Assembly: GCA_016937995.1 (NCBI GenBank)
Contig: JAFGVM010000098.1
Span: 1-62,397, forward strand
Reading direction: 5' to 3'
Origin: Candidatus Delongbacteria bacterium
GTDB lineage: Bacteria; UBA4055
Length of the DNA stretch: 62,397 nt
Part shown: piece by piece, positions 1 through 62,397 of the stretch
Numbering within the stretch: the stretch's first letter is position 1
Layout of the letters: each line of letters opens with the position of its first letter
The notes under the pieces: generated by a model
Told to the model about the DNA's origin: nothing
Database searches by the model: none
Seen by the model: only the letters and a program-made list of their open reading frames with translations
Made by a program: the position numbers and the translations under genes

Positions 1-89
1 GAAAAATTGGATAGTCATGTGAAAAATGGTTATATTTTATGTCGGTTGCGGTACTGCTGGTGGATACCATGTCTATTTAGAGCCCAAGA

Positions 90-119
90 AAAAAGGGATA
101 AATCAAGTTATCCCTTTTT
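90..119. terminator. Rho-independent terminator downstream of nrdJ
   Basis: AAAAAGGGATAA-loop-TTATCCCTTTTT inverted repeat with A/T tracts on both sides, about 55 nt past the nrdJ stop. Confidence 0.7.
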
Positions 120-174
120 ATTTATTTATCCTAAGTTGCCGAGCTAAATGAATTTTAACGAAGAAGTTCAAAGT

Positions 175-2457
175 TTAAGAACATTTAGAATAACCGCATC
201 CGTGACAAGTCATACATCCTTCCTGCATGACCATAGATCCATTACATTTTGGACAGACAGCCCCACCTTTCACAGCCGATTTCTTAGGTTCTTCACTCTT
301 AGGAGTTTCAGCTTTCACTGTATAATACCTCTTGAGAACTTTACCGATTCCGTCCGGCATAGAAAGTATCTTTTCTCCGTTATGCCAAACAGGTGCAGGT
401 CCACTTATGCCAATAAGTTGCTTTTCGATCACATTTATATCAACCCCTGATCTTAATGCCAATGACACCATCCGGCTTATCGCTTCACTCATTGCGGCAG
501 CATTACCACCTGCTTTCCCGATCGATGCAAAAACTTCGAAAGGTCTGCCTTCATTAGTGTTTACAGTCACATACATAGCACCTTCACCAGTGTTAACCTT
601 GTAGGTTTTACCTTCCATGATGTCAGGTCTTCCCATAGGCTTATGACTGGCTTCTTCAGCTTCAGCTTTTCTGTCCTCATTTGTTTTCTTACCGGTATTC
701 AATACCTGGAACGGACGGCATCCGTCTCTGTAAACTGTTATTCCCTTACATGCTGAATCATATGCCTGAAGATAAGCCTCTTTTATATCTTCCTCTGTAG
801 CTGTATTATCAAAATTAACTGTTTTGCTTATCGAACTGTCAACATATTCCTGGAATCCGGATTGCATTGCAACATGGTAGTAAGGTGATATTTCCTGAGA
901 AGTAACAAATATTTTTTTAAGATCTTCAGGTATTTCATCAATATTTTCCAGTCTGCCAACTTCCGATATTTTCTCCATTAGCTCATCAGAGTAGATCCCT
1001 CTTTCGACCAATGCTTCTTTCAGTATCGGATTTACATATAGTAATTTATTGTCATCCATGACCTGCTTGACATATACTAACGCGAAATTAGGTTCGATAC
1101 CGCCTGAAGCTTCTGCAAGCATACCTATCGTTCCTGTCGGAGCAACAGTTGTAACATTTGAATTTCTCATAGGATGATCATATATTGATTTATCAATATT
1201 CGGGAATGATCCTCTTTCCTCAGCAAGTTTTTTTGATGCTTCCTGTGCATTTGTATGAATGAAAGCCATCAGCTTTTTTCCTAAAGTAACACCCTGATCA
1301 CTGTTATAAGGAATCTCCATTTTATACAACAGGTCCGCAAAACCCATCACTCCAAGACCGATATTTCTGTTCGCTTTTGCAATTTCATGGATCTTTTCAA
1401 TAGGATATTTTCCCACTTCTATAACATTGTCAAGGAAAAGTACCGAATCAGATATAACATCCTTCAATCTATCCCAGTCAATGGATCTCTTCTCTTTAAT
1501 GAAGAAATTACTTACATTTATTGATCCCAGATTACAGCTTCCGTATGGTAATAGCGGTTGCTCACCACAAGGATTTGTTGCAGCGATTTTTCCAACACCG
1601 GGTATAGTGTTCTTTGCATTTACTTTATCAACAAATACAATACCCGGTTCACCTGTTGACCATGCATGATGTACAATTGCATCCATTACTTCCTTTGCAC
1701 ATTTTGTACCCATTGGTTTTTCTTTGTGATACAGTGTATAATCTGTCCCTTCTTTGTATGCTTTCATGAATTCATCTGTGATAGCAACGGAAATATTGAA
1801 ATTTGTAAGTTTGGAAGTGTCTTCCTTGCAACTTATAAAACTCATTATCTCAGGATGGTCAACTCGAAGTATACCCATGTTTGCACCTCTTCTTACACCA
1901 CCCTGCTTAATAGTCTCTGTTGCAGCATTGAATACTGTCATGAAACTGATCGGGCCACTTGCAGTTCCGGCTGTGGTCTGAACATTTGATCCTGTTGGTC
2001 TAAGATTACTGAAGTCAAAGCCCGTTCCACCACCTGATTTATGGATCAAGGCCGCATCTCTAACTGTCGTAAAAATATCGTTCATAGAATCTTCCACAGG
2101 TAACACGAAACATGCACTTAAATTTGGTAATTCCCTTCCGGCATTCATTAAAGTGGGTGAGTTAGGAAAAAAATCTTTTCTCGCCATCAGCTTGTAGAAT
2201 TTTTCTTCTGTCTTCAATAATTCTGCTGTTGTCATTTTTGGTGATGCTATCTTACTTCCGGCTGCGATCGCTTTTGCAACTCTTATGAATAGATCTCTAG
2301 GTTCTTCTATCGGTTCTCTTGTGTCAAGATCCTTTATCAGGTATCTTTTTTTCAAAATAACAAGTGAATTTTCCGAGAATTCAATATCTGGAAATCTCTT
2401 GTAGTCATCATTTTTCACAGCTGATCTCACTGTCTTATTAGTGCTTTTCTTGGGCAT
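175..2457 (-). CDS. nrdJ: Class II (adenosylcobalamin-dependent) ribonucleotide reductase with C-terminal TSCPD/zinc-ribbon region
   Basis: Motifs PNSPTLMNAG, SACFV, GGGTG, TNPCGEQPLL, VAPTGTI, KGITVYRDG; C-terminal CPKC...EGCMTCHGCGYSKC. Confidence 0.93.
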   Translation of the reverse strand: MPKKSTNKTVRSAVKNDDYKRFPDIEFSENSLVILKKRYLIKDLDTREPIEEPRDLFIRVAKAIAAGSKIASPKMTTAELLKTEEKFYKLMARKDFFPNSPTLMNAGRELPNLSACFVLPVEDSMNDIFTTVRDAALIHKSGGGTGFDFSNLRPTGSNVQTTAGTASGPISFMTVFNAATETIKQGGVRRGANMGILRVDHPEIMSFISCKEDTSKLTNFNISVAITDEFMKAYKEGTDYTLYHKEKPMGTKCAKEVMDAIVHHAWSTGEPGIVFVDKVNAKNTIPGVGKIAATNPCGEQPLLPYGSCNLGSINVSNFFIKEKRSIDWDRLKDVISDSVLFLDNVIEVGKYPIEKIHEIAKANRNIGLGVMGFADLLYKMEIPYNSDQGVTLGKKLMAFIHTNAQEASKKLAEERGSFPNIDKSIYDHPMRNSNVTTVAPTGTIGMLAEASGGIEPNFALVYVKQVMDDNKLLYVNPILKEALVERGIYSDELMEKISEVGRLENIDEIPEDLKKIFVTSQEISPYYHVAMQSGFQEYVDSSISKTVNFDNTATEEDIKEAYLQAYDSACKGITVYRDGCRPFQVLNTGKKTNEDRKAEAEEASHKPMGRPDIMEGKTYKVNTGEGAMYVTVNTNEGRPFEVFASIGKAGGNAAAMSEAISRMVSLALRSGVDINVIEKQLIGISGPAPVWHNGEKILSMPDGIGKVLKRYYTVKAETPKSEEPKKSAVKGGAVCPKCNGSMVMQEGCMTCHGCGYSKCS

Positions 2458-2629
2458 TATCGTCTCTCCCGGGTCTAAATTTTATATCAATTTTTTAAAT
2501 ACTTCATTTTTCATACCAAGATGGATTTTTTTGCAAAATAAATTCTTGATATGGGGTTTTAATATCCAGGTCGTTGTGTAAAACAGAGAAGATCATCACT
2601 GTTTTATTATGTTTCGTGGATTGAATTGC

Positions 2630-2659
2630 AATATACGGAACTTTTAAAATGTTTGTCAA
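2630..2659 (-). promoter_or_regulatory. Candidate sigma70 promoter of nrdJ
   Basis: Minus strand TTGACA (2659-2654), 18 nt, TATATT (2635-2630). Confidence 0.45.
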
Positions 2660-2676
2660 GACTTTTTCAAAAAAAA

Positions 2677-2724
2677 ACACTATATGTTGTGGTATGATCA
2701 TAAAATCGACACTACATAGTGTGG
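2677..2724. promoter_or_regulatory. Tandem NrdR boxes upstream of nrdJ
   Basis: ACACTATATGTTGTGG (2677-2692) and ACACTACATAGTGTGG (2709-2724) match the NrdR consensus acaCwAtATaTwGtgt, start 32 bp apart and lie upstream of an RNR gene. Confidence 0.85.
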
Positions 2725-2814
2725 TTTTGTGCCTAATACAACTATTGCCTATTTTCTATTTTTTTGATAAGAATGACTGTTGATTTTTCAGCTATTTCAT
2801 TATAATTTAATGAT

Positions 2815-3243
2815 ATGGGACCCGACATGAACATATCTGTGACGAAAACTTCTGCTGAAACAAGATTTTTTGTAAAATTCAAAAGTCCTTTCGGTTTTTT
2901 ATTGATTTTTGCCGCAACTTTTATATTCCTTTCATTCTTTGTACAGGTATCAGCTTATACTTATGATCAGTATTATCCCTATGAAGGAAAAGTAATTGAT
3001 ATCCAAAAAAAATGGTTCGATTCATTTATTTTTGATTCCTCAGACTATGAGCATCTTGTTATTGAAACTGAAGATGGTAGTATCATTGACCGGTATATAG
3101 ATACACATTATAAGGTAATGATCAGAGTTGAACCCGGTGATCATGTGGTGAAGAAGAAAGGGTTTAGAAGCAAAGTGAAAGTAATCGGCAAGAAAACCGT
3201 TAACGAAATGCTCGAAGAAGCTGAAAAACTATTGAAAAAATAA
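2815..3243 (+). CDS. Hypothetical membrane-anchored protein
   Basis: 142 aa ORF with one N-terminal hydrophobic helix followed by a small beta-rich domain; start uncertain. Confidence 0.65.
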   Translation: MGPDMNISVTKTSAETRFFVKFKSPFGFLLIFAATFIFLSFFVQVSAYTYDQYYPYEGKVIDIQKKWFDSFIFDSSDYEHLVIETEDGSIIDRYIDTHYKVMIRVEPGDHVVKKKGFRSKVKVIGKKTVNEMLEEAEKLLKK

Positions 3244-3268
3244 GATTCTGAATCTAGTTCAGAATGAC
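3244..3268. repeat. Short palindromic intergenic element (GTCAT/ATGAC family)
   Basis: GATTCTGAATCTAGTTCAGAATGAC; same architecture as the elements at 7996 and 54225. Confidence 0.5.
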
Positions 3269-3274
3269 GTATAT

Positions 3275-3301
3275 AAAAAGGGACGAAAAGTAATCGTCCC
3301 T
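3275..3301 (-). terminator. Rho-independent terminator
   Basis: AGGGACGA/TCGTCCCT stem with an A-tract on the left (U-tract on the minus strand), between convergent genes. Confidence 0.6.
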
Positions 3302-3327
3302 CCTACATTTTATCTTAAAAAGAAATC

Positions 3328-3813
3328 CTATTTCACTTCAACTTTCTTCCCTTCCTCATGATTGTCACAATCAGCTTTAGCCTTCACACCTTTCTTAACA
3401 TACTCAGCATTCTTTTTTGCAACTTCATCAAAACCTTTTAATTTCAAATAAGGCCTGTACTCCTCCTTTTCAGGATTGATCGGAAAAGTAACACCTTTGT
3501 CAAGACCTTCATTCCATACCCTGATATTATCCTCATACTTCTTTATTTTGTCATTAATGAATGCCATTGAAGTATAAATATGCTCAACATGTCCTGCATA
3601 GTTCGGGTTTTCTTTAGCTTCTACCAACAGTTTCATAGCGTCTTCATATTTTTCCTGTTTTGCAAAAGCATTTACCTGCATTATAATACTTTTGTAACAT
3701 ACATGGCCCTCTGGTTTGAACTGTCCCTGATTTGTTTCCTTGCCACCTTCACCAACCGCAAACATTAAGGTAGTGAACATTATTACTGCTAAGAATGCCA
3801 ATGTTTTTTTCAT
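3328..3813 (-). CDS. Exported helical (TPR-like) hypothetical protein, paralogue of 3826-4332
   Basis: Signal peptide MKKTLAFLAVIMFTTLMFA; core aligns by eye with the upstream neighbour. Confidence 0.75.
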   Translation of the reverse strand: MKKTLAFLAVIMFTTLMFAVGEGGKETNQGQFKPEGHVCYKSIIMQVNAFAKQEKYEDAMKLLVEAKENPNYAGHVEHIYTSMAFINDKIKKYEDNIRVWNEGLDKGVTFPINPEKEEYRPYLKLKGFDEVAKKNAEYVKKGVKAKADCDNHEEGKKVEVK

Positions 3814-3825
3814 CTTATACTCCTG

Positions 3826-4332
3826 TTATTTCAATTTATCTTCTTCTATTGATTTCTGCATCTCGAGATCTTTTTCATAGATATCATCAAAACCTTCAAG
3901 TAATAAATACGGCTCAAAATGTTTTTTAGTCTTATCCATTTTAAAGACTATCCCTTTACTATGCCCGTCTCTCCACACATCCAGATTTTTTTCATACTGC
4001 TTTGTCCGGTCATATAAATATACCATTGACTCGTATATCTTTTCTTTGTCCCACTGATATCCCGGAACATCTTTTGCTGCGACTAGAACGTCAATAGCTT
4101 CCTGATATTTTCCCTCCATGGAAAAAGAAGCTACTTTACTTGCTACCGGATCAATACATAATTCACCTTCTTTATGATCATGCCGATCTATGTGATCAAG
4201 ACTGTCTGAAACTTTTTCGGGTGTTGTATCTTTTTTTACTATTTCCGTGTTTTTTTTATCTTCAGTTTTTGAACAGCTTGCAAGAAATAATAAGATTACA
4301 ATTGATGTAAATAATTTCAATCGGAAAAACAT
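3826..4332 (-). CDS. Putative lipoprotein, TPR-like, paralogue of 3328-3813
   Basis: Lipobox LASC after a hydrophobic stretch; shared KY.EA...L..AK..P.Y...IY..M...YE.N..VW..G..KG..F...PYL.L.GFD pattern. Confidence 0.75.
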   Translation of the reverse strand: MFFRLKLFTSIVILLFLASCSKTEDKKNTEIVKKDTTPEKVSDSLDHIDRHDHKEGELCIDPVASKVASFSMEGKYQEAIDVLVAAKDVPGYQWDKEKIYESMVYLYDRTKQYEKNLDVWRDGHSKGIVFKMDKTKKHFEPYLLLEGFDDIYEKDLEMQKSIEEDKLK

Positions 4333-4500
4333 ATAGCATCCTTAAGTTATTATTGATTACTGATCAGGTAAGATACTCAAAAAATATCAGAAATTAAATG
4401 ATTTAAAATAGTTTTTTACATCTTTTAAAAATCCACTTGCATATATAAAATAAATAGTTATCTTTGGACTATTCAAAAACATAGGCAATGGAGGCTGGGT

Positions 4501-6069
4501 ATGAATCACGATAAAATTTTAATTTTAGATTTTGGTAGTCAATATAATCAATTGATCGCAAGAAGAATAAGGGAGAATAGTGTTTATTGCGAACTTAAAC
4601 CTTATTACACTTCTATCGAGGAGATAAAGGAATTTGATCCGAAAGGTATTATCTTTTCCGGTGGCCCCAATTCAGTTTATGCCCTAAATTCTCCCGATGT
4701 TCCAGATGAGATTTTTCAACTCGGCGTACCTATCCTTGGTATTTGCTACGGAATGCAGCTTATTACAAAAAAACTCGGCGGAAAGGTAGAGAGAAGTGAT
4801 GAACAGGAATTCGGTTTCGCTGAAGTCAATATTGATATTGATGATAGCATTTTTAATAAAGTTGTAAATAATATTTCTGATCCATGGAAAGTCTGGATGA
4901 GTCATGGAGATAAAGTCGTAACATTGGCAGAAGGTTTTGACGTTCTCGCTCATAGTGACAATACTCCTTTCGCTGTTATAAAGAACACCGAAAGAAACAT
5001 ATATGGTGTACAATTCCATCCAGAAGTTGAACATACCGAGAACGGATCAATATTCTTAGATGATTTCGTAAAGAACATATGCGGATGTTCCGGAGACTGG
5101 ACACCTGCATCTTTTATTGAGGAAAGTATTGAAAAAATTAGATCTGAAGTCGGTAACAAAAAGATCATACTGGGTTTCTCAGGAGGTGTTGACTCTGCAG
5201 TTGCAGCTCTACTTTTGAAAAAAGCTGTGGGTAATAATCTTATAAATATTTTCGTTGATAACGGACTTCTCAGACTCGATGAAAGAAATAAGGTCGTTGA
5301 TAAATTTAAAGAAAAAATTGGACTTAATCTAATTGTTGTTGATGCAGCTGAAAGATTCTTATCAGAGCTGAAAGGTGTTGAGGATCCTGAAAGAAAGAGA
5401 AAGATAATTGGAAAAGTATTCATTGATGTGTTTCATGATGAAATAGATACTATCCTGGAGAAAGAAGGCCATGCAGTGGAATTTCTGGCTCAGGGAACTA
5501 TCTATCCGGATGTGATTGAATCAGTAAGCGCAAAAGGCGGACCTTCCGATACTATAAAATCACATCACAATGTTGGCGGATTACCTGAAGATATGAAATT
5601 AAAAGTTGTTGAACCTCTTAGAGATCTCTTCAAGGATGAGGTAAGACGATTAGGAAAAGCTCTTGGACTTCATGAACATATGATCGACAGACATCCTTTC
5701 CCCGGACCTGGCCTTGGAGTAAGGATACTTGGAGAAGTAACTAAAGAAAAGTGTGATATCTTAAGAAAAGCAGATGATATATTTATAAATGAAATAGAAA
5801 AAGCAGGGATATATAACGAGATCGGACAGGCATTTGCAGTGTTTTTACCGGTGAAAACAGTTGGAGTTATGGGTGATGTAAGAACTTATGACAATGTTAT
5901 AGCCTTAAGGGCAGTCAGAACAATAGATTTTATGACTGCAGACTGGTATCCTTTCGAGCATAATTTCCTTGCTAAAGTATCCACAAGAATAATTAATGAA
6001 GTTCGTGGAGTGAACAGAGTTGTTTATGATATCAGCTCTAAACCTCCGGGAACGATTGAATGGGAGTAA
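4501..6069 (+). CDS. guaA: GMP synthase (glutamine-hydrolysing)
   Basis: [48 protein letters not shown]. Confidence 0.97.
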
Positions 6070-6701
6070 TTTTGAAAACTATTATTGTATCTTCACTTTT
6101 GTTTTTGGCAAGTATTGCTTTATCACAGGTGAACATAACCGGTAACGACCTGAGAATCTATCAGTTTGATAAAGGGAATATGACTGATAATGATGTTATT
6201 ATCTTTACTCCGAATGACCATGTGATAGTAGGCGATGGCAAGCTGAAATTATTTTCCAAATTTAGAAATAATATTGTTCGTGCCAGACTTAGACACAAAG
6301 TCCGGAACGGTTCTGAAATTGTGGTTAAAGTTGACAATATCCCTTTTAATGCTGATGGCAGAATTAAACTCATAACCTCAGAGAATAATTATTGTGAGCT
6401 GATGTTCTATGATAACGAGGGAATAAAAAGTCTTGTCATTTCTGAAAAGATCCTCTCAAATGATGAAAGTTACATTTACAGAAAAGTTACTCCCTTATCA
6501 ACACCAATTCATATCAAAATAAGTGTGCAAAAGGACAAAACTTTATTTTCACTTGGATATGCAGGACGTTCATTTGATAAATTCTTTGAAACAGACCTTG
6601 TTTTAGACAATTTCATGATCCAGTTGGAATCTTCAACAAAAATTGATAATCCATATACCAGTGTTGATATCGACTGGGTCATAGTCTCAACAGAAAAATA
6701 G
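6060..6701 (+). CDS. Exported hypothetical protein (beta-sandwich-like)
   Basis: 213 aa ORF with a signal-peptide-like N-terminus, overlapping the guaA end; real start may be slightly downstream. Confidence 0.65.
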
Positions 6702-6819
6702 AATATTCATGAACATTTAAGAATAACTTCTATTAAAAATTGAAATTCCTTTTATTTTTTACTTTTTTTAAGTATATTCGTAACTTGAAGGCAAGTTTAA
6801 GTAAAGTTAATGTGAGATT

Positions 6820-7191
6820 ATGAGTGATAAAAAATATATTCTGGTAGTTGATGATGAAATGATCATGAGAGATCTATTGTCAGATTTTTTGGATATGTTC
6901 GATTATGATGTCGTTACTGCTCAGGATGGTGCTGTGGCTTGGGAAATTATTAAAGATAGTGAGAATGACAGAAAATTCGATCTCGTTATTACTGATATCA
7001 ACATGCCTAAAATGGGTGGTATCGAGTTATCAAAACATATTAAGTCAAAATTCCCTGATATGCCTATTGTCTTCATGACGGGTTATGGTATTGAAAAGGT
7101 AAAGCAGGATGTTGAAAAAGCTGAAGGATTCCTTGCAAAACCTTTTGATCTTGATGTATTCAATGAACTCCTTGAAAAGATACTCAGTTAA
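6820..7191 (+). CDS. Single-domain response regulator (CheY-like)
   Basis: ILVVDDE, DLVITDINMPKMGG, MTGY, FLAKPF. Confidence 0.92.
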   Translation: MSDKKYILVVDDEMIMRDLLSDFLDMFDYDVVTAQDGAVAWEIIKDSENDRKFDLVITDINMPKMGGIELSKHIKSKFPDMPIVFMTGYGIEKVKQDVEKAEGFLAKPFDLDVFNELLEKILS

Positions 7192-7216
7192 TTTTATACA
7201 AAGACCGAACTGATAA

Positions 7217-7954
7217 ATGCTTATAATTTTAAAGATAAAAGTAATATCTTTCACGATCCTACACTTTTTTTTACTTCCATACGTATTTTTTCTAAAACTA
7301 TTCAAAAACTATAAATACATCAATTCTTACGCCCATAAGATCGCAAAGAACTGGGGTATCAAGGTTATTCGCTGGAGTAAGACCAATGTTAAAATAATCG
7401 GTACTGAAAATCTACCGGATCATCCTGTTGTCATCATTTCAAATCATCAGGCACACTTCGATATACCTTTGCTTTTTGCATATACCGGACTTTCACCATC
7501 TTTTATAGCAAAGAAAGAACTGGGAAGGATACCTTTATTCGCAACATGGATGAAGATATTGGGATGTATTTTTATTGATCGTTCAAGTGCGAGAAAAGCA
7601 CTGATCTCATTTCAGGAAGGTGCTGAAAAAATAAAGAACGGACAGAATATAATAATTTTTCCCGAAGGTACCAGAAGAAGAGAGATACTACCTTTCAAAA
7701 AAGGAAGTTTCAAGCTGCCACTGATGGCCGGAGTTCCTTTATTACCAGTAACAATAATCGGTTCTGAGAATATCGTTGAGAATGTCAAAAAGGGACTAAC
7801 CACTGACGTTATGATCATTCTAAGCAAAGAAGTAAATATTCATGAGATGAATAAAGATCAGTTGAAAGAGATACACAACGATATCCGTGATATGATAGTA
7901 TCTAATTTTGAAAAGTATTCAAAAAAGAATCTGTCTGAGGTTCTGAAAGTATAG
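7217..7954 (+). CDS. plsC: 1-acyl-sn-glycerol-3-phosphate acyltransferase
   Basis: NHQAHFD (NHxxxxD), FIDR, IFPEGTR, PFKKG motifs. Confidence 0.9.
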   Translation: MLIILKIKVISFTILHFFLLPYVFFLKLFKNYKYINSYAHKIAKNWGIKVIRWSKTNVKIIGTENLPDHPVVIISNHQAHFDIPLLFAYTGLSPSFIAKKELGRIPLFATWMKILGCIFIDRSSARKALISFQEGAEKIKNGQNIIIFPEGTRRREILPFKKGSFKLPLMAGVPLLPVTIIGSENIVENVKKGLTTDVMIILSKEVNIHEMNKDQLKEIHNDIRDMIVSNFEKYSKKNLSEVLKV

Positions 7955-7995
7955 ACTTTTTCAATATCCAAAGGATCTGAAATCACTTCTAATTT

Positions 7996-8024
7996 GTCAT
8001 ACTCGGACTTAATCCGAGTATCCA
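7996..8024. repeat. Short palindromic intergenic element (GTCAT family)
   Basis: GTCATACTCGGACTTAATCCGAGTATCCA; 7991-8007 is 16/17 identical to 54220-54236. Confidence 0.6.
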
Positions 8025-8030
8025 TAAAAC

Positions 8031-8378
8031 TTATATCGCTTCAAATATCGAACCATAACTCACAATCGTACCGCAATAAAGACATTTTTCAAACTTAGGG
8101 TTCATTGTCTTACCGCATCTGCTGCATTTTTTAATATTTAATTTAAGTTTACCGTCAGCATTACCATCGATCAAATCTATCTCTTTATACCTTTCTATCA
8201 GCTCATCCTCGCTGACTCCGAGTTTTTCCTTCAAGAATGTCCACATTGCCATGTTGACAAGTTTTAACTTTTCAAACCTGTCGATCAGATTTTGAAGATC
8301 ATTCTGAGAAACTCCAGTTTTTCCAAGAGGTGTGTTATCATTGTTGCTTCCACCTGGTGGCATATATCCGAATACCAT
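8031..8378 (-). CDS. Hypothetical protein with C-terminal zinc ribbon
   Basis: CSRC-x10-CLYC; DLIDGNADGK motif. Confidence 0.75.
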   Translation of the reverse strand: MVFGYMPPGGSNNDNTPLGKTGVSQNDLQNLIDRFEKLKLVNMAMWTFLKEKLGVSEDELIERYKEIDLIDGNADGKLKLNIKKCSRCGKTMNPKFEKCLYCGTIVSYGSIFEAI

Positions 8379-8521
8379 GATGATTCCTTATATTTTAATT
8401 GCATTCACTTTATAATTTAAAATCTCTTTTTAATTATGCAAATAAAAAAGGCTCAAAATTCTGTGTAAAATAATGACAAAATATTCCAGTTTAAACCATA
8501 TTTTTTGTATCTGGAAGAAAC

Positions 8522-9508
8522 CTATTTAATAATAAAACTGAACACTGCATAAACAACATACATAGCCAGTAAAAGTATCCCCGAAAAACGTGACAGAGAG
8601 AATTTTCTAAAACTGAAAATAAATAAAATAGCGGTAATGAACAACATGACCGGTCCCCATATCACAATAGAAGAATCATCAACAGGGAAAGGTTTTATCA
8701 TTGAATTAATTCCTATAACAAAAAGAAGGTTAAATGCATTCGAACCTATGATATTCCCAACTCCTATGTTGTGATTCCCTTTTCTGACTGCCTGAAGAGT
8801 AGCTACAAGTTCAGGTAAAGATGTTCCAACAGCAACTATTGTTAGACCTATTGCCAATTCACTTACACCCATCAGTTTAGCTAATCCGGATGCTCCTCTG
8901 ATAGTCCATTCAGAACCTAAATACAAACCAGTGATCCCGAAAAATATCAGAAGAATATTTTTCTTTCTGTTCAAAATATCAGGAATTTCATCATCAAGCA
9001 GATTTTTCTTTTTTCTTTTGGCATCTATCCAAATATATGCTAAATATCCCACGAAGAGGATCGTAAGAAAAATACCGTCTGATCTTGTAATTTCACCATC
9101 TAACATCAAGACGTAAAAAATTACTGTAATAATAAAAATGATAGGAAGGTCTTTAAATAGAGTCTCTTTTTTAACCGTGATAACTGTTATTGTTGCAGCT
9201 ATACCTAAAACCAAAGCTATATTTGCAATATTACTTCCTACGACATTTCCCAGTCCGATCCCGGGACTATCATTAATATTTGCTATGAAGCTTACAAAAA
9301 ACTCAGGTAAGGAAGTTCCGAATGCAACAACAGTCAGCCCGATCACAAATGGATCGATATTATAGGAAATTGATACCGCTTCCGCTCCGTTTATCAGCAG
9401 ATCTCCACCCTTGATCAGGATGAATAGACCAAGCACAAGCAATACTGTCAAAATAATTGGATTACCTGAATTTACGACCGAACCAGCTGCATTGATTATT
9501 GAGTCCAT
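8522..9508 (-). CDS. Calcium/sodium antiporter (YrbG/CaCA family)
   Basis: Two alpha-repeats GLTVVAFGTSLPE/GNVVGSN and GLTIVAVGTSLPE/GNIIGSN; about 10 TM helices. Confidence 0.92.
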   Translation of the reverse strand: MDSIINAAGSVVNSGNPIILTVLLVLGLFILIKGGDLLINGAEAVSISYNIDPFVIGLTVVAFGTSLPEFFVSFIANINDSPGIGLGNVVGSNIANIALVLGIAATITVITVKKETLFKDLPIIFIITVIFYVLMLDGEITRSDGIFLTILFVGYLAYIWIDAKRKKKNLLDDEIPDILNRKKNILLIFFGITGLYLGSEWTIRGASGLAKLMGVSELAIGLTIVAVGTSLPELVATLQAVRKGNHNIGVGNIIGSNAFNLLFVIGINSMIKPFPVDDSSIVIWGPVMLFITAILFIFSFRKFSLSRFSGILLLAMYVVYAVFSFIIK

Positions 9509-9516
9509 TTTATTTC

Positions 9517-10668
9517 CTATAGAATTAGTTTTACCATCGGTATAGTGATCTTTTCAAGTTGATATTTAAAATATCTGTCTGTCATACTTGCAATAAAATC
9601 TCTTACTTTCTCAGCATCGGAAGTACTTTCTTTATACTCAATATTCTTACTGTTCAGAAAATGTTTAAATACATCTGAATCTTTATTCTCTGTCGCAATA
9701 TCCTCAAGATAAGTTTCGAATAATACCTCAAATCCTTTTTCGATCTTCCTTCTTTCCCTTTTCAATTTTTCATTTCTGTATATTTTATCATAATTGAATG
9801 CTTTAAGTTCTTTCAGTGCATTTCCGATCTCAGATGAAAATTCAATTACCGGTTTCCCATAGCTGTTCATGGTGATATCTTTGACAAGTGTACCAATTAT
9901 TTTACCGTTATTATTACCAAGTATATCTGATATTTCCTTAGGTATTTCGTTCCTTTTTATCAGATTCAAATGTATCGCATCCTCAATATCTGTACCAATA
10001 TAAGCTATTGTATCGGATAATCTGATCACACAGCCTTCCATTGTCATTGGTGAGGTTTTTACATATTTGTTGTCTTTCATGGACTGAACATATTTTTCGA
10101 TATCTTCTTCTGTTTTATCTGTATGAGGTTCAAGCCTGTTTTGATGTATCTCACCATCGTGAGATACGATAGCATCTCTGGTTTGAAGGGTCAGATTCAT
10201 TCCTTTTCCCTTGTAGGAAAACTTGTCAACGATGTATAAACTATGAATGTTATGATGGAATTTCCCTATTCCATGCTTCTCACATTCATTGCTGAGAAAG
10301 ACCTCACCATCATGCCCGAAAGGTGTGTGCCCAAGATCATGACCCAGAGCAGCAGCCTCGATCAGATCAAGGTTCAGAGATAAAGCTCTTCCTATCGTCC
10401 TGGCTATTTGAGATACATATTGTGTATGAACGATCCTGTTGGTTATCTGCTCATCAGTAAGTGAAGAAAAATAATATACCTGTGTTTTTCCTGCACTTCT
10501 TCTGTAGGCACCACTGTAAATGATCCTGTCCCTGTCGATCGAAAATGGAAGTCTGATTTCATCTTTACTTGATATTTTTCTTACTGCATCCGCGTTTTTA
10601 GTAGCAAAAGGAGACAAATTGTCATCTATCGTTCTGATTATATTTTCTTTGATCTCTTTATATTCCAT
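9517..10668 (-). CDS. dGTP triphosphohydrolase-like HD-domain protein
   Basis: DRDRII, KTQV, RIVHT, GHDLGHTPFGHDGE, DTIAY, DFIASMTD. Confidence 0.88.
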   Translation of the reverse strand: MEYKEIKENIIRTIDDNLSPFATKNADAVRKISSKDEIRLPFSIDRDRIIYSGAYRRSAGKTQVYYFSSLTDEQITNRIVHTQYVSQIARTIGRALSLNLDLIEAAALGHDLGHTPFGHDGEVFLSNECEKHGIGKFHHNIHSLYIVDKFSYKGKGMNLTLQTRDAIVSHDGEIHQNRLEPHTDKTEEDIEKYVQSMKDNKYVKTSPMTMEGCVIRLSDTIAYIGTDIEDAIHLNLIKRNEIPKEISDILGNNNGKIIGTLVKDITMNSYGKPVIEFSSEIGNALKELKAFNYDKIYRNEKLKRERRKIEKGFEVLFETYLEDIATENKDSDVFKHFLNSKNIEYKESTSDAEKVRDFIASMTDRYFKYQLEKITIPMVKLIL

Positions 10669-10671
10669 AAT

Positions 10672-11094
10672 TTACTTGTATTCAACTTTAAGTTTTTTTG
10701 TTTTAAAGTGATACGATACTTCTATTCCGTACTTATTTTTACCGATCTTTTCCCTTGCAATTATGTTTGGATATCCTTCAAGTTCAAAAATTCTCATTAT
10801 GAATTCATCCGATAAATTTCTGGGTGCCAGTCCAAGTGCTTCAAGTTCCTCGTTAGTTGTTAAATTTCCAGGATCATTTGGATCTTCTCCGGGAAGATCC
10901 GTAACCCAGTATCCATTTATATCATAATGAGCCTGAACAAGCTGGGCATTGACCATCACTGCATTTTCTAAAACTGATATCACTGACCGTTTTATAAAAT
11001 AGCGATAACTTAAAATACCGACAGAAGCCAGTACTGCTAAAATAACACTGGCAACTATCAGTTCAACTAAATTAAACCCTTTTATTTTTCTCAC
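10672..11094 (-). CDS. Type IV prepilin-like protein
   Basis: GTG start; class III signal KIKG|FNLVELIV followed by a hydrophobic helix. Confidence 0.8.
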   Translation of the reverse strand: MRKIKGFNLVELIVASVILAVLASVGILSYRYFIKRSVISVLENAVMVNAQLVQAHYDINGYWVTDLPGEDPNDPGNLTTNEELEALGLAPRNLSDEFIMRIFELEGYPNIIAREKIGKNKYGIEVSYHFKTKKLKVEYK

Positions 11095-11098
11095 TTTT

Positions 11099-13141
11099 CT
11101 AGCTGATACCTAATCTTTTAAGAAGTGATTTATCACTGACAGGTCTTCCTCTGAATCTTTCGAATAATACGTTCATGTCTTCACTGTCCCCCTTTTCGAG
11201 AATATTTTCCATGAATTTCTTTCCGCTCTCTCTATCAAGGATCGTATCCTGCTCTTCGAATAATGAAAATGCGTCGGCATCCAGTATGTTTGCCCACATA
11301 TAGCTGTAATAACCTGCTGCATATCCGCCAGCGAAGATATGGCTGAAACCTGCTTCAAAATAAGAGTCTTCTATGAACGGAGTGTTATTATATTTTATCG
11401 ACATTTCTTTTGATATTTCATGTGCTGAAGGCATTTCATCTTTCATGCTAGCAGTGTGGTGCAATGTCATATCGAACATACCGAATGTGATCTGTCTTCT
11501 AGCATTTGTAGCTCTCATAAAATCATTGGCTTTTAAAAGTCTGTCCATCAATTCGTTAGGCATTGTTTCACCGGTTCTATAGTGCTTAGCGATTAATTTC
11601 AAACCTTCTTTATTGGTTACAAAATTTTCATGGAATGAAGATGGTAGCTCTACAACATCCCATTTAACATGAGTTCCTGAAGTTGCAGATAATTGAGTTT
11701 TTGAAAGTGCACCGTGAAGCGCATGTCCGAACTCATGGAATAAAGTAGTAACTTCATCGTATCTTAGAAGTCCTGGTTTATCACCGACAGGAGGAGTAAA
11801 GTTACAGTGAACACCAACTTGAGGTATAGTTTTTTTACCGTTGTAATTTTTACCTGAGACCATACCGCTCATCCAGGCACCTGGTCTTTTCAATCCGGTC
11901 CTAGGATAAAGATCTATATAAACATAAGCTCTCAGCTCGTTGTTCTCATCTATCAATTTATAGGTTGTTACATCTTTATGCCATACGGGGATATCGTTCA
12001 CTTTTTCAAAACTTATACCGTAAAGTTTATTTGCAATGTTGTAGAAAGCTTCAAGAGTATCATCTGCCGCAAAATACTCACTAACTTCATTTTCATTGAA
12101 AGAATATTTTTTCTCTTTCAGTTTATTTGACCAGTAACTAAGCTCCCAGGGCATCAATGTATCGAATTTTTCGCCTAAAGTTTCCTCTTTAAGTGCTTTT
12201 ATCTCATTAAACTCTTCAAGTGCTACTTCTTCGGTCTTAATGGCTATGTTATCTAGAAAGTTCATCACGATTTCAGGTGATTCTGCCATTTTTCTCTCAA
12301 GTGAAAGAACGGCATAAGTATCAAAACCAAGTACTTGTGCTTTTTCTTTCCTTAACTGAAGTATTTCTGTGATCAAAGGTCTGTTATCAAGATCTCCCTC
12401 AATAGCTCTTGAGTAATAAGCACGCCATAATTTTTCTTTCAATTCCAGGCTGTCCGCAAACTTCATGAACGGCAAGAATGATGGCATATCAAGATTAAAT
12501 ACCCATGTGTTCTCGTCACCTTCATCTATCTTTAGCGCTTTCGCTTTTTCTTTTGCTCCGGTAATTGCATCTTCAGGTAATCCTGCCAGGTCTTTTTCGT
12601 CTTTGATCACAAGATTAAAAGTTGAATTTACGACATTGTTAGAGAACTGAAGAGAAAGTTTATTCAATTTTAAATTAATTTCTTTAAGTTTAGCCTTGTA
12701 TGCATCATTCAGTTCAGCACCTGAAAGAATAAAACCTTTCATAGTATTATCAAGATGTCTTTTCTTCTCACCGGTTAAAGCTTTAGCCTCATCTGTCAAA
12801 GCATAATCCTTGAACATTTTATAATTTTCAGGGTCCATTGACATTTCATTACTGTACTCTGTAAGCATCTGCATTGCTTTCTGGAATTCTGCATTTATCT
12901 CTGGTGATGTCATAGTGCTGTATAACTGAGACATAGGAGAAATCACCTTGCTCATTTTCTCATCAGTTTCCATAGCAGGTATCATTGTATTATCAAAAGT
13001 CCTTTCACCTTGAAGTGCTATAAGTTCTTTCGTCTCCTGTCTCGCAATTTTTATGATCTCTTCTGTTGCAGGAACGAAATGTTCCGCTTTAATTTGATCA
13101 TAGTGAGCAAATTGTTCGTTGCTTAGTAATGGGTTACCCAT
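11099..13141 (-). CDS. prlC: M3 family oligopeptidase A
   Basis: FHEFGHALH zinc motif, VELPS, FSHIFAGGYAAGYYSYMWA. Confidence 0.92.
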   Translation of the reverse strand: MGNPLLSNEQFAHYDQIKAEHFVPATEEIIKIARQETKELIALQGERTFDNTMIPAMETDEKMSKVISPMSQLYSTMTSPEINAEFQKAMQMLTEYSNEMSMDPENYKMFKDYALTDEAKALTGEKKRHLDNTMKGFILSGAELNDAYKAKLKEINLKLNKLSLQFSNNVVNSTFNLVIKDEKDLAGLPEDAITGAKEKAKALKIDEGDENTWVFNLDMPSFLPFMKFADSLELKEKLWRAYYSRAIEGDLDNRPLITEILQLRKEKAQVLGFDTYAVLSLERKMAESPEIVMNFLDNIAIKTEEVALEEFNEIKALKEETLGEKFDTLMPWELSYWSNKLKEKKYSFNENEVSEYFAADDTLEAFYNIANKLYGISFEKVNDIPVWHKDVTTYKLIDENNELRAYVYIDLYPRTGLKRPGAWMSGMVSGKNYNGKKTIPQVGVHCNFTPPVGDKPGLLRYDEVTTLFHEFGHALHGALSKTQLSATSGTHVKWDVVELPSSFHENFVTNKEGLKLIAKHYRTGETMPNELMDRLLKANDFMRATNARRQITFGMFDMTLHHTASMKDEMPSAHEISKEMSIKYNNTPFIEDSYFEAGFSHIFAGGYAAGYYSYMWANILDADAFSLFEEQDTILDRESGKKFMENILEKGDSEDMNVLFERFRGRPVSDKSLLKRLGIS

Positions 13142-13363
13142 TATATACCTCCGTTTATATCAATTAACATAACATTAGTTATTAGGGTTTATAATATAAA
13201 TGGGTTTACGAATAAAAGCAATGCTATAAATCTTACTGAGTATGGCAACCCTTTTTAGCAAAACAAAATCATTTTTTAAGTTGCTTATTCACTCAAATTG
13301 CGTTATATTCGCAACTCTTGTATAATATATGTATAAGAGCAGGCACAATAAAACGGAAAAATC

Positions 13364-14713
13364 ATGTTCGATGAACTGAGCGGTAAGCTCGAGAACATAT
13401 TTAAAAAGCTGAAAGGACAGCACCGACTCTCGGAAGATAACATAAAAGAATCTTTGAGAGAGGTACGTATTGCATTACTTGAAGCAGATGTTAATTATGT
13501 TGTGGTAAAAGACTTCATCCGCAGGGTCAAAGACAAAGTTGTCGGTGAAAAGGTCTATGACAAGATAACTCCGGGACAGCAGATCATTAAATTTATTCAT
13601 GATGAACTTGTTACAGTTCTAGGTGGTGAAGTATCAGAAGTTAAATTCACCGGAAATCCAACTATCATAATGCTTGTAGGTCTTCAGGGATCAGGTAAAA
13701 CGACCCATTGTGCTAAAATCGCGACTTTTCTGAGAAAAAGATATAAAAAATCACCTTTGATGGTAGCTGCCGATGTATATAGACCCGCTGCAATCGATCA
13801 GTTAAAAACTCTTGGAAAACAACTTGGTATACCTGTTTACAGTGAAGATTCTAAGAACGTAAGTATTATCGCTCAGAATGCTTTGAACTTTGCAAAAGAG
13901 AATAAAAACAACGTTATACTTCTTGATACAGCCGGAAGATTGCACATAGATGAGCAGATGATGCAGGAGTTAATTGATCTTAAGAACACGGTAAATCCAA
14001 CTGAGATTCTTTTCGTTGCTGACAGTATGATCGGACAGGACGCAGTGACAACTGCAAAAGAATTTAATGATCAGTTGAACTTTGACGGAGTTATCCTAAC
14101 AAAGATGGATGGAGACTCCAGAGGCGGTGCAGCTTTATCTATCAGAGAAATAACCGGCAAACCTATAAAATTTGTAGGTGTCGGTGAAAAACTTGATGAA
14201 CTTGAAATGTTCCATCCTGACAGGCTTGCTCAGAGGATCCTTGGAATGGGTGATGTTCTCACTCTGGTTGAAAGGGCTCAGGAGAACATGGATGAGAAAG
14301 AAGCTGAGAGACTTGCAAAGAAACTTCAAAAAGAAGATTTCACTTTCGAGGATTTTTTATCTCAGATCAAGCAGATCAAGAGAATGGGTTCAATAAAATC
14401 CATGCTTAAAATGATGCCGGGAATAGGCAGTAAATTAGATCAAATTGACATAGATGAAAAAGCTTTCACAAAGATCGAGGCTATCATATACTCGATGACA
14501 AAGAAAGAACGGAACAGACCTTCTTTGCTTAACGGGTCAAGAAAACTAAGAATAGCTAAAGGCTGTGGTAGAAGTGTTCAGGAGATCAATCAGCTCATGA
14601 CCCAGTTTCAGCAGATGAACGGGATGATGAGACATATAAGAAAAATAGGATTTGATAAATTGGCGAAAGGAATGTTCGGTAAAGGAATGCCGCAAAACAG
14701 ACCTTTCAAATAG
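13364..14713 (+). CDS. ffh: Signal recognition particle protein
   Basis: ALLEADV, GLQGSGKTT, DTAGR, TKMDGDSRGG, M domain. Confidence 0.97.
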   Translation: MFDELSGKLENIFKKLKGQHRLSEDNIKESLREVRIALLEADVNYVVVKDFIRRVKDKVVGEKVYDKITPGQQIIKFIHDELVTVLGGEVSEVKFTGNPTIIMLVGLQGSGKTTHCAKIATFLRKRYKKSPLMVAADVYRPAAIDQLKTLGKQLGIPVYSEDSKNVSIIAQNALNFAKENKNNVILLDTAGRLHIDEQMMQELIDLKNTVNPTEILFVADSMIGQDAVTTAKEFNDQLNFDGVILTKMDGDSRGGAALSIREITGKPIKFVGVGEKLDELEMFHPDRLAQRILGMGDVLTLVERAQENMDEKEAERLAKKLQKEDFTFEDFLSQIKQIKRMGSIKSMLKMMPGIGSKLDQIDIDEKAFTKIEAIIYSMTKKERNRPSLLNGSRKLRIAKGCGRSVQEINQLMTQFQQMNGMMRHIRKIGFDKLAKGMFGKGMPQNRPFK

Positions 14714-14813
14714 AGAAGGGGATAGAGGTCTATCCCGAATAAACTTGTAATGAGTATTTCGGACTGGTTCCCGAGATATTTAAATTACAAAAATTAACTA
14801 ACCGGAGGTAAAA

Positions 14814-15473
14814 TTGGTTAAACTGAGACTCACAAGACTTGGTAGAAAGAAAAGACCTTTCTACAGAATAGTCGCAATCGATTCCAGAAAGAGAAGAGAT
14901 GGTGCTTTTTTAGAAAGACTTGGATATTATGATCCGATCGCAACTGGAGAGGCAAAAAGACTGGTTATTGATACCGAAAATATCATGAAATGGCTTTTGA
15001 TCGGAGCTCAACCGTCTGAAACTGTAAAGAACATTCTGAGCAAAGAAGGTATAATGCTTAAGTATGACATGGTCAAAAGACACAAAACAGAAAAAGTTGA
15101 AAAAACTGGGTTGAACGGTAAAAAAACTGTGAAGTATGTTGCTGTAAAAGACGAGAACGGCAACCCTATCAGAAAATTCACTGATGCTGAGGTTGAAGAA
15201 GCTTATAACAACTGGTTGCTAGAGAAAGAAAAAAGAGAAAAAGCAGCTAAGAAAGTTACAAAATTATCTAAAAAAGCAAAAGCTAAGATAGAAGCTGAAA
15301 AAACTGCAGGCGAAGAAGCTAAAAAAGCAAAAGTCGAAGCTGATAAAGCTGCTGCTGAAGAGGCAAAAAAAGCGGAAGCGGAAGCTAAACAGTCAGCAGA
15401 AGCAAAAAAGGAAGTTGTAGAAGAAACAGTTGTGGAAGAAGAAAAAACTGAAGAAACTCCAGCTGCTGAATAA
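14814..15473 (+). CDS. rpsP: 30S ribosomal protein S16 with long C-terminal extension
   Basis: TTG start after GGAGGT; VKLRLTRLGRKKRPFYRIV...GAQPSETV; Lys/Ala/Glu-rich tail. Confidence 0.95.
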   Translation: MVKLRLTRLGRKKRPFYRIVAIDSRKRRDGAFLERLGYYDPIATGEAKRLVIDTENIMKWLLIGAQPSETVKNILSKEGIMLKYDMVKRHKTEKVEKTGLNGKKTVKYVAVKDENGNPIRKFTDAEVEEAYNNWLLEKEKREKAAKKVTKLSKKAKAKIEAEKTAGEEAKKAKVEADKAAAEEAKKAEAEAKQSAEAKKEVVEETVVEEEKTEETPAAE

Positions 15474-16000
15474 TGCTGAATCCCGATGACTATATATTTA
15501 TTGGGATCATTGGAAAGACAACTAAGATAGACGGCTCATTGACAATAGTACCATTAACAACTTTTCCCGACAGGTTCATGGGTATGGATGAATTCTTCCT
15601 GACCAAAGAGAATGATTCTCCGATGACATTAAAAGTACAAAATGTCGTTGTAGGCAGTAAGAAGATAACCGTAAAACTTGAAGGTGTGGATTCTATAGAA
15701 AAAGCTAATGAAATGATGGGATACAGGATCACTATTCATAAGGATGAAAAAGCTGATCTTCCTAAAGATTATTATTACCACGATGATCTCAAGGAGTGTA
15801 CCGTATTTTCAAGCATGGGGGAAGAACTGGGCAAACTGGTCAATATACTGGAAATGTCTTCAAATGATATTTATGTAGTTGATTATAAAGGGAAAGAACT
15901 CCTTGTGCCTGCAATATCGCAGTTCGTCAAGGAGATTGACATAGAAAAAAGAAAGATCACAGTGTCTTTAATAAATGGAATGCTGCCGGATGAAGATTGA
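15473..16000 (+). CDS. rimM: Ribosome maturation factor RimM
   Basis: Conserved position between rpsP and trmD; YYYHDDL, LGKL..I...SNDIYVV...LLVPAI; ends in a TGA stop. Confidence 0.9.
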   Translation: MLNPDDYIFIGIIGKTTKIDGSLTIVPLTTFPDRFMGMDEFFLTKENDSPMTLKVQNVVVGSKKITVKLEGVDSIEKANEMMGYRITIHKDEKADLPKDYYYHDDLKECTVFSSMGEELGKLVNILEMSSNDIYVVDYKGKELLVPAISQFVKEIDIEKRKITVSLINGMLPDED

Positions 16001-16670
16001 TATCATTTCAGCTCATCCCGATATGTTCGAAGGTTTTCTTGACCATTCGATCCTGAAGATCGGAAAGGAAAAAGGTCTGATCGAAATAACGGTTCACGAC
16101 CTCAGAAAATGGACAGAGGATAAGCATCATACTGTGGATGACACACCTTATGGTGGAGGTCCCGGAATGATAATGAAGATAGAACCATTTCATCAGGCCA
16201 TAACAGAGCTCAGACAAGAGGATTCATTTGTAATATTGACCACTCCTGCCGGTGAAATATACGATCAGGAAAAAGCTCATAAATTCCTGGATTACAGACA
16301 TTTGATCATAATATGTGGACATTACAAAGGTATAGATGCAAGAATAGATAACTTTATCGACATGAAGTTATCAGTGGGAGATTACATCCTTACAGGAGGT
16401 GAACTTCCTGCAGCAATTATCGTTGATTCCGTCTGCAGATTGATACCGGGTGTTATTTCCGATCTTGATTCGGCTTTGTCCGATTCATTTGAGAACGGAT
16501 TGTTAGATTGCTCCTATTACACCAGACCGTATGATTTTATGGGATTAAAAGTCCCTGAAGTACTTACTTCTGGAAACCATAAGAAGATCGATGAGTGGAG
16601 ATATAACGATTCAATTGAAATAACTGAAAAGTATAGACCGGAATTGTTGAAAAAATTAAATAAAAAATAA
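15990..16670 (+). CDS. trmD: tRNA (guanine-N1)-methyltransferase
   Basis: MKIDII start overlapping the rimM end; VDDTPYGGGPGM, CGHYKGID, SVGDYILTGGE. Confidence 0.95.
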   Translation: MKIDIISAHPDMFEGFLDHSILKIGKEKGLIEITVHDLRKWTEDKHHTVDDTPYGGGPGMIMKIEPFHQAITELRQEDSFVILTTPAGEIYDQEKAHKFLDYRHLIIICGHYKGIDARIDNFIDMKLSVGDYILTGGELPAAIIVDSVCRLIPGVISDLDSALSDSFENGLLDCSYYTRPYDFMGLKVPEVLTSGNHKKIDEWRYNDSIEITEKYRPELLKKLNKK

Positions 16671-16684
16671 AAAGAGGTATTATA

Positions 16685-17035
16685 ATGGATTTCATTAATA
16701 CTCTAAACCTAAACCAGATCCGTAAGGACATACCGGAATTTCACTCAGGTGATACTCTGGATGTTCATATGAAGATCGTAGAGGGTAACAAAGAAAGAGT
16801 TCAGATTTTTACCGGAACTGTTATCCAGGTTAGAGGAACAGGAGTTGGTAAGACCTTCACCATTAGAAAAATTTCTAATGGTATTGGTGTTGAAAGAATT
16901 ATCCCGCTCAACTCTCCGCAGATCGATAAGATCGTTAGAGTAAAAGAAGGTAAAGTAAGAAGATCTAGAATTTTCTACTTCCGTCAGAGAAGAGGTAAAT
17001 CTGCAAGAATTAAAGAAGTACGTAGAGGTAAATAG
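16685..17035 (+). CDS. rplS: 50S ribosomal protein L19
   Basis: PEFHSGDT, EGNKERVQIF, TFTIRKIS.GIGVERI, GKVRRSRIFY. Confidence 0.97.
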   Translation: MDFINTLNLNQIRKDIPEFHSGDTLDVHMKIVEGNKERVQIFTGTVIQVRGTGVGKTFTIRKISNGIGVERIIPLNSPQIDKIVRVKEGKVRRSRIFYFRQRRGKSARIKEVRRGK

Positions 17036-17053
17036 CTTTATCTTGATCAAAGT

Positions 17054-17083
17054 AAAAAGGCGAGAATTATCTCGCCTTTTTTT
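17054..17083. terminator. Bidirectional terminator between rplS and smpB
   Basis: AAAAAGGCGAGA-loop-TCTCGCCTTTTTTT. Confidence 0.85.
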
Positions 17084-17561
17084 ATTTATTAAAAGATTTC
17101 ATCACCCTGTCCAGTTCGATCTTATTCTCCCTGTCCTTGATAGTCTGTCTTTTCTCGTATTCCCTTTTACCCTTACATAAACCGATCTCTATCTTGATCA
17201 AATGTTTCTTCTTATAAACTTTTAATGGAATAACCGTAAGACCTGTATTCTGTAACTTAACACCTAATTTTATAAGTTCTCTTTTATGCATAAGAAGCTT
17301 TCTATTTCTTGTGATATCATGCTGATAAATACTTGCATTCTTAAATTCAGAAATATGCATTCCGATAACGTAAAGCTCGTTGTCAATAAACTTACAATAA
17401 CTTTCTTTTAACGATATACGACCCTGCTTTATGGACTTAACCTCACTCCCGGCAAGAACCATTCCTGCCTCATGAGTTTCCAGTATTTCATAATCATGAA
17501 AAGCCTTTTTGTTTCTTGCTAAAGTATTATCAGGTATTTTAGTTTTTTTATTCTTAGCCAT
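17082..17561 (-). CDS. smpB: SsrA-binding protein
   Basis: NKKAFHDY, EAGMVLAGSEVKS, RKLLMHKRE, GKREYEKR. Confidence 0.95.
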   Translation of the reverse strand: MAKNKKTKIPDNTLARNKKAFHDYEILETHEAGMVLAGSEVKSIKQGRISLKESYCKFIDNELYVIGMHISEFKNASIYQHDITRNRKLLMHKRELIKLGVKLQNTGLTVIPLKVYKKKHLIKIEIGLCKGKREYEKRQTIKDRENKIELDRVMKSFNK

Positions 17562-17631
17562 TTTATAACTTCAGTTTTATAAAAAAACGCATCATATAGA
17601 TGCGTTTTCTAGTTCAGCATTACTATACAGA

Positions 17632-18582
17632 TTATTTTTCAATCCCTGAGAAATTTCCTATGGTCAATTCAATAATAGGATTAGTTTTACTATTATCGAA
17701 TTTAATGCTCATCGGATATTCACTTCTTTCAAAAACACCGTATTTCTTTAGAATGTATTTGTTAATGTTCTCAACATCCTCTACAGAGTAAAATATCTCT
17801 CCAAGCAATTCAAGAAGAAGCACATTAGCCTGTTCAATAGAAAATCCATCCCTGTTATGAACAGCATGAATAGCCGAAACCTGACCTTCTACCATTGTAA
17901 CATATATTGAGATATCTTTACCGGAAAACTTAAGAGTATTCTTTGCATTCTGAGTGTAAATAGCATCCTCTGTATAAATACCTTTAAAGTAAGCAATCAG
18001 TTCATTGTAATTCATCTTCATAACGATCTTAGCATCATCTCTTGCTAAAGTAAGCGCTTGGTTATATTCTTTCTCTTTCTGTATCTCAAGTAACTTTCTT
18101 TCTCTTTCATCTTCTCTCATACGTTTCTTTTCGGCGATCTCTTTACGTCTTAAGATCTCCATTTCTGTTAGCTCATAAGGTTCACTATAGTAATCTACGG
18201 AAAATAAGAACTTATTTTTTGTATAACCTTCAATATACCCCCTTTCCTTATTATAAACTCTTATTCTAGTAAGCTCAAGACCAAGTTTGCCATCAACTAT
18301 CTCAACAAATTCACGGGAATAAATATAAGTTACAGGATCGGCAAATTTACTTTGATCTTTGTAAACCGGAGCTTTTCTATTCTTTATCCAGCGAAATTTA
18401 GCATAATGAGGTTCTACTTTCTCTGAATAAAACTCTTTCCCGTTCTCATCAACCATATATTCTTCATGAGTAATGTCCTTTTCAGCCATTTCTCTTCCCT
18501 CTTTTCTGATCAATTCTCTACGGTTCGAAACACAACCGAAAAGTATCAATGCAACAAAAGTAATTAACAGAAGATTCTTCAT
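17632..18582 (-). CDS. Hypothetical lipoprotein
   Basis: Lipobox LFGC after a hydrophobic stretch; central charged coiled coil. Confidence 0.75.
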   Translation of the reverse strand: MKNLLLITFVALILFGCVSNRRELIRKEGREMAEKDITHEEYMVDENGKEFYSEKVEPHYAKFRWIKNRKAPVYKDQSKFADPVTYIYSREFVEIVDGKLGLELTRIRVYNKERGYIEGYTKNKFLFSVDYYSEPYELTEMEILRRKEIAEKKRMREDERERKLLEIQKEKEYNQALTLARDDAKIVMKMNYNELIAYFKGIYTEDAIYTQNAKNTLKFSGKDISIYVTMVEGQVSAIHAVHNRDGFSIEQANVLLLELLGEIFYSVEDVENINKYILKKYGVFERSEYPMSIKFDNSKTNPIIELTIGNFSGIEK

Positions 18583-18708
18583 AATATCCCCTTAAAGTTT
18601 AAGGTATGTAGTTAGTTAAAGTTCAATCTATAATAATATAACTAAGATCGTAAAAAAATCAATGATATTATTTTTATATTAAAAACCCGATCACCCGTCT
18701 TAATCAAA

Positions 18709-19773
18709 CTATTTTTTTGTTCTTTTAGCTATTTCATCAAGCCAGTATTTAACAGCATTCTTAGTTTGAAAATCTTCCTGAGCTATCAATAACATTTTTT
18801 TTGCTTGTGAGTACTGCTTCATTTTTATCAGGGCAATACCTTTTTCCAGATGTGCTAAACTATATTTTTTATCTTTATTGTTGCTTATTGCCATGTCTGC
18901 ATAAGTCAGAGCACTTGTTGCTTTACCCTGAATGTTGTATATTTGAGCCAGTCTGATACAAATTTCATAATATTTAGTATATCCTTTTTTACCTAACTTG
19001 ACACCCTGAAGTAATATTGATGCTGCTTCTTCCAAAAGATTATCTTTTTCGACTTTATTTGTAGTTTTTCCTGATAATTCAACTATTGTAGCACCGAGAG
19101 CATTGAATATCTTGTGATCTTTAGGATCTAACTTCATTGCTTTTTTGTAGTATGTGATAGCGGTTTTAGGATCATCTTTTTTTGTAACATAGATCCCTGC
19201 AATCAAATAATAAGCCTTATCAGGTTTGTAGTAATTGGCCATTTCTTTATAATATTTGATGGCTATATCGGGTTTTGAATGTAAAACTTTTTTTCCCGCA
19301 GCATGATAAAGCTTTCCTTTTGTGTCTTTATCTTTAATTTTTTCAACTTCTTTTTCAAAATTTGAAAATTGACCCAGTTCAATATATACTAAACATATCT
19401 GATTGAAAGCATCTTCAAAATCTTTTTCCACTTCCAATGCTTTTTTAAACTGCTCCAGAGCCTCTTCGTATTTTTTCTCTTTTTTCAGATTTATACCTTT
19501 ATTATAGAAAGCTTTATGCACATTTTTTGATTCTTCATCACATTGCTTAAGATCTCCTTTCAATTTCTGTGCTTCTTCCCACTTCTTATTATATTCAGGT
19601 AAAAGTTCCTCATATCTCTTTTTCGAAGTTTCATCATTTTTCATCTCAGTCTCAATTTCTTTCCATTCTTCGATCTTTTTGTCATATGCTTTTTTAATAT
19701 CTGCACAAGGATCAGATTCTGCGTATAGGGAAAAAATTGAAAGTATAAAAAATATTACGATAAATGATCGCAT
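18709..19773 (-). CDS. Exported tetratricopeptide-repeat protein
   Basis: Signal peptide MRSFIVIFFILSIFSLYA after a GGAG SD; N-terminal coiled coil then several TPR-like repeats. Confidence 0.8.
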   Translation of the reverse strand: MRSFIVIFFILSIFSLYAESDPCADIKKAYDKKIEEWKEIETEMKNDETSKKRYEELLPEYNKKWEEAQKLKGDLKQCDEESKNVHKAFYNKGINLKKEKKYEEALEQFKKALEVEKDFEDAFNQICLVYIELGQFSNFEKEVEKIKDKDTKGKLYHAAGKKVLHSKPDIAIKYYKEMANYYKPDKAYYLIAGIYVTKKDDPKTAITYYKKAMKLDPKDHKIFNALGATIVELSGKTTNKVEKDNLLEEAASILLQGVKLGKKGYTKYYEICIRLAQIYNIQGKATSALTYADMAISNNKDKKYSLAHLEKGIALIKMKQYSQAKKMLLIAQEDFQTKNAVKYWLDEIAKRTKK

Positions 19774-19882
19774 GTGTATCTCCATTTTTCATTCATTTTC
19801 AAATGAGTAAGAAAAAAACCGAAAAATATATTTTTTAGCAAGTAAAATATTTAATATTTTTCTTTCGCTAAATTTAGTTCTC

Positions 19883-22243
19883 CTAAGCTTTTATCTTCTT
19901 TGTTAAACATAATTCCAGAACTTCGCTTATATGCTCCACTCTGTGGATCACAAGATTTTTAATAACCTCTTCTGGTATATCTGAAATATCTTTTGAATTA
20001 TCCTTCGGGATAATAATATTTTTTATCCCTGCTTTTTCTGCAGCGATTATCTTCTCTCTTAAACCACCTATCTCCATCGCTTTTCCATGAAGAGAGATCT
20101 CACCTGTCATAGCAAAATCTTTTCTGATAGGTATTTTTGTGAATAATGATATAATTGCGGTTGTAATAGCCAGACCTGCAGAAGGCCCGTCTTTCGGAGT
20201 TGCACCGTCAGGAACGTGAATATGAAGGTCGTATTTTTCATATTTTTCCAGATCTATTCCTAATTTATCTGCATTTGCCTTCATATAACTTATAGCTATT
20301 TCTGCAGATTCTCTCATCACTTCGCCTAGCTGACCGGTTATTTTCACCCTGTCTGATCCCTTCATTAAATTTGCTTCAATGAACAGTATCGATCCTCCTG
20401 AAGGTGACCATGCCAGACCGGTACAAATACCGATCTCGTTCTTTCTGTTGGCCATTTCAGGAATAATATATTTGTTCCCCAAATATTCTTTCACTTTCTC
20501 AACACCTATTTTTATAGCTGTTTTTTCTCCCCTGGCTTTGACCATCGCCACTTTTCTGCAGATCTTTTCTATTCTTTGCTCAAGTCTTCTTACTCCTGCT
20601 TCTCTTGTATAGTTCTGTACAATGAACTCAATCGCTTTATTTGTAAACGTAATATCTTTACTGTTTAGACCATTCTGCTTGATTTGACGTTTTATTATGT
20701 AATTCTTAGCGATCGCCAGTTTCTCTTGAATTATATAACTCGGGAACTCTATCATTTCCATTCTGTCCAGTAATGGATCGGGTATATATTCCGGATAATT
20801 TGCTGTCATAATGAACATTACTCTGGAAAGATCGAACGGCACATCAAGATAATGATCGGTAAAATTATTATTCTGTTCTGGATCCAAAGCCTCCAGGAGA
20901 GCTGAAGCAGGATCTCCCTGATTACTTGCTCCCAGTTTGTCTATCTCATCAAGCATCATAACAGGATTTTTTACACCCACCTGCCTTAAATGCTTTATTA
21001 TAATTCCCGGCATAGAACCAATATAAGTTCTTCTATGGCCTCTAATTTCAGCTTCGTCCCTTACTCCTCCCAGAGACGCTCTAACAAATTTTCTACCCAT
21101 AGCTTTTGCAATTGATTTACCGATAGAGGTTTTACCTGTTCCCGGTGGTCCTGTAAGACATAATATACTACCCTTAGTATCATCTGTAAGTTGTCTAACT
21201 GCCATATACTCTAAAATTCGCTCTTTGATCTCGTTCAGCCCATAGTGATCCTGATCCAGTATTTTCTTGGCTTTTACAATATCTATCTTATTTTTCACTT
21301 CATCATTCCACGGAAGATCAATAAGCCAGTCCAGATAGGTTCGGGCAACTGTATATTCACTTGATGCTGTAGGCATTCTATTTAATCTTTTCAATTCCCT
21401 TTTTGCAGCTGCCATAGCGATTTTAGGCAATTTTTTACTTATTAACTTTTTCTGGAGTTCTTCCAGTTCCTGGGCCTCATCATCAGTCTCCCCAAGCTCT
21501 CTTTTTATAGCTCTCAACTGCTCACGTAAGTAATAATCTCTCTGATCTTTCTCCAGCTCCTCTTCCACATCCTCCTGGATCTTGGATGTAAGTTTTAGTA
21601 GTTTCAGTTCTTTATTGAGGTAAGTTGATAACAATATCAGCCTATTCTCTACATTTACCTCTTCAAGGATACTCTGCCTTTTTTGTATGTTCATATTCAA
21701 ATTGGAGGCTATGAAATCAGATATTTTCGATGGACTTTTTATAGTAGATAACGCAATTTTTAACTCATCTGGAAGATTGTGACTTAGATCTATGATCTCT
21801 ATAAATGTGTCAGTAACTGTTCTGAGAAGAGCTGTAAGTTTCAAACCTTTGGATTGCTTTTCAGGAAGTTCTCTTATTTTTGCGATAATATACGGTTCTT
21901 CCTGCAATACCTTCTTTAACTCGATCCGTGACAGTCCCTGGACCAATAATCTTGCTGACGAATCATTATCACTTCTAAACATTTTGAGTATAATAACAGC
22001 AGTTCCAATGCTGTATATTTCTTTATTTTTATATCCCCCGTCATCGTCTGGTTGATTCGCAAATATTCCAACCATTTTATTTGAGCTCAAACTATCATTT
22101 ATCAATTTTATTAAATTGTTATCATTTACTACCAAAGGCATTATCACATTAGGAAAAACTACCATATTCATCAAAGGAATAATTGGTAACTCTTCGGTAA
22201 TTGAGAACATTTTTTTATTTCTGATATTCGATGTATTTGCCAT
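19883..22243 (-). CDS. lon: ATP-dependent protease La
   Basis: LON N-domain, GPPGTGKT, GHRRTYIG, LDEIDK, PKDGPSAG, IGGLREK. Confidence 0.97.
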   Translation of the reverse strand: MANTSNIRNKKMFSITEELPIIPLMNMVVFPNVIMPLVVNDNNLIKLINDSLSSNKMVGIFANQPDDDGGYKNKEIYSIGTAVIILKMFRSDNDSSARLLVQGLSRIELKKVLQEEPYIIAKIRELPEKQSKGLKLTALLRTVTDTFIEIIDLSHNLPDELKIALSTIKSPSKISDFIASNLNMNIQKRQSILEEVNVENRLILLSTYLNKELKLLKLTSKIQEDVEEELEKDQRDYYLREQLRAIKRELGETDDEAQELEELQKKLISKKLPKIAMAAAKRELKRLNRMPTASSEYTVARTYLDWLIDLPWNDEVKNKIDIVKAKKILDQDHYGLNEIKERILEYMAVRQLTDDTKGSILCLTGPPGTGKTSIGKSIAKAMGRKFVRASLGGVRDEAEIRGHRRTYIGSMPGIIIKHLRQVGVKNPVMMLDEIDKLGASNQGDPASALLEALDPEQNNNFTDHYLDVPFDLSRVMFIMTANYPEYIPDPLLDRMEMIEFPSYIIQEKLAIAKNYIIKRQIKQNGLNSKDITFTNKAIEFIVQNYTREAGVRRLEQRIEKICRKVAMVKARGEKTAIKIGVEKVKEYLGNKYIIPEMANRKNEIGICTGLAWSPSGGSILFIEANLMKGSDRVKITGQLGEVMRESAEIAISYMKANADKLGIDLEKYEKYDLHIHVPDGATPKDGPSAGLAITTAIISLFTKIPIRKDFAMTGEISLHGKAMEIGGLREKIIAAEKAGIKNIIIPKDNSKDISDIPEEVIKNLVIHRVEHISEVLELCLTKKIKA

Positions 22244-22258
22244 AAATTTCTCCGGATA

Positions 22259-22663
22259 CTACATTTTTTTTATTTTAATAATGAAAAATCCTTTTTCGTA
22301 GATCTTTTCCAGACAGTTATAATCTATTTTAAAAGGAAGGTTTATAATTCTTTCAAAAGGACCAAAATCTATTTCCATCTTATAGAAATGACTTTTTGGC
22401 AAAAATTTAGCCTCATTCCTATATCCACGAATAATAATAAACTCTTCATTATACTCTATTTCAACATTTTCGGGCTCAACGTATGACAACTCCATAATAA
22501 TGACAAGTTCTTTGTTATTTTCAAATACGTCTGTTCTCGGTTTCCAACCCAGACTACCGTCACATGAAAATGATTTTTGATTGCTCAAATATTGGTATTC
22601 TTCGGAATTATCCAGAATATTTGTAATATGATATTTTTCCAATTTTTTCTTGAACTTACTCAT
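22259..22663 (-). CDS. Hsp20/alpha-crystallin family protein
   Basis: WKPRTDVFE, IRGYR, EIDFGPFERIINLP, YEKGF; directly upstream of lon. Confidence 0.85.
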   Translation of the reverse strand: MSKFKKKLEKYHITNILDNSEEYQYLSNQKSFSCDGSLGWKPRTDVFENNKELVIIMELSYVEPENVEIEYNEEFIIIRGYRNEAKFLPKSHFYKMEIDFGPFERIINLPFKIDYNCLEKIYEKGFFIIKIKKM

Positions 22664-22705
22664 AAGAAATACCTCCTAATTTAAAAAGTAAAATCCTGTA
22701 AAATC

Positions 22706-25700
22706 CTAGAAGATCCAGTATTTATTTTGAAAATTTTCTCTTTTATCAAATGACATGCTTAATAGTAATTTCGCGGTTAATTTGTTTAGTTTTTCCTCAA
22801 AAAATTCCGCATTCCTGTACAATGATTTATTTTTGAAATAGAAATATGATGACAATATAGGCAGGTAACTGTCAAAAACATAACCTTTGCCGTAATTTTC
22901 TTTACCTAGTTTAACAGTTATTTTCATTGCTCTAACATAATCTTCCTGCAGCAGATGCTCTATTACTGTAATATACTCATAGCATGATGGATGATCAATA
23001 AAGTAGTATTTCAATTCTGAGATCCTCTCAGCAAGTAACTCTAGCTTTTCTTTTGAACCGTTGTTCATGATCATGTTAAAATATTTTATAAGGAACAAAG
23101 TTCTGATCCTGCGATTAGTAACATTTTTATATTCTTCAAATAATTCCTTCATTGTATCATCGGAATAAAGAGAGAACAGCATAGAAGCATGTTTTAACAG
23201 CTTGGAAATCGTTGTAGAATTTTCAATGTGCGGATTTAAACGTGCGATCTGTTTGACTATGACAAAATATCCATTCGGGTCTTTTATAATGTAATGGTAA
23301 TATGCAACAGTGCATATAAATCTTTTGATCTCATCTTTATTCGATATTTTATGTATCAGATTCAGAGCAAATATTATATTTATTTCTACATCTCTCCACC
23401 TTCCAGATGACAACAAAAAGTTTATATATTTTGTGTATAACCTGAAAAGAGCAAGGTAATCTTTAAAACGTTTTCCCAGAGTGATCGCTTTATCAAATTC
23501 ATTATCAACTTTATTGACAGATTTTCTCATATTTGACATAACTTCCAACTTATCAGTTAATACAGTAAGTAAGTTATTGCCGACTGTCTTTTTTACTGAG
23601 ATCTGCTCAAGATCTGAATAAATATTAAATGCTTTTTTTAGCTTTCCGTACTTAAACATTAAGTTGGCATAAATATATAGCAGTGTAAGTTCGTTTATTT
23701 TATTTAATGTCATCGGATGTTCGTAAAGATAAGATTCGATCAAAGAGATCGCTCTCTGATTATTTTTTGTGATCACAAGATCCAGAATAATAATAAATAA
23801 CAAATCGGCTCTTTCCTCAGGATAAACGAAGTCAGCTTCAAGATATTTGTAAACATGAACAAGTTTCAAGTATATCTCAGATCTTTGTATCTTGTTCGCA
23901 TTTTCAAAGTATCTTAACATATGTTTAAGCTTCATTTTAGTATCTTTATCAAAGCTACTGTCATATCTTTTTAATTCATGGTTAATCACATTTGTACATA
24001 CTTGAATCCTTCCACTTCTGACTAAAAATGTCAACCTTTTGTAAAGCACGGATAAATAAAGATCAAATTTCTTCAATTTGGTCAATATATGTGCAGCCTT
24101 TTTTAAATTTTCAGATTTTTTATGAAGTGAAACTTTCGATCTGCTGAAACAGACGCTATCCGCCAATATAATTGCGTATTCATAAGTACTTTGATCCAGC
24201 TTCTGCTTTTTCAGAAGTTCATTGTAATAAACAAATGCCTCCTCAAAGCTTCCAATAGAGATTAGCAATAAATACAATTCAGTTAGGATCTCAACTCGAG
24301 TTGTATTTCTAAGATTAAAGTTCTTGTATTCAAATATTAGAAGATTCTTTAGATCAGAATTAAGGTTGTTCTGACGGCAATATTCAATAGTTTCTTTTAA
24401 TTGTTTCTTTTTGTCTTTAACGGGAGCTGAGGATTTAATAAGACAATATGTATGCGTTATCAAAGAGCTTTTTTTCTTTTTAAAATAATAATCAACCAGC
24501 TTGTCGTAAAACTTTTCTCTGTCTTCTTGCGAAAAAGTTTTAATAACTTTAGAAAAGTTCTCATTTTTTATTTTAAAATAACTTTTCCCTCTTTTTACTG
24601 TTGAATCTATCAGGTTCATTCTCAATAAGTTCGCAATGATCTCATCTATATCATCGATAGAAAAAATAGCCTTAATCTTATCAAGACTGGCTCCTTTATC
24701 GTATTTACCTGCAATAAATAGAAAAATGAATTTTTCATTATTTGAAAGATTTGAGAATCTGGCTTGGTATATATCAATTATTTTGGAATGATAAGTAATC
24801 TGTTCCGGGTATGTGAATTTGTATTCATCTTTTTGTTTTATCAAATACTCATGGGATAATAGGAACTCAAGGTAACTCTTTATCAGGAAAAGATTACCGT
24901 TACTTTCCTTCATTATATAGGGTGCTATTGCATTGTCTATACTTCTTTTATCTGTTTTAAGTATAAAAGCAAGATAGTCCATTATTTCACTTTCTTTAAG
25001 GTTATTCAAGAAGTATTTTTTTGGAGGAATAAGATAGAATGTATCTTCATAGTTTTGTAATCTGCATTCAGGTGAATTTATTGTATCGATATCTATGGTG
25101 ACCATCAAAAAAACAGGTGAAGTAACTGCTAAATTTAAGAAATAAGAAAATAGTTCTTTATCAGTTTCATTGAGATTGTTTATGTCATCGATCATTAGAA
25201 TAACAGATTGTTTCGTTGAAATATTTTCAAATATTTCCTTAAGAACATTTCTTATCCTAACTACCAGATCTTGATCCTGAATAAAAAATCCTTCCTCGTC
25301 GATAAGCTTATTTGCAAGGATAAATATTTTTTTACTGTATTCGTTTTTTTCCAAGAATCCTATAAATCCGAAGATTAGCTTTCTGAAAAAAATGTTTACA
25401 ATATTTTCTTCTTTCTCAACAGTAATGAATAACGATGGTATCCTGTTCATCTGTGTCTTTACGTTAAAAGATTCAAGTAGTTGTGTCCGGCCGTTACCAT
25501 TTTCTGAAATGATAATGTTGAACATTCCAACCCTTTTTTCTTTTCTCAGACAGAAATTAAGATATTCATCCTGCAGATTTCCTATTAAATTATCTTTATC
25601 ATAAAAATCATTATTGAAAATTGCTGTTATCCTTTCCTCTTCCTCACGTATATTCATTTCCAAAGCTGTTTCAAGATATAATATCAGCTGTTGTGCTGAA

Positions 25701-26473
25701 TGTATTCTTTCTTCTTTACGTGCTGAACAAAGGTCTTTTATAAGATTTTTTACAAAATTTTCTTTTATGGCAAGAAACTGTTCTTCATTCCTGAACGACT
25801 CCTCCAGCTTCCTTGTTACTATTTCTTTAACAGTTTTGCAGTCTTCAAAAGGCAATCTGTTGGAAAAAATGTAATAAATGACCATGCCCAAAGAATAAAG
25901 ATCTGCTCGGTAATCCACTTCCTTCTTAAGCATTATTTCAGGAGCAATATAGACAAGAGTACCTCTAACTTTTCCACTGAAATCCTCAAGTAAATTTGCA
26001 AGCCCGAAATCCATTATCTTTGCATGATAGGAACCGTTGGAGTCCTGTATAAGGAACACGTTATCAGTCTTAATATCGAAATGAACTATATGCCTGTTAT
26101 GTATGTAGTTCAGTCCTCTGGCGATCTGGAGTAATATTTCAAGTTTTTCACGATAGGAAAGTGTTTGATAAGCAGTGGTCAGGTCTTTCCCCTCCACATA
26201 TTCCATAGTAAAAAAATACGTGTCTGTTTTTTTAAAAACATCAAGGTCATAAACCTTAATGATATTGGGGTGGGAAAGCTGATTGACCATCTTGAACTCA
26301 TTTTTAAACCTGTCGATGGCCTTATTGGAGAAGAACTTATCCTTGATCAGTTTTAATGCAATAACCCTGTTTTCAACAAAATCCCGGACGAGATAAACGT
26401 TACCCATACCTCCTTCTCCAAGCAGTCTTAGGATCTCGTACCTTTCGTTTATAGTTTGACCGGGTTTCATCAT
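22706..26473 (-). CDS. Hanks-type Ser/Thr protein kinase with degenerate AAA/STAND-like region and helical C-terminus
   Basis: LGEGGMGNVY, ALK, HFDIKTDN, DFG, GTLVYIAPE, DLYSLG; later SENGNGRTQLL, LMIDD, SNGNLF. Confidence 0.85.
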   Translation of the reverse strand: MMKPGQTINERYEILRLLGEGGMGNVYLVRDFVENRVIALKLIKDKFFSNKAIDRFKNEFKMVNQLSHPNIIKVYDLDVFKKTDTYFFTMEYVEGKDLTTAYQTLSYREKLEILLQIARGLNYIHNRHIVHFDIKTDNVFLIQDSNGSYHAKIMDFGLANLLEDFSGKVRGTLVYIAPEIMLKKEVDYRADLYSLGMVIYYIFSNRLPFEDCKTVKEIVTRKLEESFRNEEQFLAIKENFVKNLIKDLCSARKEERIHSAQQLILYLETALEMNIREEEERITAIFNNDFYDKDNLIGNLQDEYLNFCLRKEKRVGMFNIIISENGNGRTQLLESFNVKTQMNRIPSLFITVEKEENIVNIFFRKLIFGFIGFLEKNEYSKKIFILANKLIDEEGFFIQDQDLVVRIRNVLKEIFENISTKQSVILMIDDINNLNETDKELFSYFLNLAVTSPVFLMVTIDIDTINSPECRLQNYEDTFYLIPPKKYFLNNLKESEIMDYLAFILKTDKRSIDNAIAPYIMKESNGNLFLIKSYLEFLLSHEYLIKQKDEYKFTYPEQITYHSKIIDIYQARFSNLSNNEKFIFLFIAGKYDKGASLDKIKAIFSIDDIDEIIANLLRMNLIDSTVKRGKSYFKIKNENFSKVIKTFSQEDREKFYDKLVDYYFKKKKSSLITHTYCLIKSSAPVKDKKKQLKETIEYCRQNNLNSDLKNLLIFEYKNFNLRNTTRVEILTELYLLLISIGSFEEAFVYYNELLKKQKLDQSTYEYAIILADSVCFSRSKVSLHKKSENLKKAAHILTKLKKFDLYLSVLYKRLTFLVRSGRIQVCTNVINHELKRYDSSFDKDTKMKLKHMLRYFENANKIQRSEIYLKLVHVYKYLEADFVYPEERADLLFIIILDLVITKNNQRAISLIESYLYEHPMTLNKINELTLLYIYANLMFKYGKLKKAFNIYSDLEQISVKKTVGNNLLTVLTDKLEVMSNMRKSVNKVDNEFDKAITLGKRFKDYLALFRLYTKYINFLLSSGRWRDVEINIIFALNLIHKISNKDEIKRFICTVAYYHYIIKDPNGYFVIVKQIARLNPHIENSTTISKLLKHASMLFSLYSDDTMKELFEEYKNVTNRRIRTLFLIKYFNMIMNNGSKEKLELLAERISELKYYFIDHPSCYEYITVIEHLLQEDYVRAMKITVKLGKENYGKGYVFDSYLPILSSYFYFKNKSLYRNAEFFEEKLNKLTAKLLLSMSFDKRENFQNKYWIF

Positions 26474-26500
26474 AAAATTTTCACTTATAAATTCTAATTT

Positions 26501-27754
26501 CTAAATTGAAAGAGGATACATTTCTATTATTTCTTTTTTTGTTTTACCCAAAATACCGTATCTATTTCCAACTTTTATAAATGCTTCAAGGGCACGTTCC
26601 AGCTGCTCAGTGCTTAATCCTGCAGATATCTGGGTCCTGATCCTTGCCTTGCCTTTCGGAACAACCGGATAGTAAAAACCAATTGCATACACACCTTCTG
26701 CATAAAGATCCCTTGAGAAATCCTGGGCTAATTGTGCATTGAAAAGCATTATTGGAACTATTGGACTGTTACTTTTCGTAAGAATAAACCCTGCTTCTTC
26801 AAGACCATTTTTCCAGAATCTTGTATTTTTATGAAGTTTATCCCTTCTTTCAGAACTCTTTGAAAGTATTTCGAATACTTTTAAAACTCCGACAACAACT
26901 GCCGGTGACATTGAATTTGAAAAAATATACGGACGTGAACGCTGTCTCAGCATATCAACAAGCTCCTGTCTGCCTGCAATACAACCACCCGATGCCCCTC
27001 CAAGCGCTTTACCGAATGTCGTTGTTATCAAGTCAACTTTTCCTATCATTCGATGCTCTTCATGAGTTCCTCTACCCAGTTTTCCCATAAAACCTGTTGC
27101 GTGAGAATCATCTATCATTACTAATGCTTGATACATATCAGCTAGTTCGCATATTTTATCAACCTGAGCAACAACTCCGTCCATTGAAAATACACCATCA
27201 GATACTATCAACTTGATCTTAGCGTCTTTTGCTTCCTCAAGTTTATCCTGGAGATCATCCATATTATTGTTCGCATAGCGGTATCTTCTTGCCTTACACA
27301 AACGAACTCCATCAATAATTGAAGCATGGTTCAAAGCATCTGAGATGATCGCACAATCTTCATCTAAAAGTGCCTCAAACACACCCACATTTGCATCAAA
27401 CGCAGAAGAATATAATATTGTATCATCCATTCCCAGAAATTCTGAGACTTTATTTTCAAGTTCCTTATGAATATCCTGTGTTCCGCATATAAATCTTACA
27501 GAGGACATTCCATATCCTCTTTGATCTAAACCATCTTTTGAAGCCTGGATCACATCAGGGTGACTTGAAAGACCCAGATAATTGTTCGAACAGATATTTA
27601 TGATCTTAGAGCTTTTAGTTCCTATAGGATATTCTACTTCAATTTCCGCACCCTGGGTAGAATTTATTGATTTTTCCTCTTTATATAGTCCACTTTTTTT
27701 TATCTCTTCCAGCTGTGAACTGTAAAAGTTCTTAATTTCATTGTTGTATGACAT
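26501..27754 (-). CDS. kbl: Alpha-oxoamine synthase, glycine C-acetyltransferase-like (copy B)
   Basis: SNNYLGLS, SVRFICGTQDIH, DALNHASIIDG, DGVFSMDG, DDSHATG, TFGKALGGASGG, ARIRTQ. Confidence 0.85.
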   Translation of the reverse strand: MSYNNEIKNFYSSQLEEIKKSGLYKEEKSINSTQGAEIEVEYPIGTKSSKIINICSNNYLGLSSHPDVIQASKDGLDQRGYGMSSVRFICGTQDIHKELENKVSEFLGMDDTILYSSAFDANVGVFEALLDEDCAIISDALNHASIIDGVRLCKARRYRYANNNMDDLQDKLEEAKDAKIKLIVSDGVFSMDGVVAQVDKICELADMYQALVMIDDSHATGFMGKLGRGTHEEHRMIGKVDLITTTFGKALGGASGGCIAGRQELVDMLRQRSRPYIFSNSMSPAVVVGVLKVFEILSKSSERRDKLHKNTRFWKNGLEEAGFILTKSNSPIVPIMLFNAQLAQDFSRDLYAEGVYAIGFYYPVVPKGKARIRTQISAGLSTEQLERALEAFIKVGNRYGILGKTKKEIIEMYPLSI

Positions 27755-27777
27755 TTTTTGTCCTTAAAAAAATAAGT

Positions 27778-27803
27778 GTAGAGACGCAGTTGTACTGCGT
27801 CTC
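27778..27803. repeat. REP-like palindrome (GTAG type)
   Basis: GTAGAGACGCAGTTGTACTGCGTCTC between the two kbl-like genes; shares the ACGCAG..CTGCGT core with 57528-57553. Confidence 0.5.
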
Positions 27804-27821
27804 AAATATTGTTTGCATAGA

Positions 27822-29069
27822 TTACAAACCGTACATTTCTATAATTTCTTGCTTTGTTTTGCCTAAGATACCATATTTTTCACCAACTTTCTTGAAAGCT
27901 GCTAAAGCTTTTTCAAGATGATGAATTTCATGTCCTGCAGAGATCTGTGTTCTAATTCTTGCAGCACCATTTGGTACGACCGGGAAGAAGAATCCTATAG
28001 CATAAATACCTTCATCATATAGATCTCTAGAGAAATCCTGAGATAATTTTGCATTAAATAACATTACAGGTACAATCGGTGTATCACCAGGCTGTAAAAC
28101 AAATCCGGCGTCTAAAAGACCCTGTCTCCAGAATTCCGTGTTCTTCTCAAGTTTGTCTCTTCTTTCTGTACTCTTTGAAAGAATATCCAATACTCTGTTA
28201 ACTCCTGCAACAACAACAGGTGCAATTGTATTTGAGAATAAGTATGGTCTTGCTTTTTGACGGCACATCTCCACGATCTCTTTTCTTCCTGAAACACAAC
28301 CTCCAGAAGCTCCACCAAGAGCTTTACCAAATGTTGTTGTGATTATATCTATCTTTCCGAAAACTCCACACTTCTCATGAGTTCCCCTACCGGTCTTACC
28401 TATGAAACCCGATGAATGAGATTCATCCACAAATAACATTGCATCATATTTTTCACAAAGTGCAACCATTTCGTCAAGTTTTGCAGTATCACCATCCATT
28501 GAGAAAACACCGTCAGTGATAACAACTTTCAATCTTTTGTCCGCATGAAGCTGTAATTTTGTTTCAAGATGTTTCATATTTGAATGCTTAAATGTATCGT
28601 GTAAAGCTCCACAAAGTCTCATTCCGTCAATTATAGAAGCATGAACAAGTCTGTCAGATATCATCACATCCTCATCTGTCAATATAGCTTCAAAAACACC
28701 AGCATTTGCATCCATACATGAAGGGAAAAGAATAGTGTCTTCTGTTCCAAGGAATTCAGTTACCTTATTTTCTAATTCTCTGTGAATATCCTGAGTACCA
28801 CAGATAAATCTAACTGAAGACATTCCATAACCTCTTGCATCCAGTCCTTCATGAGCAGCTTTTACAACATCAGGATGACTTGATAGCCCAAGATAGTTGT
28901 TTGCACACATATTTATAACTTTTTTAAGAGATGCACCTGTTGGAAATTCTACTTCAATATCCGCTGCCTGGGATGAATGGATGAATCTTTCCTGCTTAAA
29001 TATTCCCTTATCTTTTAAAGCTTGTAAAGTTCCGTTATACGTACCTCTGACTTTATCACTGTAAGCCAT
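27822..29069 (-). CDS. kbl: Alpha-oxoamine synthase, glycine C-acetyltransferase-like (copy A)
   Basis: ANNYLGLS, SVRFICGTQDIH, variant DRLVHASIIDG, DESHSSG, TFGKALGGASGG. Confidence 0.85.
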   Translation of the reverse strand: MAYSDKVRGTYNGTLQALKDKGIFKQERFIHSSQAADIEVEFPTGASLKKVINMCANNYLGLSSHPDVVKAAHEGLDARGYGMSSVRFICGTQDIHRELENKVTEFLGTEDTILFPSCMDANAGVFEAILTDEDVMISDRLVHASIIDGMRLCGALHDTFKHSNMKHLETKLQLHADKRLKVVITDGVFSMDGDTAKLDEMVALCEKYDAMLFVDESHSSGFIGKTGRGTHEKCGVFGKIDIITTTFGKALGGASGGCVSGRKEIVEMCRQKARPYLFSNTIAPVVVAGVNRVLDILSKSTERRDKLEKNTEFWRQGLLDAGFVLQPGDTPIVPVMLFNAKLSQDFSRDLYDEGIYAIGFFFPVVPNGAARIRTQISAGHEIHHLEKALAAFKKVGEKYGILGKTKQEIIEMYGL

Positions 29070-29120
29070 GATTTCCTCCTTTTATGAAATTGTGCTGAAA
29101 TTTAATTAATTTTGCACATT

Positions 29121-29366
29121 TTACTTTAAAAATTCATTAACTAAAGCAACGATGTTATTTACAGTGTCAAAAGCTTCAGGTGTAGCCTTGTCATCAGGTA
29201 AAGTGATGTTATATTTGTTCTCTAAAAATCTCTTCAGTGAAACCATTGAGAATGAATCTACGATCCCACCGGAAATAAGCGGTGAATCATAAGTTAGCAC
29301 TTCATCTTCGTCTTCTAGGTATTCTTCAATTACGTACTCAAGAACGATGTCCTTCATGTCTTCCAT
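29121..29366 (-). CDS. Acyl/aminoacyl carrier protein (DltC-like motif)
   Basis: 81 aa acidic protein; GIVDSF phosphopantetheine site; LENKYNI, FDTVNNI. Confidence 0.85.
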   Translation of the reverse strand: MEDMKDIVLEYVIEEYLEDEDEVLTYDSPLISGGIVDSFSMVSLKRFLENKYNITLPDDKATPEAFDTVNNIVALVNEFLK

Positions 29367-29412
29367 TTTGTTTCTCCTTATTTATTGTTATGGATTTGCT
29401 TACTACAATTTA

Positions 29413-32400
29413 CTATTTTATTAGAAGCATTCGTTTTGTATCCAAAATATTCCCATTTATTTGCATAGAATAATAATAAACACCATTCGACAATTTTGAA
29501 CCTTCAAATAATATACGGTGATATCCTGCATTCTGTTTATCATTAACTAGTTTATCTACAATATTTCCATTCGAATTGTATATTTTAATACATACATTTG
29601 CGTCATTTGGAAGAGCATATTTAATTTCAGTGATCGGATTAAATGGATTAGGATAATTTTGATATAATATGAATTTAGTAGGTAACACAGATTCTGTAAT
29701 ATCGGTTTGCTCTCCATCTTGATTATCTTCACCCAGTTTAGCAAGTAAATCATTGATAATTGAAGAATTTGCGGATTTAATTTTAGTTTCTGCATCTTTC
29801 ATCATATTAGATATTGCAATATCAATCTCACAAAGTATTTTTTCTTCTTCAGTTTGTGCATCCGCAAGCATTTCTTTAGAAATATTAATCGCATCGTCGT
29901 ATTTTTTACTTCTGATATTAGTTGAGACTTTCATTTCTTTAAAAAATACTTTATTGGTTACTTCATCAGATTCTATACTTGAATCGTATACCTTTAACAG
30001 TGGCTCAAGATCTTCTTCAGCTTTTTCGTAAACATATGGTAATCTTGCAGAAGCGACATAAGAAGCTGTTGTTGAATCATACTTAGATATAATCTTTTCA
30101 TATAATTTTATTGCAGGTTTTAAATTACCATCAATTTCTAGTCGAATTGCATTATCAAGCATTATTGAACCTGGATCTGGTTCTACTCCAGGGCTATATA
30201 TAACTGGAATAATTGTATCAATTTTATAAGGTTCAGGAGAAGCGTTATTATAAGATATTAAATATCCATCGCTTGTATTAGGAGTTCCCATATCCCAAAG
30301 GTCAAAGAAATGAGTGAAATTATCATCTATACCAGTTTCTTTCATTCCCCAATAATTATAATCAGCATCGATAACAACTTTGACTGGCATTGCTACTTTT
30401 GATTCTGCAAAATAGCTTGCACCTCTGATACATGGTATTTCTGGAACAGTTCCTTCGACTCCTGAATAAATATTATTATAACCGAATCCCATTGAAATAC
30501 CAGCAGAATACTTCAAATAGATCTGAGCACTTTTCGAATATTCAGTTCCTATCCCATTATCGAATATTTCATTGTTTAGTTCTGCTTTACTGGTAAGATA
30601 ATTTTTAAGTTCAGGAAAAGTATTATACCCCTCAATGTATAAACCATAATTTATATTGTCTTTTATTATATTCTTTGATAAAACTGGAGCACTACAAGAT
30701 ATAAGTTTGACTCCATTTTGAAACTCTTTAATGGTGTTATCAAACAGATCAATTTGTGACTGAACTAAAGTTATTCCACATCCAGTTCCTTTTCCTATTA
30801 AGTAATTATCAATTAAAGCTTCAGAATTACAATTCACAAATAAAATACCGTTCTCACAATCAATAAATGAAGAATAATTTATACTTACATTTGCATCAGT
30901 AGCATCTAAAGCACAAGCGGCATTTGTTATAGTCGTATGTGATAAAATAACTGTACTTCCGATTTCCGCTGTTATTCCCTGCCAGTTGTCATCTCCGGTT
31001 ATCGAAACATTTGTTAGGTCTAAAACTGCTCCATTTTTTACCGTAATTTTTGAATTAGATCTGGCTTCAACTTTCATATTAGGTAAAAATATGATATCAT
31101 CATCCGGTTCTATTATTAGCTCTGTTTCAGGTTGTAAGACTAACTTTAATTTATCATAAAACTGCCCCGAAGTTAAATCCAAATAATTTTCTATGTATTC
31201 AGATGCATCTATCTCATACATTAATTCTAATTGATCTGTAGGTGGATTTGGTTTGGCTCTAACTAACTTGAATAATGATATACTTGTTGTATTTTCTATT
31301 GAAGGTGATTCATTATAAGTATTGTTATGTAAAATTGCCAGCTCATCAAAATTATTATCATCTTTTATAAAATCGTCAGCAACAATTTTTCGTATATCTC
31401 TTGAATCTAAAGCTGGAATTGTTATAGCATATGTATCGAAGAAAAATTCCTTTTCAAAAAAGTCATAATAACAATTAAACACTTTGTTTTCATAAATTTC
31501 ATGAGTTGGTGATATACCCTGAAAAACCAGAATTAAAATATCATTGTTTTCATGGAAAGATGTAATATCCCTGAACGAGTAGTCTTCATTTGAAACAATA
31601 GTTTCACAATCATCAATTATTTTTTTTACTGTGCCTTTGTCAATACTTCGTGTAATTATTTTATATCCATCGCATAATACAATATCTTTGATATTGTCAT
31701 TGTTAAAATCTCCTATAGCAATTGAAACTTCATCAATCAGTGCTTCAGAAGTAAGATCATAATTATATAGTTGAGTTCCGTCACTAACATCAATTACTAA
31801 AAAATTATTTTTCCCTGCTACTATAATCTCTTTAAGTCCATCATTATTTACATTAAGAGACTCAATATCACTGTAATCATTGTCCCATCCTAAAGATATT
31901 TGTTTCGAATAATTTGATTCTCCAAGTTTGTAAAAATATAATGAAGTGAAAAATCCGTCACTATACAGCACAACTTGCTCATCAATTCCATCATTATCGT
32001 AGTCGCAGGATGTTGTTGCAATAAAATCATAAGAAGAGGTAAAGTCTGTAGTTACATTCGTTTTTATTGTGTGTTGATCTGGATCTTCAGGATCATAATG
32101 AAGTAATTTTTTAGTATTATCAAAAACAGCAAGACGAGGTTTAAGGTGATCTGTTACATAATCAGGACAAGGTGCTTGATTAACATTTATAGTGTTGTAT
32201 GGTGGATCATTAAAAGTTACTGGATTTTGAACAAACGATGATAATAGAGAAGTTAAACTTATAACTGCAGTTCTCTCAGCAAAATCAAGATAATACTCAT
32301 TAACACTAAAATTTGTTTCACCTGGAGGTACAATGATACTAGAATTTTGGCTCGTAATTTGAACCCATGATGGTAAAGTACTCATATCTATGGAGTAATC

Positions 32401-34626
32401 AACATCAAGGATATTGGCTAAGTCTGTTTTGCGTACTTGGATAACATCAGATTGCTCAAGACTTGTAAAATTAAATTCACTATTTTCAATGTAAAGACCA
32501 GAAGGTGCTCTATCTTGATTGATTATAATTTCACTATTTTCGATTGCCCATTTGGACTTAATTATCACAGAACAATTTCTTTGTGCATCAGTGTTGTTTT
32601 TATCAATGCTAATAGTAAAATTATCATTAGTAATACCTTCATTCTTACTTAAATGAATCCATGTGCAGTCACTTTCAATTTGGTAGTCAAATGGTTTATC
32701 TGAATGATCACCAATGTTACTTACATCAATTACAATATTTTTAGCAGAGGCATTTGTAATAATTTCCGTTTCAGAAAGTTGGATTAAAACATTATCATAA
32801 AATCCTACTGTTGTATATCCAAATTTCATTTCTCCAACAGCTGTTGTTAATCCAAGTAATTTAGGTTCAAGAGTCCATATTTTATAATTTCGAGATTCTA
32901 ATATGGCTGTATTATCATCCTCGTCTATTGAAATAACATAGCAGTCTCCATACGAAGGTTCTGATATAGAAACAGAACCTGTTCCACTATTATTCCCCCA
33001 TATTTCAACACGTGAAAAACCTTCTGGCAAATTTACTTTTTTTCTCCATTTTGCCCAAGTATGCAAGTGAATACCTGGTGAATTGTTATTATAGCTAACC
33101 GTATTAAAAGGTACATTTATTATACACTCAGTAGGATTATCCTCGCTATCTTCAATCCAATAACCATTCCCATCAGATATTCCTTCAACATGGTGTTCAA
33201 TATTACCATATAATACATATTCAATAGCTGATTTAGCATCCAGCCTCCCATACCCTTCACGATCTGTATAATTTTGTCCGTTCATTTCGGATGTTTTAAA
33301 GGCTGTTCTAGTTATAATCTCATGTAAATCTTCAGAGTAGAGATTATAGTTAAGTGATAGTAATAAAGCTGCGACTCCAGCAACATGTGGTGCTGCGGCA
33401 GAAGTTCCTTCAAAAGGCTGAGGCACAGAACCTAAAGCGGTTGTAAAAATTTCACCAGCTGTACCTGGTGCCAATATATCCATGCCATTACCATAATTAG
33501 AACTACCTTCTTCAAAGGAAGCCAAACAATCATATCTATCTGATGCTCCAACAGACATAATATAGCTACTAAAATCAGAAGGTACATGCCAATCAGAAGT
33601 ACCATCATTCCCCTTGGCAGCTGAAATGAAAACACCTCTTCTAATAGCTAACATAGTTGCATCCTGTAAGGCATAAAAACCTTCATCTGCCCAAATAATA
33701 TTATTCCATGATTGCGTGCCAAAACTCATATTTATAATATCACAAGAAAAATTGCTTGATGCTATTTCAATTGCATTTGCTGCAGAACAATAGTCAATCT
33801 GATCAACCTCATCAAGCATATTTGCCTTTAGCCCAACTAAACTACAATCACCAGCAATACCTGCCACATCAAATTTATTATTTGTATAGGCAGCTACGAT
33901 CCCCGCGACTCTAGTGCCGTGTCCATGAGTATCCATACAATCACTATTAATAACACCGTATGAATTAATCCCTGAGACAACTTTAGCTGTTTCTGTGTAC
34001 AAATCTCCATCTCCTAAATCTCTATTATTGTAATCAATACCTGTATCTAAAATACCTATTCGAATATTTGGATTGCCATTCCTAATGTTGGAATTACCAT
34101 AGTAATCATTATCTAACCATAGATTTGTCAATCCTATTAATCTGAATGAATCTTGATTATTATAATATTCGTCGTTTGGATAATAATGTAAATCTAAAAT
34201 GTAGTTTGGTTCTGCGTACTCAATATAAATTATATTATTGAGTTCTTTACACAAGTTAATGATATTATCCTCTGAATCGAGAGTAAATACAACGGTGTTG
34301 TATAAATTTGTATTATCAATAATTTTACCTGATTTTGTTACTACATTTTTTGTGCTAGGTTTTAAAGCAGTAAAAACTTTGCTAACAGTTGTAGTTTTGT
34401 TTAAGAATAAATTTAATGAATCACCTTTTGTGACATATTCCTGATTAATAACATCAATGGAATTCATAGATACTTTATCACTTTCTAGGAATTCATAATT
34501 CAAAATATCATCTTTAAATTTTACGATTACCTGATTATTTACATAATTTAACCCTTTCTGACAATAGAGATTTGTTGCGTATATTATCAGAAAAATTAAA
34601 AATGTTATTATTCTATTCAACTTCAT
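29413..34626 (-). CDS. Large secreted S8 (subtilisin-family) serine peptidase with accessory domains and T9SS sorting domain
   Basis: Signal peptide; catalytic triad motifs ILDTGID, HGHGTRVAG, GTSAAAPHVAG; BACON-like and FG-GAP-like (GDFNND) repeats, beta-helix-like and TPR-like regions; C-terminal QNYPNPFNP...RMLLIK. Confidence 0.88.
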   Translation of the reverse strand: MKLNRIITFLIFLIIYATNLYCQKGLNYVNNQVIVKFKDDILNYEFLESDKVSMNSIDVINQEYVTKGDSLNLFLNKTTTVSKVFTALKPSTKNVVTKSGKIIDNTNLYNTVVFTLDSEDNIINLCKELNNIIYIEYAEPNYILDLHYYPNDEYYNNQDSFRLIGLTNLWLDNDYYGNSNIRNGNPNIRIGILDTGIDYNNRDLGDGDLYTETAKVVSGINSYGVINSDCMDTHGHGTRVAGIVAAYTNNKFDVAGIAGDCSLVGLKANMLDEVDQIDYCSAANAIEIASSNFSCDIINMSFGTQSWNNIIWADEGFYALQDATMLAIRRGVFISAAKGNDGTSDWHVPSDFSSYIMSVGASDRYDCLASFEEGSSNYGNGMDILAPGTAGEIFTTALGSVPQPFEGTSAAAPHVAGVAALLLSLNYNLYSEDLHEIITRTAFKTSEMNGQNYTDREGYGRLDAKSAIEYVLYGNIEHHVEGISDGNGYWIEDSEDNPTECIINVPFNTVSYNNNSPGIHLHTWAKWRKKVNLPEGFSRVEIWGNNSGTGSVSISEPSYGDCYVISIDEDDNTAILESRNYKIWTLEPKLLGLTTAVGEMKFGYTTVGFYDNVLIQLSETEIITNASAKNIVIDVSNIGDHSDKPFDYQIESDCTWIHLSKNEGITNDNFTISIDKNNTDAQRNCSVIIKSKWAIENSEIIINQDRAPSGLYIENSEFNFTSLEQSDVIQVRKTDLANILDVDYSIDMSTLPSWVQITSQNSSIIVPPGETNFSVNEYYLDFAERTAVISLTSLLSSFVQNPVTFNDPPYNTINVNQAPCPDYVTDHLKPRLAVFDNTKKLLHYDPEDPDQHTIKTNVTTDFTSSYDFIATTSCDYDNDGIDEQVVLYSDGFFTSLYFYKLGESNYSKQISLGWDNDYSDIESLNVNNDGLKEIIVAGKNNFLVIDVSDGTQLYNYDLTSEALIDEVSIAIGDFNNDNIKDIVLCDGYKIITRSIDKGTVKKIIDDCETIVSNEDYSFRDITSFHENNDILILVFQGISPTHEIYENKVFNCYYDFFEKEFFFDTYAITIPALDSRDIRKIVADDFIKDDNNFDELAILHNNTYNESPSIENTTSISLFKLVRAKPNPPTDQLELMYEIDASEYIENYLDLTSGQFYDKLKLVLQPETELIIEPDDDIIFLPNMKVEARSNSKITVKNGAVLDLTNVSITGDDNWQGITAEIGSTVILSHTTITNAACALDATDANVSINYSSFIDCENGILFVNCNSEALIDNYLIGKGTGCGITLVQSQIDLFDNTIKEFQNGVKLISCSAPVLSKNIIKDNINYGLYIEGYNTFPELKNYLTSKAELNNEIFDNGIGTEYSKSAQIYLKYSAGISMGFGYNNIYSGVEGTVPEIPCIRGASYFAESKVAMPVKVVIDADYNYWGMKETGIDDNFTHFFDLWDMGTPNTSDGYLISYNNASPEPYKIDTIIPVIYSPGVEPDPGSIMLDNAIRLEIDGNLKPAIKLYEKIISKYDSTTASYVASARLPYVYEKAEEDLEPLLKVYDSSIESDEVTNKVFFKEMKVSTNIRSKKYDDAINISKEMLADAQTEEEKILCEIDIAISNMMKDAETKIKSANSSIINDLLAKLGEDNQDGEQTDITESVLPTKFILYQNYPNPFNPITEIKYALPNDANVCIKIYNSNGNIVDKLVNDKQNAGYHRILFEGSKLSNGVYYYSMQINGNILDTKRMLLIK

Positions 34627-34628
34627 AA

Positions 34629-35318
34629 TTACCATAAACCAACCCCCAATCCAAATTTAAGAAAAAATCCGTCCGGATTAACAAAATCATCATTACCTTC
34701 AAGAGGTTTTAAATGAGAACCATCCACTGAATCAAAAGCATATAATTCTATAAATTTATTGTCTTTTAAATAAAATGAATACAATTTATATCCAACTTGA
34801 AAATCCAAGAAAATCGTATCTCTAAAAAAATAATTTAATCCATAAATTAAATCAATCCCGATTGCCATCATCCAATCTCCATTGTTTAATTCAAGGTAAA
34901 AAGGTGGTTCAACGCGAGAGATAAAGATATAATCATAACCCCATTTGCCATTGGGACCTGTATATCTGAGAACTTTAGAATCTAAGTTAACATTCCAATA
35001 ATATTGAAATGATTTCAAAATTTTAATATCATTCACTTTTTTTATACCAAAACTGAATTCCAATGGAAACCAATCAGGAACAAGATAATAATTTAATTTA
35101 CCTACGATTCTCCAAGGTGTTTTTTTTGAATATTCAATATCTAATCCAAACGAAGGTGAGTAATCATAAGCATCCAAGATATCATTGTTATACGTGTTAA
35201 ATGAATTGATGCAAAAATTAGGTAAAATGAAAAGTTTTATAGATTTATTTAAGTCAATTTCCGCTCTTATTAATTGACAAAATAAAAGAATAACAGTAAT
35301 ACATAGTAATTTTTTCAT
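34629..35318 (-). CDS. Putative outer-membrane beta-barrel protein
   Basis: Signal peptide; amphipathic strands; C-terminal beta-signal-like KFGLGVGLW. Confidence 0.6.
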   Translation of the reverse strand: MKKLLCITVILLFCQLIRAEIDLNKSIKLFILPNFCINSFNTYNNDILDAYDYSPSFGLDIEYSKKTPWRIVGKLNYYLVPDWFPLEFSFGIKKVNDIKILKSFQYYWNVNLDSKVLRYTGPNGKWGYDYIFISRVEPPFYLELNNGDWMMAIGIDLIYGLNYFFRDTIFLDFQVGYKLYSFYLKDNKFIELYAFDSVDGSHLKPLEGNDDFVNPDGFFLKFGLGVGLW

Positions 35319-35462
35319 ATTTTTCCCAAATTTAATTACTTTTATTGTTTACTCACCAAACCTTGAAATGAATTGGTTAGAAACAGGGTCTCGACACTAC
35401 AATTTGATCGTTTTTGTTAGAGTTGAATGGAAATCGCATCCTACTGTAAACTATCAACTGTT

Positions 35463-37166
35463 TTATTCATCATCAAGAGTGGATGTATCCCCGATCTCTT
35501 CTCCCCATTCTTTAGCTCTAAGCATTCTTCTCATGATCTTTCCGCTACGGGTCTTAGGTAGTTTTTCCATATATTCGATCTCTTGAGGCATTGCTAAAGG
35601 AGATAATTTTTTTCTGATAAAATTCATGATCTTCAATTCAAGATCATCATCTGCTACAAATCCCGGATTCAAAGTAACGAAAGCCTTTACTACTTCCATA
35701 TTCACCTCATCAGGCTTTGCGACAACAGCTGATTCTGCTACTGCTTCATGCTCAAGAAGAGCTGACTCAACTTCGAAAGGACTTACTAAGTGACCACCTG
35801 TATTGATCACATCGTCATCTCTACCTACGAACCAGAAATATCCATCTTTATCAATAGTTGATTTATCTCCAGGAAGATACCAACCGTTCACGAATTTCTT
35901 TTTATAAGTCTCTTCATTACCCCAGTATGTTCTCATCATTGATGGCCATCCCGGTTTAAAACCGATAAGTCCCGGTTTATTTGGTTCTGTTATAGGTTCG
36001 AATGTTTTTTCATCGAGAACTGCTGCTATGATACCAGGGAAAGGTTTTCCCATTGATCCCGGCTTTATTTTCATCCCCGGATAATTTGTAAGCATCATTG
36101 ATCCGGTTTCAGTTTGCCAGTATGTATCATAGAACGGCATACCATAAACTTTCTCTGACCAGATCACTGCTTCAGCGTTCAGTGGCTCACCAACACTTGC
36201 TATATGTCTAAGAGAAGAAAGGTCATGCTGCTTTATCAGGTCATCACCGGCTTTCATCAGTGATCTGATCGCTGTAGGTGCTGAATACCACATAGAGACC
36301 TTATTTTTTTCTATGAATTTATACCATGATTCCGCTGAAAAACCGGTATCAAGAACACATTGTGTTATTCCCTGGCTCCATGGGCCAATAATCCCGTAAG
36401 AAGTACCTGTTACCCATCCGGGATCAGCTGTACACCAGTAGATGTCATCATCCTGAAGGTCCAATACCCATTTTGCTGTTAAATACTGAGATATTATCGA
36501 GTAATGAACATGCTTTACTCCCTTAGGTTGTCCAGTTGTACCTGAAGTATAATGCAAAAGTGAAGGGGATTCTGCTTTTGTAGGGAATATCTCGAATTCA
36601 TCTATCTTTTCAGCTTCTTCAAGATTAAAGACAGTTTCTCTTTCTTTCAATGGTTTTTTCCCGTCATGATCAACTATGATAATGTGCTCAAGGTATGGCA
36701 TCTGCTCAAGTATTCTTCTCACTTTGCTTACATGCTTTCTCTGAGTGATGATAGCTTTAGTTTGTGCATTTTCTAATCTAACATGTAATGATTCATCGCC
36801 AAAAGCTGAAAATAAAGGTTGTGCTATAGCACCGATCTTGAGCACACCCAGAAAGCTCAAATAAAGCTCAGGTATTTTGTCCATGAATAGACATACTCTG
36901 TCCTCATTCTTTATACCTAAACCCCTGAGGTGATGACCTATTGTGTTACTTGCCAATCTTACATCGTTGAAAGTATATTTTTTTTCTACTCCTCCGAGTC
37001 CTTCCCAGATAAGCGCCATTTTTTCACCTTTACCTTTGATGCAATTTCTGTCAGAGCAGTACCAGCCTATATTAATTACATCGCCATCCTTGTACTCCAA
37101 TTCCTCTTCAGCTAACTTCCAGCTGAAATCTTTGATCCTTTCTTCGTATGAACCTATGTTTGACAT
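35463..37166 (-). CDS. acsA: AMP-forming acetate/short-chain acyl ligase (AcsA-like)
   Basis: YTSGTTGQPKG, WCTADPGWVTG, VGEPLN, YWQTETG, GRDDD, LPKTRSGKIMRR. Confidence 0.88.
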   Translation of the reverse strand: MSNIGSYEERIKDFSWKLAEEELEYKDGDVINIGWYCSDRNCIKGKGEKMALIWEGLGGVEKKYTFNDVRLASNTIGHHLRGLGIKNEDRVCLFMDKIPELYLSFLGVLKIGAIAQPLFSAFGDESLHVRLENAQTKAIITQRKHVSKVRRILEQMPYLEHIIIVDHDGKKPLKERETVFNLEEAEKIDEFEIFPTKAESPSLLHYTSGTTGQPKGVKHVHYSIISQYLTAKWVLDLQDDDIYWCTADPGWVTGTSYGIIGPWSQGITQCVLDTGFSAESWYKFIEKNKVSMWYSAPTAIRSLMKAGDDLIKQHDLSSLRHIASVGEPLNAEAVIWSEKVYGMPFYDTYWQTETGSMMLTNYPGMKIKPGSMGKPFPGIIAAVLDEKTFEPITEPNKPGLIGFKPGWPSMMRTYWGNEETYKKKFVNGWYLPGDKSTIDKDGYFWFVGRDDDVINTGGHLVSPFEVESALLEHEAVAESAVVAKPDEVNMEVVKAFVTLNPGFVADDDLELKIMNFIRKKLSPLAMPQEIEYMEKLPKTRSGKIMRRMLRAKEWGEEIGDTSTLDDE

Positions 37167-37432
37167 TCTGTTTACTCCTTATCGATTTTTATATTGCAAT
37201 TTCTAAAATTTTAATTCTGACTTCAGCAAACTGTCTTGAACCATAGTAACTTGAGCATAATCATTCAAGATAAATAATTTATAGTATTAATAAAGTATAA
37301 TCAAACAATTTTTATATTAATTTATGCATAAAATTTATTTGTTTTCCTAATATTGACACTCAGTTCTAAAAAAAAATATTAAGTATTTGCTTTTTATTTG
37401 ATTGTAAGAATATATTTACACCTGTGGGAGAT

Positions 37433-37450
37433 TTGTGAATTGTATCACAC
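37433..37450. promoter_or_regulatory. Rex/CRP-type palindromic operator between divergent acsA and actP-type operons
   Basis: TTGTGAATTGTATCACAC contains TGTGA-N6-TCACA and is close to the Rex consensus TTGTGAA-N4-TTCACAA; just downstream of candidate TTGCTT-N18-TATATT (37387-37416). Confidence 0.6.
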
Positions 37451-37509
37451 AACTTCAGACTGTAAAATAAATAAATATAAATTCGTAAACCTAAACCGTA
37501 GGGGGAAAA

Positions 37510-38289
37510 GTGGAAGAGCAAAAGGACTATAGGATAAGTTTCTTTAGACCCACCACACCATTTTCAAGGACCAATAGAAACCTTGTGATCATTCTGGTTC
37601 TGATATGGGCAATTTGTGTGTTCGGTTTTCAGATCCTTTTAAGGGTCATGGAGAAACCAACACCTGAAAAAGCACTCATTACTTTCGAGAAAGTATGGGG
37701 AAATGTTAAAGATGGTAGTGCAGTTGAATCAGAAAAAATAGAATTTGCAAACTCAGTTCTAATGGTATTGGGAAAATCGACACTGGCTGCAAAACCAGAA
37801 AAAAGAGCAGTCTTGGATAATGCTTTAAGCTGGGTTGTTTATGACCTGATGTCCGGAGATTCTTTAAGAAGTACATTTATTACTGAAATTGAAAACTTCG
37901 AAAAACAAAAAGCTAATGAAAATCTTGACTTGAAAGATGTGAATTATCTAAATGCCAAAACAAGCATAATTAACAGAGTTGCTCCGCTATTGGGAATTGA
38001 AACTTACAGCTTAAAAGCTAAACTTCTTCCTCATGAGCTTAAGTCTGATGGTCTTGTTGAATTCAAAGCGGAAAATAAAGAAAAAATACATTCAGTTATG
38101 AGTTTATATCTTACCCATAATCAATCTGTTCTTACTGATACAGTATTTCTTGGATTTCCGTTTCATTATTTCTATACCGCTGTTTTCCTGCTTATTCTAT
38201 TCGTTGTTCTATGCTGGGTTTATAGCTTTAAGATAGATAGATTACACACAAAATCAGGACACTTTAATAAACCTTCGGAATCTAATTAA
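37510..38289 (+). CDS. DUF4212-type symporter small subunit with large internal soluble insertion
   Basis: GTG start; two TM segments; C-terminal FLGFPFHYF...LILFVVLCWVY..KIDRL; directly upstream of an SSS transporter. Confidence 0.75.
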   Translation: MEEQKDYRISFFRPTTPFSRTNRNLVIILVLIWAICVFGFQILLRVMEKPTPEKALITFEKVWGNVKDGSAVESEKIEFANSVLMVLGKSTLAAKPEKRAVLDNALSWVVYDLMSGDSLRSTFITEIENFEKQKANENLDLKDVNYLNAKTSIINRVAPLLGIETYSLKAKLLPHELKSDGLVEFKAENKEKIHSVMSLYLTHNQSVLTDTVFLGFPFHYFYTAVFLLILFVVLCWVYSFKIDRLHTKSGHFNKPSESN

Positions 38290-38306
38290 AAATTTGAGGA
38301 AATATA

Positions 38307-39971
38307 ATGAAAAAAATAATTTTAATCGGTCTTTTCCTTTATACTTTTCTTCTGAATGCTGCTAACGGAGTACAATTGGAAGGTGGTTTTAAAGTTGGAC
38401 CGGCGATAATTCTAATATCTATACTGGTATTGTTTGTACTGGTAGGAGTATTTAATCAGGCAAAAGACACATCTGACTATTATGCTGCGGGAAGAAGTAT
38501 TTCTCGAGTTGGCTCAGGTATGGCTATTGCATCAAACTGGATGAGTGCGGCTTCATTTCTTGGAATGGCTGCTCTTATGTACGGATCGGGTTATCACGGC
38601 CTGGCTTATGTTGTGGGTTGGACAGGTGGATATGTACTTCTACTTATCCTTATGGCAGGCCAGATCAGAAAATATGGAAAATACACCGCACCTGATTTTA
38701 TTGGTGATAGATACTATTCTACCGGATTGAGAGCTGTATCAGCAATAGTTGCGATTTTAATATCCATTTCTTATTGCGTTGGTCAATTCGGAGGTATCGG
38801 TCTGATGTTCAAATGGGTTTTGGGGTTGGATTATTATTGGTCTGTCATCATCGGAGGTACTGTAGTTTTGGCTTATACTATGATATCTGGAATGCTCGGA
38901 GTTACTAAAAATATGCAGATCCAGTATGTGATTATTATTGTATCATTCTTAATCCCGCTGTTCATGATGACTTTTAAATTTGACTACTTCTGGCTGTTAC
39001 CTCAAATCGGATACGGTGCTGCAGTCAGTGATATCGTAAACGGAATACCTGCTCCAGAGATCAGTAACCTGCTCAATGCGTTCGGACATGACTTTGCGAT
39101 TCTGCCGAGTCCTGAATATGCTATGCCTTGGGATGCTTCAACCGGTCAGACATTCTTTCAATGGATGGCTATTGTTTTCTCCCTAATGCTTGGAACAGCA
39201 GGATTACCACATGTAATTCAGAGATTCTATGTAGTACCTAGGGCTAGAGATGCCAGATGGTCTGTTGTTTGGGGTTTATTCTTCATTTCAATTTTATATT
39301 GGAGTGCTCCGGTATTCTCAGCATTAGGAAAAATACTTTCGGCAAATCCTGAGATCGGTCAGCTTGCACCGGATGCAATTGTAATTTATACTGCTCAGAT
39401 CGCAAATCTTAATCCTCTTATTGTAGGATTTTTGGCTGCAGGAGCAATTTCTGCTGCTTTTTCTACAGTTTCAGGACTTCTTGTTGCGGGAGCCTCTGCT
39501 TTCTCACATGACCTATATTTTAAAGTTCTTAACCCAGATTCTACTCCTAAGAAGCAGATGTTCATGGCAAGAATGGCGACAATTCTTATGACAATTATCG
39601 TTATGGCAATTGCAATGTTGAAACTTGCATTGATAGCTCAGCTGGTGGCTTTGGCATTCTCATTGGCCGCTGTAACTATCTTCCCATTATTCCTTTTGGG
39701 GATCTGGTGGAGTGGATCGAACAAGAAAGGAGCAATTGCTGGTTTGACTGTCGGATTAACCGTAGCAGGTATATCATTAGTTTATTTCCTTTCCGCAAAA
39801 TACGGATGGGCTTTACCTGGTCAGGAATTCTTTACATTCTGGTTGGGTGCATGGTATTTCGCATGGATCGGTGCTCCTTTGGCTATACTTACAAATATCG
39901 TTGTTTCTCTTTTCACTGAAGAAACTCCTTACGAGATAAGAAAGTTCTTAGTGGAGAAAGTTCATACATAA
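38307..39971 (+). CDS. actP: Sodium:solute symporter, ActP-like (cation/acetate)
   Basis: DYYAAGR, ASNWMSAASFLG, GWTGGY, GTAGLPHVIQRFY, SAFSHDLY; many TM helices. Confidence 0.82.
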   Translation: MKKIILIGLFLYTFLLNAANGVQLEGGFKVGPAIILISILVLFVLVGVFNQAKDTSDYYAAGRSISRVGSGMAIASNWMSAASFLGMAALMYGSGYHGLAYVVGWTGGYVLLLILMAGQIRKYGKYTAPDFIGDRYYSTGLRAVSAIVAILISISYCVGQFGGIGLMFKWVLGLDYYWSVIIGGTVVLAYTMISGMLGVTKNMQIQYVIIIVSFLIPLFMMTFKFDYFWLLPQIGYGAAVSDIVNGIPAPEISNLLNAFGHDFAILPSPEYAMPWDASTGQTFFQWMAIVFSLMLGTAGLPHVIQRFYVVPRARDARWSVVWGLFFISILYWSAPVFSALGKILSANPEIGQLAPDAIVIYTAQIANLNPLIVGFLAAGAISAAFSTVSGLLVAGASAFSHDLYFKVLNPDSTPKKQMFMARMATILMTIIVMAIAMLKLALIAQLVALAFSLAAVTIFPLFLLGIWWSGSNKKGAIAGLTVGLTVAGISLVYFLSAKYGWALPGQEFFTFWLGAWYFAWIGAPLAILTNIVVSLFTEETPYEIRKFLVEKVHT

Positions 39972-40002
39972 GTTTACTTCAGAGAAATAATTGATTATAT
40001 TT

Positions 40003-40032
40003 AAGCTCGGATCTGGATCCGAGCTTTTTTTA
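40003..40032 (+). terminator. Rho-independent terminator after actP
   Basis: AAGCTCGGATC/GATCCGAGCTT stem followed by a T-tract. Confidence 0.8.
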
Positions 40033-40102
40033 TAAAAAAAATGTTCATGGAACAAGGGTTTTCAACCCCTTGCAACATCGAATCATAATATAAAGGAGAA
40101 CT

Positions 40103-40849
40103 ATGATAAACCTGACACCAGGTACTAAAAAACTTACCGTTATAATGCTGATCATTACAGTGATCGGTGTATTGATTGCTTACAATTACTACAGCTATAT
40201 TAACGAAATTGAAGATCCAAGGATATTACATATAAAAAAAATACATTTGAGATACAATCAGGCTGTTACTGAAAATACGATTGGTGAAGCTATCGCATTG
40301 CTGGATTTTATGGATACTGAATACAGTAAGATCCGGCATTATCACAATTCATTTGAGCGTGGAGTACTCTGCACAGATAAAGCAGCTATTTATTTAACAA
40401 TGGCATTGTATCACACAACTGATGAAGATGAAAAATTAAAATTCCTGGACCTTTCCAAGGCATTTCTTGACAGTTGTATTCATTTTTATGATAATTGGCA
40501 AAACGAATATTCTGATCTTAATGAAGATATGATCAATGAAAAGGTTACTCAAGACTTTTCAGACATTGAATCTGATTACAAAGCTGATATTATCGCTAAG
40601 AGAATTATCGATATAAAATTTGCTCTGGAGGAAATAGATAGAAGATATTCTGTGACATACACAAACCTTGGTATCGTTATGCGCCATAAACTCAAGCAGG
40701 ATTCTGCTATTTTCTTTTATAAAAAAGCTCTCGATCTCTGGAAAGATAATCATGTTGCCAAAAGTAACCTGAATGTACTTATGGGTGGAGAGCCTATCAA
40801 AAGAGGGATGCTGGAAAAGATGTTCCCGCCTGAGAGAGATAAAGAGTAA
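40103..40849 (+). CDS. Membrane-anchored TPR protein
   Basis: N-terminal TM helix; C-terminal TPR YTNLGIV...AIFFYKKALDLW..NHVAKSNL. Confidence 0.78.
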   Translation: MINLTPGTKKLTVIMLIITVIGVLIAYNYYSYINEIEDPRILHIKKIHLRYNQAVTENTIGEAIALLDFMDTEYSKIRHYHNSFERGVLCTDKAAIYLTMALYHTTDEDEKLKFLDLSKAFLDSCIHFYDNWQNEYSDLNEDMINEKVTQDFSDIESDYKADIIAKRIIDIKFALEEIDRRYSVTYTNLGIVMRHKLKQDSAIFFYKKALDLWKDNHVAKSNLNVLMGGEPIKRGMLEKMFPPERDKE

Positions 40850-40928
40850 AAAAAAGGCAATTCATTCGGATTGACCTTAAAAATGAACTCGAAAAAGGGA
40901 TATAGATCATTATACCCCATCGCTTTTT

Positions 40929-42980
40929 TTACTTCTCTATTCTTATCCTTGCATCTACTGCAATAACACTATTAGCTGTTCCAAGTAGAGGATTCAGGTC
41001 TAACTCCCTTATCTCAGGAGCTACTTCAACCAATTTTGAAAGTCTTGTGATTATCTCAGCAAAAATATCTTCATTAACGCCTTCTTTACCTCTGACACCT
41101 TTAACGATCTTATAACTTTTTAACGATCTTATCATTGATAAAGCTTCCTCTTTATATATCGGGGCCAAAGATTGAGCTGTATCTTTAAAAACCTCAATAT
41201 AAATACCACCTAATCCACAAAGGATCATGTGACCGAAGTTATCTTCGTAATTAACACCTGCAAAGAATTCGCTTCCGGATAGCATAGGCTGGATCAGAAT
41301 TCCTTCAAAACCTTCTATCTGCTCCATTCTATAATATTCATCCCTGATCTCCTGTTCTGATGTAATATTTAAAGCGATACCGCCTACATCTGACTTATGG
41401 ACCGGACCAACTATCTTCATTACAATAGGATAATCAAATTCTTCAGCTTTTTCTATTATACCGTTGATATCTTTAGAAACAAATTCCGGAACTCTTGGAA
41501 TACCAGCAGCATCTAAGATATTAACAACATTATTTGGTTGAAGATATCCGTTCTCAGACGAATCTATAATACTTCTAATAGCAGTAGTATCAACATTTAC
41601 AGTATCCTCATCTGGAAAGTCAGCATTAGAGTTATGAACAGAAGTTAAAGCATTTCCCAGATTAACTTCATCAGAAAAATAAACTCTTCCAAGAGATTTG
41701 AAGTGCTCGATCTCTTTTTCTGTTGTCACAATGGAAGGTAATAACGGGAATATCGGCTTTTTCGAGGTCTTCATTTTCTCATTAAGAAGATCATAAACAT
41801 CGTAGATCTCAAATAATCCCGGAGAACCGAAGATAACGACCATTCCATCAATGTTATCAAATTTATTATCAACATAATCAATTATTATTCCAAGCTGCTC
41901 AGCATTTCCTGTTGCTAAAAAATCTATTGGATTGCTTACTGATGATCCCGGATATAATTTTTCCAGTAATTCTTCAGCATATTTTCCTTCAAGATGAGGA
42001 ACTGACATTCCACCCTTGGAAAGACTGTCGGTAAGCATAACACCCGGACCACCAGCATGAGTTATTACCGCAATATTTTTACCTTTTAATTCTTTTTGAG
42101 ATAAAATTGAAGCAACATAAATAAGTTCTTCTCTACCATAGCATCTTACAATACCTGCTTTTTTAAAAAGAGCTTCAACTGCTTTGTCCGGTGTTGCCAG
42201 AGCTCCTGTATGTGAAGAAGCTGCCCGACTACCTGCATCAGAACTTCCCGCTTTTATTGCAGCTATTTTACATCCCTTTCTGATAAGAGACCTTGCGTGT
42301 TTCAACAACAGGCTAGGTTTATTAATATTTTCCATATAAAGAAGTTTAACTTTTGAACTTTTATCCTGATCGAATGTCTCATCCCAATATTTTAAAACTT
42401 CCTCAACACCTATCTGAGCACTGTTGCCAACTGAAAAAAGACTTGCAAACGAAAGCCCCATAGGCATACCTTTTTCGATAATAAATGCTGCAGTTGCCCC
42501 TGAACCACTGACAAAATCACAACCTTTGGGATCAAGTTTTGGTATCGGTCCTGCAAAAATACCGTTATAACTTGGATTCAGAACACCGATACAGTTAGGT
42601 CCTATCAGTGAGGCCTTGTTTTTATTTACTATTTCAACGATCTCTCTTTCCAACATTTTTCCTTTTTCACCCATTTCTCCAAAACCTGCAGAGAGTATAA
42701 TGAATGCTTTTGTATTCTTTTTTTCAGCCAAAATAGTTACATATTCCTTAACATATTTTACTGCCACAGCGATTATCGCAAGCTCAACTTCAGGGAGTTC
42801 TTCAATGGAATGACAATTAATTCCCTGAACGACGTTCTCTTTTGCGTTTATTGCATAAATATTACCTGAAAAATTGCCTGAAAGAATATTTTTAAGAACT
42901 TTACCGCCGATCTTTGACGGATTTTCAGAAGCACCTACGACCACTATAGATCTAGGATTTATCAATTCATTATTAATCAT
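40929..42980 (-). CDS. ADP-forming acyl-CoA synthetase (fused alpha/beta, acetate-CoA ligase family)
   Basis: PRSIVVVGAS, IGPNCIG, AASSHTGAL phospho-His, SNPID, HKSDVGG, LDLNPL, VDARI. Confidence 0.9.
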   Translation of the reverse strand: MINNELINPRSIVVVGASENPSKIGGKVLKNILSGNFSGNIYAINAKENVVQGINCHSIEELPEVELAIIAVAVKYVKEYVTILAEKKNTKAFIILSAGFGEMGEKGKMLEREIVEIVNKNKASLIGPNCIGVLNPSYNGIFAGPIPKLDPKGCDFVSGSGATAAFIIEKGMPMGLSFASLFSVGNSAQIGVEEVLKYWDETFDQDKSSKVKLLYMENINKPSLLLKHARSLIRKGCKIAAIKAGSSDAGSRAASSHTGALATPDKAVEALFKKAGIVRCYGREELIYVASILSQKELKGKNIAVITHAGGPGVMLTDSLSKGGMSVPHLEGKYAEELLEKLYPGSSVSNPIDFLATGNAEQLGIIIDYVDNKFDNIDGMVVIFGSPGLFEIYDVYDLLNEKMKTSKKPIFPLLPSIVTTEKEIEHFKSLGRVYFSDEVNLGNALTSVHNSNADFPDEDTVNVDTTAIRSIIDSSENGYLQPNNVVNILDAAGIPRVPEFVSKDINGIIEKAEEFDYPIVMKIVGPVHKSDVGGIALNITSEQEIRDEYYRMEQIEGFEGILIQPMLSGSEFFAGVNYEDNFGHMILCGLGGIYIEVFKDTAQSLAPIYKEEALSMIRSLKSYKIVKGVRGKEGVNEDIFAEIITRLSKLVEVAPEIRELDLNPLLGTANSVIAVDARIRIEK

Positions 42981-43010
42981 ATCTGACTCTGGTTTACCAT
43001 TATTTAAATT

Positions 43011-43388
43011 TTATTTTATCGCTATCGTTTCTATCTCTATCAGTACTGACAAAGGCAATTCTTTTACGGCGAAAGCTGCTCTTGCAGGGAAAGGAGCAGA
43101 ATAATACTTTGAGTAAACATCGTTCATTGCTTTGAAATTTGCCATATCTGAAAGTAAACATGTTGTTTTTACAACATCACTAAAACTATATCCTGCCTCT
43201 TTAAGTATAGATTCAATATTCTTAAATACCATTTCGGTTTGTTCTGTTATAGTACCTTCAACTATTTTACCGGTTGCGGGATCTACAGGTAATTGACCTG
43301 AAATATATAATATCCCGTTTTTCTCTATTGCCTGACTGTAAGGTCCTATGGCTTTCGGTGCATTTTCTGTGTTTATCATCTTTTTCAT
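43011..43388 (-). CDS. ridA: RidA family enamine/imine deaminase
   Basis: APKAIGPYSQA, SGQLP, VVKTT, PARA, EIETIA. Confidence 0.93.
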   Translation of the reverse strand: MKKMINTENAPKAIGPYSQAIEKNGILYISGQLPVDPATGKIVEGTITEQTEMVFKNIESILKEAGYSFSDVVKTTCLLSDMANFKAMNDVYSKYYSAPFPARAAFAVKELPLSVLIEIETIAIK

Positions 43389-43403
43389 AGATCTTCCTTA
43401 TCG

Positions 43404-44780
43404 TTATATTTTATCCAACTTTACAGTAAAGTGTCTCATTATCGGAGCTTCCGATAAAATTTTAAGACCGTTCTTATATTCATTTCTTCTGTCAAACACA
43501 TTCTTCATTGAAGCAGCTATATAATCCATGTGATTATTTGTGTAGACCCTCCTTGGGATAGCAAGTCTGAGAAGTTCTAATTTAGGATATCTGTCTTCTC
43601 TTGTAACTGGATCTCTATCCGCCAACAAAGTACCTATTTCAACACCTCTTACTCCACCTTCAACATAAAGCTCAACACCTAATAACTGAGCAGGATATTC
43701 ACTCTGAGGAATGTGAGGGAAGAATTTTTTTGCATCAACAAAAATGGCATGTCCACCGAAAGGTTCCATAACAGGAATACCGTAGTCTTTCATTTTCTGA
43801 CCAAGATATGCAACCTGTTTTATCCTTGACTCCAAATAATCAAATTCAGTTCCTTCATCAAGACCCTGAGCCAGTGCTCCCATATCTCTTCCACTCATAC
43901 CACCGTAAGTAATAAATCCTTCATAGATAATGTTAAAAGTTGAAGCCTGTTTAAATAAGTCTTCATCTCTAAGACCGATGAAACCACCCATATTTACAAT
44001 AGCATCTTTCTTGCTGCTCATGGTCATTCCATCTGCGTATGAGAAAGTCTCTTTCACTATATCTTTGATAGTTTTATCCTGATATCCCTCTTCTCTTATC
44101 TTGATAAAATATGCATTTTCTGCAAATCTGGCACTGTCAATTATCAGTCTTGTTCCATATTTCTTACAAAGTTCTGAAACTCCCTTTAAATTCTTCATTG
44201 ATACCGGTTGTCCTCCGGATGTATTATTCGTAAGTGTCATAATGACCATAGGTATCTTTTCTATCGGGTTTTCAGATAGAACTTTTTCCAGTTTTTCAAG
44301 ATCCACATTTCCTTTGAAAGGATGGATCAGAGTTGAATCAAAAGCTTCTTCAATTGTACAATCAACAGCTATAGCTTTTCTGAATTCAATATGACCTTTC
44401 GTTGTATCAAAATGTGAGTTTCCAGGAACTATATCCCCTTCTTTAACCAATACTGAAAATAGCACATTTTCAGCTGCTCTTCCCTGGTGAGTGGGAAGAA
44501 AATATTCAAAACCCAATATATCTTTAATAGCTTTTTTTAATTTGTAATAAGACCTTGCTCCGGCATAACTCTCATCACCGATCATTATTTCAGCCCACTG
44601 TTTATCACTCATCGCTCCGGTCCCTGAATCTGTTAACAGGTCGATGTAGACATAATCACTCTTTAGATTGAAAAGGTTGTAACTGGCTTCTTTGATCAGA
44701 CTATACCTTTCTTCTTTTGTGGTCCTTTTCAGCATTTCAATACTTTTGATCTTAAAAGGTTCTGCGTATGGTAAATCCAT
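43404..44780 (-). CDS. tnaA: Tryptophanase (beta-eliminating lyase)
   Basis: IDLLTDSGT, HQGRAAE, MSSKKD PLP lysine; the residues FDTT and RHFT match tryptophanase rather than tyrosine phenol-lyase (FTTT, RFFT); start moved to ATG 44780 after a GGAG SD. Confidence 0.85.
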   Translation of the reverse strand: MDLPYAEPFKIKSIEMLKRTTKEERYSLIKEASYNLFNLKSDYVYIDLLTDSGTGAMSDKQWAEIMIGDESYAGARSYYKLKKAIKDILGFEYFLPTHQGRAAENVLFSVLVKEGDIVPGNSHFDTTKGHIEFRKAIAVDCTIEEAFDSTLIHPFKGNVDLEKLEKVLSENPIEKIPMVIMTLTNNTSGGQPVSMKNLKGVSELCKKYGTRLIIDSARFAENAYFIKIREEGYQDKTIKDIVKETFSYADGMTMSSKKDAIVNMGGFIGLRDEDLFKQASTFNIIYEGFITYGGMSGRDMGALAQGLDEGTEFDYLESRIKQVAYLGQKMKDYGIPVMEPFGGHAIFVDAKKFFPHIPQSEYPAQLLGVELYVEGGVRGVEIGTLLADRDPVTREDRYPKLELLRLAIPRRVYTNNHMDYIAASMKNVFDRRNEYKNGLKILSEAPIMRHFTVKLDKI

Positions 44781-44976
44781 TTTATTTCTCCATAAATTTA
44801 ATGTATCTGTTATTGATATTTTCAGTGTAATAAAGAAATAATTAAAATGCGGGAACTGGAATACAAACGAAAATATCCTCACATTGAAGTATTATTTCGT
44901 GAAGCTGATATTTACATGTCATATTTTCCATTGCGAATAATATAAAATAAAAGAGTCGAAATCAAAATTAAAATTA

Positions 44977-45459
44977 TTAAAAAGAATATGTTAGTATTAC
45001 ACCGGCATAAGTGGGTGAGATGGTTAATTTATCACCTTTTGTAATAATATCCCTTTTAAAATCAGAAAAGTAGGAATCGACATAAGCATCACCTGCAGAA
45101 AGAAGAATCGTTCCAATTGATAACCAGATAAAATTGTTCCGTTCTTTTTTGTACCTGTCAACAAGAAATTCTAAATTATTTAATTTTTGCAGATCAGGAT
45201 ATAGTTCCATACCTAATTTATCTATATCATCCTGTACATCATTAAGTCTCTGATTTTGGATAATAGCACCATAAATAAATACTGATTCAGCAGCAATATA
45301 AACACATGCTTTCAAATACTTCTGGTTATATATCTGACCTCCGCCAGGTATCGCCAGTGATAGAAAAAGGGGAACCTTGTGGTTTGATTCCCCTTTTAAA
45401 CTTAAACTACATAATAATGATATCAATAAAAAAAATGTATTTATATATCCGTTACTCAT
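44977..45459 (-). CDS. DUF5683-like membrane protein
   Basis: SLAIPGGGQIYN.KY.K motif; C-terminal DAYVD. Confidence 0.7.
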   Translation of the reverse strand: MSNGYINTFFLLISLLCSLSLKGESNHKVPLFLSLAIPGGGQIYNQKYLKACVYIAAESVFIYGAIIQNQRLNDVQDDIDKLGMELYPDLQKLNNLEFLVDRYKKERNNFIWLSIGTILLSAGDAYVDSYFSDFKRDIITKGDKLTISPTYAGVILTYSF

Positions 45460-45468
45460 TTGTTTTTT

Positions 45469-46704
45469 CTAACCTTCAAGTGCCTCACCCATAGTGAAGA
45501 TAGGAAGATAGATCGCAACAACGATACCTCCAATGACCACACCCATGATAACGATAAGCAACGGTTCCATTAGAGATGAGAATCCTTTGATTTTCAATGC
45601 AACCTCAGCATCATAATACTCTGCGATCTTTTGCATTAATTCATCGATCTTACCTGTCTCTTCACCTGTCTCAATAAGTTGAATTAAAACATCGTCGAAT
45701 CTGTTTGCTTTCTTAAATGCAACTGACAATTCAATACCGTTACTAACATCAGTTCCAGCCTGCTTTAAAGCATTCTCATAAACGTAATTATTTGCAACAC
45801 GAGATGCGATCTCCATTGATTCAAGCATTGAAGTACCTGAGCTTAATAATAAAGCCAAAGTACTAGTTACCCTGGAAACAATGATCTGTCGGACAAGTTC
45901 TCCGAAAACAGGAGCGGTAATGATAAATTTATCCCATCCGTTCTGTACACCTTTCAATTTAAACAGCATCTTAATGCCATAAAACACTCCGGCCATACTT
46001 CCTATTACAAGGAAGAAATGGGCTTGCAATAAATCAGATGCATTCACAAGCATCTGAGTAGGAGCAGGCAGCTCACCACCCAAACTGCTAAATAGACCCT
46101 GGAATACAGGAATGATTTTCCAGACAATAATGAATACTGCAACAGCAGTAAATGACAGTACCATTTTAGGATACATCATAGCTGATTTTATGGATTGACG
46201 CATATTTGCTGTTTTTTCCATATATATCGCTAATGATCCCATTGCTTTCTCCAAATTACCTGAAGCCTCACCGGCTCTGACAATGTTCACATACATCTGA
46301 TCAAACTGTTTTGGGTGTTTACCAAGTGCCGATGAAAAATCAGAACCCGCGTTAATATCTTCATAAAGTTGATTCAAAATGGTCTTTAAAAGTATATTCT
46401 TCTGAGAATCAGCGATATTCTTAATACTTTTAGTGATCGTTACACCGGCGTTTATGAACGTAACCATCTGCCTAGTAAAGAAAACAAGATCTTCCAGTTT
46501 GATCTTTGTAGTCATTAGAGCTAATTTATCATTTAATGCCTGGAATCCTCCACCTGACTTATCCATCTTGATCTCAGTAATACTTACCGGTATCATATTC
46601 TGTTGCTGGAGTTTATTTACAACTTCGGTTTGACCTCCTGCCATGATCTCACCGGAAACGGTTTTCCCCGCAACATCTTTAGCTACATACCTGAACTTTG
46701 GCAT
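45469..46704 (-). CDS. pilC: Type IV pilus platform protein (PilC/GspF)
   Basis: FTRQM, AGEASGNL, SAMMYP, LPAPT, GEETGKID, MEPLLI, YLPIF. Confidence 0.92.
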   Translation of the reverse strand: MPKFRYVAKDVAGKTVSGEIMAGGQTEVVNKLQQQNMIPVSITEIKMDKSGGGFQALNDKLALMTTKIKLEDLVFFTRQMVTFINAGVTITKSIKNIADSQKNILLKTILNQLYEDINAGSDFSSALGKHPKQFDQMYVNIVRAGEASGNLEKAMGSLAIYMEKTANMRQSIKSAMMYPKMVLSFTAVAVFIIVWKIIPVFQGLFSSLGGELPAPTQMLVNASDLLQAHFFLVIGSMAGVFYGIKMLFKLKGVQNGWDKFIITAPVFGELVRQIIVSRVTSTLALLLSSGTSMLESMEIASRVANNYVYENALKQAGTDVSNGIELSVAFKKANRFDDVLIQLIETGEETGKIDELMQKIAEYYDAEVALKIKGFSSLMEPLLIVIMGVVIGGIVVAIYLPIFTMGEALEG

Positions 46705-46738
46705 AATATCTTCCTCAAGTTTATTAGATTCTCAAAAA

Positions 46739-48892
46739 TTAATTACTGTATGATAGTGCTTCCTCAAGATCCATTTTGCCATCTTTGAAATGTCTTATAG
46801 CATCTTCTCTCAGTGTCCAGTAAGTTCCCTCTTCTTTAGCAACATCACCGATCTCCAAAGCTGTTGCTCCTGCCATAACTGCTGATCTTATCTTTTTTGT
46901 CATCTCCATCATCTCAACGATCGCAACACGTCCTGCACGGCCTGTTCCCTTACAGTTAGCACAACCCTCTCCCTTATAAAATTTACCGTTTTGAATCTCA
47001 TCTTCTGTTAATCCAAGACCAATAAGTTGTTTTTTGTCATAATCATGCTCAACTTTGCACATTTTGCAAATTGTTCTACCAAGTCTTTGAGCTAATATCA
47101 GGTTAACAACCGTACCGACTAAATACTCTTTCAGTCCCATTTCCACAAAACGTGTAATAGTTGATGGAGCATCATTGGTATGCAACGTACTGAAAACAAG
47201 GTGACCGGTCAGCGCAGCCTCGCAACCAATATGGGCAGTTTCGTAGTCTCTCATCTCTCCAATAAGCACAACATCAGGGTCTTGACGAAGGATTTGACGA
47301 AGTGCTGTAGCAAATGTAAAATCCTGTTGTCTGTCTATCTGACATTGAATTATACCTTCGTTAACAAGCTCGACCGGATCTTCTACAGCCACAATGTTAA
47401 GTCTGACATTCTTTATATAATTCAAAGCGGACTGGAGTGTATTTGTTTTACCCGATCCTGTTGGTCCGGTCACAAGAACCATTCCATCCTTGTTTTTAAT
47501 TCCCCTGATGAATGCATCAATATATATCTGATTTCCACTAAAAATGCCTTCAATAGGAAATAGTGCTTCCGACTTCAAAAGACGTAATACAATTTTTTCA
47601 CCATGAATAGTAGGTAGTGTACCGACACGGAAGTCAATAGCCCTTCCTCTTAATTTCAACCTGATCTTACCATCCTGAGGACGTTTTTTAACATCAAGCT
47701 TCATAGTACCAGTCAAAACTTTGATCCTTGCTGATAACGGAGCTTTCAGTTTTGCAGGTAATTTCTCGTAACCAGTCGGAATATAAAGATCACCATCCTT
47801 TCTGAACCTGATCTGTAAAAACTTGTCGTGAGGTTCAACGTGAATATCTGAAGTTCCGTCAAGGTCTGCCTTAGCAAGAATACTGTTAACTAGCTTAATG
47901 ATAGGTGCTGAATCTGGATCACCCTCTTCATCTTCTGATACCGCAGCCAATTCCTCAACACTGATATCATCTTCATCACCGAAAACATCATTAAGAGCAG
48001 AAGATGCTGATTTTGTTGATTCTAGCTTCTTATACAGATCCTCAATTGCCGCTTCTATTTTGTCTTTTGTCGAATATATAGGAATGATAGACATCTGAGC
48101 TATCATTTTAAGATTGTCAGTAACTGCAAGATCATCAGGATTTAACATTGCTACAGTTAATCCGAACTCATCTTTGGAAAGTGGGATTAGAACATGTTTT
48201 CTTGCGAAATCTTCAGGTACTTTCAATAAGATATCATCAGGTATGGCATTAAACATTTTATCATCGGCAATACCATATCCCTTTTGTTCAGAAAGTGCCA
48301 ATACCAGATCATCTTCGGTCATTAGCTCCATATCAACCAGAGTTACTCCAAGCATTTTTCCCGTCTCTTTCTGTTGCTGAAGTGCTTCTAAAAGATCTTC
48401 CTCACTTATATAGCCGTTATCTATTAGAAACTGTCCGAAATAGTTCCTACTGCTACCGAATTCTTTCCTGACCATGTCAGAAGTTTGACCTTCAGGCTGA
48501 ACTGTACCTTTTTTTGATAAATGATTTTTTATCTTGTCTATCAACTCTTCGTTTTCAACCGGTTTTGAAAGAAAATCATTTATATGGCTTTCCGAAAAAG
48601 CTTTTATCGCTACATCCATATTTCCAAAGCCTGTTAGTATCATTGACATTACTTCAGGCTGCAATTCTTTGATTTTTTTTATCGTCTCAATACCATCCAT
48701 TTCAGGCATGTTAAGGTCTGAAATTATAAGATCAAAATCCTGTGTTTTGGCCATTTCAAGCGCAATAACACCATTTTCTGCCTGAAAAGTGTTTGTGAAA
48801 CCTTCTGATATCAGAAGATCATAATATGTTTCCCTCAGATCATCGTCATCATCAATAATTATAATATTTGAATTTAAAATTTCATCAGCCAT
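46739..48892 (-). CDS. pilB: Type IV pilus assembly ATPase with N-terminal receiver and MshEN-like domains
   Basis: REC (IIDDD, SDLNMPEMDG, LTG, SKP); SDIHVEP, PQDG, GPTGSGKT, EDPVE, LRQDPD, TGHLVFSTLHTND, tetracysteine zinc motif. Confidence 0.92.
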   Translation of the reverse strand: MADEILNSNIIIIDDDDDLRETYYDLLISEGFTNTFQAENGVIALEMAKTQDFDLIISDLNMPEMDGIETIKKIKELQPEVMSMILTGFGNMDVAIKAFSESHINDFLSKPVENEELIDKIKNHLSKKGTVQPEGQTSDMVRKEFGSSRNYFGQFLIDNGYISEEDLLEALQQQKETGKMLGVTLVDMELMTEDDLVLALSEQKGYGIADDKMFNAIPDDILLKVPEDFARKHVLIPLSKDEFGLTVAMLNPDDLAVTDNLKMIAQMSIIPIYSTKDKIEAAIEDLYKKLESTKSASSALNDVFGDEDDISVEELAAVSEDEEGDPDSAPIIKLVNSILAKADLDGTSDIHVEPHDKFLQIRFRKDGDLYIPTGYEKLPAKLKAPLSARIKVLTGTMKLDVKKRPQDGKIRLKLRGRAIDFRVGTLPTIHGEKIVLRLLKSEALFPIEGIFSGNQIYIDAFIRGIKNKDGMVLVTGPTGSGKTNTLQSALNYIKNVRLNIVAVEDPVELVNEGIIQCQIDRQQDFTFATALRQILRQDPDVVLIGEMRDYETAHIGCEAALTGHLVFSTLHTNDAPSTITRFVEMGLKEYLVGTVVNLILAQRLGRTICKMCKVEHDYDKKQLIGLGLTEDEIQNGKFYKGEGCANCKGTGRAGRVAIVEMMEMTKKIRSAVMAGATALEIGDVAKEEGTYWTLREDAIRHFKDGKMDLEEALSYSN

Positions 48893-48914
48893 AATTCTCT
48901 TCCAAATTTAATTA

Positions 48915-49985
48915 TCATCTTATACCTTCTCTGTCCATTAAGTCAAGCAAGATACCTATCTCTGTGTTACAGTTGTGAATTGCGGTTTCTTTCTCTATCA
49001 AACCATCCTTTACCAGAGAAACCAAATGTTGATTGAATGTCATCATACCATATTTCTGACTGACCTGTATCATACTGTCAAGCTGATGGACTTTATTCTC
49101 TCTTATCAAGGATTGAATTGCAGGTGTTCCGATCATTATCTCACAACCAAGTACACGACCACCACCAATCTTAGGTAACAACTTTTGAGTAACAACACCC
49201 TGCAACATCATACCCAGCTGTGTTCTTACCTGCTCCTGAGCATTTTCAGGGAATGAATCAATGATCCTTCCAATTGTTTGAGCACAGGAATTTGTATGCA
49301 GAGTTGTCATAACAAGGTGTCCTGTCTCAGCAGCTCTTAAAGCCAGCTCAATTGTTTCCCTGTCTCTCATCTCTCCGACAAGAATAACATCAGGATCCTG
49401 TCTCAGTGCCGCCTTCAGAGCAAAATTAAAGCCCTTGAAGTCTGTTCCCAGCTCTCTCTGGTTAATGATCGCTCTTTTAGACTTGTGCAGAAACTCTATC
49501 GGATCCTCAATTGTCAAAATATGCAATGGGTATTCACTGTTTATCTTATCTACCATAGTAGCTAAAGTCGTTGATTTACCTGATCCTGTAGGTCCTGTTA
49601 CCAAGATAATTCCATTAGGTTTATCACATAACGTAGAAACTATAGGCGGGATACCGGCTTCATCAAAAGACCTGATATCGTTCGGGATCGCTCTAAAAGC
49701 AATTGAAATAGCCTCTCTCTGACTGTAAACGTTAACCCTGAATCTTCCCAAATTCCTTATACCTGTAGAAAGGTCGACCTGTAAATTTTTTTCAAATTCG
49801 TTCTTTTGATATTCATTCAAAACACTATAAGCAATTTCTTTTGTTTCATTAGGCATTAAAACAGGATGGTTCAGCCTTACCAGATCACCGTCTATCCTAA
49901 TTACAGGGGGACTCCCGGCACAAATGTGCAGATCAGAAGCTCCTTCCTGTACACAAATTTCTAATAATTCAACAACATCAGCCAT
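48915..49985 (-). CDS. pilT: Type IV pilus retraction ATPase
   Basis: GASDLH, GPTGSGKST, TIEDPIE, ALRQDPD, AETGHLV, AIQSLIRE; ends in a TGA stop. Confidence 0.95.
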   Translation of the reverse strand: MADVVELLEICVQEGASDLHICAGSPPVIRIDGDLVRLNHPVLMPNETKEIAYSVLNEYQKNEFEKNLQVDLSTGIRNLGRFRVNVYSQREAISIAFRAIPNDIRSFDEAGIPPIVSTLCDKPNGIILVTGPTGSGKSTTLATMVDKINSEYPLHILTIEDPIEFLHKSKRAIINQRELGTDFKGFNFALKAALRQDPDVILVGEMRDRETIELALRAAETGHLVMTTLHTNSCAQTIGRIIDSFPENAQEQVRTQLGMMLQGVVTQKLLPKIGGGRVLGCEIMIGTPAIQSLIRENKVHQLDSMIQVSQKYGMMTFNQHLVSLVKDGLIEKETAIHNCNTEIGILLDLMDREGIR

Positions 49986-50158
49986 GAAATCTCCATATAG
50001 TTAGTTTGCTTGTTACCCAATAAATCAGTTGAAAAATATTAAACTGATAATTTAGCAGATAAAAAAATACATTTTATCCGCTACAAAGTCAAGAGTTAAA
50101 AAACATCACAATGCTTAACGATTTTAACGAGAATGATCAAATCAATGAGCCTTGATAT

Positions 50159-50656
50159 CTAAAGTTTAAGAGACATCGTAAAAGCGGTAATGAGCTTTGC
50201 CAGTTCAACATTGGATCGGTCAAGTAATTCAGAAAGTTTTAATCCTATATTCTTAAGAACTGTTATCCCTATTTCTGGATTTTGAGAAATTATATTTTCA
50301 AAGTCACTTTTGGATAATATTGCAACCTTAGTATCTTTTTTGGCTATTATTGAGGCACTTCTTTTAAAATTGGTATCGAACATTGACATTTCTCCAAAAT
50401 AATAAAGAGCATCCTCTTTTATGTTGATGATCTTCTTATCATCTGGATTCATTTTTATTTGTTCGAACAACGGAACTAAACTCTTATCAATAGTTATTTC
50501 ACCCTCCAGAAGCAGGAACATAGAATCTCCAATGGAATGCTCCTCAATTATCATATCACCTGCTTCATAGTCACTTGTTCTGAAATATTTTTTTATACTG
50601 CTTATCTGGTCTGTTGTCAGACCGTTGAATAATGAATTTTCGTTAAAATTAATCAC
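50159..50656 (-). CDS. Cyclic nucleotide-binding domain protein
   Basis: GDSMFLLLEG, FGEMSM, RSASIIA. Confidence 0.85.
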   Translation of the reverse strand: MINFNENSLFNGLTTDQISSIKKYFRTSDYEAGDMIIEEHSIGDSMFLLLEGEITIDKSLVPLFEQIKMNPDDKKIINIKEDALYYFGEMSMFDTNFKRSASIIAKKDTKVAILSKSDFENIISQNPEIGITVLKNIGLKLSELLDRSNVELAKLITAFTMSLKL

Positions 50657-50682
50657 CTGACTCTCCCTATATTGACCAACAT

Positions 50683-51813
50683 TTAATTGTTCTGTTCTAT
50701 GAGAACGGCATGTTCAAATTCTTTAACGATATAATCATCCGACGGATTAATAGATATTTTTTTCTTTTCAAGATCGTTTATCATCCTGCCGGCTTCCTCA
50801 AATTTTCTTTTTATGAAAGCATCTATTGAACTGGTATCAGACGCATTTATATTTTTCATTTTCAAAATATCCTGATACTGAATAAGGGCTATTACGATGG
50901 CATTCTTTTTTTCTTTGTAGTAAGCTGACAGCTCCTTAAATGTTTTTCCAATAAATTCTTTCGGTATCTCTGTTGATCTCAACACATTATCTTTTTCATA
51001 GCTTAATAATTCCCAGATAACACTGTTTAAACCTGGTGATATTATATTTGTTGTTAAAAAATAAGGTACGGATTGAGATGAAATAAAATAATCATCGACT
51101 TTAGCTCTTTCGATATATGGAATTGTCTCTGTTCTGTTAAGTTGAGTATAGACTTTTATCTTTTCCGAGATAGATTTTATCGTCATAGTTGCAAATACTG
51201 TTTTTTCATCTGCGCCCTGGGATGAAGTTAATGAATTATCCGGTACTATTATAACTCCTTGTGACGACTCAACATTTGCTCTTTCCAGAACATTTATATC
51301 TGCAAAATCACCTTTGATGAACTGAATATTTGTATCAGGATATTTTTCCAGCACGGAATTTAACTGCTGCGAATCCAGATCATTGATAAGTACGATCTCT
51401 CCTGTTGTTGTTTCAGATAATATTTTAATTATCCCTTCAACACTCCAGTTCCATCCACAGATTATCGTGTGTTTTTTGAATTTTATCCGGCCCATACCTT
51501 GCCCGTCCTTGATTTTTTTTGCTATTAAAATTGATGAAATTATCGCAGTAAAAATTGAAAGAAAGATCATACCGAAAAATATCAATCCCATAACGATTAT
51601 CTTACCCATATTGCTATGTGGAGTTATATCTCCGTATCCAACTGTGCTTATAGTAACTACTGAAAAATAGAAAGCTTCAAAGAATGAATTTATATTCTTT
51701 TCGAATATTATCAGAAGTATTCCTGATAGGATCAGTACCAGAACTGTAAGAGTAGCGATCATCATCAGGTCACTTTTTCTAAATTCTCGCAATATTCTTT
51801 TTATCCGTTTCAA
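50683..51813 (-). CDS. Potassium channel with RCK (TrkA-N/C) domains
   Basis: Selectivity filter TVGYGD between two TM helices; HTIICGWN, FIKGD..D...LERANV. Confidence 0.9.
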   Translation of the reverse strand: MKRIKRILREFRKSDLMMIATLTVLVLILSGILLIIFEKNINSFFEAFYFSVVTISTVGYGDITPHSNMGKIIVMGLIFFGMIFLSIFTAIISSILIAKKIKDGQGMGRIKFKKHTIICGWNWSVEGIIKILSETTTGEIVLINDLDSQQLNSVLEKYPDTNIQFIKGDFADINVLERANVESSQGVIIVPDNSLTSSQGADEKTVFATMTIKSISEKIKVYTQLNRTETIPYIERAKVDDYFISSQSVPYFLTTNIISPGLNSVIWELLSYEKDNVLRSTEIPKEFIGKTFKELSAYYKEKKNAIVIALIQYQDILKMKNINASDTSSIDAFIKRKFEEAGRMINDLEKKKISINPSDDYIVKEFEHAVLIEQNN

Positions 51814-51920
51814 ATTCCACCTTGAGAAATATTTTATTACACAAGAATTAGTCTATACGTAGAATTTATTCGTATTTGTCTGCTTTTGCAAGAATTTTAA
51901 AAAAATATTATTAAGGAAAT

Positions 51921-51945
51921 AAAAAAGGGGAGTCAAACTCCCCTT
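51921..51945 (-). terminator. Rho-independent terminator
   Basis: AAGGGGAG/CTCCCCTT stem with an A-tract on the left. Confidence 0.7.
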
Positions 51946-51965
51946 AGATCTTCAGTAAGAAGAAA

Positions 51966-53303
51966 TTAATTTACGAACTTTGCTATAAATTCATCAATAA
52001 CACCTGTCAGGTTAGGCTTTCCGATCTCATCAAGATCATAACCTATTCTTACTGTAGGTTTGTTGATATTGATTATTCTGTTAAGGTCCATTGGAGTTCC
52101 GATAATAACAGTATCGCATTCAGTGTTGTTGATAGTAGTTTCAAGATCTTTAACCTGCTCATCACCATATCCCATTGCTGGAAGTAATGTACCGATGTTA
52201 GGATATATCTTGAAAGTTTCAGTTAGTTTGCCAACGGTATAAGGTCTAGGGTCAACTATCTCAGCTGCACCAAATTTCATTGCTGCCACAGTTCCGGCAC
52301 CTAATTTCATCTCACCGTGAGTAAGTGTCGGACCATCCTCAACAACAAGAACTTTTTTACCTTTTATCAAAGATGGGTCTTCAACAGTTACAGGAGAAGC
52401 TGCATCAACAACGATCGCTTTAGGATTTACTTTAGCGATGTTCTTTCTTACTGTTTGAATATCTTCAGGATTTGCTGTATCCATTTTATTGATAATAACT
52501 ACGTCAGCCATTCTTAGAGATACTTCTCCAGGATAATAGCTAAGCTCAGCACCTGCTCTGTGAGGGTCTGCTACAGTTATACTTAGATCTGCATCAAAGA
52601 ATTCAAAGTCATTGTTTCCACCATCCCAAAGGATAACGTCGCAACCGCTTGGATCTTGTTCAGCTGCTCTTAGAATTGCTTCATAATCAACACCGGCATA
52701 TATTACGTTACCGCGAACTACGTGTGGTTCGTACTCTTCCATTTCCTCGATAGTACATTTGTGTAATGCAAGATCCTCAACTTTTGCAAATCTCTGAACT
52801 TTCTGAGCTACAAGATCACCGTAAGGCATAGGGTGTCTTGCTGCAACAACTTTAAGTCCTTTAGCCATAAGAAGTTCAATAACTTTTCTTGAAGTCTGCG
52901 ATTTACCACAACCTGTTCTTGTTGCACAAACTGAAATTACCGGCTTAGTGCTCTTAAGAGCTGTTTTCTTAGGACCGATAAGTTTAAAGTCAGCACCTGC
53001 AGTATTAACTTTTGCACTTACGTTCATTACATGTTGGTATGTTACATCACTGTATGAAAAGACACACTCGTCAACATCCAGGTCTTTGATCAGTTGTTCC
53101 AATTGCTCTTCAGCATAAATCGGAATTCCTTCCGGATAAAGTTCACCTGCTAATTCTGCAGGATATTTTCTACCGTCAATATCAGGTATTTGAGCTGCTG
53201 TGAAAGCTACTACATTAAAATCTGCATTGTCTCTGTAGCAAGTGTTAAAGTTATGAAAATCTCTTCCAGCTGCACCAATGATAAGAATATTCTTCTTAGC
53301 CAT
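51966..53303 (-). CDS. Cyclic 2,3-diphosphoglycerate synthetase-like P-loop protein
   Basis: GAAGRDFHNFN, RTGCGKSQTSR, RHPMPYG, WDGGNND, EDGPTLTHG. Confidence 0.8.
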   Translation of the reverse strand: MAKKNILIIGAAGRDFHNFNTCYRDNADFNVVAFTAAQIPDIDGRKYPAELAGELYPEGIPIYAEEQLEQLIKDLDVDECVFSYSDVTYQHVMNVSAKVNTAGADFKLIGPKKTALKSTKPVISVCATRTGCGKSQTSRKVIELLMAKGLKVVAARHPMPYGDLVAQKVQRFAKVEDLALHKCTIEEMEEYEPHVVRGNVIYAGVDYEAILRAAEQDPSGCDVILWDGGNNDFEFFDADLSITVADPHRAGAELSYYPGEVSLRMADVVIINKMDTANPEDIQTVRKNIAKVNPKAIVVDAASPVTVEDPSLIKGKKVLVVEDGPTLTHGEMKLGAGTVAAMKFGAAEIVDPRPYTVGKLTETFKIYPNIGTLLPAMGYGDEQVKDLETTINNTECDTVIIGTPMDLNRIININKPTVRIGYDLDEIGKPNLTGVIDEFIAKFVN

Positions 53304-53506
53304 TTTGACTCCTTTTTTTTTATTTCAAGTTTTTGTTAGCTTTACTACGTCAACTTATGACGAATTGCTAATATAAGGGTTTAAACTTTAAAATCAAGAA
53401 ATTTTATTATGTCTAATTTGCCGAATTTATTCATAATGACAAATTTTTTATTCTTTTCTGCTTTCTTTTATATTATATTATGTAAAACAAAAACCGGTGA
53501 TCTGTT

Positions 53507-54202
53507 ATGAAAAAAGTAACTGTCATTATCACAGCAGCTGGATCTGGCAAAAGAATGAATTCACATACTAAGAAACAGTATCTGGAAATTCAGGGAAAAC
53601 CAGTTTTAGCACATTCTGTTAAGATTTTTAACAATATTGATACCGTAAATGATATTGTTATTGTTTGTCCGGCTGAAGATATTGATTTCGTCGGATCAGA
53701 GATCGTTGAAAAGTATGGTCTTGGGAAAGTGATCGACATTGTTCCTGGTGGAAAACAAAGACATAATTCTGTGTTCAATGCTTTGAAAAAGGTAAAATGC
53801 AGATATGATGATATTGTCTTAATCCATGATGGCGTACGACCTTTCGCTTCGGAATCTTCCGTCATCAACTCCATTGAGGCAGCAATTGAATTTGGGGCAG
53901 CTGTTGTAGGTGTTAAACCAAAGAACACTACTAAAACTCTACGATCAGGAAATATATATCAGACATTGAACAGAGACGAACTATTTTCAGTTCAGACACC
54001 TCAGACTTTTCAGTATGATATTATAATGAACTGCTATGAAAAGGCATTTGAGGATAACTTTTTTTCAACAGATGATTCCGCGTTAGTGGAAAAATATGCT
54101 GATCATATCCAGATAATTCCAGTTGAAGGTGATTATTTTAACATAAAGATCACTACAGAAGAAGATCTTGTTTTCGCAAATGCGATCCTTGGGAATAAAT
54201 AA
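53507..54202 (+). CDS. ispD: 2-C-methyl-D-erythritol 4-phosphate cytidylyltransferase
   Basis: AAGSGKRM...KQY, GGKQRHNSV, IHDGVRP, QTPQTF, TDDSALVE, NIKITT.EDL. Confidence 0.93.
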   Translation: MKKVTVIITAAGSGKRMNSHTKKQYLEIQGKPVLAHSVKIFNNIDTVNDIVIVCPAEDIDFVGSEIVEKYGLGKVIDIVPGGKQRHNSVFNALKKVKCRYDDIVLIHDGVRPFASESSVINSIEAAIEFGAAVVGVKPKNTTKTLRSGNIYQTLNRDELFSVQTPQTFQYDIIMNCYEKAFEDNFFSTDDSALVEKYADHIQIIPVEGDYFNIKITTEEDLVFANAILGNK

Positions 54203-54224
54203 GTGTTTATGTAGTGAAGAATTT

Positions 54225-54291
54225 GTCATATTCGGATTTCATCCGGATATCTTTAAATGTGTGGATTCCCGTGTCGGAGCACGAGAATGAC
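54225..54291. repeat. Double-hairpin palindromic element GTCAT...ATGAC
   Basis: GTCATATTCGGATTTCATCCGGATATCT plus GGATTCCCGTGTCGGAGCACGAGAATGAC; related to 7996 and 3244. Confidence 0.6.
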
Positions 54292-54358
54292 ATTGTCTTT
54301 TGATTTTTACTTGGTAATTGGAAATTCCTTGTTGGATATTGGATATTCAATCTTTTTT

Positions 54359-54775
54359 TTACATATTTTCCAAAAAAGCAATATCTTCATAAAGTTCATC
54401 ATCGTAAGAAAGATCCTGTTCTTCGTCAAGAAGATCATACGAATCCTCAAAGCCCTCGTTGTACAAACCATCGTATGCTAAAAGTAATTCATCATCATTA
54501 AAAATATCGTTCTTTACAGCTCTATCAAGTGTCTGCTTGTATACAATATCGTTATCAGTAACCGAAGGTTTCACAGATAATACATTTGATGAAATTATAA
54601 TAGCTAATACAACTGAAGCAGCTACAGAATATATTTTTAATCTTGTTTTGAAGAAATTAACTTTTTTCACTTTTAATTTAGATAATATCTGCTGATCAAG
54701 TCCTTCAGGAACTTTAACATATTCTTTTTTTAGCATTGAAAATATTTTTTCTTCTGATAGATCTTTGTGTTTCAT
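54359..54775 (-). CDS. Putative anti-sigma factor
   Basis: Directly downstream of an ECF sigma; VPEGL..QIL motif, one TM helix (YSVAASVVL), acidic tail. Confidence 0.65.
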   Translation of the reverse strand: MKHKDLSEEKIFSMLKKEYVKVPEGLDQQILSKLKVKKVNFFKTRLKIYSVAASVVLAIIISSNVLSVKPSVTDNDIVYKQTLDRAVKNDIFNDDELLLAYDGLYNEGFEDSYDLLDEEQDLSYDDELYEDIAFLENM

Positions 54776-54777
54776 TT

Positions 54778-55359
54778 TTATACCTTCATAATCCTTTTTA
54801 TTTTATCAATACCGTATCTATACCTGCTAAGTATACTATTGATTGAGACATCTGTCATCTCTGAAATTTCTTTGAAAGAAAAGCCTTCAGATCTGAGTAA
54901 AACTACTTCTCTCTGATTCTCAGGTAATTCAGCTATTGCCTCATTTATCGATTCTTTGCTCTCAAGTTCGATATTCTCTTCTTCTGGGTTCAGATCATCA
55001 GACCTCAGAGATTCTATCTGATCATTCTTACCATCATCATCAAAAGAAGCAGATTTGAAATAAAGGTTCTCATTGTCTTTTTTTATCTTTCTGAAATGAT
55101 CATAACTTGCATTTGTAGCAACAAAGAACAGGTAATTTGAAAATTTACCTTCCTCCTTATAATTCGGGAGGCTATTGGCAATCTTCAACCATGTATTCTG
55201 ATATATGTCCTTTGCGTTCTCCATTACTCCGACCTTTCTTATTATATAATTGAAAAGCTTATCATTGTAGCGACTCATTAATTCTCCGAAGAATTTTTCC
55301 TTTCCTGTCGAATTAAATTGTGAAATCAACTCCCCGTCTTTAAGCTTCTCTAATCTCAT
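54778..55359 (-). CDS. ECF RNA polymerase sigma factor
   Basis: Region 2 (AKDIYQNTWLK, FSNYLF.VATN..YD.FRK) and region 4 (LPENQREVVLL, SFKEIS). Confidence 0.92.
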   Translation of the reverse strand: MRLEKLKDGELISQFNSTGKEKFFGELMSRYNDKLFNYIIRKVGVMENAKDIYQNTWLKIANSLPNYKEEGKFSNYLFFVATNASYDHFRKIKKDNENLYFKSASFDDDGKNDQIESLRSDDLNPEEENIELESKESINEAIAELPENQREVVLLRSEGFSFKEISEMTDVSINSILSRYRYGIDKIKRIMKV

Positions 55360-55545
55360 TTGCTCATGTTTCCATAGTCTTTACATTTAAGTAAACGCAG
55401 GTTTTCCTGTTTTATTTTAATCTACATAATTTATTAACTATTGACAATAATTCATTCTCTCTTTTTTCGTAAAAATAAAATTTTGCATATAGCGTCCTTA
55501 TCATTATATTTAAAATCCGTAAAATTAAATTACTAGGAGATATAA

Positions 55546-57519
55546 ATGGGAAAGTTAACTATTGATTCACTTGATCTGAAAGGAAAGAAAGTTCTTGTAA
55601 GATGTGATTTCAATGTTCCATTGAACGATGATACGACGATCCGTGATGATAAAAGAATTTTTGATGCAATTCCGACTTTGAAGAAAGTCCTTTCTGAAGG
55701 CGGGAAACTTATTCTGATGTCACATTTCGGAAGACCAAAAGGTAAAGTTGTTCCTGAAATGAGTCTAAAACCAGTCGCTGAAAGATTAAAAGACCTTCTC
55801 GGAAAGAATGTTATCCTGGCACCTGATTGTATCGGTAAAGAAGTTGAAAATATCGTTTCCGCAATGAGTGACGGAGATGTAGTTTTACTTGAAAATTTAA
55901 GATTTCATCCTGAGGAAACAGACGGAAATGACAATTTTGCGAGAAAACTGGCAACTTTAGGTGATATTTACATTAATGATGCATTTGGGGTTTGCCATAG
56001 AGCTCATGCATCTGTTTCGATCATAGCGAAATATTTAAAGAATATTGCTTCCGGATATCTTTTAGGCAAAGAAATAGAATATATCGGTGGTGCAATGAGA
56101 GATCCTCAAAAGCCACTGGCTGCAATATTGGCCGGTATTAAAATAGATGGAAAGATCGATGTAATAAATAAATTTATTGAGATCGCAGATAAGATATTCA
56201 TCGCAGGTGGAATTGCGAATACAATGCTTAAAGCTCAGGGTTTTGAAATTGGAAATTCGATCTTTGAAGAAGATAAGATCGATACCGCTAAAGAAATTTT
56301 ATTAAAGGCTGAGAAAAACAATACAAAAATATTCCTTCCTGTTGATATGCTTTGCGGTAAAGAATTTAAAAATGATACCGAAACAATGTATGTTGATACA
56401 GAGAAACAACAACCTGGATGGATAGCAATGGGTGTCGGACCTAAGACAGTGGAACAGTACAAAACAGAACTTGCTGATTGTAAGACACTTCTCTGGAACG
56501 GTCCTATGTCAGTATTTGAATTTGAAAATTTCGCAAAAGAGACATTTGAAATTGCTAAGATCGTTGCTGACTATACTCAGAATAACGGTCTAATTTCTAT
56601 CATTGGTGGTGGAGATACTGCTGCAGCTGTTAAACAGGCGGGATTTGCAGAAAAATTCAGTCATGTATCAACCGGTGGTGGCGCAGCTCTTGAATATATG
56701 GAAGGTAAACATTTGCCGGGAATTGAATCTATAACTGAAAAAGGATTTGAGATGAAAAGAAAATTTCTTATCGCAGGAAACTGGAAAATGAACAAAAACG
56801 TTCATGAATCAATTGAATTTGCTCAGGAACTTACAAAATCAATAGTAAATGATGACAATGTCGATATTATGATCGCACCTACATATACATCATTATATCC
56901 TGTGTACGAAACTATAAAAAAATCTCATATTGAACTTGGTTCACAGGATATTTTCTGGGAAAAATCAGGTGCTTTCACCGGAAAGATCTCTGCTGACATG
57001 CTTAAATCTGCTGGTGTTAAATATACCATCATTGGACACAGTGAAAGAAGACAATATTTTGGAGAGACTGATGCAACTGTGAATAAAAGAACTAAGGTTG
57101 CTTTAGAAGCCGGATTTGTTCCCGTTGTTTGTGTTGGAGAAATTTTAGAAGAAAGAGAAAAAGGAGTTGAAAAGGAAGTCGTAAAAAGACAGGTAGTTGA
57201 AGCTTTGAAGGATATTCAACTTAATGATTTCCTGCATTTTGTAATAGCTTATGAGCCGGTTTGGGCTATCGGAACAGGAAAAACAGCAAGTCCTGAACAA
57301 GCTCAGGAAATGCACGCATATATTCGCTCTATCATTAAAAATATATACAACGAAGAGCTTGCTCAAGCTACCAGAATACTATACGGTGGATCACTGAATC
57401 CTAAAAATGCTCAGGAATTGCTGTCTCAGATTGATATCGACGGTGGTCTTATCGGTGGAGCAGCTCTAAAAGTTGACGATTTCTCAACGATCGCAAAGAT
57501 CGCTCAAGGTATAAAATAA
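55546..57519 (+). CDS. pgk-tpiA: Fused phosphoglycerate kinase / triosephosphate isomerase
   Basis: PGK motifs RCDFNVP, SHFGRP, LLENLRF, GGGDT, HVSTGGGA continue in frame into TIM motifs AGNWKMN, GHSERR, AYEPVWAIGTG, YGGS. Confidence 0.95.
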   Translation: MGKLTIDSLDLKGKKVLVRCDFNVPLNDDTTIRDDKRIFDAIPTLKKVLSEGGKLILMSHFGRPKGKVVPEMSLKPVAERLKDLLGKNVILAPDCIGKEVENIVSAMSDGDVVLLENLRFHPEETDGNDNFARKLATLGDIYINDAFGVCHRAHASVSIIAKYLKNIASGYLLGKEIEYIGGAMRDPQKPLAAILAGIKIDGKIDVINKFIEIADKIFIAGGIANTMLKAQGFEIGNSIFEEDKIDTAKEILLKAEKNNTKIFLPVDMLCGKEFKNDTETMYVDTEKQQPGWIAMGVGPKTVEQYKTELADCKTLLWNGPMSVFEFENFAKETFEIAKIVADYTQNNGLISIIGGGDTAAAVKQAGFAEKFSHVSTGGGAALEYMEGKHLPGIESITEKGFEMKRKFLIAGNWKMNKNVHESIEFAQELTKSIVNDDNVDIMIAPTYTSLYPVYETIKKSHIELGSQDIFWEKSGAFTGKISADMLKSAGVKYTIIGHSERRQYFGETDATVNKRTKVALEAGFVPVVCVGEILEEREKGVEKEVVKRQVVEALKDIQLNDFLHFVIAYEPVWAIGTGKTASPEQAQEMHAYIRSIIKNIYNEELAQATRILYGGSLNPKNAQELLSQIDIDGGLIGGAALKVDDFSTIAKIAQGIK

Positions 57520-57527
57520 TTTTTTTA

Positions 57528-57553
57528 CAGGGAACGCAGATCTGCGTTCCCTG
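57528..57553. repeat. Palindromic hairpin after pgk-tpiA (REP-like or terminator)
   Basis: CAGGGAACGCAGATCTGCGTTCCCTG perfect inverted repeat. Confidence 0.6.
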
Positions 57554-57586
57554 CAATTTATTAACCCAAAATAATAACATTTATCA

Positions 57587-57615
57587 TTGACAATATATCG
57601 TTTTTTCTATATTCT
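57587..57615 (+). promoter_or_regulatory. Candidate sigma70 promoter of the selenoprotein array
   Basis: TTGACA (57587-57592), 17 nt, TATTCT (57610-57615). Confidence 0.6.
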
Positions 57616-57662
57616 TGAAGTGTAGTAAAAATTCTATGTAAATTAAAATGGATTTGTGCTTG

Positions 57663-59135
57663 ATGAAAAAGATATTTTTAATTTTAATTTCAATTTATTT
57701 CTCTCTAACGGGAGCTTATAACGTGGGTGACACAGTAGATCCTGCTGATAATATCAGCTGGACTGATAATAGCGGATACTCTTCAAACATTTTTAAAGAA
57801 GTTTTTTTTGGTAAACCTGTTATGATATTTTTCGGTCAGGATGGTTGAAATACCTGTTATCAGGCGGCGCCTTACTTACAATACTGGTGGATCGAGGAAT
57901 TCGGTCCAGACGCAATGAGTACTTATGCTGGAAAATCCTACTGGCTGGCTACATATAACTGGGAAAATCAGAATTATCCGGTAGATACACGGGTTTATAT
58001 ACAGTCTGGTGGATTTTCAAACGGATATGTTCCTCTGTTCGTTATTGTTGGATATAAAAACAAAGTTTACTGGGACCATAATTCAGACGGATTCAGAGGT
58101 GCTTTGAGGCAAGCTATTGACGAAATAGTTGCAGAAGGTGTATGGGTCAAAAACCCTGTGGCCGATAAAGTTCTTCTCTACGGCGAATCACAGGATATAG
58201 ATGTTTCAACAGTATTCGCAGATATTGACAATAACCCGATAAGTGTTTCTATCGTAAGTAACGAGAACCGTGATATCGTCTCGGCCGAATTGAATGGTAA
58301 TGTTATTACTATAACCGCAAACGGCAATAATTCCGGCAGTTCGATGATTGTGATCAGAGGAGCTGCAGGTGAATTTGATGAGACAGATCAATTTGAAGTA
58401 AATGTTTTTGATCCGGATGCATATTACATTGAGGACTTTGAAACGGGAGATTTCTCAAGGATCCCGTGGAAGTTCAGCGGAAATGCAGAATGGGTTATCG
58501 ACTCTGCTTCTCCATTTGAAGGATCCTTTTGTTCCGGATCTGAAGATATTTCCGATAATCAGAGAGCGGATATGACAGTAAATATAGATTATGTGGTTTC
58601 AGGAAATGTATCCTTCCAATATAAGATTTCATCAGAGGGAAATTATGATTTCTTAAAGTTTTATATAGACGGTGTGGAGAAAGGTAAATGGAGTGGAATT
58701 ACGTCTTGGAAAGAAGTTTCATTCCCGGTCACAACAGGAACTCATAACTTCAGCTGGTCATATCAAAAGGATTCATCTGCAAGCTATGGAAATGATCGAG
58801 CCTGGGTAGATAGAATTGTGTTCGAGGGGGGTGTTTACACATCAATTGAACCTGAGTTATCCGGATTAATAGATAATTTCAAATTATACCAGAACTACCC
58901 AAATCCATTTAATCCTGTTACAGACATTTCATTTTCTCTTAACACACAAAATCATGTTAAACTTACAATTTTTAATCAAAAAGGTCAGCTGGTTGATAAT
59001 TTGATCAACAAAGTTCTCAACAGAGGTCTTCATCAGGTCAAATTTGATGCTTCAGATCTTAACAGTGGGATTTATTATTATACTCTAACAATTAAAGACC
59101 GTACAGAAACAAAAAAAATGATACTAATTAAGTAA
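57663..59135 (+). CDS. Putative secreted selenoprotein 1: signal peptide, UNTC redoxin domain, Ig-like, adhesin-like, T9SS sorting domain (490 aa, Sec62)
   Basis: ORFs 57648-57848 and 57915-59135 are in the same frame, separated only by TGA 57846-57848; readthrough gives GKPVMIFFGQDG-U-NTCYQAAPYLQYWW; C-terminal QNYPNPFNP...KKMILIK. Confidence 0.88.
57855..57880 (+). other. Candidate bacterial SECIS hairpin 1
   Basis: AGGC-GGC-GCCT apical stem-loop with TGT/ACA lower pairing; loop begins after a 17-nt spacer from the TGA. Confidence 0.7.
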
Positions 59136-59147
59136 TAGGGATAAATT

Positions 59148-60647
59148 ATGAAAAAATTTACATTTATCATGACTCTTCTGATGCTAATGAACTTATTCGC
59201 AGTTTACAATGTCGGTGATACAGTAGCTTCAAGCGATAATATCAGCTGGACCGATAATTATGGTTACTCTTCAGATATTTTTAAGGAAGTTTTCAAGGGT
59301 AAACCTGTAATGATCTTTTTCGGTCAGGACTGGTGACCTGGTTGTAATACGGCGGCGCCGTTATTGCAACAATGGTATGACGAGGAATTTGGACCAACGG
59401 GAACAGTTAGTGGTGGTGTTTATGCCGGAAAATCATACTGGTTGTGTACCGAGAATTGGGGGAGTATCTATCAGAATCCTTCACAAAATTATCCAATAGA
59501 CCTTGACGTTTACTATAATTCAGGGGGATTTTCCAACGGTTACGTTCCTTTGTTCATTGTAGTGGGATTTCAAAACAAAGTTTACTGGGATAATAACTCA
59601 TCTAATTTTAGAGCATCATTAAGACAGGCAATCGATGAGATGCAGGCCGAAGGTGTTTATGTTGATAAACCTGTATCCGACGAAAAACTGATCTTTGATG
59701 AATCACAGGACTTTGATCTTTCTCGTGTTTTCGTTGATATTGAAGGAAATCCTGTTACCGTAACTCTCGAGAATAACAGTGATCCGGGAATAGTGACAGC
59801 AGTTCTGAACGGAGATATCCTGACAATTACAGCCAACAATACTACATCAGGAACTTCAACAATCACCATTAAGGGAACTGCCGGTGAATTCTTTGATACA
59901 GATGAATTCACTATTTCAGTATTTGATCCTGCTTTGTATAATATTGAGAATTTTGAAACGGGCGACTTCAATAAATTCCCATGGAAATTCAGTGGGACAA
60001 AGAACTGGATAATAACCACATCTTCACCATATGAAGGTTCAAATTGTATTCGTTCGGCTGATATAAACGGTAATCAATCAGCTGAGACTTACTTAAACAT
60101 GGATTATCCTTCAGATGGTTTTATTTATTTTTGGTACAAAGTATCATCAGAGGGAAATTACGATTTTTTCAAATTCTACATTGACGGTATTGAAAAAACA
60201 CGTGTCAGCGGATCATCGACGTGGATCTATGCAACTTACCCTGTTTCTGCAGGATCTCACACATTCAAATGGAGATATGACAAAGATATTTCAGGTGACA
60301 GTGGAAGTGACTGTGCCTGGGTCGATCTTATTACTTTTGAGGGAGGAATGCCAACTTCAATTAACAATACAGAAGCCAGAATTCAGAAGTTAGAGCTTTA
60401 TCAGAATTACCCAAATCCTTTTAATCCGGCAACAGATATTTCTTTTTCTTTGAATAAGTCCGGACCTGTAAAACTTTCTGTATATAATCACACCGGTCAA
60501 TTGGTAAGTGATTTAGTTGACGGAACTTTATCAGAAGGTATGCATAAAATAAATTTTAATGCTTTGGACTTGAATAGTGGAATTTATTTTTATACATTAG
60601 AGACTAGTGAAAATTCTATATCTAGAAAGATGATGTTAATTAAATAA
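59148..60647 (+). CDS. Putative secreted selenoprotein 2: signal peptide, WUPGC redoxin domain, Ig-like, adhesin-like, T9SS sorting domain (499 aa, Sec63)
   Basis: ORFs 59148-59336 and 59364-60647 are in frame across TGA 59334-59336; readthrough GKPVMIFFGQDW-U-PGCNTAAPLLQQWY; C-terminal QNYPNPFNP...RKMMLIK. Confidence 0.9.
59341..59370 (+). other. Candidate bacterial SECIS hairpin 2
   Basis: GTTGTAATACGGC-GGC-GCCGTTATTGCAAC: 13 bp stem (one G-U pair, one bulged U), GGC loop after a 17-nt spacer from the TGA. Confidence 0.8.
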
Positions 60648-60659
60648 AAGGAAAGGTGT

Positions 60660-62318
60660 ATGAAGAAATTTTTATTTTTTTTCACGTTCTTGTTAACCCT
60701 GAACTTGTTCGCTGCATATAATGTCGGTGATACAGTTCTTCCTGAGGACAATCTGTCCTGGACGATTGAAGGTCCTGCTGGACATTTAGAGATAGGACAG
60801 TCTTCAAATATTTTTAATGAAATAGCAGGTAACAAGAAAGTTGCAATGATATTCTGGGGAGGAGCTGGTTGAATCAGCTGTCATGAGGCGGCGTCTCTTT
60901 TACAACCTTTATGGGAAGATATTTATCAACCAGGAGCTACTGGTTCAGCTGGTGCATATGCTGATAAATCCTACTGGATCGCTTCATATGACTGGAGTAC
61001 GGATACGAACCCTCTTCCTATGACATACCCTTATGATACAGCTTTATACGGCGTAGCTCTAACTTCTGGATTTGCCACAGGATCTGTTCCAACTTTCGCT
61101 GTAATTGGTTTTGAAAATAAAGTTTATTTTGATTCCACGCAAATATTGCCGGAAACTGTTGATGATATGGTAACTCGTCTTACTACAGCATTGAATCTTG
61201 CCATCGATGAATTCCCTCGTGATGGTGTCTACATCAACTCAAGAATTGATACTAGATATTACACTGCCGGAGATACTGAAGATATTGATGTAAGCAATCT
61301 TTTTGGAGAATTTAACGATTTAGATATAACATTAACACTGGAAGGTAACAGTGACCCTTCACTGGTTTCAGCTGTTTTGAACGGTACTACTTTATCGCTT
61401 GAAGCATTAGGTTCTGGATCAACTCCGGCTGTTATAACACTTAAAGGTGAATCGTCATATAATTTTAAAACCTTTGATCTGAATGCATATTCTAACGATC
61501 CAACAGCATTTTTAGGTATGAACCAAGGATTTGAAGAAACTTTATTTCCACCACCATATTGGGAAATTAAGTATAACACTGCAGCCGACGGTGGATTGAA
61601 CGGAGCCAGTCTTATAGACCCTGATCCATTGGAGGAAGCCTGGTTTGATAATACTCCGTCAGACGACTATCTAGGCTCAGACTATATCCATTCCGGAAAT
61701 AATTCTGCAGCAATAAAATATTGGGCACCGGAATTTAACTGGTTGATCTCACCTGAGATGCAATTAGACTACGATGATTATTTCTTGAAATTTTTCATTT
61801 GGTATGACAATAGCTATGAGACAATATTCCATGTTCTTGTTGATGATGGAACAAAAGGCTGGATTAGTATTTTAGATTACGATGGAAGTTCACCTAACAA
61901 TCATTTTGATTCTGAGGTTGAATTGAGCCTGAGTGCATATCATAACCAGACTATCAGAATTGCATTTGTTCACGAATATAATGATGGTATGGATGTTGCA
62001 CTCGATGATATTACTATTACATCACCTACCGGAATTGAAACACAAGCTACACCTAATACAATCTCATTAGTTCAGAACTATCCTAATCCATTTAATCCTA
62101 ATACACTAATAAGCTTTTCTTTAGTTAAAAATAGCAACGTTAAGCTTAATGTGTATAATCAGAATGGTCAGTTGGTAAGTACATTAATAAATAAAGAAAT
62201 GGGATCAGGACATCATTCCGTTAATTTTAATGCATTCGGTTTAAGTGCAGGAATTTATTATTATACATTAACTACTGACAAAAATTCTATCAGTAAAAAG
62301 ATGATACTTCTAAAATAG
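60660..62318 (+). CDS. Putative secreted selenoprotein 3: signal peptide, UISC redoxin domain, Ig-like, cleaved-adhesin-like, T9SS sorting domain (552 aa, Sec71)
   Basis: ORFs 60660-60872 and 61020-62318 are in frame across TGA 60870-60872 with no other stop; readthrough KKVAMIFWGGAG-U-ISCHEAASLLQPLW; C-terminal QNYPNPFNP...KKMILLK. Confidence 0.88.
60879..60904 (+). other. Candidate bacterial SECIS hairpin 3
   Basis: GAGGC-GGC-GTCTC apical stem-loop with TGT/ACA lower pairing; loop after a 17-nt spacer from the TGA. Confidence 0.72.
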
Positions 62319-62334
62319 TATCAAATGATACCAA

Positions 62335-62376
62335 GACTTATTCTACAGGGGGTTATTCTCCCTGTGGAATTAAGTC
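62335..62376 (+). other. Long hairpin after the selenoprotein array (possible terminator or mRNA-stabilising stem)
   Basis: GACTTATTCTACAGGGGG-TTATT-CTCCCTGTGGAATTAAGTC, about 18 bp with one bulge; no clear U-tract. Confidence 0.5.
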
Positions 62377-62397
62377 AATATACTGTTTAACAACTCC

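Follow-up and report, generated by a model that had tools for sequence, protein, structure and literature searches.

In the SECIS elements of Escherichia coli fdhF and fdnG, the apex binds SelB, the lower part is melted by the ribosome, and a loop of 4 nt opens with a G. The consensus bacterial SECIS, as given in the sections of PMC13188914 on the bSECISearch model, has an upper stem of 4-16 bp capped by 3-9 loop nucleotides, the first two of which include at least one G (mostly with G or U after it); 16-37 nt separate the UGA from the loop, and the minimum free energy does not exceed -7.5 kcal/mol. According to the same source, the SECIS elements of one bacterial genome normally differ from each other, and the UxxC selenoproteins among its listed entries include a 'Prx-like thiol:disulfide oxidoreductase' (PF00578), a 'Redoxin family protein' (PF08534) and, under cd02966, a protein termed 'Thiol-disulfide isomerase-like'. 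In this work, we analysed a window of 62,397 nucleotides from a Candidatus Delongbacteria bacterium (contig JAFGVM010000098.1, the whole stretch under study), in which three tandem genes carry an in-frame UGA followed by a short hairpin with a GGC loop. We estimate a probability of roughly 90% that the hairpins are bacterial SECIS elements, each serving the gene that contains it, at which SelB would bind and selenocysteine (Sec) would be inserted. The hairpin most likely belongs to one protein family and not to the organism, and it has accompanied the genes of this family across two phyla or more.

The features of the locus are collected in Table 1. Gene 1 has a hydrophobic N-terminus, followed by a UxxC domain of the thioredoxin fold, a middle module and, at the C-terminal end, a T9SS sorting domain (Por_Secre_tail, 42.8 bits); its true start is probably the ATG at 57663 (MKKIF...), as judged from tblastn alignment to its paralogues, and its UGA is inferred to be decoded as selenocysteine. 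The choice-of-anchor J domain of gene 3 was recognized by NF038128 (41.7 bits), and TIGR04183 matched genes 1, 2 and 3 with 41.6, 43.5 and 46.7 bits (cut-off 23). A fourth paralogue lies on contig C46, and more distant ones on contigs C71 and C3.

Table 1. Coordinates of the three tandem genes, their in-frame UGA codons and the candidate SECIS hairpins.
Feature	Coordinates	Strand	Description or basis
Gene 1, predicted selenoprotein (GUNTC)	57648..59135	+	ORF open with TGA read through
UGA of gene 1	57846..57848	+	Matches the leading Cys of the CxxC motif in aligned Cys-form homologues; coding potential either side
Putative SECIS apex, gene 1	57862..57872	+	AGGC (57862-57865)/GGC loop/GCCT (57869-57872); bare hairpin -2.9 kcal/mol
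Gene 2, paralogue (WUPGC)	59148..60647	+	Architecture as gene 1; ORF, Pfam, NCBIfam, AlphaFold2 N-domain
UGA of gene 2	59334..59336	+	In frame; coding potential on both sides; Cys alignment
Putative SECIS, gene 2	59341..59370	+	13-bp stem, bulged U at 59361, GGC loop at 59354-59356
Gene 3, paralogue (GUISC)	60660..62318	+	Choice-of-anchor J domain ahead of T9SS tail
UGA of gene 3	60870..60872	+	In frame; coding potential on both sides; Cys alignment
Putative SECIS apex, gene 3	60885..60897	+	GAGGC (60885-60889)/GGC loop/GTCTC (60893-60897), one G-U pair; bare hairpin -3.1 kcal/mol

The initial annotation of this DNA had described a GGC loop exactly 17 nt past each UGA, closed by stems of different letters that all pair, and both observations stood when the coordinates were re-read: the loops lie at 57866-57868, 59354-59356 and 60890-60892, flanked in each gene by 4-5 complementary bases (in gene 2, CGGC at 59350-59353 and GCCG at 59357-59360). 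The constant spacing does not count as independent evidence, because it is partly forced by the indel-free protein motif U-x-x-C-x-x-[A/E]-A-P. The 13-bp stem with a bulged U reported for copy 2 was recovered as its minimum-energy fold (-18.4 kcal/mol, z -2.42, with 3 of 200 shuffles folding equally well); by the folds shown, the bulged U is restricted to copy 2 and its closest relatives and is not family-wide. In the proposed folding check, copy 2 formed the GGC hairpin and copies 1 and 3 preferred other structures, the hairpin being absent from their 60-nt minimum-energy folds (z 0.45 and -0.25). In the free 50-mer, its pair probability was 0.18, ~1.0 and 0.003 for copies 1, 2 and 3, respectively, and in gene 3 a rival 6-bp hairpin at 60877-60892 competes with it; when the UGA and the following 10 nt were blocked, the corresponding values were 0.75, 0.95 and 0.99. 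Forcing the 50-nt stretch into the hairpin gave -7.7 kcal/mol for copy 1 and -6.9 kcal/mol for copy 3, although the stretch folded by the published model may differ. A search of Rfam over 57500-61200 returned nothing above chance (best E 1.3, every match under its gathering score). Taken alone, without comparison, the hairpin is weak evidence.

Comparison among homologues was carried out with two alignments, one of 33 distinct sequences from 12 genomes of the window's phylum (A3) and another of 19 distinct sequences from a second phylum (A5), leaving out 11 sequences similar to the C71 paralogue (C71 itself among them), as well as the C3 paralogue and the three sequences L061-63, whose hairpin is in another register. 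In A3, 84.8% of the cells were paired against 65.8% in shuffles, and the covariation score was 0.459 against 0.146, a value reached by 0 of 500 shuffles, with slid controls at 0.018-0.200; RNAalifold independently recovered the same helix from these sequences. The pair 17-27, whose 3' partner is a Pro or Ser wobble base, occurred as CG in 24 sequences, AU in 7 and UA in 2, and was unpaired in none. Since the kinship of the sequences makes the shuffle test overstate significance, changes were counted on a tree inferred with the SECIS codons excluded, on which this pair switches state at least 7 times; this was a quick tree, with 10 of its 30 inner branches well supported. Similar results were obtained for A5, in which an 8-bp helix was 90.1% paired (72.8% in shuffles), with a covariation score of 0.471 against 0.141, again reached by 0 of 500 shuffles. 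The first two loop bases were G in 33/33 and 19/19 homologues, respectively, and the stem length ranged from 4 to 8 bp across homologues. With the UGA and 10 nt blocked, the hairpin showed a pair probability >0.5 in 26 of the 33 sequences; in the remaining 7 the exact register was not dominant despite the blocked 5' part, 3 folding into a hairpin one base out of register, with a GGUC or GCUC loop, and 4 pairing elsewhere. The sequences similar to C71 have a conserved hairpin of their own, with a stem of GAGGC/GCUUC or of GGGA/UCCC and the loop at +19 to +21; no convincing common hairpin was seen in L061-63, which are short 'GUGAC...DAP' forms. Furthermore, a metagenome scan aimed at Cys forms returned 7 further loci, none of them a Cys form and all of them Sec forms with a 6-bp GGC hairpin.

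The comparison shows the hairpin to be written into codons 5-9 after the Sec codon, over the protein motif x-[A/E]-A-P-x: the protein fixes the amino acids, and synonymous codon choice makes the hairpin. The choices concerned at codons 5 and 6 are a wobble G in each (32/33 and 33/33 homologues), that of codon 6 being the first loop base; the Ala wobble base pairs with position 2 of codon 6, and the Pro wobble base with position 2 of codon 5. As originally noted, Ala-Ala is encoded as GCG GCG in all three genes (57864-57869, 59352-59357 and 60888-60893), and the claimed dominance of GCT and GCA was confirmed on 31,662 Ala codons from the genome's ORFs of at least 300 aa (GCA 42.1%, GCT 40.0%, GCG 8.4%). 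The genome has a GC content of 34.6%, and GAG accounts for 27% of its Glu codons. Considering both strands, a GGC at N17 with at least 4 flanking pairs follows 13 of the genome's 134,539 TGAs, and only 4 of these sites lie in long open frames, namely those of the three window genes and of the paralogue on C46.

Complementarity of this kind could also be a by-product of the [A/E]-A-P protein motif plus chance GC-rich codons, devoid of any RNA function. The amino acids do set the core pair G15-C21 as well as the loop's GC, the bare-hairpin energies of copies 1 and 3 are small (Table 1), and amino-acid conservation dictates two of the three core pairs along with part of the loop, so that only some columns are informative. 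Yet the signal is found at synonymous positions, with wobble G in codons 5 and 6 despite the minority share of GCG and GAG, and changes at the Pro and Ala wobble positions go together with changes in the bases they pair with. Further, the hairpin is absent from Cys forms that bear the same amino acids. Cys-containing homologues with readable DNA, whose sole source was a sweep of 401 genomes, numbered six; contrary to the outcome that would have spoken against the initial annotation, none of them keeps the same hairpin, the contiguous pairs near +17 numbering 2, 2, 0, 0, 0 and 0. Three of the six retain the [A/E]-A-P residues, encoded by GCA/GAA-type codons; two GC-rich ones have some hairpin at +12; and one (L121) has two tandem neighbours of the Sec form, both with a hairpin. 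The suggested selection on RNA and not on protein is hence upheld by covariation at synonymous sites in 33 + 19 distinct homologues and by Cys forms devoid of the hairpin, and we regard a mere by-product as highly improbable. The family offers a clean example of synonymous-codon choice preserving an RNA structure, with Cys forms of the same family, one of them in the same locus, as control.

If each hairpin acts as the SECIS of its own gene, the approaching ribosome would melt the structure in the first ~10 nt past the UGA, and the short apical stem-loop, with its stem beginning 11-13 nt past the UGA and its loop at +17, would then stand at the mRNA entrance. SelB-GTP-Sec-tRNA(Sec) could grip this apex via the exposed G that opens the loop, thereby bringing selenocysteine to the UGA. 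The general scheme behind this proposal is described in PMC13188914.

A further possibility is that the hairpin constitutes a motif of the organism's lineage, such that SelB reads UGA-N17-GGC and the pattern would fetch the whole selenoproteome, as the initial annotation envisaged when it called the element a lineage-specific SECIS and a ready-made query. The constancy of the GGC loop at +17 in ~60 family members from two phyla accords with this idea. However, searching the genome brought up just the four paralogues, both with the strict pattern (among its sites in open frames) and with a covariance model trained on the 33 family members, which gave them E <= 3e-5 and the runner-up E 0.55. The motif expected in known selenoprotein genes was not found there either: SelD, Prx, BCP, three FlpD/MvhD genes, the HesB-like gene and the more distant paralogues on C71 and C3 have hairpins of unrelated sequence, whose loops read GGA, AGUU, GUUU, GGU, GUC, GGUA and GUG and start at +15 to +23. 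These hairpins share with the GGC hairpin only the generic bacterial consensus and, like that of the UshA-like gene, differ from it in stem, loop and spacing. Moreover, where a family member reads E-F-P instead of E-A-P, its loop is AGUUUC or GUU; therefore, the loop letters follow the amino acids. A lineage-wide motif is thus even less probable than a by-product of the protein sequence, but these unrelated hairpins refute only the motif and not the SECIS function, as SECIS elements within one bacterial genome normally differ. The GGC hairpin fits the textbook bacterial SECIS and is unusable for fishing out the remaining selenoproteome, because bacterial SECIS elements are written into each gene's own codons.

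The selenoproteome was instead approached by a genome-wide scan of in-frame TGAs, 5,998 of which passed the first length filter. Judged by hexamer score only, 1,808 candidates remained, which was too permissive a filter; requiring the TGA to be flanked by coding signal, as the best of six frames on either side, cut the list to 121. Motifs singled out 16 of these as plausible selenoprotein genes, and Pfam or NCBIfam went on to back most of them. The scan does not capture everything, since a Sec near one end of a gene, or a formate dehydrogenase, could escape it. All 16 candidates have a consensus-type hairpin of -2.9 kcal/mol or lower with the loop at +15 to +23, a test passed by 115 of 4000 random TGAs of the genome (2.9%). 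The stems of the 16 genes have no sequence in common.

Finally, the TGA might be a real stop in split or decaying genes, or a Trp or Gly codon, with the hairpin serving something else such as pausing or attenuation; gene callers do take the TGA as a stop, one public entry (P0062) has W at the Sec position, and the competing hairpin of gene 3 is terminator-like (though the region has 3 such hairpins against 2.9 expected), but >70 homologues keep the frame open, with conservation before and after the TGA, the TGA aligns with the catalytic Cys, and the only tRNA with anticodon UCA in the genome is tRNA-Sec, leaving this explanation just as improbable as a lineage-wide motif. With only 16 plausible selenoprotein genes among 5,998 in-frame TGAs, TGA is not a general sense codon. 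In addition to tRNA-Sec, the Sec machinery of the genome includes selB (334 bits), selA (549 bits) and a selD with its own in-frame TGA.

Decoding of the UGA as Sec would make the window proteins probably secreted thioredoxin-like (TlpA/redoxin-like UxxC) selenoproteins. The UGA aligns with the first Cys of the CxxC in a thioredoxin fold in which C63, C66 and the cis-Pro P134 are invariant. The N-domain of gene 2 was modelled by AlphaFold2 with a pLDDT of 86.5, a helix beginning directly after residues 63-66, and the PDB entries that matched it best in Foldseek (from E 3.7e-6, TM ~0.5) were thiol peroxidases and thiol-disulfide oxidoreductases of the TlpA/ResA/Etrx type. The window proteins miss the Pfam AhpC-TSA threshold (24.3 versus 26 for gene 2; genes 1 and 3 gave no match), and no NCBIfam selenoprotein model matched the N-domain above its curated cut-off, TsoB being the sole match (14.8 bits, cut-off 805). 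A relative from the second phylum (L021) matches AhpC-TSA with 73.7 and Redoxin with 66.4 bits across the Sec position; by profile linkage, and not by Pfam's own test, the window genes are therefore divergent AhpC-TSA/Redoxin relatives. Of 16 Delongbacteria genomes, 13 have the family, as do 12 of the 14 from the second phylum, with up to 6 paralogues per genome. The Sec form strongly predominates: one TGA was present in 48 of 57 family matches in the window's phylum (in one of the 48 the TGA is simply the stop codon of a Cys protein, which leaves ~47 Sec forms) and in 25 of 26 matches in the second phylum.

Regarding export, the hydrophobic N-termini of the window proteins (MKKFTFIMTLLMLMNLFA...) are visible in the translations, and the genome encodes T9SS machinery, including the PorU sortase (557 bits, cut-off 420) and the SprA translocon (649.9 bits summed, cut-off 200). 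The middle module (~240 aa) and the tail also occur in this phylum's cyclophilin and M14 peptidase cargo. With somewhat better than even odds, these genes are predicted to encode selenoproteins that the T9SS exports and that either stay exposed on the cell surface or are released from it; in these, a Sec-containing TlpA/redoxin-like head would sit on the phylum's cyclophilin/M14 stalk-plus-sorting module. Our literature search found no paper linking selenoproteins with T9SS cargo. Public annotation gives the nearest relatives as N-terminally truncated entries that start past the UGA, under the name 'T9SS type A sorting domain-containing protein'; fixing these gene models would give dozens of genes back their catalytic domain. 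A selenoprotein family with a T9SS tail outweighs the hairpin question in importance: if the prediction is true, the T9SS is able to carry selenoproteins, and whole candidate phyla use selenium chemistry outside the outer membrane.

Compared with the known systems, the window hairpins resemble the consensus bacterial SECIS in lying in the coding region directly after the Sec-UGA, at a position where homologues carry Cys, and in a genome with selA, selB, selC and selD. Against the ranges given in the model description, the loops have 3 nt, the stems 4, 13 (bulged) and 5 bp, the GGC loops fit G[G|U]N and the 17-nt spacing falls inside 16-37; the hairpins stand at the short, weak end of the range, and only copy 2 lies clearly below -7.5 kcal/mol. 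They share with E. coli fdhF and fdnG a loop opening with G, a similar distance from the UGA and, in copy 2, a bulged U, but differ in the 3-nt GGC loop. As for the proteins, the thioredoxin fold, Sec as the first residue of UxxC and the cis-Pro are common to the AhpC-TSA/Redoxin/TlpA UxxC selenoproteins, as far as the listed entries describe them, whereas the fusion of the domain to a middle module and a T9SS sorting domain sets the window proteins apart from these. Likewise, the sorting domain scores above its cut-off in all three genes, as in T9SS type A cargo (TIGR04183/PF18962), but in contrast to known cargo of this type, the head of the window cargo would be a selenoprotein.

According to our analysis, the hairpin that follows the UGA in each of three tandem genes, which lie on one strand at the end of the window with 12 nt between neighbours, is predicted to be a bacterial SECIS element (probability about 0.9), ordinary in kind and among the shorter examples of such elements; this prediction is well supported, because covariation at synonymous sites is joined by controls from Cys-form relatives. 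In all three genes, the GGC lies exactly 17 nt from the TGA and is flanked by 4-5 complementary bases, and Ala-Ala is spelled GCG GCG. The coordinates, stems, 'double change' and G-U pair described in the initial annotation were all correct on re-reading of the three genes, and its argument from codon choice was borne out, with GCG accounting for 8.4% of Ala codons vs 42.1% for GCA and 40.0% for GCT in ORFs of at least 300 aa (genome G+C, 34.6%). Judged by gene content, the organism can make selenoproteins, as a full Sec gene set is present: the 2.75-Mb assembly (97% complete) encodes one tRNA-Sec, the sole tRNA with anticodon UCA, together with selA (549 bits), selB (334 bits) and selD, the latter with an in-frame TGA of its own.

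Features of the window and candidate selenoprotein genes of its genome (G000)
Feature	Location	Strand	Remarks
657-aa ORF	55546-57519	+	single ORF; first two thirds phosphoglycerate kinase-like, last third triosephosphate isomerase-like; judged by eye from the translation to be a fused pgk-tpi
Terminator-like hairpin	57528-57553		strong; 3' of the preceding gene, ahead of gene 1
Gene 1	57648-59135	+	candidate selenoprotein; open only with TGA at 57846 read through
Gene 2	59148-60647	+	candidate selenoprotein; open only with TGA at 59334 read through
Gene 3	60660-62318	+	candidate selenoprotein; open only with TGA at 60870 read through
Competing hairpin, gene 3	60877-60892	+	GCUGUC-AUGA-GGCGGC, then U-rich run
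Paralogues on C46 and C71	C46; C71		candidate selenoproteins
Paralogue on C3	G000:C3:6741-8286 (L046:742-2286)	+	candidate selenoprotein
Lipoprotein with GUASC	C46 (L041)	-	candidate selenoprotein; in-frame TGA in 'DGUASC', loop AGUU at +20; no family match
SelD			candidate selenoprotein
Prx and BCP			candidate selenoproteins; AhpC-TSA ~131 bits each
Three FlpD/MvhD genes	G000:C11:32076-41995 (L083-L085)	-	candidate selenoproteins; 157-183 bits; Sec in 'G-U-HPGDCHY' each; hairpin AUUACCA-GGU-UGGUAAU at +23 in two, loop GUC in the third
HesB-like gene			candidate selenoprotein
UshA-like gene			candidate selenoprotein
Porin-like gene	G000:C11:24181-25242 (L086)	-	candidate selenoprotein; 354 aa; in-frame TGA in 'TTGGGUSGEE', hairpin GUGG-AGUU-CCAC at +16

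The pattern TGA-N17-GGC with at least four flanking pairs was found at 13 of the 134,539 TGAs on both strands of the genome, and four of these 13 sites fall in long open frames, namely genes 1-3 and a distant fourth paralogue, located on contig C46. Folding of the RNA after each UGA bore out the proposed structure only in part: copy 2 adopts the GGC hairpin (z = -2.42), its stem of 13 bp with a bulge being as initially described, whereas copies 1 and 3 (z = 0.45 and -0.25) prefer other small hairpins, with GGC hairpin pair probabilities of 0.18 and 0.003, respectively, in the free 50-mer. Thermodynamics taken alone is not convincing, and the constant 17-nt spacing is partly forced by the indel-free protein motif U-x-x-C-x-x-[A/E]-A-P; therefore, the case rests on comparison.

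The competing hairpin in copies 1 and 3 occupies bases 4-9 past the UGA. According to PMC13188914, by the time the UGA enters the A site the lower portion of a bacterial SECIS has already been unwound on the ribosome; in these two copies, the ribosome would melt the competing 5' pairing and leave the GGC hairpin. With unwinding mimicked by forbidding pairing for the UGA plus 10 nt, a footprint length that is an assumption, the probability of the GGC hairpin was 0.75, 0.95 and 0.99 in genes 1, 2 and 3, and this hairpin was dominant in 26 of 33 family sequences vs 21 of 33 when free; of the seven exceptions under the block, four pair elsewhere and three form the hairpin in a register offset by a single base, with GGUC or GCUC as the loop. 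The competitor in gene 3 also fits a terminator-like pattern, which is probably a chance match, because three such sites were found in the region vs 2.9 expected; its alternative pairing is also kept in two orthologues.

Within the window's phylum, 13 of 16 genomes yielded family members in a profile search with the N-terminal domain, and 48 of the 57 matches carry one TGA; in one of the 48, which encodes an ordinary WCKPC protein, this TGA is simply the gene's stop codon. The UGA plus 45 nt was aligned gap-free for the A-A-P and E-A-P subgroups, represented by 33 distinct sequences from 12 genomes. The helix formed by columns 15-20 and 24-29 has 84.8% of cells paired vs 65.8% in shuffled alignments, and a covariation score of 0.459 vs 0.146, reached by none of 500 shuffles; sliding the partner by 1-3 columns gave scores of 0.018-0.200, and RNAalifold, unprompted, returned the same helix. 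As read from this alignment, the informative pairs include synonymous sites. Between position 2 of codon 5 and the Pro/Ser wobble, the pair is CG in 24 sequences, AU in 7 and UA in 2, with none unpaired, while position 2 of codon 6 and the wobble of the second Ala form CG in 20, AU in 9 and GU in 1 (other, 3); the wobble base is G at codon 5 in 32 of 33 and at codon 6 in all 33. Since kinship inflates such counts, state changes were counted on a tree of the family domain computed after masking the nine codons that carry the SECIS, and on this quick tree, in which 10 of 30 inner branches are well supported, pair 17-27 has at least seven changes and pair 20-24 at least three. One clean recent case of such a change is CAG...CCU in gene 1 vs UCG...CCG in its sister-genome orthologue.

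Of 14 genomes from a second phylum, entered through a stray match (G037), 12 carry the family, and one TGA is present in 25 of 26 matches. All 20 loci fetched from these 26 encode U-x-x-C-x-x-E-A-P and present the apex GGA-GGC-UCC at +17 with 4-8 pairs; among the 19 distinct sequences aligned, an 8-bp helix is 90.1% paired vs 72.8% shuffled, and the covariation score (0.471 vs 0.141) was again reached by 0 of 500 shuffles. Metagenome loci were of the Sec form with a 6-bp GGC hairpin in 7/7 cases. Three short (~282 aa) T9SS-tailed relatives, L061-L063 (G004:C55, G007:C223 and G004:C58), carry 'G-U-G-A-C ... D-A-P', and a convincing common hairpin was looked for after their UGA and not found.

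The initial annotation had named the keeping of the hairpin by Cys homologues as an argument against a SECIS; none of the six Cys-form relatives with readable DNA, drawn from a 401-genome sweep and the phylum search, keeps it, so the SECIS reading survives. Contiguous pairs around +17 number 2, 2, 0, 0, 0 and 0 in these six. Three retain the [A/E]-A-P residues, spelled with the usual A/U-ending codons; the Cys form in genome G007 reads GCA GAA GCU CCA, and that at locus L121 stands in tandem with two Sec-form paralogues, both with a hairpin. Between +12 and +26, a consensus-type hairpin was looked for and not found in four of the six; the two others, both GC-rich, form one at +12, a position short of the model's range. 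In 12 more distant TlpA-like Cys genes, the GGC hairpin was not found, with at most three contiguous pairs. Two further Cys forms, P0089 and P0093, were found at the protein level. The hairpin is missing in Cys forms even where [A/E]-A-P is kept, so the codon choice would be explained by the RNA: on these comparisons, the protein accounts for the amino acids and the RNA for the codons.

The gene family is itself more interesting than the hairpin. The redox motif and cis-Pro are invariant in the N-terminal domain alignment, and the structure model of this domain (pLDDT 86.5) matches solved structures of extracytoplasmic thiol-disulfide oxidoreductases of the ResA, Etrx and CcmG type as well as thiol peroxidases, from E 3.7e-6. 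The N-domains of the window proteins lie just below Pfam thresholds, a second-phylum member scores 73.7 bits with AhpC-TSA and 66.4 bits with Redoxin, spanning the Sec site, and no NCBIfam selenoprotein model exceeded its curated cut-off on the N-domain. All three window proteins end in a type IX secretion (T9SS) sorting domain above cut-off, PorU and SprA are encoded in the genome, and the family is apparently exported by this system. The middle module (~240 aa) and T9SS tail also occur behind cyclophilin-type PPIase (PF00160) and M14 carboxypeptidase (PF00246) heads, the module-sharing proteins (P0017-P0044, P0055-P0064) being from Delongbacteria and Cloacimonadota, which suggests one common surface 'stalk' with interchangeable heads. 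The nearest public proteins (404-427 aa, 82-86% query coverage) carry the name 'T9SS type A sorting domain-containing protein', and public gene models (P0002-P0016) begin past the UGA, with loss of signal peptide and active site; P0062 has W at the Sec position, presumably from a gene caller that took TGA as Trp. On the sequences gathered, the family is almost always of the Sec form, multi-copy and mis-annotated. Our literature comparison covered PMC13188914, a 2026 review, and PMC12013277. The main text of the former lists UxxC selenoproteins of PF00578, PF08534 and cd02966 types, and wording on secretion or signal peptides was not found in it. We found no literature linking selenoproteins or selenocysteine with type IX secretion or Por_Secre_tail, and none on selenocysteine in Delongbacteria; family tables in supplements may already list the genes described here.

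The hairpin had also been proposed as a lineage-wide SECIS motif and search key, a claim that is refuted: a covariance model of the 33 family members retrieved only the four paralogues genome-wide (E <= 3e-5; next, E 0.55), and other candidate selenoprotein genes differ in stems and loops. A screen for in-frame TGAs with coding signal on both sides passed from 5,998 (length filter) to 1,808 (first score) and 121 (best-of-six-frames), and 16 plausible selenoprotein genes were kept in the window's genome. All 16 have a published-consensus-type hairpin of -2.9 kcal/mol or better with loop start at +15 to +23, vs only 115 of 4000 random TGAs; the stems of the 16 genes have no common sequence, and the loops are GGC, GUG, GGA, AGUU, GUUU, GGU, GUC, GGUA and GUCU. 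The lipoprotein opens an operon-like row (L041, ~7310 nt), followed by a 543-aa DUF6029 protein (158 bits) and the fourth T9SS-tailed paralogue, with a Cys-type TlpA-like gene directly upstream. The three FlpD/MvhD-type genes lie within 10 kb. L086 resembles an outer-membrane protein (Porin_O_P, 58.1 bits), matches the ExtI 'selenite/tellurite reduction operon porin' weakly (40 bits vs cut-off 150), and is a possible selenoprotein porin.

Within the family, E-F-P members (for E-A-P) have loops AGUUUC or GUU. The T9SS-tailed C3 paralogue has Sec last in its redox motif C-x-x-U (C-Y-S-U) and a hairpin GAUGCC-GGA-GGCGUC with its loop at +20 from the UGA, and on this alignment of features the hairpin has moved along with the UGA. 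As loops vary with E-F-P forms and the C3 hairpin shifts with its UGA, the constant features of the predicted elements are the generic ones, namely the distance to the UGA and a loop start of G followed by G or U, and these fit the consensus bacterial SECIS model in PMC13188914.
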